Shown here in pieces: positions 1-64,000 of a stretch of 64,000 nucleotides of DNA. How positions within the stretch are numbered: position 1 is the first letter of the stretch; each line of letters starts with the position of its first letter. The stretch spans positions 2,665 through 66,664 of the forward strand of contig NZ_JBCNLU010000023.1 of assembly GCF_039595295.1 (NCBI RefSeq), in the 5' to 3' direction. Below the pieces are notes generated by a model. That model was not told the DNA's origin and ran no database searches. It saw nothing but the letters and a program-made list of their open reading frames with translations. The position numbers and the translations under genes are program-made. Origin of the DNA: Roseateles sp. GTDB taxonomy: Bacteria; Pseudomonadota; Gammaproteobacteria; Burkholderiales; Burkholderiaceae_C.

Positions 1-965
1 GCCATGAAGAGGTCGTGGATGTCCTGCCGTGCGACCACGACGCCCAGCGGCTGCACGCCGTTGGTGATCTGCTTGGCCGCCGTCAGGATGTCCGGCGTCA
101 CGCCGAAGGCCTCGGCGCCGGTCCACGCGCCGGTGCGGCCGAAGCCGGTGATGACCTCGTCGAAGATCAGCAGGATGTCGTGGGCGGTGCAGATCTCGCG
201 CAGCCGCTGCAGATAGCCCACCGGCGGGATGACCACGCCGGCTGAACCGGAGAAGGGCTCGACGATCACCGCGGCGATGTTGCTCGCGTCGTGCAGCGCG
301 ATCAGTTGCAGCAGTTCATCCGCCAACGACGCGCCGTGCGGGCCGTCGGCCGGCGGCATGCCCTTGTGGAAGCTGCCGTTGGGCGGCTGCGTGTGGGGCA
401 GGTGATCCGCCTCCACCGCCTGACCGAAGGTCTTGCGGTTGCCGACGATGCCGCCCACCGAGATCCCGCCGAAGTTGACCCCGTGATAGCCCTTCGCGCG
501 GCCGATGAGGCGGGTCTTGCTCGCCTGGCCGCGTGCGCGCCAGTAGGCCCGCGCCATCTTGAGCGCCGTGTCCGCCGACTCCGAGCCCGAGCCGGTGAAG
601 AACACGCGGTTGAGCCCGGCGGGCATCTTCTCGACCAGCCGGTTGGCCAGCGCGAAGGACAGCGGATGGCCGAACTGGAAGGCCGGCGAGTAGTCCAGCG
701 TCGCGACCTGTTTGCTGACCGCCTCGACGATCTCCTGGCGCGCATGGCCCAGGCCGCTGCACCACAGGCCGGACAGGCCGTCGAAGAGACGCTTGCCGTC
801 CTGCATCGTGTAGTAGCAGCCCTCGGCGGCGGTGATCAGGCGCGGATCGGCCTTGAACTGGCGGTTGCCGGTGAAGGGCATCCAGTGGGCGTCCATCCAG
901 CCCGCGCCGGTCTCGCGCGGCGAGTTGGACAGATGGGGATTCGGCGAGGTCGGGTTTTCCGTCAT
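1..965 (-). CDS. omega-amino acid:pyruvate (class III) aminotransferase, 3' end runs off the window
   Basis: Translated by hand on the minus strand from the ATG at 965 (absent from the ORF track because it has no stop in the window): MDAHWMPFTGNRQF...DGLSGLWC...FTGSGSESADTA...LLIFDEVITGFGR...DILTAAKQ. These are class III aminotransferase motifs including the PLP Lys. Confidence 0.9.
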   Translation of the reverse strand, partial: MTENPTSPNPHLSNSPRETGAGWMDAHWMPFTGNRQFKADPRLITAAEGCYYTMQDGKRLFDGLSGLWCSGLGHARQEIVEAVSKQVATLDYSPAFQFGHPLSFALANRLVEKMPAGLNRVFFTGSGSESADTALKMARAYWRARGQASKTRLIGRAKGYHGVNFGGISVGGIVGNRKTFGQAVEADHLPHTQPPNGSFHKGMPPADGPHGASLADELLQLIALHDASNIAAVIVEPFSGSAGVVIPPVGYLQRLREICTAHDILLIFDEVITGFGRTGAWTGAEAFGVTPDILTAAKQITNGVQPLGVVVARQDIHDLFM

Positions 966-1080
966 GGCGCGTCCTGATGAGAGAGGTCGAGAGCGGATCC
1001 GAGGATCGAAATCGACCGCCATCTTGCCAGCGCCGTCACTTGCGGCAGATGATCGCGAATCAATGTCCACTTGCCAGCGC

Positions 1081-2010
1081 ATGAAACCAAGCAATCCCCA
1101 TCTTCCTGGCCAGATCGCGGATGTCGACCTGCGGTTGCTGCGCGTCTTCAAGTCGGTCGTCGAGTGCGGCGGCATGGCGGCCGCCGAGCTGGAGCTCAAC
1201 GTCGGCATGCCCACCATCAGCCGGCAGATCAAGGATCTGGAGGAGCGCCTCGGGCTGGTGCTGTGCCGCCGGGGTCGCGCCGGCTTCGCGCTGACGGCCG
1301 AGGGCGGCGAGCTGTATGCGGCCGCGCTGCAATTGCTGTCGGCCACTACGGACTTCCGCTCGCGCGTGGAGGAGATCCACGATCGCATCGGCGGCGAGCT
1401 CCATCTGGCGGTCTTCGAGAAGACGGTCAGCAATCCCGCCAGCCGCATCAGCCAGGCGCTGGAGCGCTTCCATCGCGCGGCGCCGGCTGTGAGCCTGAAC
1501 ATCCACGTCAGCGGCATCGAGGCCATCGAGCAAGGCGTGCTCAGCGGCCAGTTCCAGCTGGGCATCGTGCCCGAGCACCGGCAGTCGGCCAGCCTCGCCT
1601 ATCAGCGCCTGTTCTCGGAGCCGATGCAGCTCTACGCGGCGCCGGGGCATCCTTGGTTCGCGTCGACCGAGCGCTGGAGCTGGGCCGACCTGCGCCGTCA
1701 GCCGCTGGCCGCGCTGGGCTACCAGTCGCCCAACATGCGGCTGGCGCATCGCAAGCAGCTGGTGCGCCAGGCCACGGCCTCGGACCAGGAAGGCGTGGCG
1801 ATGCTGATCCTCACCGGCTGCTTCGTCGGCTTCCTGCCCGGCCATTACGCGCAGCCCTTCGTCGACGAGGGGCGGTTGAGCGCGGTCTCGCCCGGCTTGC
1901 TCGGCTACCAGTGCGAGTTCGTGCGTCTGCATCGCAACGATCCGTCGCCGTCGCGCGCGGCGAGGATGCTGATCGAGATGCTCGACGAGGCGCATGCCCA
2001 GGAGAATTGA
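1081..2010 (+). CDS. LysR-family regulator divergent from the aminotransferase (BauR-like arrangement)
   Basis: HTH DLRLLRVFKSVVECGGMAAAELELNVGMPTISRQIKDLE followed by a substrate-binding domain. The start could be 1063 or 1081. Confidence 0.9.
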   Translation: MKPSNPHLPGQIADVDLRLLRVFKSVVECGGMAAAELELNVGMPTISRQIKDLEERLGLVLCRRGRAGFALTAEGGELYAAALQLLSATTDFRSRVEEIHDRIGGELHLAVFEKTVSNPASRISQALERFHRAAPAVSLNIHVSGIEAIEQGVLSGQFQLGIVPEHRQSASLAYQRLFSEPMQLYAAPGHPWFASTERWSWADLRRQPLAALGYQSPNMRLAHRKQLVRQATASDQEGVAMLILTGCFVGFLPGHYAQPFVDEGRLSAVSPGLLGYQCEFVRLHRNDPSPSRAARMLIEMLDEAHAQEN

Positions 2011-2034
2011 ATGACCCGCCCACAAGGATCGTCC

Positions 2035-2655
2035 ATGACCCTCCGACCTTTGCTGGCCTCGACGGCCTTGCCGACCTTGATCGCCCTCGCGTCGCTGACG
2101 GCGCTCACGGCGCTGGCGGCGCTGCCCTCACTCGCTCATGCCGAACCCGACATCCGCGTCGGCTTCTCGCCCGAGGGCTCGGCGCGGCAGCTGGTGCTGG
2201 TGACGATCGGGAGCGCCCAGCGCAGCATCCAGATCCTGGCCTATGCCTTCCAGGCGCCAGACATCATGCAGGCGCTGGTCGACGCGAAGCAGCGTGGGGT
2301 CGAGGTGCGCGTGGTCGTCGACAAGAAGCGCAACCAGAACAAGACCAGCCGCAAGGCGATGGACTTCGTGGCCCGACACGGTGTAGAGCTCCGCACCAAC
2401 GACCATTTCCACATCCACCACGACAAGACCGTCATCGTCGACGGGGAAACTGTCGAGACGGGCTCATTCAACTTCGCGCCGTCGGCGGAGACGCTCAATT
2501 CCGAGAACGTCGTCGTCATCCGCAACGCGCCCGAGGTCGCGCGCCAGTACCTCGCGCACTGGCAGTCGCGATGGAACCTCGGGCAGCCGTATGCTCCGGC
2601 CCCGACCGATTCGCCGAATCAGAAGCAAGACAGCAAGCCCAGGGAGAAGCCATGA
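2035..2655 (+). CDS. Secreted Nuc-type phospholipase D-family endonuclease (single HKD motif)
   Basis: Signal peptide ending AHA; VGFSPEG, AYAF, HIHHDKTVIVDG...GSFNF..NSENVV; AAGGA RBS upstream. Confidence 0.85.
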   Translation: MTLRPLLASTALPTLIALASLTALTALAALPSLAHAEPDIRVGFSPEGSARQLVLVTIGSAQRSIQILAYAFQAPDIMQALVDAKQRGVEVRVVVDKKRNQNKTSRKAMDFVARHGVELRTNDHFHIHHDKTVIVDGETVETGSFNFAPSAETLNSENVVVIRNAPEVARQYLAHWQSRWNLGQPYAPAPTDSPNQKQDSKPREKP

Positions 2656-2849
2656 ATCCTCGCCTCAAACGCGCCGCCACGGCCGCCCTCTTCGCCGCGA
2701 TGGCCGTCGCCGTCGGTCCGGCCTCCGCCGACTTCGATCCGAAGCGCTGCTATGAGAAGTGCATGGAGAAAGAGAAGGACCGCGAGAAGTGCGAATACGT
2801 CTGCGACTACAAGGGTTTGAGCCGGTGCGCCGACAGTCTCGCGCGCTGA
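2652..2849 (+). CDS. Small secreted cysteine-rich peptide (65 aa, CxxxC-x9-CxxxC)
   Basis: AGGGAG RBS; the ATG overlaps the nuclease TGA (ATGA); signal peptide MNPRLKRAATAALFAAMAVAVGPASA; mature DFDPKRCYEKCMEKEKDREKCEYVCDYK...; G/C-ending codons. Confidence 0.75.
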   Translation: MNPRLKRAATAALFAAMAVAVGPASADFDPKRCYEKCMEKEKDREKCEYVCDYKGLSRCADSLAR

Positions 2850-4282
2850 TCGCCGCGCTCGCGATCGCCGCGCTGAGCGGCTGCTCGACTTACCGACCCT
2901 GGCTGAATGCCGGCCTGCCGCCGAGCGCCGACGGCACGCCCCCTGCGGCGCCTGTCGCACCGCGCCGTCCCTCGGGGCCGGTCGTTGCGGCGGTGACCTT
3001 GTCGGGGGGCGGCGCGCGTGCCGCCGCCTTCGGCCTGGGCGTGCTGCGCGAGCTCAAGGCAACGACCTTCACCATCGACGGCCAGCCCACGACCTTGCTG
3101 GACCAGGTCAATCTGGTGAGCGGCGTGTCCGGCGGCAGCATCCTGGCGGCGCATTACGCGGCCTTCGGCGACGAGACGCTGACCCGCTTCGAGCCCGACT
3201 TCCTGATGCTGCCCTTCGAGGCCGGCCTGATCCGCCAGGCCTTCGCGCCGGCGCGGCTCTATCACCTGACCTCGCCCTGGTACGGCCGCAGCCACATCCT
3301 GGCGCAGCGGCTGGACGAGCTCTATCAGGGCCGCACCTTCGCCGACCTGCGCGCGCGTCCGAACGCGCCCGACCTGATGGTCACCGCGACCGACCTGACC
3401 ACCGGCACGCCCTTCGACTTCACGCCCGAGCAGTTCGGCCTGATCTGCTCGGACCTGGACCGAACGCCGCTGTCCTTCGCGGTCGCGGCCTCGTCGGCGG
3501 TGCCCATCCTGCTGTCGCCGATGACGCTGCAGAACCACGCCGGCGAATGCGCGCCCGGTCCGGCGCCGCGCCCCTCGCCCAGCACCGGCGACGACTACCG
3601 CACCCGATTGCTGGCGCTCAGCGCGCAGAGCTACCGCGACGCCAAGGAGCGTCCCTTCATCCATCTGGTCGACGGCGGCGTCTCCGACAACACCGGCGCG
3701 CGGCTGCTGCTGGACCGGCTGCTGGCGGGCGGATCGATCGCGACCTCCTTCAAGGACGCGCCGCCCGGATCGATCCGTCGCATGGTGCTGATCACGGTGA
3801 ACTCCGAGCGCGATCTGGCCGAGCGCATCGACGCGAGCGACAAGGTGCCCACCACCGGCCAGGTGATCGAGACGCTCATCTTCGGCGCGGGCGCGCGCGA
3901 GACCCAGGTCACGCTGGCGATGCTCAGCGACGACCAGCGCCGCTGGCAGGAAGAGCTGATGCGCACGCGCGGCACGCCGGGCAGTCCCTTCGCGGCCGAT
4001 GCGGAACTGCAGATCGTCAGCGTCAGCCTGCACGACGTGCCGGACGACAAGATCCGCCACAGCCTGCTGCGCGTGCCAACCGCGTTCACGATCGAAGCGC
4101 TGGACGTGCGCGAGCTGCAGAAGGCCGGCGCGGAGGCGCTGCGCTCGTCGGCGGCGTTCCGGAAGGTGAAGGAGGGGCTCGCCCGGTTGGGCGAGCCAAC
4201 GCTCACCCCACCTGCGGCTGATACCGCTCCAGCCAATGCGCATACGGCGCCGGCAGCACCCAGGTCGGGCGCTCCTTCTTGA
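2825..4282 (+). CDS. Patatin-like phospholipase, lipoprotein
   Basis: Lipobox LSGC; SGGGARAAAF, GVSGG nucleophile and DGG motifs; GTG start at 2825 inferred. Confidence 0.85.
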   Translation: MRRQSRALIAALAIAALSGCSTYRPWLNAGLPPSADGTPPAAPVAPRRPSGPVVAAVTLSGGGARAAAFGLGVLRELKATTFTIDGQPTTLLDQVNLVSGVSGGSILAAHYAAFGDETLTRFEPDFLMLPFEAGLIRQAFAPARLYHLTSPWYGRSHILAQRLDELYQGRTFADLRARPNAPDLMVTATDLTTGTPFDFTPEQFGLICSDLDRTPLSFAVAASSAVPILLSPMTLQNHAGECAPGPAPRPSPSTGDDYRTRLLALSAQSYRDAKERPFIHLVDGGVSDNTGARLLLDRLLAGGSIATSFKDAPPGSIRRMVLITVNSERDLAERIDASDKVPTTGQVIETLIFGAGARETQVTLAMLSDDQRRWQEELMRTRGTPGSPFAADAELQIVSVSLHDVPDDKIRHSLLRVPTAFTIEALDVRELQKAGAEALRSSAAFRKVKEGLARLGEPTLTPPAADTAPANAHTAPAAPRSGAPS

Positions 4283-5306
4283 GCTCCTGCGCGGCCTGAT
4301 ACGGCCAGTGCGGATTCGCGAGCAGCGCCCGGCCGATCATGACCAGATCCAGCTGACCGTCCGCGACTGCGCGCTCCGCCAACTGCGCCGTGTGGAAGCC
4401 CCACGCCGACGCGACCGGCAGGCCGGCTTCCTCGCGCACGCGCTTGGCGATCGGGCCCAGGAAGGCCGGGCCCCACGGCACCTTCGCGTCCGGCGTCGAG
4501 AAGCCCACGCTCACGCTCAGCAGGTCCAGACCTTCGGCCTTCATCGCGCGGGTCAGGCCGATGGCCTCGGCCAGTGTTTCTTCATCGCGGCCGTCGTACT
4601 CGATCACGCCGAAACGGGCCGTCAGCGGCAGATGCTCCGGCCAGACCTTGCGAACCGCGCGCAGCGTCTCCAGCAGGAAGCGGCCGCGGTTCTCTGCGTT
4701 GCCGCCGAATTCGTCGTCACGCTGATTGGCGTGGACCGAGAAGAAGCTCTGCGCCAGATAGCCGTGCGCGAAGTGCAGCTCCAGCCAGCGGAAGCCGGCA
4801 TCGCGCGCACGCTGAGCGGCGGCGACGAAGTCGGCTTGCACGCGGGCGATGTCGTCCTTGTCCATCGCCTTGGGCACTTGCGGCAGGCCCTTGCCGAAAG
4901 CGACCGCCGACGGCGACAGCGTCGCCCAGCCGCGCGGGTCGCCGGCGGCGATGTGGTCGTCGCCTTCCCAGGGCTTGTGGGCGCTGGCCTTGCGGCCGGC
5001 ATGCGCGATCTGGATGCCGGGCACTGCGCCATGCGCCGAGATCGCGGCCGCGATGCGCGCCAAGCCGGCGGCCTGCTCATCGTTCCACAAGCCCAGGCAG
5101 GCCGGCGTGATGCGGCCTTCCGGCGCGACGCCGGTGGCCTCGACGATCACCAGCCCCGCGCCGCCGCGCGCCAGCCCGGCGTAATGCGCCAGATGCCAGT
5201 CGTTGACCAGGCCGTCGGTGGCGCTGTACTGGCACATCGGCGGCACGGCGATGCGGTTGCGCAGCACCACATCCTTGAGGGAGAACGAAGAGAAGAGTTG
5301 GGACAT
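4203..5306 (-). CDS. NADH:flavin oxidoreductase / old yellow enzyme
   Basis: LRNRIAVPPMCQYSA, GIQIAHAGRKAS, ELHFAHGYL, N.R.DEFGG..ENRGRF. Confidence 0.92.
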   Translation of the reverse strand: MSQLFSSFSLKDVVLRNRIAVPPMCQYSATDGLVNDWHLAHYAGLARGGAGLVIVEATGVAPEGRITPACLGLWNDEQAAGLARIAAAISAHGAVPGIQIAHAGRKASAHKPWEGDDHIAAGDPRGWATLSPSAVAFGKGLPQVPKAMDKDDIARVQADFVAAAQRARDAGFRWLELHFAHGYLAQSFFSVHANQRDDEFGGNAENRGRFLLETLRAVRKVWPEHLPLTARFGVIEYDGRDEETLAEAIGLTRAMKAEGLDLLSVSVGFSTPDAKVPWGPAFLGPIAKRVREEAGLPVASAWGFHTAQLAERAVADGQLDLVMIGRALLANPHWPYQAAQELKKERPTWVLPAPYAHWLERYQPQVG

Positions 5307-5426
5307 CGAGGACTTTCGGAGAGGGGAGGCGGTCGCGCCGCACAGCGATCGGCGACCGCGCGCAGGCCGGAAAGACCTGCGGAAGCGGCAGTCTAAAAAC
5401 TCACGTCCATAATGAAAAGTCATGCG

Positions 5427-5447
5427 CTCTTATTGCGTCGATAAGAG
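5427..5447. promoter_or_regulatory. Putative LysR recognition site between the OYE and lysR genes
   Basis: Inverted repeat CTCTTAT-N7-ATAAGAG containing T-N11-A, in the divergent intergenic region. Confidence 0.6.
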
Positions 5448-5471
5448 TTGCTTATGTTTTCAGGACTCCCC

Positions 5472-6371
5472 ATGCTGAATCCCCAATGGCTCCGCAGCTT
5501 CGCGACGCTCGCCCGGCTGGGCAGCTTCACCCGTGCGGCCGAGGCGCTGGACCTGACGCAGGCGGCGGTCAGCCAGCATGTGCGCCATCTGGAGAGCACG
5601 CTGGGATCGCTGGTGATCCGGCGTCCGCGCGCGATCGAGCTCACACCTGCCGGCCAAGCCACGTTGGACTATTGGCGCGAGCTGGACGAGGCCGATCAAC
5701 GCTTGCGCGGCCGGCTCGCCGACGAGAACGCCTGCCAAGGCGAGGTCGGCATCATCACGCCGGGCGGCATCGGGCTGCTGATCTATCCGCAACTGCTGGA
5801 CTTGCAGGCGCAGCGGCCGGGCCTGGTGGTGCGGCATCGCTTCGCGCCGGATCCCGAGGTGCTGCAGGCGGTGCTGGACAACCGCTATGAGCTCGGCCTG
5901 GTGACGCTGCGCCCGGACGACGCGCGGCTCGCGAGCTGCGCGTTCCTGGAGGAACGGCTGGAGCTGGTGATGCCGGCGGGCGAGGAGGTCCGGACCTGGG
6001 AGGACCTGCGCCGCATCGGCTTCATCGACTATCCCGACGGCCAGTCCATGGCCAATCGCCTGCTGAGCCGGCACTTCCCGGGCTCGCCAGGCGTGAAGGA
6101 CCTGCCGGTGCGCGGCTTCAGCAACCAGATCGGCCTGATGCTGGAGCCGGTCGCGCGCGGGCTGGGCTTCACCGTGCTGACGCAGCATGCGCGGCGTGCG
6201 TTCCCTCGGCAGGACGAGATCCGCGTGCTCGATTGCGGCTCGCCGGTGGTGGACACGCTGTGGCTGATCCATCGCGCCGAATGGCCGCTGTCCGCGCGCG
6301 CTCAGCATGTGGTCGAGCATCTGCGCGGGACGGTGGGGGCGATGGCGCCGAGCTTGCCGCAGTTGCTCTAA
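5472..6371 (+). CDS. LysR-family transcriptional regulator
   Basis: MLNPQWLRSFATLARLGSFTRAAEALDLTQAAVSQHVRHLE; CAGGA RBS. Confidence 0.92.
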   Translation: MLNPQWLRSFATLARLGSFTRAAEALDLTQAAVSQHVRHLESTLGSLVIRRPRAIELTPAGQATLDYWRELDEADQRLRGRLADENACQGEVGIITPGGIGLLIYPQLLDLQAQRPGLVVRHRFAPDPEVLQAVLDNRYELGLVTLRPDDARLASCAFLEERLELVMPAGEEVRTWEDLRRIGFIDYPDGQSMANRLLSRHFPGSPGVKDLPVRGFSNQIGLMLEPVARGLGFTVLTQHARRAFPRQDEIRVLDCGSPVVDTLWLIHRAEWPLSARAQHVVEHLRGTVGAMAPSLPQLL

Positions 6372-6760
6372 TCCTCCGTCCTCCCCAAGCCCTCGCGATC
6401 GCGCTCATAGCGATGCGCGAGCGGGAAGGGCGGCAGCCAGGACTCGCGCCGTATCGTCCAGAGCTCGTAGGTCGGCGTGAATTGGTCCGGCGCATCGAGC
6501 GCGCCCAGCGAGACCTCCACCTCATCCCCGCTGCGCGAGAACACCGACGAGCCGCAACGCGGGCAGAAGTGCCGGCCGGCGTAGTGGTGCGTCTCACCGT
6601 CGATCCGGACCGCCTCTTGCGGATAAATCGCCGACGCATGAAAGAGCGCCCCATGATGCTTGCGGCAATCGAGGCAGTGGCAGAGGCCGACACGATAGGG
6701 ACGCCCCTTCGCGACGAGCCGCACCTCTCCGCAAAGACAGCCTGCGCTGATCCGGTCCAT
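6368..6760 (-). CDS. GFA (glutathione-dependent formaldehyde-activating / CENP-V) family protein
   Basis: GCLCGEVR, CHCLDCRK and HFCPRCGS zinc motifs. Confidence 0.9.
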   Translation of the reverse strand: MDRISAGCLCGEVRLVAKGRPYRVGLCHCLDCRKHHGALFHASAIYPQEAVRIDGETHHYAGRHFCPRCGSSVFSRSGDEVEVSLGALDAPDQFTPTYELWTIRRESWLPPFPLAHRYERDREGLGRTED

Positions 6761-6848
6761 GAGTCTCTCCTTGGGCCAAAGCGGCACCCGGCTCGCACGC
6801 TCGGCGAGCCGATGCCGAGTGGAAACTAGCGCGCGCAGCGGCGTAGCG

Positions 6849-7619
6849 TCAATCCACGCGGAACGACACACCCGTGATGAACAGCGTGTCGCCCTTCTTC
6901 AGGCCCGGTCCCGGATCGCTGTCGTAGCGATGCGAGACGGTGGCCGTCAGACTCAGCCGTTTGGTCATCGCCACCGACACGCCGCCGTCGAAGACGGCGC
7001 GGTACTCGCCGCTGTTGCGCAGATTCGGCAGCACCGACAGCTTCTGCTTCAGCGTCGTGCTGTCGCTGATCTTGTGCGTCGATTCCTCGGCGATCAGCAG
7101 TTCGGTGTTGTTGTAGCGGCTGCGAGAGACGCCGTCCTTGATCTCCGGTGCGAGGTAGCGCTCGGCCGTGTAGCCCAGACCGCCGGAGACGTCGAAGGTC
7201 AGGTCGTCGCGCTTGATGACGTGGTAGCCCAGACCGCCGCCGACCGAGTAGCGCGAGGACAGATTCGCCGGCTCGTCGCGCAACGCGTCGAACTGGCCGA
7301 AACCGAAGATGCGCTCGTTGAGGTCGCGTTGGTAATGCGCGCCCGCCGAGTAGCGCTGCTCGGATTCCGAGTCGTCGTTCTTGACGTACAGCGCCCGCGC
7401 GTTCATCGAGAGCTTGTCGGTCTCGCTGGCCTTCACCGTTTCGCCGCTGAGGTTGACCGTCGTCGAGTTGCTGTTGCCGGAGGAGAGGCTCGCGCCCGCC
7501 GTCAACAGCGAGCGCCATTGCCCATCCGGCTTGACCGTCACCTGCGCCTGGCTGGCGAGCGGCAGAAGGGAGATTGCGCAGAGGCAGGCGGAAGCGATGT
7601 GCTGACGCGTCGGCGGCAT
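6849..7619 (-). CDS. DUF481/YdiY-like outer-membrane beta-barrel protein
   Basis: Signal peptide ending SQA; SGNSNSTT; amphipathic strands; C-terminal LFITGVSFRVD. Confidence 0.8.
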   Translation of the reverse strand: MPPTRQHIASACLCAISLLPLASQAQVTVKPDGQWRSLLTAGASLSSGNSNSTTVNLSGETVKASETDKLSMNARALYVKNDDSESEQRYSAGAHYQRDLNERIFGFGQFDALRDEPANLSSRYSVGGGLGYHVIKRDDLTFDVSGGLGYTAERYLAPEIKDGVSRSRYNNTELLIAEESTHKISDSTTLKQKLSVLPNLRNSGEYRAVFDGGVSVAMTKRLSLTATVSHRYDSDPGPGLKKGDTLFITGVSFRVD

Positions 7620-8137
7620 GGCGGAAGTCCTTTGGGGGAGTTGAATGACGCCGGCCTGCGGCAAGTGCCGCTCCCACGCGGTAACGAGTCGTTGACGCCA
7701 GGTGTTGCGAGGCGCGCGGCGCCTGCAACTGCTGCGCGTGCGCGACCTCGATGCGTTGCAGCGCCGTCGCGGAGTCGAGCCGGCTGCGCCACCGCGACGG
7801 TGAGCCCCTCGCGTAGCACCTGCTGCTCTTCGGTACGTTGTCCGAGGTTGCGATGCGCAAGCGAGATGGAGGGGTAGATGTCAACCCAGGGCATGACCGC
7901 GTCCAGCACGGCCTCGATCTGCTCGGAGCGCCACAGCTCGCCGCACAGGTCGGTCAAGTGCCAGGCGAGCTCCACGCCGAAGTCGCCGGGCTCGCCGGCG
8001 ATGACCTGCTCGAACAGCGCCATCGTCGGCGCGAGCCGGTCCTGGGCGCTGCAGGGCTCGTCGGCGTAGGCGCGCGTCTCGGCGGCCAGCCAGGACCTGC
8101 AGGCAACGGCATCAAGGACGGGCGGTAAGGGCCTCAC
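7538..8137 (-). CDS. Hypothetical protein directly downstream of soxR; 3' end uncertain
   Basis: GGAGG 7 nt before the GTG at 8137; the first ~115 aa look helical and protein-like; the tail overlaps the DUF481 gene. Confidence 0.45.
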   Translation of the reverse strand: MRPLPPVLDAVACRSWLAAETRAYADEPCSAQDRLAPTMALFEQVIAGEPGDFGVELAWHLTDLCGELWRSEQIEAVLDAVMPWVDIYPSISLAHRNLGQRTEEQQVLREGLTVAVAQPARLRDGAATHRGRARAAVAGAARLATPGVNDSLPRGSGTCRRPASFNSPKGLPPCRRRVSTSLPPASAQSPFCRSPARRR

Positions 8138-8173
8138 GGTCACGCCTCCAACGACGGACCATCATGCGCAGCG

Positions 8174-8617
8174 TCATTCGAAGTGCGGCCCTGGGCCTTC
8201 CCCTGAGAGCCGGTCCCCGTCGTTGCGCAAGGGACAGGCTTTCAGCGACAGGCAACCGCAGCCGATGCAGCGGTCCATCTGGGTGCGCAGTCGGGTCAGG
8301 GTGCGGATGCGCTCGTCCAGCGATTCGGCCCAGGCCGAGGACAGGCGCTTCCAGTCCGCCTTCGTGGGCTCGCGTCCGTCGGGGAGAACGGCGAGCGCGT
8401 CGGCGATCTCGCCCAGGGCGATGCCCATGCGTTGCGCGACCTTGATGACGGCCAGGCGCCGCAGCACCGAGCGCGGATAGCGGCGCTGGTTGCCGGCGTT
8501 GCGCTCGCTGCGGATCAGGCCGCGTTGCTCGTAGAAATGCAGCGTGGAGACGGCCAGGCCGCTGCGGGAGGCGATCTCGCCGACGCCGAGGCGGTCGTCC
8601 TTGCGGGCCAGGTTCAT
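8174..8617 (-). CDS. soxR: Redox-sensitive transcriptional activator SoxR (MerR family)
   Basis: [18 protein letters not shown]...RNAGNQRRY; [2Fe-2S] motif [14 protein letters not shown]. Confidence 0.95.
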
Positions 8618-8634
8618 GGATCGAGGGTCATGTC

Positions 8635-8665
8635 TTGACCTCAAGTGAAGTTGAGGTTGGATAGT
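8635..8665 (+). promoter_or_regulatory. SoxR-activated sigma70 promoter with SoxR box
   Basis: -35 TTGACC, 19-bp spacer, -10-like GATAGT. CCTCAAGTGAAGTTGAGG (8639-8656) matches the known SoxR dyad CCTCAAGTTAACTTGAGG at 16 of 18 positions. Confidence 0.85.
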
Positions 8666-8686
8666 AGGCGGATTTTCAGCAACGAC

Positions 8687-9097
8687 ATGACCGCCATGCT
8701 CCGATTCACGAATCCCGCCGGGCTCTATGACCCGGCACCGAATGGCTACTCGCATGTGGCGACCGTCGACGGGCCGGCACGGCTGGTCTTCGTCGCCGGG
8801 CAAGGCGGGGAGGATGCCCAGGGGCGGCTGGCCGAGGACTTCGGCGCCCAGGTGGATCAGGCGCTGGAGAACCTGCAGATCGCGCTGGCGGCAGCGGGGG
8901 CGCGGGTGAGGGATGTCGTCAAGCTGACGGTGCTCGTCGTCGATCACTCGGAGGCCAGGCTGTTCCTGCTCGGCGAGGCGATCAAGGCGCTTTGGGGGGA
9001 ACATCCGACGCCGGCTTGCACCTTGATTCCGGTGCCGAGGCTGGCGCTGGATGGGATGCTGTTTGAGATTGAGGCGACGGCGGCAGTGGCTGCATAG
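8687..9097 (+). CDS. RidA/YjgF/YER057c/UK114-family protein
   Basis: [29 protein letters not shown]...DVVKLTV, P.CTLI.V.RLA...LFEIEA. Confidence 0.88.
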
Positions 9098-9141
9098 CGC
9101 GGAGCTCCGGTGCGCTCTGGGCTGCGACGGCCCTCACCCCA

Positions 9142-9173
9142 ACCGGCGGATCGACCGGCGGATCGACCGGCGG
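9142..9173. repeat. 12-bp tandem repeat ACCGGCGGATCG, 2.7 copies
   Basis: Read directly from the sequence. Confidence 0.7.
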
Positions 9174-9276
9174 CGCGCCTGCGACGTATCGGCGTGTAGC
9201 AAGGGCGTCGGGCAATCGCACGACCTGCGCGAGGCTCGCGCCAGTCCCGGTCCCGGCGCGACCGAAACGGTCGGAC

Positions 9277-9294
9277 TAACTCTTTCGAGGGATG
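9277..9294 (+). promoter_or_regulatory. 18-bp motif TAACTCTTTCGAGGGATG, identical to 27914-27931 on the minus strand
   Basis: Exact match between two intergenic regions; regulatory role inferred. Confidence 0.6.
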
Positions 9295-9346
9295 CCTCGG
9301 CGCTCCCGCGCCTTGCGCCGGCGAGGTGGCGGCTCCTATGATGGGT

Positions 9347-9371
9347 TTCATGTAGTGTTCCCTACATTGAA
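9347..9371. promoter_or_regulatory. Palindromic operator TTCATGTAG-N6-CTACAT(T)GAA, also present at 24436-24459
   Basis: Inverted repeat ending 6 nt before the ATG at 9378. Confidence 0.6.
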
Positions 9372-9377
9372 GTGCCC

Positions 9378-12300
9378 ATGAACGACCTCGCCCACCTGCC
9401 CTCCATCGAGCTGTCCCCCCACGGACCGCGTCTGCATCGCGTCAGCCCCGCGGCCGGGGCGGCGACGCTGGTGGCCGGCCGCGGCAGCGAGGCGCCGGCC
9501 ACCCTGGCCGTCCTGCAGCGCGAGTACGCCTTCCGCGCCGCCCTGCATCCCGACTGGGCCGCCATCCCCGAATCCATGCAGCCCGCCGGAGAGGGCGCCT
9601 TGCTGTTGCTGCGCGACCCCGGCGGTCGCTTGCTGCGCGAGCTCGTCGGCGCACCGCTGCCCGCCGAAGACTTTCTGCGCCTGGCCCTGGCGATCACGAC
9701 GGCGGTCGAGGGCATGCACGGCGCGGCCGTGATCCACCGCGCGCTCTCGCCCGATCGCATCTTCATCGACGGCCCCGCCGCCCGCGCCACGCTGACCGGT
9801 TTCGGCTTCGCGCTGCGTCTGGGCGCGCCCGGACCGCAGGCGGACGAGACGCTCGCCTGGGACGACAGCTGCTTCGACTACATGGCGCCCGAGCTGGGCG
9901 CCCGCATGAATGTCGATGTCGACGCGCGTGCCGATCTCTATGCGCTGGGCTGCATCTTTCATGAGCTGCTCACCGGCGCGCCGCCTTTCGAGGGCGCCGA
10001 CACCGCGGCGCGCGTCCACGCCCACGCGACTCGACGGCCCGCGCCGCCACACGAGTCCCGCCCCGATCTGCCGGCGCAACTGTCGAGGATCGTCATGCGA
10101 TTGCTGGAGAAGTCCCCCGATCAGCGCTACGCCGATGCCAACGGCCTGCTCGCCGACCTGCGCAGCTGCGACGAGCTGCTGCGCCGCCATGGCGAGATCC
10201 CCGATTTCGCGCTCGACGCCCGCGCCGCGATCGCCGCCGTGCGCGACGACGGACCGCTGGTTGGCCGCGATGACGAACTGGTCCAGCTGCGCCTGCTGCA
10301 TGAGCGCGTGCTGGCCGGCGACGGCGCGCAGACCGGCTGGGTTTGGGGCCCGCCCGGGATCGGCAAGTCCTCGCTGCTGCGCGAGGCCGTCGCCCGCATG
10401 GGCGCCGGGCCGGGCACTGCGGCGCCGCTTGTGGCCACGGGCAAGTGCACCGCCGCGCGCGGCGGCCTTCCCTTTGATTGCCTGTCCCGCGCGCTGGAGC
10501 CGCTGTTGCAGCGCGTGCTGGGAAGCTCGGACATCGAGTTCGACGTCTGGCGCGACCGCCTGCGTGTGGCAACCGAGCCGGTCGGCGCCACTGTCGCCGG
10601 ACTGGTGCCGGGCTTGCGTCAGATCCTGGGCCTGCCCGCCGACGCGCAGGCGCCGGCCATGGCCGACGCGGCGCTGATCTTCGAGCGCGAGATCGTGCTG
10701 CGCGCGATGGCCCGCCTCATCGCCTGCTTCGCGCGTCCGGAGCGCCCGCTGGTGCTGCTGATCGACGACCTGCAATGGGCCGACGTGGACACGCTCCAGG
10801 TCCTGGAGCGGCTGCTCATCGACCGTGCGCAGGCTCCGCTGCTGGTGCTGGGATCGGTGCGCTCGCAGGAATCGCCGGACGTGCAGGACGGGCATCCGCT
10901 GCGCGCGACGCCGCTGTTCCAGCGCCCCGACGCCCTGCATCTGCGCGTGAGCCCGCTGGAAGCCGGCGCCGCGCGCGAACTGGTCGCGCGTGCCCTGCAA
11001 CAAGACGCGGACCAGCTCGGCGAGCTGATCGCGCTGATCGAGTCCTGGACCGGCCGCAACCCCTTCTTCATCCGACGACTGCTGGCGCGTCTGGTCCACG
11101 AGCAGCTTCTGTCCTATGACGCCGAGTCCGCGCGCTGGACCTGGGCGATCGAGCGCATCGCCGCGCACCCCGCGATGCGCGACGTCGGCGAGCTGCTGGC
11201 CGACGAGCTGACCGCGCTGCCCGACGCCACGCGCGCGCTGCTGCACACGCTGGCCTGCCTGGGCGATCACGCCAAGGATTGCCTGCTCGCGTTCTCCGCC
11301 GGCATCGACGAGTCCATGCTGGCCGAGACCCTCGCGCCCGCGGTGGCGGCGGGCTTCGTCGCCGACGAGGGCGATCACTGGGCCTTCATCCACGACCACG
11401 TGCGCGAGGCGGTGCACGTCGCCCTGCCGACGGCGCAGCGCGCGGCGCTGCATCTGGACATCGCCCGGCGTCTGATGACGGTGGGCACCGGCGTCGTGCA
11501 GGCCGACGGCCGCACGGCGGCCAAGGCGGCGATGGCGGAACCGCCGGTGTTCTCGATCGCCGCGCAGGCCAACCTCGCCGCGCCCGCGGTGACGGATGCG
11601 GCGGAGCGGCGCCGCTTCGCGCTGATCAATCTGGAGGCCGGCAAGCGTGCGAAAGCCGCGACCGCGCATCACTCGGCCCTGGAGTTCCTGGGCTGGGCGC
11701 TGCACTGGTTCGGCGACGAGCAGACCAGCGCCGACGCGCTCGAGGCCAGCCTGCTCTGCGGCGAGGCCGAGTTCATGACCGGCGCGCTGGAGGCGGCCGA
11801 GGGCCGGCTGGCCGCGCTGCAGGGCATGGCCGGCGACGGACTCTTCGGCACGGACGTGGCGCGGCTGCGGGTCGCGCTCTACACGACGCTGGGCCGCTTC
11901 GATCTGGCGCTGGACGTGGGCTTCGCCTTCCTGGCGCGCGCGGGCATCGAGCTGCCGCGCCGGCCCACCGATGCGCAGGTCGACGAGGAGCATCAGCGTC
12001 TGCGCGGCTGGCTCGATGAGCGCGGCGTGGCCGGTCTGCGCCACATCGGCGCCGACACCGACCCGCTGCGCCGCGCGATCGTGGACATCTTTGCGGACCT
12101 GCTGCCGCCGGCGATGTACTCGGACCAGAACCTCGAGGACCTGATGCTGATGCGCATGGTCGGCCTGGCCGTCGCCAACGGTCACACCGACGCCTCGGTC
12201 AACGGCTACGTGTGCATGATCCGCGTGCTGGGCGAGCGCTACGGCGACTACGGGCGCTCGCGCGAGTTCGGCGAGCTGGCGCTGCATCTGATCGAGGACC

Positions 12301-14570
12301 GCGGCCTGCGCCGCTATCAGCAGCGCGTGCATCACACCTACGCGACCTTCGTCGTGCCCTGGACCGCGCCGGCCCGCGTCGCGCGTGAGCATCACCTGCG
12401 CGCCTTCGACATCGCGACCCGCGTCGGCGACCACACCTTCGCGCTGTACTGCGGGCGCAATCAGGCGACCGGGATGCTCTTCGCCGGCGACTTCCTGGAA
12501 GACGTGCGCCAGACCGTGGACCGCGCGCTGCAACGCGCGCGTGACGCCAACTTCAAGCTGGTTGTCGATGCCTTGCTGGCGCAGCGCTCGCTGCTGGCCG
12601 CGCTTCAAGACGGCGAACCCGGCCGCGACCACGCGGACCTGCAAGCCGCGCGCCCCGGCGATGCCGAGCGCATGGCCGAGCCGGTCGAGAGCGCGCCCGC
12701 CACGCTGGTCGACTTCGCCTATTGGGTCTATCGGTTGCAGGCGGGACTGCTCTTCGGCGATCTGCCGGAGGCGCTCGAGGCGCGTCGTCGCGCCGAGGCC
12801 TGCCAGCGCGCGGGCCGCTCGTTCGCCGAGTACGCGGACCTGCCGTTCTACGGCGCGCTCGCCTTGCTGCGTCTGCGCGAGCGCGACGACGCGCAGGAGG
12901 CCGCGCTGCGTCGTCATGTGGCGGCGCTGGACACCTGGGCCGCGGACTGCGCGGAGAACTTCGGCGCCCGTCGCGCGCTGGTGCTGGCCGAGCAGGCCCG
13001 CGCGCTCGGGCATGCGACCGAGGCCGCCGAGCTCTACGCCAGTGCCGTCGCGCAAGCGCGTCGCCACGGCTTCGCGCAGGTCGAGGCGCTGGCGGCGGAG
13101 CTCGCCGCCGGCTTCCACGCGGACCAGCATCGCGAGATCGAGAGCCGCGCCTATCTGCGCCATGCGCTGGCCGCCTGGCAGCGCTGGGGCGCGGTCGCGA
13201 AGGCGCGCGACCTGCTGCAGCGTCATCCCGAGCTCAATGACGCTGACCAGCCCGCTGCGCCGACCAGTCGACTGCATCAGCTGGACGTGCAGGCGGTGCT
13301 GCGCATCACGCATGCGCTGGCCAGCGACATCGTGCCCGAGCGCCTGGTCGAGACGACGATGCGCACCGCGCTGGAGTCCGCCGGCGCCGACTACGGCGCG
13401 CTCGCGCTGCTGCGCGACGGGCAATGGATCGTGCGGGCGCGCGCGCGGCTCAACGATGACGAGCTGGTCGTGACGCAGGAGCCGGCGCCGTTCTCGCCCG
13501 AGGTGCTACCGGTCTCGATCGCGCATGCGGTGGCGCGCACGCAGCATGCGGTGCAGCACGACGACGCGCGTGACGCGCCGGCTCTGGCGCAGGACGACTA
13601 CGTGATGCGCGCCAAGCCGCGCTCGCTGCTATGCGTGCCGATGATGCGCTACGCGCGTCTGATCGGCGTGCTCTACCTGGAGAACTCGCTGGCGCCGCGC
13701 GTCTTCACCACGGCCAAGGCCGAGCTGCTGGAGGTGATCGCGTCGCAGGCGGCCTTCTCGCTGGAGAACACGCGGCTCTATGAGGAGCTCGTCGATCAGA
13801 ACCGCCAGCGCGCCGAGGCCGAGGAGCGTCTGCGCAACGCGCTGCAGGAGCTCGCGCGTGCCAGCCGGTTGAAGGCGATGGGCGAGCTGGTCGCTTCCAT
13901 CGTTCACGAGATCGGTCAACCACTCAGCGCCATCGACACCTCGGCCAGCGCGGCCGGTCGCTGGCTGCGCCGGCCCGAGCCCGACATCGGCGAGGCGCTC
14001 ACCATGATTTCCCATGTGAGTCTGAGCGCCAAGCGCGCGAAAAGCATCATCCAGGGACTGCGCGCGATGGCACGCAAAGCCGAGCCGCAGTTTGCCGAGG
14101 TTGATCTGGGCGACGCGCTGCGCGAGTGCGCGACCCTGGTCGGCGGCTCGCTGGCGGAGCTCGGCGTCACGCTGTCGGTGACGGGACCCACGATGCCTTG
14201 CCCGGTGCGCGGCGACCGGGTGCAGCTGCAGCAGGTCGCGATCAATCTGCTGATGAACGGCGCCGAGGCCATGTCCGATCTGCCGACCGATCTGCGCCGT
14301 CTGTCCCTGCAGTGGGCGGTGACGCGTCCGGATCTGGTCGAGGTCGTCGTCGAGGACCGCGGCGTGGGCATCGCCGCCGACGCGGTCCGTCAGGTGCTGG
14401 AGCCCTTCTTCACGACCAAGTCGCACGGGATGGGCATGGGTCTGGCGATCTGCAAATCCATCGTCGATGCGCACGGCGGCGCGTTGAGTTTCGATCCGGG
14501 CGCCATTGGCGGCACGCGGGTCACGCTGAGCCTGCCCAGCTTTGGCGCCAGTCCTCAGCAGGAAGGATGA
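9378..14570 (+). CDS. Multidomain sensor: Ser/Thr kinase-like + AAA ATPase + helical repeats + GAF + histidine kinase
   Basis: IHRALSP..TGFG..YMAPE (degenerate kinase); Walker A GPPGIGKS; Walker B LLIDDLQWAD; GAF PRSLLCVPM..GVLYLEN; H-box SIVHEIGQPL; N/G1/F/G2 boxes NLLMNG, EDRGVGI, PFFTTK, GMGMGL. Confidence 0.9.
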   Translation: MNDLAHLPSIELSPHGPRLHRVSPAAGAATLVAGRGSEAPATLAVLQREYAFRAALHPDWAAIPESMQPAGEGALLLLRDPGGRLLRELVGAPLPAEDFLRLALAITTAVEGMHGAAVIHRALSPDRIFIDGPAARATLTGFGFALRLGAPGPQADETLAWDDSCFDYMAPELGARMNVDVDARADLYALGCIFHELLTGAPPFEGADTAARVHAHATRRPAPPHESRPDLPAQLSRIVMRLLEKSPDQRYADANGLLADLRSCDELLRRHGEIPDFALDARAAIAAVRDDGPLVGRDDELVQLRLLHERVLAGDGAQTGWVWGPPGIGKSSLLREAVARMGAGPGTAAPLVATGKCTAARGGLPFDCLSRALEPLLQRVLGSSDIEFDVWRDRLRVATEPVGATVAGLVPGLRQILGLPADAQAPAMADAALIFEREIVLRAMARLIACFARPERPLVLLIDDLQWADVDTLQVLERLLIDRAQAPLLVLGSVRSQESPDVQDGHPLRATPLFQRPDALHLRVSPLEAGAARELVARALQQDADQLGELIALIESWTGRNPFFIRRLLARLVHEQLLSYDAESARWTWAIERIAAHPAMRDVGELLADELTALPDATRALLHTLACLGDHAKDCLLAFSAGIDESMLAETLAPAVAAGFVADEGDHWAFIHDHVREAVHVALPTAQRAALHLDIARRLMTVGTGVVQADGRTAAKAAMAEPPVFSIAAQANLAAPAVTDAAERRRFALINLEAGKRAKAATAHHSALEFLGWALHWFGDEQTSADALEASLLCGEAEFMTGALEAAEGRLAALQGMAGDGLFGTDVARLRVALYTTLGRFDLALDVGFAFLARAGIELPRRPTDAQVDEEHQRLRGWLDERGVAGLRHIGADTDPLRRAIVDIFADLLPPAMYSDQNLEDLMLMRMVGLAVANGHTDASVNGYVCMIRVLGERYGDYGRSREFGELALHLIEDRGLRRYQQRVHHTYATFVVPWTAPARVAREHHLRAFDIATRVGDHTFALYCGRNQATGMLFAGDFLEDVRQTVDRALQRARDANFKLVVDALLAQRSLLAALQDGEPGRDHADLQAARPGDAERMAEPVESAPATLVDFAYWVYRLQAGLLFGDLPEALEARRRAEACQRAGRSFAEYADLPFYGALALLRLRERDDAQEAALRRHVAALDTWAADCAENFGARRALVLAEQARALGHATEAAELYASAVAQARRHGFAQVEALAAELAAGFHADQHREIESRAYLRHALAAWQRWGAVAKARDLLQRHPELNDADQPAAPTSRLHQLDVQAVLRITHALASDIVPERLVETTMRTALESAGADYGALALLRDGQWIVRARARLNDDELVVTQEPAPFSPEVLPVSIAHAVARTQHAVQHDDARDAPALAQDDYVMRAKPRSLLCVPMMRYARLIGVLYLENSLAPRVFTTAKAELLEVIASQAAFSLENTRLYEELVDQNRQRAEAEERLRNALQELARASRLKAMGELVASIVHEIGQPLSAIDTSASAAGRWLRRPEPDIGEALTMISHVSLSAKRAKSIIQGLRAMARKAEPQFAEVDLGDALRECATLVGGSLAELGVTLSVTGPTMPCPVRGDRVQLQQVAINLLMNGAEAMSDLPTDLRRLSLQWAVTRPDLVEVVVEDRGVGIAADAVRQVLEPFFTTKSHGMGMGLAICKSIVDAHGGALSFDPGAIGGTRVTLSLPSFGASPQQEG

Positions 14571-14811
14571 GGAGATCGCGCCTTGCGGACGGCGACGGGG
14601 CATACGGCGGTCATCTCGGTGGAAACCCTCGTATGAGAGGAGCCGCCGCTTGGTTGGATTGGTCGAGGAAAGGGGCTCTGGTCATATCGACGACATCGCG
14701 GACACGAGCTCGGATGGCCCGGACACCGCGATCCGCCGACCCGTCGGCAGCCGGTCGCGACCGAGTGCGCGACGCGCGCCGCCGGGCATCCCCTGACCCA
14801 AGGAGTTGACG

Positions 14812-15480
14812 ATGAACCACCATGAAATTCCCCTGTTCCCGCCGCGGCGCTTCCAGCCGCAGCGCCTGCTGCTCGCCGCGACGCTGGGCTGCGCGTTGAT
14901 GGCCGGCCTGATGTCGGTCGCGCTGGCCGAGCCGGCCGCCTCGGCCACGACGGGCCCCGTGACCCGCGACCAGGTCGTCGCCGATCTGAAGGCCTATCAG
15001 GACTCGGGCCTGGCCGCGCTGGAGTCGGACGAGTCGCAATCGAAGATCGGCACGGCCGAGTGGCGCGCGGCGCGTCTGCGCTATCTCGAGTTGCGCGGCA
15101 TCCCGGCCGACGGCGCGGTCAAGCCGGCGCTGTCGCGCCAGCAGGTGCTGACCGATCTGAAGTTCTACCGCGAGTCCGGTCTGGCCGACGTCGAGCGCCG
15201 TGATGGGGAGGAGTCCAATCAGTCCGCCGCCCTCGTCGCCGCGCAGGAGCGCTACGACCAGCTCACGATGATGGACATGATGGACCGCCCGCTGACGCGC
15301 GCCGAAGTCGTCGCCGATCTGCAGATTTATCGCGAGTCCGGCCTGGCCGCCTATGACCGCAGCGAGGGCGACGTGCAACGCAGCAGCGCCGGTTATCAGC
15401 AGGCGCTGGCCCGCTACAAGCAGCTCAAGCGCGACGGTCATTACCAGCATCTGGTGATGGCGCTCGGCAAGTCGAGCTGA
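14812..15480 (+). CDS. Exported DUF4148-like protein with three internal repeats
   Basis: AGGAG RBS; signal peptide; TRDQVVADLKAYQDSG / SRQQVLTDLKFYRESG / TRAEVVADLQIYRESG. Confidence 0.7.
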   Translation: MNHHEIPLFPPRRFQPQRLLLAATLGCALMAGLMSVALAEPAASATTGPVTRDQVVADLKAYQDSGLAALESDESQSKIGTAEWRAARLRYLELRGIPADGAVKPALSRQQVLTDLKFYRESGLADVERRDGEESNQSAALVAAQERYDQLTMMDMMDRPLTRAEVVADLQIYRESGLAAYDRSEGDVQRSSAGYQQALARYKQLKRDGHYQHLVMALGKSS

Positions 15481-15559
15481 ACGACGCCTTGTCGATATCG
15501 CCATGCCTGCCGCACGACCAAGCACTCGAACAACATCGGTCGCCCGACATGCCCGGCGT

Positions 15560-15601
15560 TTCCCCTCTCCCGCCAGCGAGAGAGGGGGAGGAGTGAGGGC
15601 C
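15560..15601. repeat. Degenerate copy of the REP-like element
   Basis: TTTCCCCTCTCCCGCCAGCGAGAGAGGGGGAGGAGTGAGGG resembles 57587-57629. Confidence 0.5.
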
Positions 15602-15672
15602 GGCGCCCCACTCCGACCTCCGTTCCTGCATTCTTTTCCCCCTCGACCCATCCGCAACCCGTGGAGCCCGCG

Positions 15673-16854
15673 ATGACGCTCTCCCTCCTCGCTCTCGGCG
15701 CCGTCGCGCTGACCCTCGCCCTGATCGCCGGTGCCGCGTTGGTCGACTGGCCGCGGCGCTCGTTCGCGCTGATCCTGCTGGCGATGTCCAGCGTCGGCGT
15801 GACCAGCCAGGCCGCCTCTCCGCCCGTGGAAGGCATGGCCCCCGCCTTCACCGGCGCCACCGGCTGGCTCAACTCCCCGCCCATCGACCTGAGCGCGCAG
15901 CGCGGCAAGGTCGTCGTGGTGAGCTTTTGGACCTACTCCTGCATCAACTGCCTGCGCGTGCTGCCCTACGTGCGCGCCTGGTCGCAGCGCTATGCGAAGC
16001 AAGGCTTGGTCGTCGTCGGCGTGCACTCGCCCGAGTTCGGCTTCGAGAAGGACCCCGCCAACGTCACCCGCGCGGTCAAGGACCTCAAGCTGACCTACCC
16101 GATCGCGCTGGACGACGGCTTCAAGGTCTGGCGTGCCTACGGCAACCGCTTCTGGCCGGCGCTCTACATCGTCGATGCCCAGGGGCGAATCCGCCATCAC
16201 CAGTTCGGCGAGGACGGGTCGCCCGAGACCGAGCAGATCATCCAGACCCTGCTGCGCGAGACCATGCCGCCCGCACCCACGACCTCGACCACCGTGGCGG
16301 CCAAGCCCGCCGCCGCGGCGGCGACGGCCACGCCGACCTCCCCATCGACGCCCGCGCCGATGGACACCGATCTCAGCGGCGTCGGCATGCCGGCGGACCT
16401 GGATCATCTGCGCTCGCCCGAGAGCTACATCGGCTACGCCCAGGCGACCAGCATGGCCGGAGCGAGCGCGCTGTCCCGCGACCGCTCGCGGCGCTACGTC
16501 GCGAGTCAGCTGGACCTCAATGAATGGACGCTCTCCGGCGCATGGACCGTCGGCGCCGAGTACGCCACCGCCGACGAGGCGAACGCATCCCTCGCCGTGC
16601 GTTTCCACGCGCGCGACGTGAACCTGGTGATGGGCCCGCCGAGCGACGGCGGTCCGGTGAAGATCCTCGTGACCATCGACGGCCAGCCGCCCGGCGAGGA
16701 CCACGGCGTCGACATCGACGCGCAAGGCAACGGCATGGTGGACGCCACGCGGCTCTACCAGCTGGTGCGCCAGCGCGCGGTGCAACGCGACCGGCGCGTG
16801 GAGATCCGCTTCCTCGGCACCGGCGCGCGGACCTACGCCTTCACCTTCGGTTAA
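15673..16854 (+). CDS. DipZ-like exported thioredoxin/redoxin protein
   Basis: WLNSPP..L..RGKVVVVSFWTYSCINC; VGVHSPEF; NRFWPA.Y; SPESYIGY; RTYAFTFG C-terminus. Confidence 0.85.
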   Translation: MTLSLLALGAVALTLALIAGAALVDWPRRSFALILLAMSSVGVTSQAASPPVEGMAPAFTGATGWLNSPPIDLSAQRGKVVVVSFWTYSCINCLRVLPYVRAWSQRYAKQGLVVVGVHSPEFGFEKDPANVTRAVKDLKLTYPIALDDGFKVWRAYGNRFWPALYIVDAQGRIRHHQFGEDGSPETEQIIQTLLRETMPPAPTTSTTVAAKPAAAAATATPTSPSTPAPMDTDLSGVGMPADLDHLRSPESYIGYAQATSMAGASALSRDRSRRYVASQLDLNEWTLSGAWTVGAEYATADEANASLAVRFHARDVNLVMGPPSDGGPVKILVTIDGQPPGEDHGVDIDAQGNGMVDATRLYQLVRQRAVQRDRRVEIRFLGTGARTYAFTFG

Positions 16855-16937
16855 CGAGCTCATCTCTTCGTATAGGGCGGCCGCCGCGGGGCCGCCCGCA
16901 GTGCTACCGTGCGCGCCAGCGCGATCAGGTGACCGTC

Positions 16938-17624
16938 ATGCAGCAAGTGTTTTCCCAGCCCGGCAAGCCGGCCCCCCACATCGCCGGCCAGGCGGACGCT
17001 GCGGTGCGCCGCACCGTGTTCATCGTCGACGACGAGGACCTGATCCGGACCTCGCTGGCCAGCTTGCTGCGCTCGATGGAACTAGAGGTGAAAGACTTCC
17101 CCTCGACCGCGGCCTTCCTCGCCGCGCCCAAGGTCAGCGGTCCGTCCTGTCTGGTGCTGGACGTGCGGCTGCGCGGTGAAAGCGGGCTGGCCTTCCAGCA
17201 GTCGCTGGCCGGCCGCGGCCTGGGCCACATGCCGGTGATCATCATGACCGGCCATGGGGATGTCTCCATGACCGTGCGGGCGATGAAGGCCGGCGCGCGC
17301 GACTTCCTCGAGAAGCCGTTCCGCGACCAGGACATGATCGACGCGGTCATCGCCGCGCTGGAGCTCGATGCGAAGCGGCTGGTCGTCGAGCGCTCGCTCG
17401 AGGAGCTGCGGGGCTGCTGGGCGTCGCTCACGCCGCGCGAGCGCGAGGTGCTGGAGCACGTCGCCTCCGGTCGTCTGAACAAGCAGATTGCCGGGGAGAT
17501 GGGCATCGCCGAGATCACCGCCAAGATCCACCGCGGCCAGGGCATGCGCAAGATGCGATCGCGCTCGGTGGCGGAGCTGGTGCGCAAGATGCAGGCGCTC
17601 GGCGTGATCCGCGAGACCGTCTGA
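16938..17624 (+). CDS. FixJ/TodT-type response regulator (REC + LuxR HTH)
   Basis: VFIVDDED, CLVLDVRL, MTGHGD, KAGARDFLEKP, LTPREREV...NKQIA. Confidence 0.92.
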   Translation: MQQVFSQPGKPAPHIAGQADAAVRRTVFIVDDEDLIRTSLASLLRSMELEVKDFPSTAAFLAAPKVSGPSCLVLDVRLRGESGLAFQQSLAGRGLGHMPVIIMTGHGDVSMTVRAMKAGARDFLEKPFRDQDMIDAVIAALELDAKRLVVERSLEELRGCWASLTPREREVLEHVASGRLNKQIAGEMGIAEITAKIHRGQGMRKMRSRSVAELVRKMQALGVIRETV

Positions 17625-17664
17625 GCCCCGGAGCCCGCGCGTGTCGATCAGCCCCTCCGCCGTG

Positions 17665-18111
17665 ATGGCCGACCCGGATGCCCCGGTCGCCTCGGCACTT
17701 CCGGCCGCTGCGGTCGCCGCCGCCACCACCATCGTCGCCGTCGTTGACGACGACCCCTTCGTGCGCGCGGCCACCGGCAGCCTGGTGCGGGCTTTCGGCT
17801 GGGAGGCTCACACCTTCTGCTCGGCCGAGGACTACTTGGCGTCGGGCCTCGCGGCGCGCACCGCCTGCCTGGTCTGCGACATCCAGATGGAGAGGCTCGA
17901 CGGCATCGGGCTGCTGGCGCGCTTGCAGAAGGACGGCGTCGCGCCGCCGACGCTGTTCATCACGGCCTTGACATCGGAGACGGTGCGGCGCCGCGCCTTG
18001 GGGCAGGGCGCGCTGCACGTCATCGACAAACCGATCGATGCGAATGAGCTGGAGGAGTGGGTGCAGCGGGCGCTGGCGTCGGGGCCGCGAGGCCGCGCGT
18101 CAGGCGGCTGA
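17665..18111 (+). CDS. Single-domain response regulator
   Basis: VAVVDDDPFVR, CLVCDIQM..LDG, LFITA, IDKP. Confidence 0.85.
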   Translation: MADPDAPVASALPAAAVAAATTIVAVVDDDPFVRAATGSLVRAFGWEAHTFCSAEDYLASGLAARTACLVCDIQMERLDGIGLLARLQKDGVAPPTLFITALTSETVRRRALGQGALHVIDKPIDANELEEWVQRALASGPRGRASGG

Positions 18112-19528
18112 CCAGCAGCAGCACGGTCGCGTTCAACGCGAGTCCGACGATGCCGATGTTGAGCTGATGCACCCAGGCCGGCGCGAAGGGCAGCAGCTCG
18201 CGCGTGCCGGCGCCGCTGACCACGGTCGCGGCCACGAAGCCGACGCCGACGACGATCCCGGCCATCACGCCGTAGCGGTTGGCATAGGGGCGGCCGATCA
18301 GCGCGCACAGCAGCGCCGGCGCCAGCTGCGTCACGACGCCGAAACCCATGAGCAGCAAGGCCACGATGCTGGAGCCGCCGCGCAGCGTCAGCGCGACCGC
18401 GATGAGCGTCAGCACCGGCGCACCCAGACGCGACACGAGCATCAGGCGCGCGTCGTCCGCGCCCGGATGCAGCGGCCGATAGAGGTTGCGCGCCAGCAGC
18501 GTCGAGGCCGAGATCAGCATGATCGATCCCGGCACCAGCGCGGTCAGCATGCCGGCCGCGCCGATGACGCCAACAAACCAGGGATCGAAGGTCTGCAGCG
18601 AGAGCTTGAGCAGCGCCAGATCGATCTGACCGCCGCTCAGGCCCGGCACCTTCAGCACCGCGGCATAGCCGGCGAACATCGCGAACAGCATCACCAGCGC
18701 GTAGAGCGGCATCACCACGGCGTTCTTGCGGAAGCTGCGCTCGGTGCGGGCGGTGAAGACCGCACTGAAGGCATGCGGCCACAGGTACATGCCCAGCGCC
18801 GAGAGCGCCACCGTCGACAGGAACCACACGCCGCCGCGGCCGGGTTCGGCCAGCGCGAGAAAGCCGGGCCGGGCGGCCTCGATGCTGTCGAACATCGGGC
18901 CCAGGCCGCCGTAATGGTGGAAGGGCAGGTACAGGCCAAGGAAGACGCAGACGACCAGCACCAGTACGTCCTTGACGACGGCCGTCATCGCCGAGCCATG
19001 GATGCCCGACAGCATCACGTAGACCGTCATCACGCTGGCGCCCAGCCACACGGCGGCGGCCGGCGACAGCGCGCCGTAGGAGGTGATCTCGACGATCAGG
19101 CCCAGGCCCTTCATCTGCACCACCAGATAAGGCACCAGCGCGAGCAGCGCGACGGCCGCGACCAGCAGGCCCAGCGCGGGGCTGTCGTAGACCTTGGCGA
19201 AGATCTCGGGCTGGGTCATCGCGCCGTGCCGCCGGGCCAGGCGCCAGATCGGCGGCAGCAGCCAGTAGGACATCACGAAGGCCAGGGAGGTGTAGACCAG
19301 GATGTAGAGCGCCGCGCCGCCGTGGCCGTAGGCGTAGCCGCTGGCACCGAGGAAGGTGAAAGTGGTGTAGAGCTCGCCGGCCATCAGCACGAAGACCAGC
19401 AGCGCGGAGAAGCCGCGGCCGCCCACGCTCCATTGCGCCAGGTCCATGGTCACGCCGCGCCGCGCGCGCAGCGCGATGGCGACGGACAACGCCAGCGGCA
19501 GCAGGATGACGACAGCGGCGAGGTTCAT
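18020..19528 (-). CDS. Sodium:solute symporter (SSS) family transporter
   Basis: QWSVGGRGF..LMAGELYTTFTFLGASG; many hydrophobic helices. Confidence 0.9.
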   Translation of the reverse strand: MNLAAVVILLPLALSVAIALRARRGVTMDLAQWSVGGRGFSALLVFVLMAGELYTTFTFLGASGYAYGHGGAALYILVYTSLAFVMSYWLLPPIWRLARRHGAMTQPEIFAKVYDSPALGLLVAAVALLALVPYLVVQMKGLGLIVEITSYGALSPAAAVWLGASVMTVYVMLSGIHGSAMTAVVKDVLVLVVCVFLGLYLPFHHYGGLGPMFDSIEAARPGFLALAEPGRGGVWFLSTVALSALGMYLWPHAFSAVFTARTERSFRKNAVVMPLYALVMLFAMFAGYAAVLKVPGLSGGQIDLALLKLSLQTFDPWFVGVIGAAGMLTALVPGSIMLISASTLLARNLYRPLHPGADDARLMLVSRLGAPVLTLIAVALTLRGGSSIVALLLMGFGVVTQLAPALLCALIGRPYANRYGVMAGIVVGVGFVAATVVSGAGTRELLPFAPAWVHQLNIGIVGLALNATVLLLVSRLTRGLAAPTPAPAAPTPPAHSHRSVCR

Positions 19529-19788
19529 GAGCGATGGCCGCGTGGCGCGTTGGTGGCGGGCAGCGGGGCCTCGCCGCCGTCGATGCCGGTCTCGGCCTCC
19601 TCACCGCGGTTCGCGGGATCGAGCCGGTAGACGATCGCCATCACGACGGCGCACAGCAGCGTGCCCGAGATGATCCAGGCCATGAAGAAGGGCAGGCCGG
19701 CGACAAAGGGCCGCACGCGGTCGGCGAAGACGACGCCCAGCACCGCATGCGCGACGGGTAGCAGTGCGAGCCAGTGACGCAGCTTCAT
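19525..19788 (-). CDS. DUF3311-type small membrane protein coupled to the symporter
   Basis: GGAGG RBS; RVRPFVAGLPFFMAW; two TM segments; stop/start overlap with the SSS gene. Confidence 0.8.
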   Translation of the reverse strand: MKLRHWLALLPVAHAVLGVVFADRVRPFVAGLPFFMAWIISGTLLCAVVMAIVYRLDPANRGEEAETGIDGGEAPLPATNAPRGHRS

Positions 19789-19801
19789 CCGGCCTCCGGG
19801 T

Positions 19802-22681
19802 TCATGATCGTGTCGATCGCGCATGCACGCCGCGACCGGTGGCGGCAAGCGCGCGCAGCACCACGTCCGGCGTCGCCGGCGCCTCGCGCACGCGGGCGCC
19901 GGTGGCGTGGTGGATCGCGTTGAGGATGGCGGCGGCGGTGGGCACCAGCGCCGGCTCGCCGATGCCCTTGGCGCCGTAGGGGCCGATGGCCGTCGGAGCC
20001 TCGACGAAGAGCGTCTCGACCTCGGGCACGTCGTGCACCGTCGGGATCAGGTAGTCGTGCAGGTTGTCGTTGCGGCCGGGCAGGTACTGCTCCATCAGCG
20101 CGAGTCCCACGCCTTGCGCGACCGCGCCTTCGATCTGGCCTTCGAGCAGGGTCGGGTTGACCATGCGGCCCACGTCGTGCGCCGCCACGACGCGGCGCAC
20201 CCGCACGCGGCCGGTCTCGATGTCGACCTCGACCTCGGCCATCTGCGCGCCGAAGGCGTAGGTCGCGTAGGGACGGCCCTGGCCGGCGGCGTTCAGCGCC
20301 ACGGTGGGCGGGTCGAAGCGCTCCTCGGCGGCGATGGCGTAGCCGTGGACGTCGACGGGCAGGTCGGCCAAGGACAAGCGTCGCGCGACGCCTGTCCCGT
20401 CCGCTTGCGTGTCTGACCCCGTCTCAGCGCCGGTGCCGTCATCGCTTCGGACGCCGACCCAGCCAGGACCGAACACGACTGGCGCATCGGCCGGCGCGTC
20501 CAGCAGCGAGCGCACGCGGCGCAGCAGCGCGGTGCCGGCGAGGAAGGTCGCTCGCCCGGTGACGAAGGTCTGGCGCGAGGCCGAGGTGCGGCCGCAGTCC
20601 GGCGTCAGATGCGTGTCCGCGCCGACGATGTGCAGGCGCGTGATGGGCACGCCCAGCGCGTCGGCGGCGATCTGCGGGATCACCGTGTTGGCGCCTTGTC
20701 CCGCGTCGACCGCGCCCTGATGCAGCACCAGCGTGCCGTCGGGCCGCAGCCCGATGCGGACCGTCGACGGATTGGGCGACGCGGTGTTGCCGCAGCCGTA
20801 GAAGAAGGCCGCCATGCCGACGCCGTAGCGAAGGTGAGGGCGCGCCGCCCCGTTTCGTTCGTGGGCACGCTCGCGCGCCGCGATCCAATGCGGCCGCAGC
20901 GCATCGAGGCACGCCACCATGCCGACGCTGTCATCGAGTACCTGCCCCGTGGGCAGCGAGTCGCCCGGCCTCAGCGCGTTGCGGGCGCGGAACTCCAGCG
21001 GATCCCAACCGCCGTGCAGCGCGAGCTCGTCGATCAACTGCTCCTGCGACATCGTCGTCTGCGGCACGCCGAAGCCGCGGAAGGCGCCGGCCGGCGTGAT
21101 GTGCGTGTGGACGGCGCGGGCGCGCGCGGCGTAATGCGGCACACGATAAGGGCCGCCCGCATGCACCGGTACGCGGTTGGCGACCGCCGTTCCCCACGAC
21201 GCATAGGCGCCGGTGTTGTAGTCGCCTTCGAATTCGACCGCCCGCAGCAGACCTTGCTCATCGGCGGCGAGCGTGGAGACGATGCGCGCCGGATGCCGTT
21301 TGGTCGAGGTCGCCATCGATTCCTCGCGCGTGAACACGATGCCCACGGGGCGATCCAGATGCCAAGCCGCGACTGCGAGCAACGGTTGCACCGTCATGTC
21401 CAGCTTGCCGCCGAAGCCGCCGCCCACGGCGGTCGGCACGACGCGGATGCGCTCCGGCGCGACGCCCATCACCCTCGCGAGGTCCTCGCGATGCGGATGC
21501 GGCGCCTGCGTCGGCGAGCGGACTTCGATCGTGTCGCCGACGCGCCGTGCCCAGCCGGCTTCGGGCTCCAGGTAGGCGTGCTCGACGAAGCTCGACGAGA
21601 AGCGGCCGCTGACGACGTGCGCCGCCTCGCGGATCGCGGCCGCCGCGTCGCCGCGCTTCACGCGGCCTTCGATCAACTGGTTGCCGACGCGGCTCGCGTG
21701 AAGCTGCGGGCTGTCGGGGTGGGCGGCGTCCTCGACGCTGAAGACGGCGGGCAGCGGCGTCCAGGTGACCGGGAAGTCGGCGAGGTCCAGCGCGGCGACG
21801 GCCTCGCGCTCACCGGCGATCAGCGCGACGGCTTCGAGGCGGTGACGGGTCTCGCTCTCGGCGAGGACCGGCTGGTCCGCATAGGCCGGCGCGATGCCGT
21901 GGAGGTTGCGGCCCGGCACGTCGGCGTGCGTGAACACGCGGACGATTCCGGGATGGGCTTGGACGAAGCCGTCGACGTCGCCGAGCGTGAAGCGTGCGCG
22001 GTGATGCGGGCTGCGGACCGCGCGCAGGAAGAGGGCGTCGGCGGGAATGCCGTCGGCGCCGAAGTGCTGGCTGCCGTCGACCTTGCAGGGGCCGTCCAGG
22101 CGGGTGAGCGGCTGGCCGACGTTGATGCCGGTCTCGGGCGGCGGCGTGAGCGGGCGCGAATCGGCGCCGGTGGCGACCTCGACGATCGCGTCGACGATCT
22201 TGCGATAGCCGGTGCAGCGACACAGCACGCCGTCGATCGCGGCGCAAGCGGTGGCGCGGTCCGTCACCCGGCCCGCATCGATCGCGGCCGCCGCGGCGGT
22301 GAGCATCGCCGGGATGCAGAAGCCGCATTGCACCGCCTGGTGCGCGAGGAAGGCGTGCTGCAGGCGCGCGCCGGTGCGACTGGATTCGGCCAGGCCCTCG
22401 ACGGTCAGAACGCGACAGCCGTCGAGCTGCGCGACCGGCGTGATGCAGGCGTAGCGGGGCTCGCCGTCGACGACGATGCTGCAGCTGCCGCAGTCGCCCT
22501 GGCCGCAACCGACCTTGGTGCCGGTCAGGCCCAGGTCCTCGCGCAGGAAGGCGACGACGGTGCGCGAGCGATCGGCAGGCAGCGTGCGGCGCTGGCCGTT
22601 GATCTCGGCCCAGGCGGTGTCGCCCGCATCGGCGCATGCGTCGGCGGAGGGCGGCGTCGTGACTTCATTTGGAGGCGACAT
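19802..22681 (-). CDS. Xanthine dehydrogenase-family Mo hydroxylase, fused 2x[2Fe-2S] + Moco-binding subunit
   Basis: CGQGDCGSC, QCGFC, LCRCTGY; GGGFGGK, AFRGFG, QIEG, KGIGE catalytic Glu. Confidence 0.9.
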   Translation of the reverse strand: MSPPNEVTTPPSADACADAGDTAWAEINGQRRTLPADRSRTVVAFLREDLGLTGTKVGCGQGDCGSCSIVVDGEPRYACITPVAQLDGCRVLTVEGLAESSRTGARLQHAFLAHQAVQCGFCIPAMLTAAAAAIDAGRVTDRATACAAIDGVLCRCTGYRKIVDAIVEVATGADSRPLTPPPETGINVGQPLTRLDGPCKVDGSQHFGADGIPADALFLRAVRSPHHRARFTLGDVDGFVQAHPGIVRVFTHADVPGRNLHGIAPAYADQPVLAESETRHRLEAVALIAGEREAVAALDLADFPVTWTPLPAVFSVEDAAHPDSPQLHASRVGNQLIEGRVKRGDAAAAIREAAHVVSGRFSSSFVEHAYLEPEAGWARRVGDTIEVRSPTQAPHPHREDLARVMGVAPERIRVVPTAVGGGFGGKLDMTVQPLLAVAAWHLDRPVGIVFTREESMATSTKRHPARIVSTLAADEQGLLRAVEFEGDYNTGAYASWGTAVANRVPVHAGGPYRVPHYAARARAVHTHITPAGAFRGFGVPQTTMSQEQLIDELALHGGWDPLEFRARNALRPGDSLPTGQVLDDSVGMVACLDALRPHWIAARERAHERNGAARPHLRYGVGMAAFFYGCGNTASPNPSTVRIGLRPDGTLVLHQGAVDAGQGANTVIPQIAADALGVPITRLHIVGADTHLTPDCGRTSASRQTFVTGRATFLAGTALLRRVRSLLDAPADAPVVFGPGWVGVRSDDGTGAETGSDTQADGTGVARRLSLADLPVDVHGYAIAAEERFDPPTVALNAAGQGRPYATYAFGAQMAEVEVDIETGRVRVRRVVAAHDVGRMVNPTLLEGQIEGAVAQGVGLALMEQYLPGRNDNLHDYLIPTVHDVPEVETLFVEAPTAIGPYGAKGIGEPALVPTAAAILNAIHHATGARVREAPATPDVVLRALAATGRGVHARSTRS

Positions 22682-23519
22682 GGTTCACCTCCATCTCGAT
22701 GCCGCAGTGCGCGGCGGCGCGCTCGATGGCGACGCGCACCAGATGGCGGCGCAGCGCGGCGCTGCCGCGGTGGTCGTCGATGGGCGAGAGCTCCGGCATC
22801 GGCGTGTCGCGGATGAGGTGCGTCAGGTCGACGGGGCGGGCGCCCTCGAGTCTCGCCTCGAGACCGCGCAGCCGCACCGGGACGTCCGAGGCGCCGCCAA
22901 TGGCGATCGCGGCGCGCGCGGCGACGCCGTTCTCGTTCCATCGCAGGCAGAGCGCCGCCGAGACCGTGGCCAATGCCGTCCCGTCGCGATTGGCGAGCTT
23001 GATGAAGGCGCCGCGCTCATGCGGAGCGGGCGTCGGGATGAGCACGGCGCTCAGCAACTCATCCGGCCTCAGCGCGGTGTGGCGCCGCCCGAGCAGGAAC
23101 TGATCGAGCCGCAATCGCCGGACACCGGCCAGGCTGGCGAGCTCGACCTGCGCCTCCAGCGCGAGCAGCGGCGGCACGCCGTCGGCGATCGGCGAGGCGT
23201 GGCAGAGGTTGCCTCCCAGCGTTCCCTGCACCCGGATCTGCCGGGAGCCGACCTGGCCCGCCGCCTCGCGCAGCACGCCCGGCGTGAGCGGCGATTGCTC
23301 GATCGCTTCCCAGGTCGCGGCGGCGCCGATGCGCAGATGGCCGTCCGTCAGCGCGATGGGCTTCAGCGACGCGACCCGGCCGATGTCCAGCCACGTCGAC
23401 CCGGCGACCGGGCGGGACGGATCGGCATAGACGTCGGTGCCGCCGCAGAGCACGCGCCGCGGATGGCGCGCGAGCTCGGCCAGCGCCTCGTCGAGGGTGT
23501 GGACGCGAAGATGGTTCAT
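22665..23519 (-). CDS. FAD-binding subunit of the Mo hydroxylase (CoxM-like)
   Basis: LCGGTD, LRIGAAAT, VGSRQIRVQGTLGGNLCHASPIAD. Confidence 0.9.
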   Translation of the reverse strand: MNHLRVHTLDEALAELARHPRRVLCGGTDVYADPSRPVAGSTWLDIGRVASLKPIALTDGHLRIGAAATWEAIEQSPLTPGVLREAAGQVGSRQIRVQGTLGGNLCHASPIADGVPPLLALEAQVELASLAGVRRLRLDQFLLGRRHTALRPDELLSAVLIPTPAPHERGAFIKLANRDGTALATVSAALCLRWNENGVAARAAIAIGGASDVPVRLRGLEARLEGARPVDLTHLIRDTPMPELSPIDDHRGSAALRRHLVRVAIERAAAHCGIEMEVNHVASK

Positions 23520-23654
23520 CGGGGCAAGCGGCCGGTCCCAGGCGCGGGGCGCTGGGGGGAAGAGTCGTTCTGCCGGGCCGTGCGGGCGATCCTACAAGTC
23601 GAGGATGGCGCACGGTGCGCCCCGCGACGCCGATGCCGCTTGAGACCAGGATCG

Positions 23655-23674
23655 GCTACCTCTTCGGAGGTAGC
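23655..23674. other. Perfect 8-bp hairpin GCTACCTC-TTCG-GAGGTAGC
   Basis: Read directly; lies between tetR and the FAD-subunit gene; no U-tract. Confidence 0.55.
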
Positions 23675-23693
23675 GCGGCGCTCCCCGGCAAAC

Positions 23694-24356
23694 TCAATCC
23701 GCTCGCACCACGCGCTGCAGGCTGTCGATGACGAAGCCTTCCCACTGCTCCGCGGCGACGCCGTTGTCGATGGAATCGCCCAGGAAGGCGGACATCGTGT
23801 AGCGGTTGGAGGTGAAGAAGTAGGACGCCGACACGATCAGCAGATAGACGTCGCGCGCGTTCAGCGCCGGTCGGAACAGTCCCCGCTCCGCGCCCGTCGT
23901 CAGGATGCGGTCGATCAGCCGCACCGCGTGCGAGGAGTACTCCGTCGCCTTGTCCGACTTCTGCACGTGCTTGCCCTTGAGCAGGTTCTCCGTGTTGAGC
24001 AGGTTCACGAACTCGGGATGCCGCCGGTAGTAGTCGATCTTAAAGCGGATCACCGTGTTCAAGGCCTCCACCGGATCGTCCGGGTCGGCGACGCACTTGG
24101 CCTCGGCCTCGTCCATGCGCTGGTAGATGCCTTCCAGCACCGCGATGAACAGCCCCTCCTTGCTGCCGAAGTAGTAATAGATCATCCGGTCGTGCGTCTT
24201 CGCGGAGCTCGAGATCTTCTCGATGCTGCCGCCGTCGTAGCCGTACCGGGCGAAGACCTTGGTCGCCGCCTTGAGGATGCTGTCGCGGGTCGCCTGGGCG
24301 GCGGCCTCGCGCATGCCGGTGCCGCGCACCGCCTTGGTCTGCTTGGTCTGGGCCAT
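23694..24356 (-). CDS. TetR-family regulator (RutR-like)
   Basis: TRDSILKAATKVFARYGYDG...MIYYYFGSKEGLF; LLNTENL. Confidence 0.9.
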   Translation of the reverse strand: MAQTKQTKAVRGTGMREAAAQATRDSILKAATKVFARYGYDGGSIEKISSSAKTHDRMIYYYFGSKEGLFIAVLEGIYQRMDEAEAKCVADPDDPVEALNTVIRFKIDYYRRHPEFVNLLNTENLLKGKHVQKSDKATEYSSHAVRLIDRILTTGAERGLFRPALNARDVYLLIVSASYFFTSNRYTMSAFLGDSIDNGVAAEQWEGFVIDSLQRVVRAD

Positions 24357-24435
24357 GAATGTTCCGGTGCCCGGAGCGCCGCCATCCTGGGCGGCGTCTC
24401 CGTCCCGACGCGGGATCGCCGCGCCGGATGTTGAT

Positions 24436-24459
24436 TTCATGTAGCAGGCACTACATGAA
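24436..24459. promoter_or_regulatory. Perfect palindrome TTCATGTAG-N6-CTACATGAA, candidate TetR operator
   Basis: 9-bp arms, about 80 bp upstream of the tetR start. Confidence 0.7.
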
Positions 24460-24733
24460 TGTGGCGATGATACGCAGCGTCATGACTTCCGGCAATCGGG
24501 GGATCGCGCGGGGCGCGCCCCGCCGTGCGAGCCGCGTCCGCGCGCGAGCAGCGCGCGGGATCTCGATCGCGGATCGATACCAAGGTATGAGCGCCGCAGG
24601 CCGCTCGTTCAATTCTCCGCGGCAAGTGCCGCTGCTCTGATGGCGGACATCGCGGGGCGCCGCTCGCGCGTCCCCGGATCAACCCGCCGAACGGCCCTGC
24701 GCCGACTCGGCAACCCGCCAATCAGAGGCCCAC

Positions 24734-25564
24734 ATGTCCAAACGCATTCTTCGCACGCTCACCCTGTCGGCGCTGGCCGCCTTCGCCGTCGCTCTGCCGG
24801 TCCTGGCCAAGGACGCCGCGTCCGCTTCGGCCGCTCCGACCGCCGCGTCGGCGACGACCAAGCCCACCATCGTGCTCGTTCACGGCGCCTTCGCCGACGC
24901 CTCCAGCTGGAACGGCGTCGCCGGCGAGCTGCGCGGCAAGGGCTATCCCGTCGTCGCCGTCGCCAATCCGCTGCGCAGCGTCTCGGGCGACGCCCGCTAT
25001 ACCGCGTCCATTCTGGACAAGATCCCCGGCCCGGTCGTGCTGGTCGGCCACTCCTACGGCGGCTCGGTGATCAGCAACGCGGCGGTCGGCCAGACGCGCG
25101 TGAAGGCGCTGGTCTTCGTGTCGGCCTTCGCGCCGGAAACCGGTGAATCCGTGGTCCAGCTCGCGGGCAAGTTCCCCGGCAGCACGCTGGGCGACGCGCT
25201 GGCCGCGCCGGTGCCGCTGCCCGAAGGCGGCGTGGACCTGTACATCGACCAGGACAAGTTCCGCAACCAGTTCGCCGCCGACGTGAAGCCGGACGCCGCG
25301 CGCCTGATGGCCGTGGGCCAGCGCCCGGTGGCCGAGGCCGCGCTGAAGGAAGCCAGCCAGGGCACGGCCTGGAAGACCCTGCCGAGCTATTACGTCTACG
25401 GCAGCGCCGACAAGAACATTCCGCCCGCCGCGATGGCCTGGATGGCCGAGCGCGCCCATGCGCGCAAGACACTCGTGATTCGCAACGCCTCGCATGTGGT
25501 GATGGTCAGCCATCCGCATGAAGTCGCCGCGCTGATCGAGACCGCCGCGCACGACGCCGAGTAA
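24734..25564 (+). CDS. Exported alpha/beta hydrolase
   Basis: Sec signal; VLVHGAFAD; GHSYGG nucleophile; ASHVVMVSHP His. Confidence 0.88.
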   Translation: MSKRILRTLTLSALAAFAVALPVLAKDAASASAAPTAASATTKPTIVLVHGAFADASSWNGVAGELRGKGYPVVAVANPLRSVSGDARYTASILDKIPGPVVLVGHSYGGSVISNAAVGQTRVKALVFVSAFAPETGESVVQLAGKFPGSTLGDALAAPVPLPEGGVDLYIDQDKFRNQFAADVKPDAARLMAVGQRPVAEAALKEASQGTAWKTLPSYYVYGSADKNIPPAAMAWMAERAHARKTLVIRNASHVVMVSHPHEVAALIETAAHDAE

Positions 25565-25652
25565 GCCCCCGCGCCCGCGGCGTCCGCCCCTTGCCTGGCC
25601 GCCGCGGGCCGTGCTTTCCCGCCACTCCCCCTGTCCCCCCAAGGAGATCCTC

Positions 25653-26678
25653 ATGACGAATGAATCTTCCCGCCGCGACTTCCTGTCGCTCGCCGCCGTC
25701 GGTGGCGCCGGTCTGGCGCTGTCCGGCATCACCGGTCTGACCGGTGGCGCGCTCGCCGCGACGGCCGCCACCGGCCGCGAAGCTTTCGGTCCGGTGCGCC
25801 AGATCAAGGCCGGCCTGCTCGACGTCGGCTACGTGGACCTCGGCCCGCGTGACGGCACGCCGGTGATGCTCTTCCACGGCTGGCCCTACGACATCCACAC
25901 CTACGAAGAAGTCGCGCCGCTGCTGGCCGCGCAAGGCTTCCGCGTGATCGTGCCGCACCTGCGCGGCTACGGCTCGACGCGCTTCCTGTCCGATGCGACG
26001 CTGCGTTCGGGCCAGCAGACCGCGCTGGCCGCCGACACCATCGCGCTGATGGACGCGCTGGGCATCCGCCGCGCGATCATGGCCGGCTGCGACTGGGGCG
26101 CGCGCAATGCCTGCGTGGTCTCGGCGCTGTGGCCCGAGCGCTGCCAGGCGCTGGTCTCCGTCAGCGGCTTCCTGGTGCTGAACCGCGCCACCGCGCTGAC
26201 GCCGCTGTCGCCGGCCGACGAGTTCTCGTGGTGGTACCAGTACTACTTCGCGACCGAGCGGGGCCGCATCGGCTACGAGAAGAATCTCAAGGAGTTCGCG
26301 CGCTTCATCTGGCGCCAGGCCTCGCCGAAGTGGAACTTCGACGACGCCACCTTCGATCGCGCGGCGGCCAGCCTGGTCAATCCGGATCAGGTCGCGGTGG
26401 CTGTACACAACTACCGCTGGCGCATCGCCGCGGCCGAGGGCGACCCGCAGTACGAGGCGCTCGAGACGCGTCTGGCGCAGGTGCAGTCGGTGTCGCTGCC
26501 GTCCATCACGATGGAAGGCGACGCCAACGGCGCGCCTCACCCGGCGCCCGCGGCCTATGCCTCGCGCTTCAAGGGCAAGTACGAGCACCGCAACCTGAGC
26601 GGCGGCATCGGCCACAACCTGCCCCAAGAGGCGCCGGCGGACTTCGCCAAGGCCATCATCGACCTGAGCAAGTGGTAA
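25653..26678 (+). CDS. Tat-exported alpha/beta hydrolase, epoxide hydrolase/haloalkane dehalogenase type
   Basis: SRRDFL twin-arginine signal; HGWP; GCDWG Asp nucleophile; GIGHNLPQE; AAGGAG RBS. Confidence 0.85.
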   Translation: MTNESSRRDFLSLAAVGGAGLALSGITGLTGGALAATAATGREAFGPVRQIKAGLLDVGYVDLGPRDGTPVMLFHGWPYDIHTYEEVAPLLAAQGFRVIVPHLRGYGSTRFLSDATLRSGQQTALAADTIALMDALGIRRAIMAGCDWGARNACVVSALWPERCQALVSVSGFLVLNRATALTPLSPADEFSWWYQYYFATERGRIGYEKNLKEFARFIWRQASPKWNFDDATFDRAAASLVNPDQVAVAVHNYRWRIAAAEGDPQYEALETRLAQVQSVSLPSITMEGDANGAPHPAPAAYASRFKGKYEHRNLSGGIGHNLPQEAPADFAKAIIDLSKW

Positions 26679-26707
26679 GCCACTCCCGACAAGAAAGAGA
26701 CATCCCC

Positions 26708-27130
26708 ATGACCCGCATCATCGAGAAACCCCTGTACACCGCCACCACGCTGACCACCGGCGGTCGCGAAGGCGCCGGTGTCTCCAGCGACGGCGCGCTG
26801 GACGTCAAGCTCAGCACGCCGGGCGGCGGCGGCAAGGGCACGAATCCGGAGCAGCTCTTCGCGGTCGGCTATTCGGCTTGCTTCATGGGCGCGATGCGCC
26901 GCGTGAAGACCGCCGACAACGTGCGCGTGCCCGACAACGCCTCCATCGAGGCCGAGGTCACGCTGGGCACCACCGCCGACGGCGGCTTCGCGCTGGCGGC
27001 CAAGCTGCATGTCAACCTGCCGGGCCTGACCGAGACGCAGAAGTGGGCCCTCGTCGACGGCGCGCATCAGCTGTGCCCGTACTCGCACGCCACGCGCGGC
27101 AACATCGAGGTCTCGTTCAGCGTCGCCTGA
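26708..27130 (+). CDS. ohr: Organic hydroperoxide resistance protein
   Basis: GGREG, TNPEQLFAVGYSACF, AHQLCPYS.ATRGN. Confidence 0.93.
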   Translation: MTRIIEKPLYTATTLTTGGREGAGVSSDGALDVKLSTPGGGGKGTNPEQLFAVGYSACFMGAMRRVKTADNVRVPDNASIEAEVTLGTTADGGFALAAKLHVNLPGLTETQKWALVDGAHQLCPYSHATRGNIEVSFSVA

Positions 27131-27171
27131 ACTCGGCGTGGCGAGCGCGGATCGCCGGCTCGGGCGCAGGC

Positions 27172-27813
27172 TCAGAGCTCGATGATCCCGCGCTTGAGCG
27201 CGATGGTGACCGCATGCGTGCGGTCCTTGGCCGAGAGCTTGCCCAGGATGGTCCGGATGTGGACCTTGACCGTCTCCTCGGTCAGCGAGAGGCTCTCGGC
27301 CACTTCACGATTCGCCTGACCCAGCGCGACCAGCCGCAGCACCTGGGTCTCGCGCAGCGACAGCGTGCGGCTGTGCGCGTGCTGGGCGATGGCGGCCTCG
27401 ATCTCCGCCGGCACCATCAGCCGACCCGCGTGCACGCCGCGGATGGTGTCCACCAGGTCGGTGCGCAGCAGGCCCTTGAGCAGATAGCCGGAGGCGCCCG
27501 CCTTCATCGCCCGCATGGCCTGGAAGTCGCCGGGGAAAGTGGTGAGGATGACGATGCGCGCCTCGGGGAACTCGCGACGGATCGCGGCCATCGCCTCGAT
27601 GCCGTCCATGTCTCGCATGCGCAGGTCCATCAGCGTGACATCGGGCAGGTGCTGGCGGAAGCGGGTGAGCGCATCCAGCCCGTTGCCCGCCTCGGCCACC
27701 AGGCGCATGTCCGGCTCGGCGTCCACGACGGTGGCGATGCCACTGCGCATCAGCGCATGGTCGTCGACGGCCATCACAGTGATGGGCCGGGGGCTCGGGG
27801 TGGTGTCGGTCAC
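27172..27813 (-). CDS. NarL/LuxR-family response regulator
   Basis: MAVDDHALMR, PDVTLMDLRM, ILTTF, GYLLK, LSLRETQVL...NREVA; start either 27813 (GTG) or 27858. Confidence 0.92.
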   Translation of the reverse strand: MTDTTPSPRPITVMAVDDHALMRSGIATVVDAEPDMRLVAEAGNGLDALTRFRQHLPDVTLMDLRMRDMDGIEAMAAIRREFPEARIVILTTFPGDFQAMRAMKAGASGYLLKGLLRTDLVDTIRGVHAGRLMVPAEIEAAIAQHAHSRTLSLRETQVLRLVALGQANREVAESLSLTEETVKVHIRTILGKLSAKDRTHAVTIALKRGIIEL

Positions 27814-27913
27814 AGGGGCGGCAAGAAGGACGCGATCGGCCGGATCGCGAAAGCCCAAGCGTAGCCGCTGTGCCGGCCGCCGGCTGACGTACCGTTGCCC
27901 CCGGTTGCGAAGT

Positions 27914-27931
27914 CATCCCTCGAAAGAGTTA
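27914..27931 (-). promoter_or_regulatory. Second copy of the 18-bp motif TAACTCTTTCGAGGGATG
   Basis: CATCCCTCGAAAGAGTTA on the + strand is the exact reverse complement of 9277-9294. Confidence 0.6.
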
Positions 27932-27991
27932 TTCCGCGACCTGGCCGGACCAAAGTTCTGATAGCGTCCGCGCGACCTCCCGCTCGAGTCG

Positions 27992-30900
27992 ATGACGTCC
28001 GATCCCCACCGTTCGCCGCTGCGCCAAGGCTTCTGCCAGCGCTTCTTGCAGCGTCTCCTGCAACGCTGTGCCCTGCGGTCGCTGCGGCGCCTTGCCGCGA
28101 CCGTGGTCGTCCTGTGGGCGTCCGTGGCGGGCCTCCCGGCGGCCTGGGCGCTGGATGCGGATCTGCGGCTGAGCCAGTTCCAGCATCGCGCCTGGACGGC
28201 CGCGGACGGCGCGCCGACCGAGACCTGGGCGATGACGCAGTCCACCGACGGCCTGATCTGGATGGGCGGACCCGGCGGGTTGCTGCGCTTCGACGGTCTG
28301 CGCTTCGAGCGCTTCCCGACTTCGAGGGCGACGCCGTTCCCGGCCGGCGCGGTGTTGCGGGTGATGGCCGCGTCCAACGGCGATCTGTGGGTGAGCTTCT
28401 TCCCCCGCGGGCTGGTGCGGATCCGGCAGGGCGAGGTCTGGCAGGTGCCGGAGTCCGAGCCGGTCGCCGCGCAGCGGGTGCGCTACCTGTCCGAGGATGC
28501 CGACGGGCGGATCTGGGTCGGCGGCGAATCCGCCTTCTTCCGCTTCGACGGCGAGCACTGGACGCGGGGCGACGAGATCCCGGGCTTCGGCGGCATGCCG
28601 CTGGGCGGGCTGGTGATCGACGGCCGCGGCACGGTGTGGGTGTGCGCGCGGGACCGGCTGGTGCAGGCGCTGCCGCGCGGCGCGACCAGTTTCAAGAGCG
28701 TGGGCGATTGCACCGACGCGCGCAGCATGCCGGTGACGGACGGCCGGGTCTGGATCGTCGACGCGAAGTCGGCGCGGCGCATGCCCGAGGTCTCCCAAGC
28801 CCCGCTGCTGCCCCGGCTGACCTGGGGCGCGAGACGCTCGTCGCCGACCTGGCTCGATCGCGAGAGCAACCTGTGGTCGCTGTACTGCCCCGCCGGGCTC
28901 TGTCGGCGAAAGCTGCCGATCTCCACCTCCGACGCCATCGACCTCCCCGAACCCCCCGAACGCATGGGCGTCGCCGAGGGCCTGAGCGGCGACTTCGGCA
29001 TGACGATGATGGAGGACGTCGAGGGCAATCTGTGGGTCGCGACCAAGACCGGTTTGGACCGGTTCCGGCGCGCGGCGCTGGTCCCGGCGGAGCTGCCGCG
29101 CGGGACCAGCAACTACGCGCTCGCGGCGGAGCCCGACGGCAGCGTGTGGACGGCGGCATCCGCGACGGGGACCTATTCGAAATGGCGCTTGAGCGGCGTC
29201 GGCGATGCGGCGTCCCTCCCGGCACCGAATGCGCAGGTCACCGCGGTCGGACGCGACGCGCAGGGGCGTCTGCTGATGGGCGGATCGAGCGGCCTGTGGC
29301 GCAGGGAGGGGGAGCGCTGGGTCGAGCTGCCACGGCCCGTCGGCGCGCAAGGCCGATGGGTGCTGGGCATCGCGGCGCAGGGCGGGAGCATGCTGGCCTC
29401 GTTCCAGAAGCTGGGCGTGCAGCGCTTCGACGACGGGGTCTGGCAGCCGCTGGCGGTGCCCGGCGAGCCGGGTCCGGTCGAGGCGGCCTTGGCGGTCGCG
29501 CCGGATGACGCGGTCTGGCTGGGGCTCAAGAACAACCGCGTGCTGCGCTTGAAGGACGGTGCGGTGCGCCGCTTCGGACCGGAGGAGGGCGTCGATGTCG
29601 GCGATCCCTTCCTGGTTTATGCAGGGCGCACGCGCGTGCTGGTGGCCGGCGGGCTGGGTGTGGACGTGTTGCACGGGGATCGTTTCGTGCCGCTGATGTC
29701 CGAGTCCACGGATGCGCTGATGGGCGTGTCGGGCATCGTGGAGACGGCCAACGGCGACCTCTGGCTCAACGGCCGCAAGGGCGCCGTGCAAGTGACCAAG
29801 GCCGATCTGGACGCCTTCCTCGCGGATCCTGGAAAGCCTTTGCGGCATGCGCTGATCGATGCGCTCGACGGCTATCCGGTCAGCGCGACCTCGTTCTGGC
29901 CGCAGCCCAGCGTCGTGGAGGCCGCGGATGGGCGGCTCTGGTTCGCGGGCATCACGGGCGTCGCCTGGCTGGATCCGCGCCGTCTGACGCGCAACCCGGT
30001 GGCGCCGGTCGCGCGCGTGACCGGCGTGCGCGCCGACGGCGTCGAGTACCCGCCCGGCGCGCCGCTGCGGCTGCCGATCAAGACCTCGATGCTGGAGCTG
30101 CGCTTCTCGGCGGCCAGCCTGTCCATTCCGGAGCGGGTGCGCTTCCGGTTCAAGCTGGAGGGCCAGGATCGCGGCTGGCGCGACAGGACTTCGCGGCGCG
30201 AGACCCTGTACACCAACCTCGCGCCGGGGCGCTACGTCTTCCACCTGCAGGCCTTCAACAACGACGGTGTGCCGACGGCGGGCGAGACCCTCCAGGTCAT
30301 CGAGATCCCCGCGGCCTTCTATCAGACGCTGTGGTTCCGCGCCGCCTGCGTGCTGGCGGCCATCGCGCTGATCTGGGCGCTGCACCGGTTGCGCATGCGG
30401 CAGGCGGCACGCGCCGCGCGCGAGAAGCTGCGCACCCGGCTGGCCGAGCGCGAGCGCATCGCGCGCGAGCTGCACGACACGCTGCTGCAGGGCGTGCAGG
30501 GACTGATCCTGCGCTTCGAGGCGAACGCGACGCGGCTGCCGATCGATCACCCCGCCCGCGCGGCCATGGAGCAAGACCTGGCCCTCGCGGATGAGGTGCT
30601 GGACGAAAGCCGCCGGCGGGTGATGGCGCTGCGCTCGACGCCGGCCGCGGCGGGAAGCCTGGCGCGAGCGCTGGAGGACGTGATCGCGCAACTGGCGCGG
30701 GACTACGACGGCGAATGCCGCGTGGAGATCGAGGGCCGTGAGCGTCCCTTGAAGCCTGAGGTCCGCGAGGAGCTGCGATTGATCTTCGGCGAGGCGTTGC
30801 TGAACGCCTTCCGGCATGCCGACGCGACGCGGATGACGCTGTGCCTGCGCTACGGCTGGCGGGGGCTGCGGGTCACGCTGAGCGACGATGGGCGGGGCAT

Positions 30901-31135
30901 TGCGCCGAAGCTGCTGGCGGACGGTCGGCCGGGTCACCTGGGGCTGGTCGCGATGCGCGAGCGCGCGAGGGCGATCGGGGCGCGTTTGTCCGTGGCCAGT
31001 CGCGTGGGGAAGGGGACCACCGTGGAGCTGCGGCTGCGCGCGTCGAAGGCGTATGCCGCCGGGCCGATCGAATCGGCCCATACAGCCGATTCAGCCGATG
31101 CGGTCGGTCCGGTGAAGGACAATCCCGCCCCATGA
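27992..31135 (+). CDS. Sensor histidine kinase: periplasmic beta-propeller + Y_Y_Y + HisKA_3 + HATPase
   Basis: Repeated D.DG.LW motifs; [14 protein letters not shown]...[10 protein letters not shown]; TM helix; [15 protein letters not shown]; DDGRG, GHLGL. Confidence 0.9.
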
Positions 31136-31392
31136 CCGAGAACGCCCCGCCGCCGCAAGCGCAGCCCCGCAACCCCCTGCACGGGATGACGCTGGAGGCC
31201 ATCGTGACCGCCCTGGTCGACGAGTACGGCTGGGAGGGCTTGGATGACCGCATCCCGCTGCGCTGCTTCGCCTTCGAGCCCAGCGTCAAGTCCAGCCTGA
31301 AGTTCCTGCGCAAGACGCCGTGGGCGCGGGAGAAGGTCGAAGGGCTCTATCTGTTCATGCTGCGCGAGCGGCGCAGGAACGAGCGGGGCTGA
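31132..31392 (+). CDS. VF530/DUF2132-family small protein
   Basis: [12 protein letters not shown]...GWEGL...[21 protein letters not shown]; ATGA overlap with the sensor gene. Confidence 0.88.
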
Positions 31393-31476
31393 GCGCCGGA
31401 TCAGAAGCTCCTCAGTAACCGGGCGCCATGTCATAGGCAATCTCGGCGCTGCGGTTGAAGTACCCCTCCGTTGCAG

Positions 31477-31492
31477 TATGATGATCATCATA
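31477..31492. promoter_or_regulatory. Perfect palindrome TATGATGATCATCATA, candidate TetR operator 1
   Basis: 14 nt before the tetR ATG; TATGA-N6-TCATA. Confidence 0.7.
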
Positions 31493-31506
31493 TTAGTATC
31501 CACCCC

Positions 31507-32172
31507 ATGGCACCGATCAACCCATCCCCCCGCAACGCGAAGACCGACCGCAAGGAGGCGTCGCGCGAGCGCATTCTGGAAGTGGCCTCGCGCGGCGTGA
31601 GGCGCGCCGGCTTCCACGGGATCGGCGTGGCCGACGTGATGAAGCAGGCCGGGCTGACGCATGGCGGTTTCTATGCTCATTTCGAGTCGCGCGATGAGCT
31701 GCTCGGCGCGGCTGCAGCGCGGGCGGGGCAGGACAGCCGGGCGCTCTTCGAGGACCTATTGAAGCGTCTCACCGCGGCCGGCGTGCCGCCGTTCCGGGCG
31801 ATGGTCGAGACCTATCTGCACGAGAGCGGCATCGGCAACTGCGAGAACGGCTGCCCCGTGGCTGCGTTGGTCTCGGAGATGCCGCGGCAATCCGAATCGG
31901 TGCAGCAAGTTTCGCGCGCGCTGATGACGCACCTGCATCGCATGGTGGGCGAGGCGCTCGGCGACCGCGCGCCGGCCGACGAGGCGTGGTCCATCGTCAG
32001 CAGTCTGGTCGGCGCGCTGCAGCTGGCCCGGGCTTTCGGCGACAACGATCAGGGGCGAGCGGTGCTCGACAGCACCAAGCAGGCGCTGCTGTCCCGCTAC
32101 GGCGAAGAGGCGAAAGCGAGCACCGTCAAGTCCAACAAGGAAACGAAGTCCGACGCCAAGCGTCGGCATTGA
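31507..32172 (+). CDS. TetR-family regulator
   Basis: SRERILEVAS...VADVMKQAGLTHGGFYAHFESRDEL; NGCP. Confidence 0.92.
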   Translation: MAPINPSPRNAKTDRKEASRERILEVASRGVRRAGFHGIGVADVMKQAGLTHGGFYAHFESRDELLGAAAARAGQDSRALFEDLLKRLTAAGVPPFRAMVETYLHESGIGNCENGCPVAALVSEMPRQSESVQQVSRALMTHLHRMVGEALGDRAPADEAWSIVSSLVGALQLARAFGDNDQGRAVLDSTKQALLSRYGEEAKASTVKSNKETKSDAKRRH

Positions 32173-32178
32173 TTCGAC

Positions 32179-32206
32179 ATGGCCTCCCTCGCGAGGCCAT
32201 TCGTTT
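32179..32206 (+). terminator. Putative intrinsic terminator after tetR
   Basis: ATGGCCTC-N6-GAGGCCAT followed by TCGTTT. Confidence 0.45.
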
Positions 32207-32214
32207 GTCTGTAA

Positions 32215-32232
32215 ATATGACGTGCGTCATAT
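32215..32232. promoter_or_regulatory. Candidate TetR operator 2, ATATGACGTGCGTCATAT
   Basis: Same TATGA-N6-TCATA core, upstream of the SDR gene. Confidence 0.65.
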
Positions 32233-32284
32233 GAAATCAACGGCCGCGAACGCGGTCATCGAAGCAAGCTGGAAAGGAACAGCC

Positions 32285-32989
32285 ATGAACATCGAAGGAT
32301 CCGTCGTCTTCATCACCGGTGCGAATCGGGGTTTGGGTCTGGAATTCGCCAAGCAGGCGCTGGCCCGCGGCGCGAAGAAGGTCTATGCCGCGGCGCGGCA
32401 GATCGAGTCGGTCACGCTGCCGGGTGTGATCCCGGTGAAGCTGGACGTGACCAAGCCGGAGGAGGTCGCCGCCGCCGTCGCCGCTTGCGGCGATGTCACG
32501 CTGCTGATCAACAACGCCGGCATCGGCCGCACCGGCGGCGCGCTGGCTGACGACGCCGAGGCGCTGTTGCGTGATCAGCTGGAGACCAACCTCTTCGGCG
32601 TGTGGCGCTTGAGCAGCGCCTTCGCCGCCACGCTGGGCCGCAACGGCGGCGGCGCGATCGTCAACATCCTGTCCATCCTGAGCTGGGTGAACACGCCGAC
32701 GCTGGGCGCTTACGGCGTCAGCAAGTCCGCGGCCTGGGCGCTGACCAACAGCCTGCGTCAGGAGCTGAGCGCGCAGGGCACGCAGGTGCTCGGCTTCCAT
32801 GGCGGCTTCATCGACACCGACATGATCAGCGCCTTCGACGTGCCCAAGTCGCGCCCGGAGGACGTGGTCCGTCAGACGCTGGACGCGGTGCAGGCGGGGC
32901 AGGTCGAGGTCTCCGTCGACGAATCGACGCGGCAGGTCAAGCAGGCGCTGTCGGCGGGCGTGTACCTGCAGGACGCGCTCGCGCATTGA
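32285..32989 (+). CDS. Short-chain dehydrogenase/reductase
   Basis: TGANRGLG, NNAG, YGVSK. Confidence 0.92.
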   Translation: MNIEGSVVFITGANRGLGLEFAKQALARGAKKVYAAARQIESVTLPGVIPVKLDVTKPEEVAAAVAACGDVTLLINNAGIGRTGGALADDAEALLRDQLETNLFGVWRLSSAFAATLGRNGGGAIVNILSILSWVNTPTLGAYGVSKSAAWALTNSLRQELSAQGTQVLGFHGGFIDTDMISAFDVPKSRPEDVVRQTLDAVQAGQVEVSVDESTRQVKQALSAGVYLQDALAH

Positions 32990-32997
32990 GCGCGGCG

Positions 32998-34170
32998 TCA
33001 GGCCTTGCCTGAGCGCTCCAGTCCACGCAGCCGCAGCAGGATGAGCATGCCGGCGGTCAGCACCGCGGCGGTGATCCACATCGCCGCCTGGTAGTTGCCG
33101 CTGGCCTGCGCCATGGCGCCGGCCAGCGCGGGCGCGGTCACCTGCGCCACGCCGTAGCTGAGCGTCAACCGCGCCATCGCCTTGCCGGGGTTGCCGGGCG
33201 AGCGCCGCCCCACGAGGGCGAGGGTCAGGCTCACCAGTCCGATGAAGGTCGCGCCGTAGAGCAGCGCGCCGCCCAGCGCGGCGGCGAGGCTGCCGGACAG
33301 GGCGGGCAGCACGACGGCGAGGATCTGCAGCGCGAAGGCGGTGAGCAGCGCGTTGATGTCGCCGATGCGGCGCGCGACGCGATCCCAGAGGAACACGGCC
33401 GGTGTCGCCGCGAGCCCGACCAGCAACCAGGCCCACGGGCCCTGGCCTTTGAGCAGGGGCTGGCGCTCGACGATGGCGACGGTGAAGGTGGCGCTGATGA
33501 CGAAGCCCCATCCGGCGCAGAAGTAGCTGGCGAGCATCCATCGCATCCAGGTGGCGCCGGGCGCGCCGGTGCCGAGGGCAACGGTCGTGGGCGGCGGCGC
33601 GGGCGGTCGCCACCACCAGGTGACGGCGAGCAGTGCGACGCCGACGACGACGAAGCCCCACCAGTGCCCGGCCCAATCGAGACCGAGGCGGTCCATCGCC
33701 ATCGCCCCGACGGCGGAGACCACGATGCCCAGGCCCAGTCCCATGAAGTGCACGCCGAGCTCGGGCCGCTTGCCGGCGCGCATCAGGAAGCCGAGAACGA
33801 GGCCGGAGCCGAGCAGCATGCCGGCGGCGCCGCTCAGGCCGCCGAGGTAGCGGGACAGCGCCCACAGCGCGAGGTTGGGCGCAAGCGGCATCATGGCCGT
33901 CGCCACGAGGCCCAGCAGCATGCCCCAGAGGTAGAGACGGGCGCGCCAGCGCGGATCGTCGATCCAGGCGGCGAGCAAGGCGCCGCTCATGTAGCCCGCA
34001 TAGTTGATCGCGGCGAGCGTGCCGCCCATGGCGTCGCCGAGGTCGGCCTGCTGCTGCATCAGCGGCAACAGCGGCGTGTAGGCGAAGCGCGCCAGACCGA
34101 TGCTGAGGATCAGGCCGGCGATGCCGCCGGTGGAGACTTGCCAGGGGTGGAGGTGGCGTTCGCTGCTCAT
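32998..34170 (-). CDS. MFS transporter, YbfB/YjiJ type
   Basis: GLARFAYTPLLP.M; LAAINYAGY..GAL; 12-TM-like pattern. Confidence 0.88.
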   Translation of the reverse strand: MSSERHLHPWQVSTGGIAGLILSIGLARFAYTPLLPLMQQQADLGDAMGGTLAAINYAGYMSGALLAAWIDDPRWRARLYLWGMLLGLVATAMMPLAPNLALWALSRYLGGLSGAAGMLLGSGLVLGFLMRAGKRPELGVHFMGLGLGIVVSAVGAMAMDRLGLDWAGHWWGFVVVGVALLAVTWWWRPPAPPPTTVALGTGAPGATWMRWMLASYFCAGWGFVISATFTVAIVERQPLLKGQGPWAWLLVGLAATPAVFLWDRVARRIGDINALLTAFALQILAVVLPALSGSLAAALGGALLYGATFIGLVSLTLALVGRRSPGNPGKAMARLTLSYGVAQVTAPALAGAMAQASGNYQAAMWITAAVLTAGMLILLRLRGLERSGKA

Positions 34171-34178
34171 GGGGCGCG

Positions 34179-34526
34179 TCAGGCCGCAAGGGCGTCGATT
34201 TCCTCGACCAACTGATCCCCGTGCGTCCGCAGGATGACCTCGATGTCGTACTGCGCCTGGAGGTTGAGCCAGAACCTCGGGTCGATCCCGAAGGCCAGGC
34301 CGAGCCGGATGGCGGTATCGGCCGTGATGGCGCGATCGCCGGCGCAGATCTCGTCGATGCGGCGCTGCTGAACGCCGATCGCCTTGGCCACGCGATAGCG
34401 CGTCAGGCCCATGGGCTCGATGAACTCGGTCAGCAGGATCTTCCCGGGATGCACGGCATCCAGGCGCCGGCCCGTCGTGATGTTGCTGAAGTCCAGTTGA
34501 TTGAGCTGGCTGCGCGGGATGCTCAT
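34179..34526 (-). CDS. higA: HigA-family antitoxin (Xre HTH)
   Basis: VHPGKILLTEFIEPMGLT.Y.VAK...RAITADTAIRLG..FG...FWLNLQ..YD. Confidence 0.92.
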   Translation of the reverse strand: MSIPRSQLNQLDFSNITTGRRLDAVHPGKILLTEFIEPMGLTRYRVAKAIGVQQRRIDEICAGDRAITADTAIRLGLAFGIDPRFWLNLQAQYDIEVILRTHGDQLVEEIDALAA

Positions 34527-34554
34527 GGGGTCGCTCCGATCTCAGAAAGCCGGG

Positions 34555-34836
34555 TCAGTGATAGTCCGCCACCTCGACATCGAGTGCCGCGCCGGCTTTC
34601 CAGCGGAAGCAGATGCGCCATTGGCGGTTCACGCGGATGCTCCACTGTCCCTTGCGGTCACCCTTCAGGAGCTCCAGCCGATTGCCCGGCGGCACCCGAA
34701 GCGTCTCGATGGACGGGGCGCCGTCGATCATCTTCAGCTTTCCACGGATGGCGTTCTGGAGCGCGCGAGGCATCTCGCGAATCTCCCGGCCATCGAAGAT
34801 CGCCGCTGTACGGCGGTCGGCGAAGCTCTCGATCAT
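34555..34836 (-). CDS. higB: HigB/RelE-family toxin
   Basis: MIESF.D...LRVPPGNRLELLKGDRKGQWSIRVNRQWRICF.W...DVEVADYH; toxin upstream of antitoxin. Confidence 0.92.
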   Translation of the reverse strand: MIESFADRRTAAIFDGREIREMPRALQNAIRGKLKMIDGAPSIETLRVPPGNRLELLKGDRKGQWSIRVNRQWRICFRWKAGAALDVEVADYH

Positions 34837-34844
34837 GATTAGTA

Positions 34845-34870
34845 TTGACGCGCAATAGTAGATGCGTCAA
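34845..34870. promoter_or_regulatory. Candidate higBA operator
   Basis: TTGACGC-N12-GCGTCAA, 8 nt upstream of the higB ATG. Confidence 0.6.
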
Positions 34871-35003
34871 GCCTAGCGATCGCGCGGGCGTGCGACCTTG
34901 CGCGATCGCATGGTCCGGTTGCGTCCCCATTTGGCGGGGATGCGGGGACGCGACAAGTCAGGCGCTTGTCAGCGACGAGGCGCGTATCGGCGAGCCCAAG
35001 GCC

Positions 35004-36182
35004 TCACACAAACTGCGCCGCCGCATGCCCCGACGCCCAGGCCCATTGGAAGTTGAAGCCGCCCAGATGGCCGGTCACGTCCAGCACCTCGCCGATGAAG
35101 TACAGCCCCGGTGACTTCAGCGACTCCATGGTCTTGGACGACACCTCCTTGGTGTCGACCCCGCCCAGCGTGACCTCCGCCGTCCGATAGCCCTCGGTCC
35201 CCGCGGGCACGAGCTGCCACGCGGACAGCTGCTCCGCGATGCGCTCCAGCTCCGCATGCGTGTATTGCTTGATCGGCTTGGACACGAACCACTGCTCCGC
35301 GATCAGCGTCGCCATCTTCTTGGTGAAGACCTCGCCCAGCAGCGTCTTCAGCTCCGCATTGGGCCGGTCGTTGCGCTGCTGCGCCAGCCACTGCGCGGCG
35401 TCCACGTCGGGCAGCAGGTTGATCTCCACCGCCTGGCCGGGCAGCCAGTACGACGAGATCTGCAGGATCGCCGGGCCGCTCAGCCCGCGGTGCGTGAACA
35501 GGATGTTCTCGCGGAAGCTCTTGCCGTTGCAGCTCACCAGGCAATCGACAGAGGTGCCGCTGAGCTCGTTGCACAGGTCCTTGAGCTGATCGGTGATGGT
35601 GAAGGGCACCAGCCCCGCGCGCGTCGGCAGCAAGGTGTGCCCGAACTGCTTGGCGACCTGATAGCCGAAGCCCGTCGCGCCCATGGTCGGGATCGACAGG
35701 CCGCCGGTCGCGATCACCAGCGACTGGCATGTCATCGGACCCGCCGAGGTCTGCAGCGCGTAGCCGCCCTCGACCTTCTCGATCGACTCGACCGAGGTCT
35801 CCAGCATCACCTGCGCGTCGACCGCGGCGCACTCGGCGAGCAGCATGCGCAGGATGTCGATGGACTTGTTGTCGCAGAAGAGCTGGCCCAGCTTCTTCTC
35901 GTGGTGGGGCACCTGATGCTTGTTGACCAGGGCGATGAAGTCCCACTGCGTGTAGCGCGCCAGCGCCGACTTGCAGAAGTGCGGGTTCTGCGAAAGGAAG
36001 TTGGCCGGCTCGGTGTACAGGTTGGTGAAGTTGCAGTTGCCGCCGCCGGACATGAGGATCTTCTTGCCCGCCTTGTTGGCATGGTCGACGACCAGCACGC
36101 GCCGTCCGCGGGCGCCCGCGTGCGCCGCGCACATCAGGCCCGCGGCGCCCGCGCCAATGATCACGACATCGATGTCCAACAC
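35004..36182 (-). CDS. HI0933/YhiN-family FAD-dependent oxidoreductase
   Basis: IIGAGAAG, GKKILMSGGGNCNFTN, ATGGLSIP, AEVTLGGV, GEVLDVTGHLGGFNFQWAWASG. Confidence 0.93.
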   Translation of the reverse strand: MLDIDVVIIGAGAAGLMCAAHAGARGRRVLVVDHANKAGKKILMSGGGNCNFTNLYTEPANFLSQNPHFCKSALARYTQWDFIALVNKHQVPHHEKKLGQLFCDNKSIDILRMLLAECAAVDAQVMLETSVESIEKVEGGYALQTSAGPMTCQSLVIATGGLSIPTMGATGFGYQVAKQFGHTLLPTRAGLVPFTITDQLKDLCNELSGTSVDCLVSCNGKSFRENILFTHRGLSGPAILQISSYWLPGQAVEINLLPDVDAAQWLAQQRNDRPNAELKTLLGEVFTKKMATLIAEQWFVSKPIKQYTHAELERIAEQLSAWQLVPAGTEGYRTAEVTLGGVDTKEVSSKTMESLKSPGLYFIGEVLDVTGHLGGFNFQWAWASGHAAAQFV

Positions 36183-36303
36183 GACTGCTTCCCTTCGACT
36201 TTCAAACCGGGCCCGACCGCTGCGGCGGGCGCGGGAGCTTAACGCATGCGGTCCGGCGCGAACTCTGCCGCGCCGGGCCGATCGGTGCGCCGTCCAATTG
36301 TGT

Positions 36304-36328
36304 GGGGCAGGGGAGAGGGTCTTCGGGA
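36304..36328. repeat. Partial REP-like copy
   Basis: GGGGCAGGGGAGAGGGTCTTCGGG matches the right half of the 57587 copy. Confidence 0.55.
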
Positions 36329-36433
36329 TATGCCCAATCCGAATAGCAGCTAGTCCCCGCCATAACTAGGACGACGAGGCCGGGCTCTCCACAATCCGCC
36401 GCAACGCCTCATCGCCTGTCGCGCAAGACCCCC

Positions 36434-37462
36434 ATGATCATCGACGTCCACGGCCACTACACCACCGCTCCCGCCGCGCTCGGCGCCTGGCGAGACCTGC
36501 AGATCGCCGCGCTCCAGGACCCGTCGCGCACACCGCGCGCCTCCGACCTGCGCATCAGCGACGACGAGCTGCGCGAGTCCATCGAGACCAATCAACTCGC
36601 CAAGATGCGCGAGCGCGGCTCCGACCTCACCATCTTCAGCCCGCGCGCCAGCTTCATGGCGCATCACATCGGCGACTTCCAGACCTCGTCCACCTGGGCC
36701 GCGATCTGCAACGAGCTCTGCCACCGCGTGGCCGAGATGTTCCCCGATCACTTCGTCGGCGCGGCCATGCTGCCGCAGAGTCCCGGCGTCGATCCGGCCA
36801 GCTGCATCCCCGAGCTGGAGCGCTGCGTGCGCGAGTACGGCTTCGTCGGCATCAACCTGAATCCCGATCCGTCCGGCGGCCACTGGACCAGCCCGCCGCT
36901 GACCGACCGCCACTGGTACCCGCTCTACGAGAAGATGGTCGAGCTGGACATCCCCGCGATGATCCACGTCAGCACCAGCTGCAACGCCTGCTTCCACACC
37001 ACCGGCGCGCATTACCTGAACGCCGACACCACGGCCTTCATGCAATGCCTCACCGGCGACCTGTTCAAGGACTTCCCGACGCTGCGTTTCCTGATCCCGC
37101 ACGGGGGCGGCGCGGTCCCGTATCACTGGGGCCGCTTCCGCGGCCTGGCGCAGGAACTCAAGAAGCCGCTGCTGGACGAGCATCTGCTCAACAACATCTT
37201 CTTCGACACCTGCGTCTATCACCAGCCGGGCATCGACCTGCTGACGAAGGTGATCCCGGTGAAGAACGTGCTCTTCGCCTCCGAGATGATCGGCGCCGTG
37301 CGCGGCATCGACCCGCTCAGCGGCCACCATTACGACGACACCAAGCGCTACATCGCCGCCACGCCGCACCTGAGCGACGAGGAACGCCACCTGGTCTACG
37401 AAGGCAACGCCCGCCGCGTGTTCCCCCGGCTTGACGCGCGGCTGAAGGCGCGCGGACGATAG
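36434..37462 (+). CDS. ligJ: 4-oxalomesaconate hydratase (amidohydrolase superfamily)
   Basis: MIIDVHGHYTTAP, SPRASFMAHHIGD, LNPDPSGG, HYLNADTTAFMQ, PHGGGAVPYHWGRFRG, FASEMIGAV. Confidence 0.85.
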   Translation: MIIDVHGHYTTAPAALGAWRDLQIAALQDPSRTPRASDLRISDDELRESIETNQLAKMRERGSDLTIFSPRASFMAHHIGDFQTSSTWAAICNELCHRVAEMFPDHFVGAAMLPQSPGVDPASCIPELERCVREYGFVGINLNPDPSGGHWTSPPLTDRHWYPLYEKMVELDIPAMIHVSTSCNACFHTTGAHYLNADTTAFMQCLTGDLFKDFPTLRFLIPHGGGAVPYHWGRFRGLAQELKKPLLDEHLLNNIFFDTCVYHQPGIDLLTKVIPVKNVLFASEMIGAVRGIDPLSGHHYDDTKRYIAATPHLSDEERHLVYEGNARRVFPRLDARLKARGR

Positions 37463-37538
37463 GGAGGCTTCATCGGGGACGCCGATTGCGGGACAATGCG
37501 CGCCCCTCGCGGGCACGCAATCTGCTTAGCTTTCCTTC

Positions 37539-38237
37539 ATGAGCGACCCCCAGCCAATCCCTTCCCACGCCGAGCGTTCCAACGAGCTCTCGGCCGGACC
37601 CTCGCCCGAGCCGTCCGCCGTCGAGCCGCTCGCCGACCTGGCCATCCGCTCGCACACGACCTTCGAGGACGCGCAGGCCATCTTCACCGGCACCATCTTC
37701 GTGTCGCTGGCGCTGATCCTCTTCGCGCAGGTCGGGCTGCTGACGGGCGGCACGGCCGGCGCGGCCTTCGTACTGCATTACGCCACCGGCATCAGCCTGG
37801 GCAAGCTGTTCTTCCTGATCAACCTGCCGTTCTACTGGTTCGCCTGGACCCGCATGGGCCGGGAGTTCACGCTCAAGACTTTCGTCTCGATCGCGCTGCT
37901 GTCGGTGATGACCGAGTTCTCGCCCAAGCTCTTCGCCATCGACCGCATCCATCCGGCCTACGCGGCCGTGCTGGGCGGGCTGCTGCTGGGCTCGGGCTGC
38001 CTGTTCCTGGCGCGGCATCGCGCCAGCCTGGGCGGCGCGACCATCGTCTCGCTCTACCTGCAGAAGGCCAAGGGCTGGCGCGCGGGCAAGGTGCAGATGG
38101 GCATGGACTGCGCCATCGTGCTGCTGGCGCTCACCGTCGTCGATGTGGAGCGGGTCGCGTACTCCGTGCTCGCGGCCGTGGTGATGAACCTCTTCATCGC
38201 GGTCAACCACAAGCCCGGACGCTACGCGGTGTTGTGA
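37539..38237 (+). CDS. YitT-family membrane protein
   Basis: LLTGGTAG, INLPFY, ASLGG, GKVQMGMD. Confidence 0.85.
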   Translation: MSDPQPIPSHAERSNELSAGPSPEPSAVEPLADLAIRSHTTFEDAQAIFTGTIFVSLALILFAQVGLLTGGTAGAAFVLHYATGISLGKLFFLINLPFYWFAWTRMGREFTLKTFVSIALLSVMTEFSPKLFAIDRIHPAYAAVLGGLLLGSGCLFLARHRASLGGATIVSLYLQKAKGWRAGKVQMGMDCAIVLLALTVVDVERVAYSVLAAVVMNLFIAVNHKPGRYAVL

Positions 38238-38262
38238 GCGCGGCCCGCTCGGGCCGCGAGAC

Positions 38263-38529
38263 TCATGCCGAGCTTTCCGATGGATCCCGCTGCTCGGGCC
38301 GTTCCTGGGCCTGTCGCCGCCGGAACTCCGGCGTCGGTAGCCCGCCCACGCCCCAATTCTCCAGCTCGATCTCGTCGATCACGACGAAGGTCATGTGATG
38401 CGGCTTGCCCAGCACCTGGAACAGCAGATCGCTGACGCCCTGGATCAAGGCCGCTTTCTGCTCGGGCGTGGTGGCGCCGGCGCCGGGGGTGGTGCCCTCG
38501 CGGGTCACCTGGATGTTGACGTAGGGCAT
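38263..38529 (-). CDS. 4-oxalocrotonate tautomerase-family protein
   Basis: N-terminal Pro (MPYVNI), TPEQKAALI.GV, TFVVIDE...NWGVGG; GGAG RBS. Confidence 0.88.
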   Translation of the reverse strand: MPYVNIQVTREGTTPGAGATTPEQKAALIQGVSDLLFQVLGKPHHMTFVVIDEIELENWGVGGLPTPEFRRRQAQERPEQRDPSESSA

Positions 38530-38560
38530 GCGAGCTCCTTGGCTTGAGACCGACGGCGGC

Positions 38561-39292
38561 TCACCAGCGGCCGGCGTGCTGGCCGCCGTCCACGTGCAGC
38601 GTCTCGCCGGTGACGAAGCCGGCCTGTTCGAGATAGCCCACCGCCTGAACGATGTCGGCGATGTCGCCCATATGGCCCATCGGATGCAGGGCGTCGAGGA
38701 ACTCATGCGTCTGCGGCGCATGCATCGGCGTCCGGATGATGCCGGGCGAGACCGCGTTCACGCGGATGCCCTCCTTCGCGAGCTCGATGGCCAGGCCGCG
38801 AGTCACGGCGTCGAGGCCCCCCTTGGTCAGACTGGCCAGGCCGGCGGGAACGCCGGCGATGGGCTGCTCGACCAGCGTGGTCGTGATCTGCACGATGTGG
38901 CCCGCGCGTTGCCGTTGCATCTGGGGAATCACGAGCTGCGTGATGTGGAAGAAGCCGCCGAGGTTGACGTCGACGACGTCGCGGAAGTCCTGCTCGGTGT
39001 ATTCGGAGAAGGGCTTGGCGACGAAGATGCCGGCGTTGTTGATCAAGGTGTCGACGCGGCCGAAGCGGTCCAGCGCGGTCTGCACGACGCGCTGGGCGAC
39101 GGCGCGATCGCCGATGTGGCCGGGCACCGCGACGACGTCGGCGTCCTCGCCCTGCCGGATGGCGCGGGAGTTGGCGATGACGGCGTAGCCGAGCGCGCGG
39201 TAGGCGGCGACGAGGCCGGCGCCGATGCCCTGCGAGGCGCCGGTGACGATGGCGACGCGGCGATCGTTCGCGGTCTGGATGGAAGTGCTCAT
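38561..39292 (-). CDS. Short-chain dehydrogenase/reductase
   Basis: TGASQGIG, NNAG, LTKGG, RVNAVSPG, VTGETLHVDGG. Confidence 0.92.
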   Translation of the reverse strand: MSTSIQTANDRRVAIVTGASQGIGAGLVAAYRALGYAVIANSRAIRQGEDADVVAVPGHIGDRAVAQRVVQTALDRFGRVDTLINNAGIFVAKPFSEYTEQDFRDVVDVNLGGFFHITQLVIPQMQRQRAGHIVQITTTLVEQPIAGVPAGLASLTKGGLDAVTRGLAIELAKEGIRVNAVSPGIIRTPMHAPQTHEFLDALHPMGHMGDIADIVQAVGYLEQAGFVTGETLHVDGGQHAGRW

Positions 39293-39389
39293 GGGACGGT
39301 CCTTTCTTTCTGAGGGGCGCCGGAGGCTTCCGGCGTTGTCGAAAGAGTAGGGACGAGGTCCCGCGAGGGGGAGCCGCTATCCTCGCTCA

Positions 39390-40319
39390 ATGGCTGATCA
39401 GAAACGCACAGGGGCGACGCCCGATTGGGAGGACCTGCGCGTGTTTCTCGCGTTGGGGAGGCACGGCAGTCTGTCGGCCGCGGCGCGGGCGCTGTCGGTG
39501 AACCACGCGACGATCTCGCGCCGCATCCAGGCGTTGGAAGACAGCCTGGGCCGCAAGCTGGTGGATCGTCGCCCCGAGGGTTACGCCCTGACACCGGAGG
39601 GCCGCCGCGTGCTGACTGCGGCGGGCGAGATGGAGGCCGCGGCGCAGACCCTCAGCCGGGCCGGCGACGACGACGCGCCGCGCGGTCTGGTCCGTGTGAA
39701 CGCACCGCCCGCACTGGCTCAGGCCTTTGTGATCGGTCGCCTCGCGACCTTGCCGGCGCTGCATCCGGGACTGGATGTGGACCTCGCGACCGACCTGCGG
39801 TCAGTGAGCTTGGACCGGCACAAGGCGGACATCGCGATCCGGCTGGGGCGACCCGCCGATGGCGACTTCATCGCGAAGCTGCTGGGCGTGATGGGCTTCG
39901 GTTTCTACGGCACGGCGCCACTCTGCGAGCGGCATGGCCGCGCGGATGCCGATGAACAGGCACGTGCGGGGCGGGCAGCCGAGTCGCCCGTGTTCATCGG
40001 CTTCGACGAGGCCAACGCCGACATGCCCGAAGCGGCCTGGCTTGCGCGCCGATTCCCTCGCGCGCGGGTGGCTTTCCGCGCCGACAACCAGATGGCGCAG
40101 GCGACGGCGGCACGCACCGGCGCGGGCCTGGCCTTGCTGCCGCATTACATCGGGCGGCAGGTACCGGATCTCTTCCCGTGCGATCTCGGCCCCGTGCCCG
40201 AGCCGCGCGAGATCTGGCTGCTGATCCGGGGCCGGGACCGGCGCGATCTGCCGATCCGCACGGTGGCGGAGTACCTGATCCGCGTCTTCGAGGAGGAGCG
40301 GGCGCTCTTCGCGGTCTAG
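39390..40319 (+). CDS. LysR-family regulator divergent from the SDR-tautomerase genes
   Basis: WEDLRVFLALGRHGSLSAAARALSVNHATISRRI. Confidence 0.92.
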   Translation: MADQKRTGATPDWEDLRVFLALGRHGSLSAAARALSVNHATISRRIQALEDSLGRKLVDRRPEGYALTPEGRRVLTAAGEMEAAAQTLSRAGDDDAPRGLVRVNAPPALAQAFVIGRLATLPALHPGLDVDLATDLRSVSLDRHKADIAIRLGRPADGDFIAKLLGVMGFGFYGTAPLCERHGRADADEQARAGRAAESPVFIGFDEANADMPEAAWLARRFPRARVAFRADNQMAQATAARTGAGLALLPHYIGRQVPDLFPCDLGPVPEPREIWLLIRGRDRRDLPIRTVAEYLIRVFEEERALFAV

Positions 40320-40390
40320 GTCGACGAGGTGGGCGGAGCGGCGTCCGCCGCGGCCAGCAGCGTGCCTGGCGGACGCGCGTTACACGGCCA

Positions 40391-41050
40391 TCACTTCGGC
40401 TGCTTGACGATGCGCAGGTAGGGCTTCGGCGCCTTCCAGCCTTCCGGGTAGATCGTCTTGGCTTCGTCGTCGGAAACCGATCCGGCGATGATGACGTCGT
40501 CGCCCTGCTTCCAGTTCACCGGCGTGGCGACGCGGTGCTTGGCGGTCAGCTGCATCGAGTCCAGCACGCGCAGGATTTCGTCGAAGTTGCGACCCGTGGT
40601 CATCGGGTAGGTCAGCATCAGCTTGATCTTCTTGTCCGGACCGACGATGAAAACCGAGCGCACCGTGGCGTTGGTCGCCGCGGTGCGGCCCTCGGACGTG
40701 CCGCCCTCATCGGCCGGCAGCATGTTGTAGAGCTTGGCCACGGCCAGATCGGTGTCGCCGATCATCGGGTACTTGACCGACGCGCCCTGCGTTTCCTCGA
40801 TGTCGGCGACCCACTTGGCGTGGTTGTCCACCGGGTCGATGGACAGGCCGATCAGCTTGGCGTTGCGCTTGGTGAATTCGGGCTCGATGCGGGCCATGTA
40901 GCCCAGCTCGGTCGTGCACACCGGGGTGAAGTCCTTGGGGTGCGAGAACAGGATGGCCCAGCTGTCGCCGATCCAGTCGTGGAAGGTCAGTTCGCCGTGC
41001 GTGGTCTTCGCGGTGAAGTTCGGGGCGATGTCGTTGATGCGCAGGGACAT
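40391..41050 (-). CDS. 1-Cys peroxiredoxin (Prx6 type)
   Basis: FSHPKDFTPVCTTE, LTYPMTTGRNFDEILRVLDS.Q, ATPVNW. Confidence 0.93.
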   Translation of the reverse strand: MSLRINDIAPNFTAKTTHGELTFHDWIGDSWAILFSHPKDFTPVCTTELGYMARIEPEFTKRNAKLIGLSIDPVDNHAKWVADIEETQGASVKYPMIGDTDLAVAKLYNMLPADEGGTSEGRTAATNATVRSVFIVGPDKKIKLMLTYPMTTGRNFDEILRVLDSMQLTAKHRVATPVNWKQGDDVIIAGSVSDDEAKTIYPEGWKAPKPYLRIVKQPK

Positions 41051-41188
41051 GGTGGGCTCCGGTGTCGTCAGGTCGGTCGAATGGATAGGATCGCAATTCT
41101 CATCCCTGCGATGGAGGATGACGACCCCCCGCCCAATGCCCTCATCCGGTTCGCGTCTATGCATGCGCGGCGCGCGCATGAGCGCCGC

Positions 41189-41875
41189 TCAAAAAGGTCG
41201 CCCGAAATCCCAGTTCAAGCCCAGCGACCACCAGTCCTCGCGCGGCGTCGTGCCGGTGGCGCGCGCCCGCGCCCGGCTGAGGTCGAGGGAAAGCTTCTCG
41301 CCGAGGAAGCGCCGCAGTCCCACGCGCGCCAGCGGGCGCTGACCGTCGTGGAAGACTTCGGCCAATCCTTGCCACTCGGGCACGGGCTGCCATTCGACGG
41401 CGACGCCGCGTTGCCAGCGGTCCGGCGATCCCGCGCGCAGCGCGCGGCCGACGTTCAGGTGGACGGCCAGATCGTGGCGAGGCGCCCAGCTGACCGGGAT
41501 CACCAGCAGCGCTTGCCGCTTGGGGGCCAGGCTTTGCCAGCCGACGGCGGCGGCCGCGCCGATGCTCCATGTCGGCGACAGCGCCTTCGCCCATTTCACT
41601 TGAGCCGCATGCGGATGCAGCGTGGGCGAATCGGTGGCGGTGCCGCGGTCCAGGCTCACGCCGAGCTCGACGGCCGCGATCCGACAGGCGCCTCCGGCAT
41701 GCTGCAGACGGCGGCGCTGCTGATGGGCGTGCTCGACCCACAGCTCCAGGGTGCATTGATCGGGATCGAGGATGGCCGCGTCGTCCACCGCGTGGTGGCC
41801 GCCGGCCGCATGGCAATGGCTGGACAGCAACAGGCCGGCGAGCAGCGCGACCAAGACCGTCGGGATGGCGAGCAT
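41189..41875 (-). CDS. Exported hypothetical protein, probable outer-membrane beta-barrel
   Basis: AGGAG RBS; signal peptide ending CHA; GGHHAVDDAAILD; alternating beta-strands; C-terminal LGLNWDF. Confidence 0.65.
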   Translation of the reverse strand: MLAIPTVLVALLAGLLLSSHCHAAGGHHAVDDAAILDPDQCTLELWVEHAHQQRRRLQHAGGACRIAAVELGVSLDRGTATDSPTLHPHAAQVKWAKALSPTWSIGAAAAVGWQSLAPKRQALLVIPVSWAPRHDLAVHLNVGRALRAGSPDRWQRGVAVEWQPVPEWQGLAEVFHDGQRPLARVGLRRFLGEKLSLDLSRARARATGTTPREDWWSLGLNWDFGRPF

Positions 41876-42032
41876 GAGGATCTCCTGGGGCGAGTGTCGC
41901 GCGTGCCGTGGACGCGGTGATGACAGCACCGTTCCGGCTATCGGGTCGATTGAGTGCTTCACTTGCCGTTGCCTGAACGGCGGTCCTAGACTCGGCCGGC
42001 CATCGTAGCCAGCGGACAGTCTCGGCGCCTGA

Positions 42033-44270
<2,238 letters not shown>

Positions 44271-44296
44271 GCCTTGGGGGCGGGGCGAGCCTGAGG

Positions 44297-44376
44297 TGTA
44301 GGCAAATTGGCTACGGTGTAGGCGGATTGCCTACGCTGTAGCCCGATTGCCTACAATGTAGGCAGATTGCCTACGC
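44297..44376. repeat. Four tandem 20-bp units, each an inverted repeat (consensus TGTAGGC-N2-ATTGCCTAC-N2)
   Basis: TGTAGGCAAATTGGCTACGG / TGTAGGCGGATTGCCTACGC / TGTAGCCCGATTGCCTACAA / TGTAGGCAGATTGCCTACGC; ends 16 nt before the ATG at 44393. Confidence 0.9.
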
Positions 44377-44392
44377 CTTCAGCAAGCCCGCC

Positions 44393-44998
44393 ATGAATGA
44401 ATCCCAACTGACCGAAGTCTTCGGCAGCATCGGCCGCTTCCGTGTGCTGCGAGCGCTCTTCGCCGAGCCGGCTCGTGGTTTCGGTCAGCGCGAGTTGGCG
44501 GCGGAGGCGGGGACCGACGTGGGCAGCGTGGCCCGTTGGTTGCGGCGGTGGGTCGCGGCAGGGTTGGTCTCGCGGCGGCAGCAGGATGGATTGCCTCGCT
44601 ATCAAGCGAGTCCCGATCCATCGCTCGCGCCGCTGGTGGCGCTGATGCAGCAGGACAGCCGGCTCGTTGAGACATTGAAGGAGGCGCTGCAGCCCTTGAA
44701 GGGGGTACAGGTCGCTTTCGTTTTCGGCTCGGTCGCGCGCGGTGAAGCGGGTGCCGACAGTGACATCGACGTCCTCGTGCTGGGAAGTTTGTCGGAACTC
44801 AAGGTGAACGTTGCTTTGAAGCCCGCGGCTCGCGCGCTCGGCCGCGAGGTGCATGCGACGGCCTCTACGATTTCCGCCTTTCAGGAACAGCTTCGTGGCG
44901 GGGAGAGCTTCGCGCAAGACATCGCGCGAGGGCCGCGAATACCCTTGATGGGGGATTTCGATGCCGAAGTCATTTCAGGAGCTGGCGGCCCGGCCTGA
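44393..44998 (+). CDS. Winged-HTH + minimal nucleotidyltransferase (MNT) fusion, putative antitoxin/repressor
   Basis: N-terminal wHTH (RVLRALF...QRELAAEAG...VARWLRRW..AGLV); FGSVARG...DSDIDVLV. Confidence 0.85.
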   Translation: MNESQLTEVFGSIGRFRVLRALFAEPARGFGQRELAAEAGTDVGSVARWLRRWVAAGLVSRRQQDGLPRYQASPDPSLAPLVALMQQDSRLVETLKEALQPLKGVQVAFVFGSVARGEAGADSDIDVLVLGSLSELKVNVALKPAARALGREVHATASTISAFQEQLRGGESFAQDIARGPRIPLMGDFDAEVISGAGGPA

Positions 44999-45428
44999 GG
45001 CGCCTCTGAAGCCGCTGGCGGTCAATGCGCGAGACGTGGTGCAGTGGCTCAACCAGGCGCAAGCCAAGTTGCAGGACGCGCGCCACCCGGCGATCTCCAA
45101 TGGCACGCGCATGGACGCGGCATGGGATGCGGTGCTGCTGTCCTGCATGGCCGTCGCGTGCGCCGAGGGGTGGCGCATCACGAGTGATCGAGGTCACCAC
45201 GCGGTGGCGTTGGAAGGCGCGGCGCACGAGCTGGCGATCGGCGAGCGCCGCTTCGATGAACTGGACATTCTTCGCGACTGGCGCAACCGGAAGTACCGGC
45301 CCGGCTACATGGTCGAAGGCGATGAACTGAGCGAGGCGCTGGAGTGGGTCGCGCCCTTTCTTGCGGACGTCGCGACCTGGTTTGATCGGAAGCATCGCGC
45401 GCTCATCCAACGTGGGCTGGCGCGCTGA
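44961..45428 (+). CDS. HEPN-like protein, putative toxin partner
   Basis: All-helical; RMDAAWDA, GHH, LRDWRNRKY; overlaps the MNT gene by 38 nt. Confidence 0.7.
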   Translation: MPKSFQELAARPEAPLKPLAVNARDVVQWLNQAQAKLQDARHPAISNGTRMDAAWDAVLLSCMAVACAEGWRITSDRGHHAVALEGAAHELAIGERRFDELDILRDWRNRKYRPGYMVEGDELSEALEWVAPFLADVATWFDRKHRALIQRGLAR

Positions 45429-45496
45429 GCCGGGGTCACTTGGGCGATATACGTTTCGTTCCATCTCCCCTGCCCCTTCATTCCTAAGATGCCGGA

Positions 45497-46132
45497 ATGA
45501 ACCGATTCCCCAAGCCGTCGAGCGCGCCTCGCCTGCCGCTCGATGCCGTGATGTTGCTGGTGCTGGTCCTGGCCGCCTGTGGCGGCGGGGGCGGAGACGC
45601 GCCTCCCGTGGCAACGACGCCCACGACACCGACCACCCCGACCACTCCCACGACCCCGACCAATCCGACCACGCCGCCTGCCGTCGTCGGCACTTGCGAC
45701 CTGCCCAACTTCCAGCAGGACCTGCTGACTCGTATCAATGCGTTGCGGGCAGCGGGCGCAAGCTGTGGGAGTTCCGGGACCTTCCCTCCCACCACGGCGC
45801 TGAGCTGGAACATCAATCTGACCAACGCCGCCGATGCGCACGCGCTGGACATGGCGACGAAGAATTACTTCAGCCATGACAGCCAGGACGGGCGCTCGTT
45901 TGCCGATCGCATCACCGCCGCCGGCTACAGCTGGAGCGCGGCCGGCGAGAACATCGCCGCCGGGCAACCCACCGTCGAATCGGTGATGAGCGCGTGGATC
46001 AACAGCCCCGGGCATTGCGCGAATCTGATGTCGGCGAGCTATGTCCATGTGGGTGTCGCGTGCCGACCGGCTGCGTCGACGTCGAACTCGTACTCTAGGT
46101 ATTGGGTCATGGACCTCGCGAAGCCGCGCTGA
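45497..46132 (+). CDS. CAP/SCP-domain lipoprotein with (TTP)n linker
   Basis: Lipobox LAAC; INALRAAG..C, AADAHA.DMA..NYFSH, GENIA, WINSPGHCANLM. Confidence 0.9.
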   Translation: MNRFPKPSSAPRLPLDAVMLLVLVLAACGGGGGDAPPVATTPTTPTTPTTPTTPTNPTTPPAVVGTCDLPNFQQDLLTRINALRAAGASCGSSGTFPPTTALSWNINLTNAADAHALDMATKNYFSHDSQDGRSFADRITAAGYSWSAAGENIAAGQPTVESVMSAWINSPGHCANLMSASYVHVGVACRPAASTSNSYSRYWVMDLAKPR

Positions 46133-46211
46133 GGCTGACATGCGTCGCTGCTCAGCCCCTTGCAGCGAAGCCGCGCTGAGGCTGCCATGCGTCGTTGCTC
46201 AGCCCCTTGCA
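46118..46211 (+). repeat. 47-bp direct tandem duplication (2 copies, 2 mismatches) covering the CAP stop codon
   Basis: GCGAAGCCGCGCTGAGGCTG(A/C)CATGCGTCG(C/T)TGCTCAGCCCCTTGCA at 46118 and 46165. Confidence 0.85.
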
Positions 46212-46225
46212 TAGCGCTGCTATGC
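46209..46225. terminator. Hairpin GCATAGC-GCT-GCTATGC between convergent genes
   Basis: Perfect 7-bp stem; terminator role inferred from position. Confidence 0.4.
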
Positions 46226-46274
46226 GGCGGGACCTCGCGCCTAGCCTGGCAACCTCAGCGCGACTTCGCGGCGA

Positions 46275-47039
46275 TTAGGCCGCCTGCTTTGGGCGCCGCA
46301 CGGCGCGCAATTTCCCCGTCTGTCCCCCGCCGCAGTAGAACAAGCCCGCGCCATCCGACTCCAAACCGCTGACACCCATGTGGGCGGGCATGCTCAGCCG
46401 CTCCAGCACCGCGCCATCCTTCGGGTCGACGCGACGCAACTCGCTCTCGTCGCCCTCCCAGGTGGCGTGCCAGAGCTGCCCGTCCACCCAGGTCACGCCC
46501 GTGACGAAACGGTTGGACTCGATGGTGCGGCGCACGTCGCCGGTCTCCGGATCGATCTGGACGATCTTGCGGTCGCGGTACTGCCCGACCCACAGACTGC
46601 CCTCGGCCCAGGTCAGCCCCGAGCTTCCATGTCCGGAGTCCGACGGCGCGGGAATCGAGCCGATCACCCGACCCGTCGCCGGATCGATCTTGTTGATGCG
46701 CGACTCCGCGATCTGATAGAGATGCCGGCCATCGAAAGCCGTGCCCGCATCCGCCACGCAAGGCAGCGTGCGCACGACCTCGCCGGTCGGCGGATCGATG
46801 GCCAACAGCCCCAACGCCGTCGCCGCCCAGATGCGATCGCCGTCGTGGCTCACGCCATGCACCGCCGGCGCGCCGGGGTAGGGTCCGTACTCCCGCACCA
46901 CCTCGGCCGCGCGCGAGGCAGGCAGTCCCATGGAAGGCGTCAGCTCCGCGCCTTGATGCGGATCGCAGGCGGCGCTCTGCGAGGTCGATTGCGAAGGCGA
47001 TCCGGAGGTCGATCCCGAAGTCGATTGAGAAGTGCTCAT
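46275..47039 (-). CDS. Beta-propeller protein (glutaminyl cyclase/PQQ-like repeats)
   Basis: Repeats AGTAFDG..LYQ, SGLTWAEGSLW, TGVTWVDGQLW, SGLESDG; AAGGAG RBS. Confidence 0.75.
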   Translation of the reverse strand: MSTSQSTSGSTSGSPSQSTSQSAACDPHQGAELTPSMGLPASRAAEVVREYGPYPGAPAVHGVSHDGDRIWAATALGLLAIDPPTGEVVRTLPCVADAGTAFDGRHLYQIAESRINKIDPATGRVIGSIPAPSDSGHGSSGLTWAEGSLWVGQYRDRKIVQIDPETGDVRRTIESNRFVTGVTWVDGQLWHATWEGDESELRRVDPKDGAVLERLSMPAHMGVSGLESDGAGLFYCGGGQTGKLRAVRRPKQAA

Positions 47040-47103
47040 CGTGGTCTCCTTGCGGCGGGGATGGTGGATGAAGAAGGAAGAAACCCGTCGCATGAGGGGC
47101 AAT

Positions 47104-48336
47104 CTATCCAGCCGGCGCCGAAGCCGGGAGTAACAAGATCGTCGTGATTCCCGACAGCCCGCCCGTCATCGGCGGCGCCAGCCAGCGCTTCGCCCGCGCC
47201 TGGCCGATCGCGCGCACGAGTCCGTCCGCTTCCAGCTCTGCCAAGGCCCGTTGAACAGTCCTCTGGCTCGCGCCCATCGCGAGCGCCAGCGCCGAGGTCG
47301 ACCACGCCGCGCCGTCCGCGAGCAGCGCTTGCAGCGCCGCCTGCTCGCCGTTGATGGGCGGCGCGAGCATGGTGACCGTCCGCCCCTCGTCGACACGCAG
47401 CGCGAAGCCGCGCGAGGTCGCATCGATGCTGGCGACCGGCTCGATCAGCGCGCGCAGCCGCCCGAGCTCGACCCGCAAGCGCGCGCGATGGGTCTCGTCG
47501 GGATGGCGGGTGCGGAAGGCTCGAAGGATCAGCGTCGCGCGATCGACGTCGCCCGGCCATGCCTCCGCCAGCGCCCGCGCGAGCACGAACAGCACCGGCC
47601 GCCGCGCGAGTCCCACCTCCAGCCCTTCGCCGCGAATCGCGCGACGGCAGGCATCAATGACCAGCGTCGGCGAGGCGAGCAGGTCCTCGACCTCGCCCAG
47701 GCGCAGCGGCTGCTCGACGCCGGCGTCGATGCGCCGCGCCGCGGGACGGTCGAGCAGCGCGTGCAGCTGCTCGGTCTCCGCGATCAGCGCCGCGACGCCG
47801 GTGTGGCGCGCCGCCGCCAGCGCCTGGATCAGCGCGAGTCGCGCCTCGCGGATGCGCAGCGCGCGCAGCGCCAGCTCCGCTTCCGCGAGGCTCGCCAGCG
47901 CCGCAGGCAAGGGCGGGCCGGCCGACGGATCCACCATCGGCAGCGCCCGTGACGCCTCGTCCAGGCGCCCCAGCAGAACCAGCCGCCGCACCGCGATGAG
48001 CCGCGCCTGCAGCGCGTTGATGCGGTCGTCGTGGGCGTCCAGCACCTCGGCCGCCTGGCGCAAGGCGCGCGGCGGATCGGCGAAGTCACGCATCGCCAGC
48101 GCCACCTCGGCCTCGGCGACCACGCAGCGCGCCCGTGACACGGCCTCACTCGGCCCGAAGGCCTTGACCGCCTTGCGCAGCAACTCGCGGGCGCGGGCGT
48201 GCTCGCCCAGCTGCGCCATGGCGATGCCTCGCAAGGCCAGCGCGGGCGGGTCCTCGCGCAGCGCCACGCGCTGCAAGGCGCCGAGCGCGTCGCCGGCGGC
48301 GAGAAACCGCGCGGCGGCGGTGATCAGGGCGTCCAC
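47104..48336 (-). CDS. TPR-like + HTH-domain putative regulator
   Basis: GTG start; MDALITAAARFLAAGDALGALQRVALREDPPALALRGIAMAQLG; C-terminal HTH WSTSALALAMGASQRTVQRALAEL. Confidence 0.75.
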   Translation of the reverse strand: MDALITAAARFLAAGDALGALQRVALREDPPALALRGIAMAQLGEHARARELLRKAVKAFGPSEAVSRARCVVAEAEVALAMRDFADPPRALRQAAEVLDAHDDRINALQARLIAVRRLVLLGRLDEASRALPMVDPSAGPPLPAALASLAEAELALRALRIREARLALIQALAAARHTGVAALIAETEQLHALLDRPAARRIDAGVEQPLRLGEVEDLLASPTLVIDACRRAIRGEGLEVGLARRPVLFVLARALAEAWPGDVDRATLILRAFRTRHPDETHRARLRVELGRLRALIEPVASIDATSRGFALRVDEGRTVTMLAPPINGEQAALQALLADGAAWSTSALALAMGASQRTVQRALAELEADGLVRAIGQARAKRWLAPPMTGGLSGITTILLLPASAPAG

Positions 48337-48351
48337 ATTAAACTCCCGGCC

Positions 48352-48594
48352 ATGGAACTCAAGATCGTCGTCTACTCCAAGTCCGCCTGCCCGCAATGCG
48401 ACACGGCGAAGATGCTGCTCAAGTCGCGCGGCATGCCCTTCCAGGAGATCCTGATCGACGACGAGGCCGAGCGCCTCGCCTTCTACGAAAAGTGCGGCCC
48501 GGCCGTGCGCCAGATGCCGCAGGTCTTCATCAACGACCAGCGCGTCGGCGGCGTTACCGGCCTGCAAGCCGCGCTCAAGCAGCTCGGCCGCTGA
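48352..48594 (+). CDS. Glutaredoxin
   Basis: VYSKSACPQC; QMPQVFIND..VGG. Confidence 0.9.
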   Translation: MELKIVVYSKSACPQCDTAKMLLKSRGMPFQEILIDDEAERLAFYEKCGPAVRQMPQVFINDQRVGGVTGLQAALKQLGR

Positions 48595-48617
48595 ACCCCG
48601 CTGAGCGCTCACTAGCC

Positions 48618-49001
48618 TCAGCGCTCGTACAGCTCCAGCGGCAAACCGTCCGGATCGGCGAAGAACACGAAGCGCTTGCCGGTGAGCTCGTCCACCCGGA
48701 CTGGCTCCACCCCGATGCCCTGCGCCTCCAGCGCCGACTTGCATGCGGCCACGTCGTCCACGACGAAGGCCAGATGCCGCAGCCCGCGCGCCTCCGGATA
48801 CGAGGGCCGCGCCGGCGGATCCGGGAAGCTGAACAGCTCGATCTGCGTACCGTCGGGCAGCGCCAGGTCCAGCTTGTGGGAGCGCCGCGCCTCGCGGTAG
48901 GTCTCCGCGATCACGCGCAGCCCCAGCACCTCGACGTAGAAGCGCCGCGAGCGCCCATAGTCCGCGCAGATGATCGCCGCATGGTGCATGCCCCGCAGCA
49001 T
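48618..49001 (-). CDS. VOC/glyoxalase-family protein (YaeR-like)
   Basis: HHAAIIC.DY..S..FY, IELFSFP.PP.RPS.PEA.GLRHLAF, FFADPDGLPLELYE; start may be 49016. Confidence 0.9.
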   Translation of the reverse strand: MLRGMHHAAIICADYGRSRRFYVEVLGLRVIAETYREARRSHKLDLALPDGTQIELFSFPDPPARPSYPEARGLRHLAFVVDDVAACKSALEAQGIGVEPVRVDELTGKRFVFFADPDGLPLELYER

Positions 49002-49087
49002 CGTTCCGGTCTCCATTCGATGGCTCTCCCACTGCCTGCCGCCGGGCCTCGACGCCTCCGGCCATGACTCCACTGCCTCGCGCCTGA

Positions 49088-51589
49088 TCAGCGCCCTGCA
49101 CGCAGCGTCTGCCGCAACGCCTCCACGTCGACCGGCTTGACCATGTGCTCGTCGAAGCCGGCCGCGCGCGTCTTCTCCCGGTCCTGTTCCTGGCCCCAGC
49201 CCGTCAGCGCGATCAGGCGCGGATGGCCGATCTCCGGCGCCATGTCGCGCAGGCGCCGCGCGACCTCATGCCCGTCCATGTCCGGCATGCCGATGTCCAG
49301 CAGCACCGCGTCCGGACGCAACACCCGCACCGTCGTCAGCGCCGTCGCCCCGTCGTAGGCCACCTCGACCTCCGCGCCCATCAGCCGCAGCAGCTCCGCC
49401 GTCGTGTCGGCCGCATCGCGGTTGTCGTCGACCAGCAGCAGCCGCGCGGACAGCGGCGCGTCGTCCAGCGCGGTCTCGCGTTCGACCACCTCGGGCGCCG
49501 CGATCTCCGGCAGACGCAGCTGGAATCGGCTGCCCAGCCCCAGCCCCTCGCTCGCCGCGCTGAGCTGGCCGCCATGCAGCCGCGCCAGCGTCTGCGCCAG
49601 GCTCAGCCCGATGCCCAGCCCGCCCTGCGAGCGGCTGTGCGAGCGGTCCAGCTGCGAGAACAGCTCGAACAGCCGAGGCAATTGCTCCGCCGCGATGCCG
49701 ATGCCGTTGTCGGTGACGGTGAGCACGGCTTCGCCGCCCTCGCGCGACAGGCTGACGTCAATCAGCCCGCCCGCGTCGGTGTAGCGCGCCGCGTTGTTGA
49801 GCAGATTCACCAGCAGCTGCGTCAGCCGCACCGGATCGCCGCGCACCCAGGGCGCCGGACCGTCGAAGCGCAGCGTCAGCCGATGGCGCTCGCGATCGAT
49901 CAGCGGGCGGCTGCTCTCGACCGCCGCATCGACGATGTCGCGCAGGCTGACCGCCTCGTGCCGCAGCGTGATCAGGCCGCGGCTGATGCGCGAAACCTCG
50001 ATCAGGTCGTCGACCAGTCGCACCATGTGGTTGACTTGGCGCTCCATCAGCTCGCGGATGTCAGCGAAGCGCCCCTCCCGATCGGCTGCGCCGAGCAGGT
50101 GCACCGCGTTGCGGATGGGGGCCAGCGGATTGCGCAGCTCATGCGCCAGCGTGGCCAGGAACTCGTCCTTGCGGCGGTCCGAGCGCAGCAGCCGCTCTTC
50201 GCGGTCCTGCAGCGCGCGTTCGCCGCGGGCGCGCTCCACCGCCACTCGCGTGCGATGCGCCACCTCGCGGATCAGGCCGATGTCATCGGCGCTCCAGGCG
50301 CGCGGGTGATCGTCGTGCACGAACAGCAGCGCCACCAGCCGGCCCTGCTCCACCACCGGGACGTTGACCAGCGTTCGCACGCTCACCTCGTCGAAGCGCT
50401 CGCGGTGATCGCGGGTGAGCGGATCTTCGTGGACATCGGCGATCGCGACCACCTCGTCGCGCTTGAGCACGTCCACGAAGTCGCCGTAGTCGCGCAGCCG
50501 GTGCTCGCCGGACACGCTCGCGCCGGCGCCGCGCACCCAGTCGCGGTCGATGCGCACGACCTCGGCCTCGTGATCGACGCTGCAGTAGCCGGCGCGGCTG
50601 GCGCCCAGCATCATTCCCAGCATCTGGGCCGACGCATGACCGATCGCGCCGGGATCGCGGACCTCGCGCAGCCGCTCGCTCAGGCCGGCCATCGCGGCGC
50701 GGCGCTGCTCGCCGCGCACCCGCGCGGTCACGTCCACGCCCTCGACGAAGATGTGCGTCACCGCGCCGCTGTCGTCGCGGATCGGCTGATAGACGAAATC
50801 CAGGAAATGCTCTTCCGGCTGCCCGCCGGTATCGGCCGAGAACAGCGCCGATTGCGCCGTGTAGGCGCGGCCCGTCTCGTAGACCGAATCGAGCAGCTTC
50901 ACGTAGCCCTGTGCGGCAGCGTCGGGCAGGGCCTCCGATACGGTGCGGCCCAGCAGGTCGCGCCCGCCGACCAGGCGCTGATACGCCGGGTTGAGGCTCT
51001 CGAAGCGGTGCTCGGGGCCGGCCAGCACGGCCATGAAGCTGGGGGCCTGCTCGAAGAGCTGCATCAGCCGCTCCCGCTCGCCGCGCACGCGGCGCTCGGC
51101 GGCGACCTTGGCGGTGGTCTCCACCACGATGGCCATCACGCCCGCCGGATGCCCCTGGTCATCGAGCATCGGGGAGTAATCGAGGTTCAGCCAGGCCGAT
51201 TCGGCGCGGCCGTGGCGATCCAACACCAGTTCCTGATCCTCGTAATGCAGCGTGCCGCCGGCCAGCCCGACTTTCATGACATGGGCGTTGAAGTCGGCCA
51301 CCTCGGGCCACCCCTCAAGGACGTTGCTGCCCAGCAGCCGCGGATGCCGCGTGCCGGCGAAGACGCCGTAGGCGTCGTTGTAGATCATGACGCCGCTGGG
51401 GCCCCAGAGCATCACGATCGGCACCTGCGAGCGCAGCATCAGCGCGGTGGCGTGGCGGATGTGCTCCGGCCAGCCGGCCAGCGGGCCCAGCGGCGTGCGG
51501 CTCCAGTCCAGCGCGGCGATCAGGCGGGCCATCTCGCCGCCGCCGGAGAGGAAGGCAGGCTGGGCGCTTGCGTCGGAAGAGTCGGCCAC
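49088..51589 (-). CDS. Hybrid sensor kinase PAS-PAS-GAF-HisKA-HATPase-REC
   Basis: DWSRTPLG; PAS motifs; KDEFLATLAHELRNPLAP; NLLNNAARYT, DNGIG, GLGIGL; LLVDDN, LLDIGMP. Confidence 0.92.
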   Translation of the reverse strand: MADSSDASAQPAFLSGGGEMARLIAALDWSRTPLGPLAGWPEHIRHATALMLRSQVPIVMLWGPSGVMIYNDAYGVFAGTRHPRLLGSNVLEGWPEVADFNAHVMKVGLAGGTLHYEDQELVLDRHGRAESAWLNLDYSPMLDDQGHPAGVMAIVVETTAKVAAERRVRGERERLMQLFEQAPSFMAVLAGPEHRFESLNPAYQRLVGGRDLLGRTVSEALPDAAAQGYVKLLDSVYETGRAYTAQSALFSADTGGQPEEHFLDFVYQPIRDDSGAVTHIFVEGVDVTARVRGEQRRAAMAGLSERLREVRDPGAIGHASAQMLGMMLGASRAGYCSVDHEAEVVRIDRDWVRGAGASVSGEHRLRDYGDFVDVLKRDEVVAIADVHEDPLTRDHRERFDEVSVRTLVNVPVVEQGRLVALLFVHDDHPRAWSADDIGLIREVAHRTRVAVERARGERALQDREERLLRSDRRKDEFLATLAHELRNPLAPIRNAVHLLGAADREGRFADIRELMERQVNHMVRLVDDLIEVSRISRGLITLRHEAVSLRDIVDAAVESSRPLIDRERHRLTLRFDGPAPWVRGDPVRLTQLLVNLLNNAARYTDAGGLIDVSLSREGGEAVLTVTDNGIGIAAEQLPRLFELFSQLDRSHSRSQGGLGIGLSLAQTLARLHGGQLSAASEGLGLGSRFQLRLPEIAAPEVVERETALDDAPLSARLLLVDDNRDAADTTAELLRLMGAEVEVAYDGATALTTVRVLRPDAVLLDIGMPDMDGHEVARRLRDMAPEIGHPRLIALTGWGQEQDREKTRAAGFDEHMVKPVDVEALRQTLRAGR

Positions 51590-51651
51590 GGAGGCTCCGC
51601 GAATCGAGGATCCGCGAGTATCCGTCCTGGCGCGGGTCCGGCCCGCCGGTG

Positions 51652-52176
51652 TCAATCCGCGGCGGAGGCGGTCGGGGCCGAGTCGATGTCGCCGAGACCG
51701 CCGACGTAGCGATAGGCGGGGTAGCCGGATGTCGCGCCGGCTTCCAGGTCCAGCTGATACGCGTGGACGTGGACCGCCTCGCCGCCGTCTTCGAACTGGC
51801 AATGGCCGCCGACGGTCGCGCCCGCGGCGTTGCGGCGCTCGATGTCCTCGGCGTCGTCGTGCATGTCGGCGTTGACCCAGACGTACTCCAGCCCTTCGCC
51901 ACCACGCGCGGCGGCTGTCGAGCGCACCGCATGGCCGCGCAGCATCGGCGTCATCAGCGCGACACAGCGGTCCATCTGCGCGGTCTCCTCAGGCGACAGC
52001 TGGGGGCCGCGATAGGCGACGCCCACATCGGGCGCGACGGACATGCCGCCCAGGCTCAGCTCCGGCGCTTCGGAGCAGCCGCCCAGCAGACCGGCACCCG
52101 CGCCGGCCAGCAGCGCCGCTCCGGCGAAGCGGACGACAGAGGCGAGCGGGCGGTGGTGCGGATGGCGTTGGGACAT
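51652..52176 (-). CDS. Hypothetical lipoprotein
   Basis: CAGGA RBS; lipobox LGGC; coding-like codon usage. Confidence 0.6.
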   Translation of the reverse strand: MSQRHPHHRPLASVVRFAGAALLAGAGAGLLGGCSEAPELSLGGMSVAPDVGVAYRGPQLSPEETAQMDRCVALMTPMLRGHAVRSTAAARGGEGLEYVWVNADMHDDAEDIERRNAAGATVGGHCQFEDGGEAVHVHAYQLDLEAGATSGYPAYRYVGGLGDIDSAPTASAAD

Positions 52177-52289
52177 GGGGACTTCCTGAATCAAGGCGTG
52201 ACCGTACCGGACGGGGCGACATCGCGCTGGCTCGGGGTTGTTGGGCGCAAGGCGCACGCGTTGAGTGCGCGTGTCGGAGTGCGTCAGCT

Positions 52290-52319
52290 TTGACAACGCA
52301 ATTTACGGGAGGGTAAGAA
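52290..52319 (+). promoter_or_regulatory. Possible sigma70 promoter of the efflux operon
   Basis: TTGACA at 52290, TAAGAA 18 bp downstream. Confidence 0.3.
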
Positions 52320-52351
52320 GCGCTGCCTGCGCCTCATGCATCATTCGCACA

Positions 52352-53908
52352 ATGACTCCTGCATCTTTACCGGGCCGTGCCGCGCGCGCTCCGGCGCTCA
52401 CCGCGCTGCTGCTGAGCCTGGCGCTTGCCGGTTGCGTGAACCTCGCCCCTGACTACACCCGACCCGCGCCCGCCGTGCCGCGGGCCGACGCCTCGACAAC
52501 GAACATCGCGACCGATCCGGCAAGGCCTGGCACCTCGGCGCTCAGTGCGTCCGATGCCGCTCAGGTGCTGCCGGACTGGCGTGCCGTGTTCCTTGACGAG
52601 CGCCTGCGCGGTACGGTCGAGCTCGCGCTGCGGGAGAACCGCGATCTGCGCATCGCGGCCCTGCAGATCGAACAGGCCCGCGCCGTCTTCCGCCAGACCG
52701 ACGCCCAGCGCCTGCCCGCGCTGAACGCCTCGGCCGGCGCGAGCCGCTCGGGCACCGCTGGCGCGGTGACGCAGCAAGTCTCGCTGCAGCTCGCGCTGTC
52801 CAGTTACGAGCTCGACTTCTTCGGTCGCGTGCGCAATCTGAGCGACTCGGCCGCGCAGGCGCTGTTCTCGCGCGAGGAGTCGCGGCGCAGCACGCAGATC
52901 AGCCTGGTCTCCGAGACCGCCGCCGCCTGGCTCACCTGGGCCGCCGACCTGGAGCGCCAGCGGCTCGCGCAGGAGACCCTCGCCAGCCGTGAACGCAGCC
53001 TCGCGCTGACGCGCCGCCGGCATGAGCTGGGCGCTATCTCGGGCCTGGTGCTCTCGCAGGCCGAGACCGCCGTCGAGAGCGCTCGCGCCGAGACCGTCGT
53101 CTGGCCGACCACGCTGGCGCAGGATCGCCACGCGCTGGAGCTGCTGCTCGGCGCCGCGTTGCCGGCATCGCTGGAGCCGCGCGCGGCGGACGCCTCGGGC
53201 ACGCTGAGCCAGCTCGTGGAATTGCCCGCCGGCGTGCCGTCCTCGGTGCTGCAGCGCCGTCCCGACGTGCTGGCCGCCGAGCACGCGCTGATCGCATCCC
53301 ACGCCGACATCGGCGCCGCGCGCGCCGCCCGCTTCCCGAGCATCAGCCTGACGGCTTCGGCCGGCACGGGCAGCCGCGCGCTGTCGGGATTGTTTGATGC
53401 GGGCTCGGGGAGCTGGAGCTTCGGCCCGTCGGTGTCGCTGCCGATCTTCGACGGCGGATCGCGTGCCGCGGCGGTGCGGCAAGCCGAGGCCAGCCGTGAC
53501 ATCGCGCTCGCGACCTACGACAAGACCATCCAGACAGCGTTCCGCGAGGTCGCCGATGCCTTGGCCGAGCGCGCCACGCTGGCGGACCGGCTGGCGGCGC
53601 AGCGCGCGCTGCTGGCCGCGACCGAACGTCAGCTGCGGCTGGCCGAGGCGCAGTACCGCGTCGGCAGCACGACGCAGCTGGACTTGCTGGATGCGCAGCG
53701 CTCGCTGCTGAGCGCGCAGCAGTCGCTGATCGCGTTGCGGCTGAGCGAGCTGCTCAACCGGGTGACGCTCTACAAGGTGCTGGGCGGCGGCTGGCAGGAC
53801 ATCGCGACCGCCGTGGCCGCTGCGCCGACGACCGCCGCGACGACGACCGCGCCGAACGCCGCGACCACCGTCGCGCCGAAGGCGGCGACGAACGCGGCGA
53901 CGAACTGA
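52352..53908 (+). CDS. Outer-membrane efflux factor (TolC/NodT/OprM-type lipoprotein)
   Basis: Lipobox LAGC; NRDLRIA, SYELDFFGRV, RRPDVLAAE, LPIFDGG, LYKVLGGGW. Confidence 0.93.
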   Translation: MTPASLPGRAARAPALTALLLSLALAGCVNLAPDYTRPAPAVPRADASTTNIATDPARPGTSALSASDAAQVLPDWRAVFLDERLRGTVELALRENRDLRIAALQIEQARAVFRQTDAQRLPALNASAGASRSGTAGAVTQQVSLQLALSSYELDFFGRVRNLSDSAAQALFSREESRRSTQISLVSETAAAWLTWAADLERQRLAQETLASRERSLALTRRRHELGAISGLVLSQAETAVESARAETVVWPTTLAQDRHALELLLGAALPASLEPRAADASGTLSQLVELPAGVPSSVLQRRPDVLAAEHALIASHADIGAARAARFPSISLTASAGTGSRALSGLFDAGSGSWSFGPSVSLPIFDGGSRAAAVRQAEASRDIALATYDKTIQTAFREVADALAERATLADRLAAQRALLAATERQLRLAEAQYRVGSTTQLDLLDAQRSLLSAQQSLIALRLSELLNRVTLYKVLGGGWQDIATAVAAAPTTAATTTAPNAATTVAPKAATNAATN

Positions 53909-53927
53909 ACGATTCGAGGGAGATCCG

Positions 53928-55130
53928 ATGAAGAAGTGGTTGAAGCCCGGCCGGCTGGCGCTGGTCGCGGTGATCGTCATCGCCGCGGTGATCGCCGCGC
54001 GGGCGATCTGGTTCCGTCCGCCGCCCCCGCCGCAGGTCACGACCGCGGCCGTCGAGCGCGGCGACATCGAAGATTCGGTGCTGGCCACCGGCACGATCAA
54101 CGCCTACAAGCTGGTGAGCGTCGGCGCCCGCGCCACCGGCGAGGTGAAGCGCTTGGCCGTGGCGCTCGGCGACAAGGTCAAGGAAGGCCAGCTGATTGCC
54201 GAGATCGACGCCCTCACTCAGCAGAACGCCTTGCGCGACGCGCAGGCCTCGCTGCGCAGCGCCGAGGCGCTGCTCGCGTCGCGCAAGGCGACGCTGGCGC
54301 AGGCCGAGCTCAGCGCCAAGCGCCAGCGCGCGCTGGAAGCCGCCGACGCCGGCGCCCGCGCCGATCTGGAGACCGCCGAGGCGGCGCTCAACACCGCGCG
54401 CGCCGATGTCGACTCGCAGGCCGCGATGGTCGCGCAGTCCCGCATCAACGTGGACACGGCGCAGGTGAACCTGGGTTACGCCCGCGTGGTCGCGCCGATG
54501 GACGGCACGGTCGTGGCCATCGTGACCGAGCAGGGGCAGACGGTGAACGCGGCGCAGACGGCGCCGACCATCATCAAGCTGGCGCGCCTGGACACGATGA
54601 CCATCAAGGCCAAGATCTCCGAGGCCGACGTGCCGCGAGTGAAACCCGGCATGCCGGTGTACTTCGCGCTGCTGGGCTCGCCGGACCGCCGCATCGAGGC
54701 CTCGCTGCGCGCGGTCGAGCCGGGCGACACGACGCTGGCGGACACCAGCGCCACCAGCACTACCAGCGCCTCGACCAGCAGCACCAGCGCGATCTACTAC
54801 AACGGCATCTTCGACGTGCCCAATCCCGACGGCACGCTGCGCATCAACATGACCGCGCAGACGACCATCGTGTTGGCGCGCGCCAAGGGCGTGCTGACGC
54901 TGCCCTCGACCGCGCTGGGCAAGAAGGACCCCAAGGGCCAGTACGCGGTGCGCGTGCTCGCCGCCGACGGCCGCATCGAGGACCGGCTGGTCCGCGTCGG
55001 CATGAACAACCGCGTGCGCGCCGAGGTGCTGGACGGTCTGCGTGAGGGCGAGCGCGTCGTCACCAGCCAGGCCACGGCCGGCGCCGCCAACGCGCAGATG
55101 GGCCAGCGCCGCGGCCCGCCTCCGGGCTGA
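53928..55130 (+). CDS. macA: MacA-type periplasmic adaptor
   Basis: N-terminal TM; RGDIEDSVLATG, VVAPMDGTV..GQTVNAAQTAPTI, ISEADV, GMTAQ-like NMTAQ. Confidence 0.88.
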   Translation: MKKWLKPGRLALVAVIVIAAVIAARAIWFRPPPPPQVTTAAVERGDIEDSVLATGTINAYKLVSVGARATGEVKRLAVALGDKVKEGQLIAEIDALTQQNALRDAQASLRSAEALLASRKATLAQAELSAKRQRALEAADAGARADLETAEAALNTARADVDSQAAMVAQSRINVDTAQVNLGYARVVAPMDGTVVAIVTEQGQTVNAAQTAPTIIKLARLDTMTIKAKISEADVPRVKPGMPVYFALLGSPDRRIEASLRAVEPGDTTLADTSATSTTSASTSSTSAIYYNGIFDVPNPDGTLRINMTAQTTIVLARAKGVLTLPSTALGKKDPKGQYAVRVLAADGRIEDRLVRVGMNNRVRAEVLDGLREGERVVTSQATAGAANAQMGQRRGPPPG

Positions 55131-55133
55131 GCG

Positions 55134-57101
55134 ATGGCGGCACTGCTTGAACTGCGCGGCCTGGTCCGCGAATTCCCTGCCGGTGAAGGCGTGGTCGCCG
55201 TGCTGCGCGACGTCGACCTGACGATCGAGGCCGGCGAGATGGTCGCCATCATCGGCCCGTCGGGTTCCGGCAAGTCGACGCTGATGAACATCCTGGGCTG
55301 CCTGGACCGGCCCACGCGCGGCAGCTACCGCGTCGCCGGCCAGGAGACCGGCGCGATGGGGCCCGACGAACTCGCCCGCCTGCGGCGCGAGCACTTCGGA
55401 TTCATCTTCCAGCGCTACCAGCTGCTCGGCGACCTCGACGCTATCGGCAACGTGGAGATCCCGGCGATCTACGCGGGCTCGGCGGCGGAGCGCCGTCATG
55501 AGCGCGCGCGTCAGCTGCTGGGCCGGTTGGGCCTGGACGAGCGTCTGCATCACCGGCCGGGTCAGCTGTCCGGCGGTCAGCAGCAGCGCGTGTCGATCGC
55601 GCGGGCGCTGATGAACGGCGGCGACGTGATCCTGGCCGACGAGCCGACCGGCGCGCTCGATCAGGCCAGCGGGCGCGAGGTGATGAAGATCCTCGAGGAG
55701 CTGCATGCCGACGGGCACACCATCATCCTCGTGACCCACGACGCGCAGGTCGCGGCGCACGCGCAGCGCGTGATCGAGATCAGCGACGGGCGCATCGTCG
55801 CGGACCGTCGGCGGCCCGACGCGACGCCGCCGGCCACGCTGGCCAAGCCGGAAACGGCGGCCGCGGGCACCGGCCTGATCGCGGGCTGGGCGGCGGTGCT
55901 GGGGCGGGTGGGCGAGGCCACGCGCATGGCGCTGCGCGCGATGGCGGCGCACCGGCTGCGCACGCTCCTGACGATGCTGGGCATCATCATCGGCATCGCC
56001 TCGGTGGTGTCGGTGGTGGGACTGGGGCAAGGCACGCGCGAGAAGGTGCTGGCCGACATCAGCGCCATGGGCACCAACACCATCGACATCATGCCGGGCG
56101 AGGGCTTCGGCGACCGACGCGCGGCGGCGGTGCGCACCTTGCGCGCGGCAGATGCGACCGCGCTGTCGCAGCTGGAGTACGTGGACAGCGTGACGCCGTC
56201 GGTGAGCGTCAGCGCGGGGCTGCGCTATCGCAACGTGGACGTCAGCGCCTCCATCACCGGCGTGGGCGAGCAGTTCTTCCGCGTGCGCGGCTACGAGTTC
56301 GCGCAGGGCCAGGCCTTCAATGCGGAATCGGTGCGGCTGCAGGAGCAGGTCGCGGTGATCGACGACAACGCGCGCAAGACGCTGTTCCCCAACGGGGAGG
56401 CGGCGCTGGGCGAGGTGATCCTGCTGGGCACGGTGCCGGTGCGCATCGTCGGCGTGACCGCGAAGAAGGAGAGCGCCTTCGGCAATGACGAGTCCAACAG
56501 CATCTGGCTGCCCTACACGACGGCGATGAGCCGGCTCACCGGCCAGGACTATCTGGCGCGGGTGACGGTGCGGGTCAGCGACGCGGTGCCCAACGCGGCG
56601 GCGGAGGAGGGGGTGCGCGCCTTGCTGACGCACCGGCATGGGAAGACCGACTTCTTCATGATGAACACCGACAGCATCCGCAAGACGGTGGAGCAGACGA
56701 CGGGGACGATCACGCTGCTGATCTCGTCGATCGCGCTGATTTCGCTGGTCGTGGGCGGGATCGGGGTGATGAACATCATGCTGGTGTCGGTGACCGAGCG
56801 CACCGGCGAGATCGGCGTGCGCATGGCCGTGGGCGCGCGCCAGGGCGACATCCTGCGGCAGTTCCTGATCGAGGCCGTGCTGGTCTGCCTGATCGGCGGC
56901 GGGCTGGGCGTGGCGCTGGCGGTCGGCGCGAGCCTGCTGGTCGACCACTTCGCGGCGGGGACGGGCTTCCGCATGGTCATCTCGACGACGGCGATCGCGG
57001 GCGCGTTCTGCGTGTCGTCGCTGATCGGCGTGGTCTTCGGGTTCCTGCCAGCGCGCAATGCGGCAAGGCTGGATCCGGTGGAGGCCTTGGCCAGGCCTTG
57101 A
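55134..57101 (+). CDS. macB: MacB-type ABC transporter (ATPase + permease)
   Basis: [29 protein letters not shown]; [12 protein letters not shown]; [26 protein letters not shown]. Confidence 0.93.
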
Positions 57102-57135
57102 GGTCGGGTGGCACGGAGCGGGCGTCGGACCTGGC

Positions 57136-57174
57136 GCCCGAACCCGGTGCCCGAACTCTGTGCCCGAACCCGGT
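57136..57174. repeat. 13-bp tandem repeat GCCCGAACCCGGT, 3 copies (middle copy variant)
   Basis: Read directly. Confidence 0.7.
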
Positions 57175-57354
57175 GCCGTGCGGGGCCAGGTCTTGCTGGG
57201 GCGGACGGTGATCGGGTTGGCGAATCGGTTCCCCGGGCTGTCGGGCGGCCAAGCAGTTCGTCATCGTGCGGATGCAATTCGTCGGAGGCGGGGAGCGAGG
57301 GGGTGTGGCGCCTCTAGACTCCGCTCCCATCTGAAACCAACGAGGGAGTCCCCC

Positions 57355-57552
57355 ATGATCATCCGTACTGCTGCCGTGATGCTGGCTGTCGCTGCCACCG
57401 CCCTGACCACGGGTTGCGTGATCGCGCCGAATTCGAGCGAGACCAACGCGCAGCGCGCCGAGGATGTCCGCAAGATGAGCGAGCAGGCCACCACGACCTG
57501 CGGCGCCGGCTTCGTCAAGGAAGTGAACGCGAAGAGCTTCACCTGCAAGTGA
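57355..57552 (+). CDS. Small lipoprotein (65 aa)
   Basis: GAGGGAG RBS; lipobox LTTGC; two further Cys (TTTCG, SFTCK). Confidence 0.75.
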   Translation: MIIRTAAVMLAVAATALTTGCVIAPNSSETNAQRAEDVRKMSEQATTTCGAGFVKEVNAKSFTCK

Positions 57553-57586
57553 GGGGCGGCTTCCAGCTCGCCTGAACGCTCGGTCC

Positions 57587-57701
57587 ACCCCCTCGCCCGC
57601 TTGCGGGAGAGGGCAGGGGAGAGGGTCTTCGGGCTCTTGGTCGCGTGGCCTTCGAAGAGAAGACCCTCTCCCCCACCCTCTCCCGCAAGCGGGAGAGGGG
57701 G
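57587..57701. repeat. Inverted pair of REP-like palindromic elements
   Basis: 57587-57629 and 57660-57701 are near-perfect reverse complements around a 30-bp spacer; core CCC(T/G)C(T/G)CCCGC-TT-GCGGGAGAGGG; a third partial copy lies near 57715-57740. Confidence 0.85.
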
Positions 57702-57870
57702 CAAGACGGCGGCACCGCAGGCGGGAGAGGGAGCAAGAGGGCGAGGGAGCAATCCGGCCACGGTCAAGGGGCATCTGTCCAGCACTCGCCCTCCGAAATG
57801 GCGCAGGGCTGACGAGGCGATACCGACTGCGCGATCATCGCGACTCGTCCACCGAGTCAGGATTCGCGCC

Positions 57871-58923
57871 ATGTCGACCGCCGCTCCCTTCGCCCCCTTC
57901 TTCCTCGGTACTCGCCTGCCGCTGATCCAGGCGCCCATGGCCGGCGTCCAAGGCGCTCGACTCGCCGTCGCCGTGAGCGAAGCCGGCGGCCTCGGCTCGC
58001 TTCCCGCGGCCATGCTCTCTCCGGACCAGCTCCGCACCGAGCTCCAAGCCCTGCGCGACGACACGACCAAGCCCTTCAACGTCAACTTCTTCGCCCACAC
58101 GCCCCCGGTGCCCGACGACGCCCGCGAGGCCCGTTGGCGTGACCGCCTCGGCCCCTACTACGCCGAGTTCGGCATCGACCCCACGCAGATCAAGCCGGGG
58201 CCCGGCCGCGCGCCGTTCTCCCCCGAAATCGCCGATCTGGTCGAGCCCTTCGCCCCTCCCGTGGTCAGCTTCCACTTCGGCCTGCCGCCCGCGGACCTGA
58301 TCGCCCGCGTCAAGGGCTGGGGCAGCAAGGTGCTGGGCAATGCGACCACGGTCGACGAGGCCCTCTGGCTGGAACAGCACGGCGCGGACGCGATCATCGC
58401 CCAGGGCTGGGAGGCGGGCGGTCATCGCGGCCACTTCCTCAGCCACGACCTGACGCGTCAGCCGGGCACCTTCGCGCTGCTGCCGCAGATCGTGCGTGCC
58501 GTGAAGGTGCCGGTGATCGCGGCCGGCGGCATCGCCGATGTCTGCGGCATTCGCGCGGCGCTCGCGCTCGGCGCGTCGGCGGTGCAACTGGGCACCGCCT
58601 TCCTGTTGGCGGAGGAGGCCACCACCAGCGCTCATCATCGTGCGGCGTTGCGCGAACCGGCCGGTCGGCACACGGCGGTGACCAACCTTTTCACCGGTCG
58701 TCCGGCGCGCGGCATTGTCAACCGCCTCATGCGCGAGATCGGTCCGCTGAGCGAGGACGCGCCCGAGTTTCCGCTGGCGACGGCCGGTCTTGCGCCGTTG
58801 CGCGCGAAGGTCGAATCGCAGGGCAGCGGCGAGTTCTCGTCGATGTGGGCCGGCCAGAACTTCTCCGCCGTGCGCGAAGCGCCGGCCGCGACCATCGTCG
58901 CGGAGCTGTCCGTGGCGTTCTGA
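57871..58923 (+). CDS. Nitronate monooxygenase family (2-nitropropane dioxygenase-like)
   Basis: PLIQAPMAG, GGLGSL, FNVNFF, SFHFG, QGWEAGGH, IAAGGI, VQLGTAF, FTGRPARG. Confidence 0.92.
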   Translation: MSTAAPFAPFFLGTRLPLIQAPMAGVQGARLAVAVSEAGGLGSLPAAMLSPDQLRTELQALRDDTTKPFNVNFFAHTPPVPDDAREARWRDRLGPYYAEFGIDPTQIKPGPGRAPFSPEIADLVEPFAPPVVSFHFGLPPADLIARVKGWGSKVLGNATTVDEALWLEQHGADAIIAQGWEAGGHRGHFLSHDLTRQPGTFALLPQIVRAVKVPVIAAGGIADVCGIRAALALGASAVQLGTAFLLAEEATTSAHHRAALREPAGRHTAVTNLFTGRPARGIVNRLMREIGPLSEDAPEFPLATAGLAPLRAKVESQGSGEFSSMWAGQNFSAVREAPAATIVAELSVAF

Positions 58924-58953
58924 AGCGCGCGCGCTATCCCGTGCCGGAGCCCG

Positions 58954-59931
58954 TCAGGGCAGGGCGGCGCCGCGCGCCGCTTCGTAGAGCGCGTACCACT
59001 CCGGCCGGCTGAGCGTCACCCGCAGCGCATCGCCGCAGGCGCGAATGCGCGCCGGATTGGCGCTGCCGATGACCGGCTGAATGCGCGCCGGATGCTTCAT
59101 CAACCAGGCCAGCAAGATGCCCTCCGTGCTCACCCCGTGCTTCTGCGCGAGCTGATGCACCAGCGCGCGTCCCGCCTCATCGGCCGGGTCCTGCGCGGTG
59201 TCCCCGCTGAAGCGGCCACGCGCAAGCGCGGCCCAGGCCTGCAGCTGGATGCCGTGCTGCTGGCAATGCTCCAGCGTACCGGCCCAGGCGAGCGCCCCCG
59301 GACGTGCACCGGCCTGGCGGTCGTTGAAGCAGGTGCCGGCGTCGATCGGTTCCAGGTGGCCGAGACCCAACTCCAACTGATTCACCACCAGCGGCTGATC
59401 CAGCGCGCGGCCCAGCCAGGCCATCTGACCGGCGTTCATGTTGGACACGCCCAGATGCGAGACCTTGCCCGCGGCGCGCAGGCGCTGGAAGGCCTCGGCG
59501 ATCTCGTCGGGCTGCATCAGCGGATCGGGGCGGTGCAGCAACAGGATGTCCAGCTTCTCGGTGCCCAGACGGCGCAGGCTGGCCTCGACCGCTTGCACGA
59601 TGTAGCCGCCGGACAGGTCGTAGCGTTTGCCGCCCTCGTCGTCGGCGAAGCGGATGCCGCATTTGCTCTGCAGCACGATGCGATCGCGCAGCGAGGGCAT
59701 GCGGCGGAAGAGCGCGCCGAAGACCGACTCGGCCTTGCCGAAGGTGTAGATGTCGGCGTGATCGAAGAGCGTGACGCCGATCTCGAGCGCGGCTTCCGTG
59801 GCGGCCTGCGCGTGGTCGACGTCGGCCTCGGTCCACGGGTTGTGGTCCCAGTGACCGCCCAGGCCCATGCAGCCGTAAGCGAGCGGGCTGGCGGTCGGGA
59901 CGTGCTGCTGCAAGGGGAGGGCGTGGCGCAT
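58954..59931 (-). CDS. Aldo/keto reductase (YdhF/YcsN-like)
   Basis: YGCMG, FDHADIY, LQSKCGI, LLLHRPDPL, LGVSN. Confidence 0.92.
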   Translation of the reverse strand: MRHALPLQQHVPTASPLAYGCMGLGGHWDHNPWTEADVDHAQAATEAALEIGVTLFDHADIYTFGKAESVFGALFRRMPSLRDRIVLQSKCGIRFADDEGGKRYDLSGGYIVQAVEASLRRLGTEKLDILLLHRPDPLMQPDEIAEAFQRLRAAGKVSHLGVSNMNAGQMAWLGRALDQPLVVNQLELGLGHLEPIDAGTCFNDRQAGARPGALAWAGTLEHCQQHGIQLQAWAALARGRFSGDTAQDPADEAGRALVHQLAQKHGVSTEGILLAWLMKHPARIQPVIGSANPARIRACGDALRVTLSRPEWYALYEAARGAALP

Positions 59932-60136
59932 GGCGGGACCTGGGGCGAGCTTGTAATGGACGAACGCGCCAATGAAGGCGCGAGGGAAAGGGCATCGCGG
60001 GAGCGCGAGGAGCGGCATTGTGACGCGGCGGGAGGGCTCCGCGTTTCAAGCGGGTTTCATTCGCCAGCGACCGCAGTCAGGCGGCGCCGGGCCGCACGGT
60101 TACGCGCCAGGCGCGCTGAAGTCAGCCAGCCTTCTT

Positions 60137-60179
60137 ACCCCCTCGCCCGCTTGCGGGAGAGGGCAGGGGAGAGGGTCTT
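60137..60179. repeat. REP-like element, 43 bp identical to 57587-57629
   Basis: ACCCCCTCGCCCGCTTGCGGGAGAGGGCAGGGGAGAGGGTCTT. Confidence 0.88.
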
Positions 60180-60283
60180 TCGCACGAGCTGCGCACCCCT
60201 TCACGCCCGTCGCCCTCGTGCCCCGTACGGCAGAGCCGCCCGCTCTGTGCGCCGGGCCACAATCGCGGGCAGCCACGCCGTCC

Positions 60284-63200
60284 ATGAAATCCGCCCGATC
60301 TCCGCATTCCCCCGTGCTCCGTCCCGTCGCCCTGGCGCTTGCGCTGGCGACCGCCCTGTCGTCGGTGGAGCTCGCGGTGGCGGTGACGAGTCCGCTGACC
60401 GCCGCCGCGTCCGGCAAGCCGGCGCCCGCATCCAGCGCCTCCAGCGCGTTCAGCGCTTCCGCCGCCACGGCGACGTCCGCATCGGCCCCCCCTGCCGCCC
60501 GCGCCGCTTCCGACGCCTTCGCCGATCTGCGCGACCCGGTCCGCGCGGTCAGCCAGTACAAGATCGATCTCTGGCAGACCGAGCAGGGGCTGCCGCTCAA
60601 CACGGTCCAGGCCTTGCTGCAGACGCGCGACGGCGGGCTGTGGGTCGGCACCGCCGGCGGACTGGCGCGATTCGACGGCCGCCGCTTCATCGGCTTCGAC
60701 ACCGCGCAGACGCCCGAGGTCGCCTCGCAGCCGGTCTTCGGCCTGATGGAGGACCGCGCCGGCCGGCTCTGGATCGGCCATCCCGCCGGCGCCGTCGTCT
60801 ATGAGAACGGTCGTTTCAAGCCGGCGATCACCAAGGAACAGTCCGGAGGACGTCGCATCTGGTCCTTCGCGCAGGATGCGGACGGCAGTGTCTGGGCGGC
60901 CGGCGAGGCCGGGCTGTTCCACATCCGCGACGGCCAGGTCCGGGTTCTGCGCGAGGCCGACGGCCTGCCCAGCGTCAAGCTGCGCGCGCTGACCTTCGAC
61001 AAGGCGGGCACGCTCTGGATTGCCACCACCGGCGCGGGCCTCGTGGCCATGCCGCCCGGCGGCGGCTTCAAGGTCTTCAATCCGTCCAACGGCTTCCCGC
61101 ATCTGCAGGTGCGGCAGGTGCTGGCCGATCCGGCCGGCGGCATCTGGGCCGCCACCGCCGGCGGCGGCCTGGTCCGCATGCAGGGCGTGGATCATCCGGA
61201 GCCGCGCGTCTACACCACCGCCGACGGCCTGCCCACCGACCACCTCACCGCGCTGGCCCGCGATGCCCGTGGCGATCTCTGGATCGGCAGCTGGGGCGGC
61301 GGCGTCAGCCGCTTGCGCGACGGCCGCTTCAGCACGGTCTCCACCGGCAGCGGACTGGCGGGCAGTCAGATCTGGACGATGGCCGCCGATCGTGAGGGCA
61401 GCGTCTGGGTCGGCACCTGGGTCGACGGCCTGAACCGGCTGCGCAATCGCGCCTTCACCGTACTGGGCACGCCCGAGGGCCTGAGCCACGACAATGTGCG
61501 CTCGGTGCTGATGGCGCGTGACGGCGGCGTCTGGGTCGCCACCTCCGGCGGCGGGCTGGACCGGCTCAAGGATGGCCGCATCACCGTGCTGGGCAAGACC
61601 GACGGCCTGCCCACCGAAGAGATTTCCACCCTGCACGAGACCCGCGACGGCACGCTCTGGATCGGCACCTACACCGCCGGCGTCGCGCGCCTGGGCCGCG
61701 ACGGCCGCATCGAGGTCTTCGGCGCTGACGCCGGCCTGCCCGGCAACGAGGTGCGCGCGATCCGCGAGGACCGCGACGGCACGCTCTGGGTCGGCACCCG
61801 GACCGGCCTGGCGCGCTTCGACGGTCAGCGTTTCGAAGCCGTGAAGGCGCCCGGCCTGCCCGCCGAGGGCGTGGCCGCCATCCTGCAGGATCGCAGCGGC
61901 ACGCTGTGGTTCGGCACCACCGGACAGGGCCTGGTGCGCTGGCGCGACGGCGCCGCGACCACCTTCACCACCGCCGACGGCCTGGTGTCCAACTGGATCA
62001 TGACGCTGAGCGAGGACGCCCGCGGCGCGCTCTGGATCGGCACGAACGGCGAGGGCATCAACCGCCTCAAGGACGGCCGCATCGGCGCGGTGCGTCCGCG
62101 CGACGGGCTGTGGGACGGGCTGTCGCAGGTGCTGATCGAGGATCAGGCCGGCCAGTTCTGGATCACCTGCAACCGCGGCTTCTATCGCGTCTCGCGAGCC
62201 GACCTCGAGGCGTTCCTGGACGGCAAGCTCGAGCGCGTGCGCTCCGTCGGCTTCGGTCCCGGCGACGCGCTGCGCGCCACCAGCTTCGCCGGCGGCCTGC
62301 AATCGGCCGGCGCCATCGACGCGCAGGGCCGGGTGTGGCTGCCGTCCTCGGGCGGCCTGGTCATCGTGGATCCGGCGCGTCTGCCCGGCGGCGGCGATCC
62401 GCCCGTCCCGCGCATCGAGCAGCTCAAGGTCGACGGCGAACTCCACGCCCTGGACGGCCAGGCGCTCGCGCTGCCGCCCGGTCCGGTCGCGCTGACGCTG
62501 ACGCTCGCGGCCTCCACGCTGCGCGAGGCTGACCGTGTCCGCTTCCGCTTCCAGATGGAAGGCCTGACCCGCGGCTGGACTGAGGTCGGCGCCGATCGCG
62601 AGCTCACCTTCCCCGCGCTGCAGCACGGCCATTACCGGCTGCGGCTGGAGGCCTCGCTGGACGGCGTGCGCTGGCGCGAGGCGGGCACGCCGCTCGAGCT
62701 CAGCGTGCAGCCGCGTTTCCACCAGACCGGCTGGTTCCAGCTGCTGGCCGCGGCGCTGGCCATCGGCCTCTTCGCCGGTCTGGTGAGCTGGCGCACCCGC
62801 CTGATGCGACGTCGTCAGGCCGAGATGGAGCAGCTGGTGGCCCAGCGCACCGAGGAGCTGCGCTTGGCCAACGAGCATTTGCGCCAGCTGTCCTTCCTGG
62901 ACGCCGTGACCGGGCTGGCCAACCGGCGCCGCTTCAACGAGGCGGCCGCCGAGGAGTGGCGCCGCGCGCGCCGCAGCGGCGCCTCCCTGGGTCTGGTGCT
63001 GGCCGACGTCGACGCCTTCAAGCGCTACAACGACCAGATGGGCCATCTGAAGGGCGACGAGGCGTTGGCCGCCGTGGGCGCCGTGTTCGCCGCCTCCGTC
63101 GGCCGGGCCGGCGACCTGGCCGCGCGTTACGGCGGCGAGGAATTCGTCGTCCTGCTGCCCGGCGCCGACCGTGCCGCCGCGGCCGATGTCGCCGAGCACA

Positions 63201-63385
63201 TCCGCGCCGGCATCGAGGCCCTGGGCCTTCCGCATCCGTCCTCGCCGGCCGCGCCGGTGCTGACGATCAGCCTGGGCGTGGCCGCCTGTGTGCCCTCGGA
63301 CGAGCGCACGCTGGAGAGCCTCATCGCCCAGGCGGACGATGCGCTGTACGCCGCCAAGCGCGAGGGCCGCAACCGGGTCCGCTGA
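60284..63385 (+). CDS. Diguanylate cyclase with periplasmic beta-propeller + Y_Y_Y sensor
   Basis: Signal peptide; many DRDG.LW repeats; Y_Y_Y region; TM helix; DAVTGLANRR, DVDAFKRYND, RAGD I-site, RYGGEEF. Confidence 0.92.
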   Translation: MKSARSPHSPVLRPVALALALATALSSVELAVAVTSPLTAAASGKPAPASSASSAFSASAATATSASAPPAARAASDAFADLRDPVRAVSQYKIDLWQTEQGLPLNTVQALLQTRDGGLWVGTAGGLARFDGRRFIGFDTAQTPEVASQPVFGLMEDRAGRLWIGHPAGAVVYENGRFKPAITKEQSGGRRIWSFAQDADGSVWAAGEAGLFHIRDGQVRVLREADGLPSVKLRALTFDKAGTLWIATTGAGLVAMPPGGGFKVFNPSNGFPHLQVRQVLADPAGGIWAATAGGGLVRMQGVDHPEPRVYTTADGLPTDHLTALARDARGDLWIGSWGGGVSRLRDGRFSTVSTGSGLAGSQIWTMAADREGSVWVGTWVDGLNRLRNRAFTVLGTPEGLSHDNVRSVLMARDGGVWVATSGGGLDRLKDGRITVLGKTDGLPTEEISTLHETRDGTLWIGTYTAGVARLGRDGRIEVFGADAGLPGNEVRAIREDRDGTLWVGTRTGLARFDGQRFEAVKAPGLPAEGVAAILQDRSGTLWFGTTGQGLVRWRDGAATTFTTADGLVSNWIMTLSEDARGALWIGTNGEGINRLKDGRIGAVRPRDGLWDGLSQVLIEDQAGQFWITCNRGFYRVSRADLEAFLDGKLERVRSVGFGPGDALRATSFAGGLQSAGAIDAQGRVWLPSSGGLVIVDPARLPGGGDPPVPRIEQLKVDGELHALDGQALALPPGPVALTLTLAASTLREADRVRFRFQMEGLTRGWTEVGADRELTFPALQHGHYRLRLEASLDGVRWREAGTPLELSVQPRFHQTGWFQLLAAALAIGLFAGLVSWRTRLMRRRQAEMEQLVAQRTEELRLANEHLRQLSFLDAVTGLANRRRFNEAAAEEWRRARRSGASLGLVLADVDAFKRYNDQMGHLKGDEALAAVGAVFAASVGRAGDLAARYGGEEFVVLLPGADRAAAADVAEHIRAGIEALGLPHPSSPAAPVLTISLGVAACVPSDERTLESLIAQADDALYAAKREGRNRVR

Positions 63386-63513
63386 CGCTGGTGATGCGCC
63401 GGCGCGGCCGGTCGCCACACTCGGGCGCAGGGAAATTCATTCCCGCGACACCGCCGCCGGTGTACAACCGCGAACACCGCCTTGCCCCGTGTTCATCGAG
63501 TCTGTCACCGACC

Positions 63514-63744
63514 ATGCAGATCCTTCGTCACCACCTGGGCCGCACCTACGTCGTCGACGCCGCCGGCCCGAGCACCGGGCCCTGGCATGGGCGCTTCGTC
63601 GTCAAGGGAGAGGAGGACGGCAACCACCCGGGCGCGACCTCCTGGCACGATCTCTCCGACGATTTCGCGTCCGCGGACGAGGCGACGGCCCATGCCGACG
63701 CGGTGGCACGGCAGTACATCGCCACATTTGCAGAACAAGCGTGA
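63514..63744 (+). CDS. Small hypothetical protein (76 aa)
   Basis: MQILRHHLGRTYVV...FASADEATAHADAVARQYI; coding-like composition. Confidence 0.55.
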   Translation: MQILRHHLGRTYVVDAAGPSTGPWHGRFVVKGEEDGNHPGATSWHDLSDDFASADEATAHADAVARQYIATFAEQA

Positions 63745-63929
63745 GAAGAACGCGGCGTTCGCGGCTCTCGCGACGACCGCTTCCCGCTGAAGGAGGAGGG
63801 AGCGGCGCTTGCCCGCCCGACTCCGCCCGCGTCGAATCATGTCGGCCCCTGGCCGGACCGCCTCTTGCCCGCCTCCGCTGTCGTGATTCTGGTGATCCGT
63901 GTGATCCGTGAGCATTCAGGGAGAACAAC

Positions 63930-64000
63930 ATGTCGTCGCTGTCCAATTTCAGGATAGGCACGCGGCTGGCCGCCGCATTCGCCGTCGTCATCGCGTTGTT
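63930..64000 (+). CDS. Start of a probable methyl-accepting chemotaxis protein (truncated by the window end)
   Basis: AGGGAG RBS; MSSLSNFRIGTRLAAAFAVVIAL is a typical MCP N-terminus. Confidence 0.6.
   Translation, partial: MSSLSNFRIGTRLAAAFAVVIAL

What the first reader, a model, noticed from the sequence alone, without database searches (positions are those of the whole stretch)
44297..44376. Array of four phased 20-bp palindromes in front of an HTH-MNT/HEPN pair
Each unit is GTAGGC-N5-GCCTAC. The 20-bp period is about two helical turns, which puts all sites on roughly one DNA face. Unit 3 deviates to create TACAAT (44352-44357), a -10-like hexamer, so the promoter appears embedded in the array. 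Most TA promoters carry one or two operators. Four suggests cooperative, filament-like repression by the wHTH-MNT, or a titration device. An alternative is a degenerate GTAG-type REP cluster or an insertion scar.
Basis: partly seen in the sequence, partly recalled or inferred. Interest (0 to 1): 0.72.

Follow-up and report, generated by a model that had tools for sequence, protein, structure and literature searches.

The report
Four-operator array before MNT-HEPN operon
Four evenly spaced 17-bp palindromes just upstream of a DNA-binding nucleotidyltransferase gene are most likely that protein's own repressor-binding sites: a conserved, apparently undescribed control region of a catalogued toxin-antitoxin-like candidate phage-defence gene pair, and not a genome-wide repeat.

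Summary
The array is real: four units at an exact 20-bp period (44298-44374). It lies between katG and a two-gene operon, a MarR-like wHTH fused to a minimal nucleotidyltransferase (44393-44998) and a 155-aa partner (44961-45428). The partner has no sequence match to any family, but its predicted fold is HEPN.

All 37 distinct homologous loci recovered from Burkholderiales genomes carry an array of usually 3-4 such units directly upstream of the gene. Of 87 start-to-start gaps, 81 are exactly 20 bp. The flanking genes differ between clades. The unit is not dispersed: in 610 kb, 117 units lie in arrays and 2 elsewhere. Its half-site changes in step with the predicted recognition helix. A -10-like TACAAT sits inside the array.

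This supports a cooperative autorepression operator and rejects the REP and scar alternatives. Binding, cooperativity and the transcription start are inferred, not shown.

The gene pair matches PADLOC candidate system PDC-M05. Remote PDC-M05 relatives on plasmids have only one or two palindromes, so the multi-unit phased array belongs to this subfamily. Multi-operator toxin-antitoxin promoters are already known (hipBA has four). This is a new variant of a known kind, of moderate interest.

The parts
44295..44375 (+). Whole array: four 20-bp repeats, each a 17-bp palindrome plus a 3-bp spacer
   Evidence: TRF period 20, 4.1 copies, score 106; the repeat finder family with spacings 20, 20, 20; same array with 0-1 differences in four independent DNA runs
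44298..44314 (.). Unit 1, GTAGGCAAATTGGCTAC (7 of 8 palindromic pairs)
44318..44334 (.). Unit 2, GTAGGCGGATTGCCTAC; contains the -35-like TTGCCT
44338..44354 (.). Unit 3, GTAGCCCGATTGCCTAC; its last 3 bases start the -10-like hexamer
44358..44374 (.). Unit 4, GTAGGCAGATTGCCTAC; lies downstream of the -10-like hexamer, over the expected start site and early leader
44352..44357 (+). -10-like hexamer TACAAT (end of unit 3 plus spacer AAT); inferred promoter element
   Evidence: Conserved as CTACAATG in all loci of the Mitsuaria/Roseateles clade while the other spacers vary. 29 of 38 loci have a TAnAnT hexamer built the same way. The strict consensus promoter scan finds nothing.
44327..44332 (+). 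-35-like hexamer TTGCCT, 19-bp spacer to TACAAT (weak, inferred)
   Evidence: The spacer is longer than the 16-18 bp optimum. Limnohabitans homologues carry a canonical TTGTCA-17-TATATT inside their arrays.
44393..44998 (+). wHTH-MNT gene (201 aa): MarR/ArsR-like winged helix (recognition helix about residues 43-56) fused to a minimal nucleotidyltransferase with GSX10DXD (G112 S113 ... D124 x D126); PADLOC PDC-M05A
44961..45428 (+). Partner gene (155 aa), overlapping the MNT gene by 38 nt: HEPN fold by prediction, non-canonical motif LRDWRNRKYR, invariant G78 H79; PADLOC PDC-M05B

Best explanation
The array is the promoter-operator region of the wHTH-MNT/HEPN-like operon, a member of the candidate defence and toxin-antitoxin-like system PDC-M05.

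Proposed mechanism:
1. Dimers of the wHTH-MNT protein bind the palindromes through the MarR-like winged helix, with residues 43-56 as recognition helix.
2. The eight half-sites alternate in orientation. They form dyads both at unit centres (8-1-8) and at the spacers (8-3-8).
3. The fixed 20-bp (about 1.9-turn) period places successive dimers on nearly the same DNA face, so neighbours can touch and bind cooperatively.
4. The promoter is buried in the array: -35-like TTGCCT in unit 2, -10-like TACAAT at the unit 3/spacer junction, and unit 4 over the start region.
5. A filled array therefore shuts off the operon (negative autoregulation). A fall in free repressor gives steep, switch-like derepression.

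Shown: the array, its family-wide conservation, the strict phase, linkage to the gene rather than to the flanks, the lack of dispersal, and half-site/recognition-helix co-variation.

Inferred: DNA binding by this protein, cooperativity, repression, the start site, and which dyad is the binding unit.
For: - All 37 distinct homologous loci from Burkholderiales genomes (63-89% protein identity) have a phased array directly upstream of the ATG. Lag 20 is the best autocorrelation lag in 34 of 37, with mean 0.485 against about 0.25.
- 81 of 87 unit-to-unit gaps are exactly 20 bp, although units within one array are only 69% identical on average. This indicates selection on phase.
- katG and the CAP gene flank the module only in the Mitsuaria/Roseateles clade. 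The other 29 loci lack both neighbours yet keep the array.
- L011 and L013 have a separate GC hairpin plus T-run after katG, upstream of the array; L009 and L010 have the GC-rich hairpin region without a clear T-run.
- Five recognition-helix variants go with five half-site variants, for example ARWLRRW with GTAGGCAA and NTARLLKRW with GTTGTCnA. The helix position comes from the model and the MarR alignment.
- TACAAT is invariant in the clade while other spacers drift. Limnohabitans arrays embed TTGTCA-17-TATATT.
- The protein has a MarR/ArsR-type wHTH.
- The Shewanella MNT antitoxin represses its own promoter (PMC4621449), and evenly spaced operators are the usual substrate of cooperative toxin-antitoxin repression (PMC8138530).
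Against: - No binding, footprint or start-site data exist.
- The consensus sigma-70 scan finds no promoter, and the -35/-10 spacer is 19 bp.
- RNA contigs are too sparse to map a start. One contig of a related strain runs from the katG end through the array, so read-through or DNA carry-over cannot be excluded.
- The helix/half-site co-variation follows the clades and is phylogenetically confounded.
- Remote PDC-M05 relatives manage with one or two palindromes, so the need for 3-5 units is unexplained.
Confidence: 0.75

Rival explanations
1. The repressing species is the MNT-HEPN complex. The HEPN-like partner bridges neighbouring wHTH-MNT dimers on the evenly spaced sites, as in conditional cooperativity of ccdAB or phd/doc, and excess partner breaks the chain and derepresses. 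This is a variant of the best explanation, not an exclusive alternative.
For: Evenly spaced operators bridged by toxin are the textbook arrangement (PMC8138530). MntA and HepT form large hetero-oligomers (PMC7641770). The genes overlap by 38 nt, which suggests coupled synthesis.
Against: About 11 of 37 loci have a truncated or lost partner gene but keep an intact wHTH-MNT and a phased array, for example Limnohabitans L024, L027-29, L031-32. The partner is therefore not needed to maintain the array, unless those losses are very recent.
Confidence: 0.3
2. The array acts as RNA: a set of stable hairpins that ends or stabilises the katG transcript, or a structured 5' leader of the MNT mRNA that controls translation or is a target of the HEPN RNase.
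For: The 122-nt intergenic RNA folds to -75.2 kcal/mol, z = -7.5. The window and L008 have no separate katG terminator. No Shine-Dalgarno sequence precedes the ATG. Unit 4 would be transcribed if TACAAT is the -10.
Against: Strong folding is an automatic result of palindromes. There is no T-run. The array persists where katG is absent. L011 and L013 have their own hairpin-plus-T-run terminator upstream of the array. The conserved positions are those of a dyad DNA site that co-varies with a DNA-recognition helix, not compensatory stem changes.
Confidence: 0.07
3. It is a degenerate GTAG-type REP/BIME cluster, a MITE or an insertion scar with no link to the neighbouring gene.
For: Units start with GTAG and are short palindromes in an intergenic region after a convergently unrelated gene. 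A real dispersed family sharing GGTAGGCAA exists in other, unrelated high-GC metagenome contigs.
Against: There is no other copy in the 64-kb window. In 610 kb of window plus homologous loci, 117 units lie in arrays and 2 outside, against 8 expected by chance. In the 20-kb loci of the same clade every match lies in the 100 bp before the gene. One full-length contig per DNA run lies on the array. The array is always in the same place relative to the gene, with different flanks. The other organisms' dispersed unit is absent from the window.
Confidence: 0.02
4. The array is a protein-loading platform with a non-transcriptional main role: a centromere or iteron-like site, or a store that titrates the wHTH-MNT.
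For: Four 20-bp repeats upstream of an operon resemble plasmid parC or iteron layouts (own knowledge, not checked here). A remote homologue sits between rep and parB on a Burkholderia plasmid.
Against: The locus is chromosomal, between katG and a CAP-domain gene. No rep or par gene lies beside it in the annotated orthologous loci. The sites overlap promoter-like elements, which already explains them.
Confidence: 0.05

Closest known systems
PDC-M05 (PADLOC phage-defence candidate; nucleotidyltransferase with HTH plus HEPN protein)
   Same: Both proteins match the PADLOC models strongly (M05A E = 1.9e-75, M05B E = 2.6e-52). They are adjacent in the same order. The literature describes M05A as an ArsR-like HTH plus nucleotidyltransferase and M05B as HEPN (PMC12988326; bioRxiv 10.1101/2024.09.26.614923).
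   Different: The passages mentioning PDC-M05 in three of the four papers listed by the search do not mention its cis-regulatory region. Remote members on plasmids have one or two CCCA-N5-TGGG-type palindromes and no 20-bp array. The array is a feature of the Burkholderiales subfamily.
Type VII toxin-antitoxin HepT/MntA (Shewanella SO_3166/SO_3165)
   Same: MNT gene first and overlapping a HEPN-fold gene. The GSX10DXD motif is present. The MNT half of the model matches MntA structures. The partner model matches HepT chains weakly. The Shewanella antitoxin represses its own promoter (PMC4621449).
   Different: MntA has no DNA-binding domain, and its promoter has two dissimilar palindromes (PMC4621449). 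Here a wHTH is fused and 4 phased, similar palindromes are present. The partner lacks RX4HXY: it reads R108-NRKY-R113, with no His.
hipBA operator region of E. coli
   Same: Four palindromic operators (TATCC-N8-GGATA) bound cooperatively by an HTH antitoxin that autorepresses the operon (PMC3376134).
   Different: Unrelated proteins (Xre-type HipB, kinase HipA). In the published O1O2 oligonucleotide the two sites start about 29 bp apart, so there is no uniform 20-bp tandem array (PMC3376134).
MarR-family repressors and their operators
   Same: A winged helix with MarR-like sequence and fold. The sites are 17-bp dyads overlapping promoter elements.
   Different: Pfam MarR scores are below the gathering threshold (21.5 against 24.6 bits). 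The dimerisation and effector part is replaced by an MNT domain. No solved structure covers both domains (best TM-score on query 0.39).
ccdAB and omega-type extended operators
   Same: Many repeated sites around the promoter are coated by repressor or toxin-antitoxin chains (PMC3920265).
   Different: Those use RHH proteins and 6-7-bp repeats. Here the protein is a wHTH and the sites are 17-bp dyads at a two-turn period.

Membership tests
PDC-M05 (PADLOC candidate defence system) | Protein A matches a PDC-M05A model and protein B a PDC-M05B model | tested here: met
   E = 1.9e-75 over residues 1-193 and E = 2.6e-52 over residues 3-151
PDC-M05 (PADLOC candidate defence system) | The two genes are adjacent and co-oriented | tested here: met
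   44393-44998 and 44961-45428, both on the + strand, with a 38-nt overlap. The same offset is found in the homologous loci.
PDC-M05 (PADLOC candidate defence system) | Protection against phage | not testable with these tools
   One unrelated representative protected E. coli against at least one phage in a preprint (10.1101/2024.09.26.614923). The role is called unconfirmed in PMC12988326.
Type VII TA HepT/MntA | GSX10DXD motif in the MNT | tested here: met
   GSVARGEAGADSDID: G112, S113, D124 and D126 are invariant in 17 sequences. The motif is kept in 34 of 37 loci. Motif definition from PMC7641770.
Type VII TA HepT/MntA | RX4HXY motif in the HEPN toxin | tested here: not met
   The invariant stretch is L104 R105 D W107 R108 N R K Y112 R113. 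There is no His 5 residues after either Arg. An invariant H79 lies elsewhere.
Type VII TA HepT/MntA | HEPN fold of the partner | tested here: met
   AF2 model with pLDDT 94.9. Best PDB match is 2hsb, a HEPN protein (TM on target 0.78, probability 1.0), then 1ylm and HepT chains. This is a prediction, with weak E-values (0.013 and above).
Type VII TA HepT/MntA | Partner is toxic and is neutralised by AMPylation | not testable with these tools
   Indirect only: the partner gene is truncated in about 11 of 37 loci while the MNT gene stays intact.
REP/BIME (GTAG-type repetitive extragenic palindromes) | Many copies dispersed in intergenic regions of the genome | tested here: not met
   0 other copies in the window. 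2 against 117 units outside against inside arrays in 610 kb. One contig per DNA run. A whole-genome count was not possible.
REP/BIME (GTAG-type repetitive extragenic palindromes) | Short palindrome beginning with GTAG | tested here: met
   The units are GTAGGC...GCCTAC. This is a superficial resemblance only.
REP/BIME (GTAG-type repetitive extragenic palindromes) | A RAYT transposase in the genome | not tested
   No search was made.
MarR-family transcription factor | Match to the MarR profile above Pfam's threshold | tested here: inconclusive
   PF01047 21.5 bits against a cut-off of 24.6; PF12802 19.8 against 27. PDB profile hit to MarR-type regulator 3bpv, E = 0.003. Structural hits to several MarR proteins at probability 1.0.
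Plasmid iterons / parC centromeres | Tandem repeats next to replication or partition genes on a replicon | tested here: not met
   The neighbours are katG and a CAP-domain gene.

The most novel reading that the evidence does not exclude
The array is more than a repressor site. It would template a DNA-bound chain of wHTH-MNT dimers whose assembly state controls the nucleotidyltransferase's action on the non-canonical HEPN partner, for example AMPylation of the invariant Tyr112. Operator occupancy and toxin neutralisation would then be coupled. A trigger such as phage infection that strips the chain would switch on transcription and free active HEPN at once.
Probability: 0.1. Interest if true: 0.7.

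Novelty: new variant of a known kind. Interest (0 to 1): 0.45.

Why it matters
MNT-HEPN modules are among the most abundant toxin-antitoxin-like pairs, and PDC-M05 is reported as one of the commoner candidate defence systems, but how they are switched is poorly known. The studied MntA has no DNA-binding domain.

This locus gives a concrete, testable regulatory design:
- a repressor domain fused to the MNT;
- a defined 17-bp site with a readable helix-to-base code across clades;
- a strictly phased multi-site operator that predicts steep, cooperative control.

It also provides natural variants: 3-5 units, loci without the partner, and remote relatives with 1-2 sites. These can be compared directly. 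It is a useful model, not a new principle.

Tried and rejected
- REP or scar hypothesis: tested by window search, a PWM scan of 610 kb, a clade-specific pattern count and laying DNA-run contigs on the array. Rejected.
None is array-like and none lies next to a homologue. They are mostly chance singletons or repeat families of other organisms, so the scan says nothing about the source genome.
- Start-site mapping from public RNA runs: only low-depth assembled contigs are available. One contig starts at 44384, and another from a related strain spans the katG end to 44420. Inconclusive.
- Consensus promoter and terminator scan: nothing found.
- Sequence-level identification of the partner (Pfam, NCBIfam, PDB profile): no hit. 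Fold prediction was needed.
- Viral contigs: no relatives.
- katG terminator role: rejected as the primary role, because the array persists without katG.
- Which dyad is the binding unit (unit centre or spacer centre): considered, but it cannot be decided from sequence. In several loci the outermost half-sites of the end units are the most degenerate, which slightly favours spacer-centred pairs. Arrays nevertheless begin and end with complete units.

Full report
1. What is there

The intergenic region between katG (42078-44270) and the next gene holds four 20-bp repeats (TRF 44295-44375, period 20, no indels, score 106). Each repeat carries a 17-bp palindrome:
- 44298-44314, GTAGGCAAATTGGCTAC
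- 44318-44334, GTAGGCGGATTGCCTAC
- 44338-44354, GTAGCCCGATTGCCTAC
- 44358-44374, GTAGGCAGATTGCCTAC

The palindromes are separated by the 3-bp spacers GGT, GCT and AAT. Two of the four fit GTAGGC-N5-GCCTAC exactly and two have one mismatch. There is no further copy in the 64-kb window. Comparison with orthologues shows that the consensus dyad is longer, 8-1-8: GTAGGCAA-N-TTGCCTAC.

2. The genes behind it

ORF 44393-44998 (201 aa) has two parts:
- An N-terminal winged helix of MarR/ArsR type. Pfam MarR and HTH hits are just below threshold. A PDB profile search hits the MarR-type regulator 3bpv.
- A C-terminal minimal nucleotidyltransferase (Pfam NTP_transf_2 and Polbeta, PDB 1wot), with an invariant GSX10DXD motif.

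An AlphaFold model (pLDDT 90.3) places the recognition helix at residues 43-56 and the wing at 59-72. Its two halves match MarR/ArsR regulators and MntA antitoxins separately. No solved structure covers both halves.

ORF 44961-45428 (155 aa) overlaps the first gene by 38 nt. It has no Pfam, NCBIfam or PDB sequence match. Its model (pLDDT 94.9) is most like the HEPN protein 2hsb (TM 0.78 on the target), then YutE and HepT chains. It lacks the RX4HXY motif of type VII toxins. The invariant stretch is LRDWRNRKYR, with an invariant His79 elsewhere (motif definition from PMC7641770).

Both proteins match PADLOC's candidate defence system PDC-M05 (A: 1.9e-75; B: 2.6e-52). PDC-M05 is described as a nucleotidyltransferase plus HEPN pair, enriched in archaea, with an unconfirmed antiviral role (PMC12988326). 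One representative protected E. coli against at least one phage (bioRxiv 10.1101/2024.09.26.614923). M05A was up-regulated on phage infection of Burkholderia cenocepacia (PMC12584637).

3. Comparative test

Homologues of the 201-aa protein occur in Mitsuaria, Roseateles, Aquabacterium, Hydrogenophaga, Methylibium, Limnohabitans, Polaromonas, Paucibacter, Ramlibacter and relatives. I retrieved 38 species-representative loci, 37 of them distinct, plus 7 contigs.
- Every locus has a phased array immediately upstream of the start codon.
- Identity at lag 20 is the maximum in 34 of 37 loci, with mean 0.485 against about 0.25.
- A PWM built from the units finds 3 units in 23 loci, 4 in 13 (the window included) and 2 in 2. 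L014 shows five positions by eye, with decayed ends.
- 81 of 87 start-to-start gaps are exactly 20 bp. Four are 40 bp (a decayed unit between), one is 39 and one is 19.
- Units within one array are only 69% identical on average. The phase has therefore been kept while the sequence drifted.
- The family consensus is GTAGnCAAnTTGnCTAC, with G1, G4, C14 and C17 nearly invariant.

4. Linked to the gene, not dispersed
- katG and the downstream CAP-domain gene are neighbours only in the Mitsuaria/Roseateles clade. The other 29 loci lack both neighbours but keep the array.
- L011 and L013 have a separate GC hairpin with a T-run after katG, ahead of the array. L009 and L010 have the GC-rich hairpin region without a clear T-run.
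- In 610 kb (window plus loci), 117 units of 12 bits or more lie in arrays and 2 elsewhere. Shuffled sequence gives 8.
- In the 20-kb loci of the window's clade, every exact match lies in the 100 bp before the gene.
- Four DNA runs that contain the locus each give a single full-length contig on the array, with 0-1 differences. There is no sign of extra copies or of copy-number change among close strains.
It also returned a truly dispersed family (ATTGGGGTAGGMAA) from other high-GC organisms. That family shows what a REP-like element looks like in this analysis, and it is absent from the window.

The REP or scar reading is rejected.

5. Link to the protein's DNA-reading head

Half-site variants follow variants of the recognition helix:
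- GTAGGCAA with D(A/V)GSVARWLRRW
- GTAG(A/C)CAA with DPGGVARLLKRW
- GTAGT(C/T)AA with DPGNVSRLLKRW
- GTTGTCnA with DPGNTARLLKRW
- GATGTCAA with DSGNVSRMLKRW

This is what direct read-out predicts. The changes follow clades, however, so it is supportive rather than conclusive.

6. Promoter
- TACAAT (44352-44357) consists of the last three bases of unit 3 plus the spacer AAT.
- That spacer is invariant in the clade while the other spacers vary. 29 of 38 loci have a TAnAnT hexamer built the same way.
- The matching -35-like TTGCCT (44327-44332) lies in unit 2 at a 19-bp spacing, a consequence of the period, and is suboptimal. The strict scan reports no promoter.
- Limnohabitans arrays contain a canonical TTGTCA-17-TATATT.
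- In two Hydrogenophaga loci the hexamer lies 6 nt before the ATG, which suggests leaderless mRNA.
- No locus shows a Shine-Dalgarno sequence.
- Public RNA data are low-depth contigs and do not fix the start.

The claim that the promoter is embedded in the array is well supported by comparison. The exact start is not known.

7. Mechanism

The most likely reading (about 0.75) is cooperative negative autoregulation. wHTH-MNT dimers occupy the dyads. The two-turn phase lets neighbours interact. Occupancy covers the -35, the -10 and the start.

The eight half-sites alternate in orientation, with about 9 and 11 bp between their centres. Dyads therefore exist both at unit centres and at spacers, and sequence alone cannot say which is the dimer site.

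A variant in which the HEPN partner bridges dimers is possible. It is weakened by the roughly 11 loci in which the partner gene is truncated while the repressor gene and the array persist.

An RNA-level role is unlikely to be primary. The fold energy of -75 kcal/mol (z = -7.5) is an automatic result of the palindromes, and the array persists without katG.

8. Comparison and novelty

Remote PDC-M05A relatives (27-36% identity) on plasmids of Sulfuricella, Bradyrhizobium, Cupriavidus, Legionella, Mycobacterium and haloarchaea show no 20-bp array. Several of them (Sulfuricella, Bradyrhizobium, Cupriavidus, the Legionella plasmids) show one or two palindromes, often CCCA-N5-TGGG, at the promoter. 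The multi-unit phased array is thus an elaboration specific to this Burkholderiales subfamily.

Multi-operator control of toxin-antitoxin operons is known: hipBA has four cooperative operators (PMC3376134), and ccdAB and omega have extended arrays (PMC3920265). The studied MntA has no DNA-binding domain and two dissimilar palindromes (PMC4621449).

The passages I read in three of the four papers listed by the PDC-M05 search do not mention an operator array. The library is incomplete, so this is absence of evidence only.

I rate it a new variant of a known kind, of moderate interest.

Noticed in passing
L013 10569-10835; L024, L027, L028, L029, L031, L032 (partner ORF 46-59 aa); L033, L034, L040, L041; window 44961-45428 for comparison: The HEPN-like partner gene is truncated or lost in about 11 of 37 homologous loci. 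This happened at least three times independently (at different break points). The wHTH-MNT gene, its GSX10DXD motif and the array stay intact. An RNA-run contig of a relative also joins 44964 to 45444 with 73 other bases, so it lacks the partner.
   Followed up: partly
L053, L056, L061, L066, L083, L088 (11609-11657), L093 (1040, 11008, 12895), L100, L101, L111, L121, L123-125, L132, L135, L136, L145, L153, L161 and others: High-GC metagenome contigs carry a truly dispersed repeat with unit ATTGGGGTAGG(C/A)AA. Direct copies lie 20 or 32 nt apart, followed by inverted copies, with several insertions per contig and often near contig ends. It looks like a GTAG-type REP/BIME or a MITE of another organism. 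It is absent from the window and from the homologous loci.
   Followed up: partly
L166-L176 (plasmid loci of remote homologues): Remote PDC-M05A homologues have one or two short palindromes, commonly CCCA-N5-TGGG, between or just after -35/-10-like hexamers: Sulfuricella, Bradyrhizobium (two), Cupriavidus and Legionella adelaidensis. The modules sit next to integrases, transposases, rep/par genes or other toxin-antitoxin pairs.
   Followed up: partly
window 44375-44392; same region in all loci; L015 and L018 just before the ATG: No Shine-Dalgarno-like sequence precedes the wHTH-MNT start codon in any locus. In two Hydrogenophaga loci TACAAT or TACACT lies 6 nt before the ATG, as expected for a leaderless mRNA.
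   Followed up: no
window 44271-44297 compared with L011 and L013 upstream of their arrays: katG has no recognisable intrinsic terminator of its own in the window or in M. chitosanitabida (L008). Roseateles sp. (L011) and Mitsuaria sp. GD03876 (L013) have a GC hairpin with a T-run between katG and the array; L009 and L010 show the GC-rich hairpin region only. An RNA-run contig of a related strain runs from the katG end into the MNT gene.
   Followed up: partly
window 46118-46211: There is an exact-phase tandem duplication of a 47-bp unit (95% identical, TRF score 174) right at and after the stop of the CAP-domain gene. Each copy contains the inverted repeat GCTGAG...CTCAGC, and there are only these two copies in the window.
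   Followed up: partly
window 45497-46132, repeats at 45620-45676: The gene downstream of the pair encodes a CAP/SCP-domain protein (Pfam PF00188) with a lipoprotein-like N-terminus and a (PTT)n low-complexity linker encoded by 9-bp repeats. It is a conserved neighbour only in the Mitsuaria/Roseateles clade.
   Followed up: no
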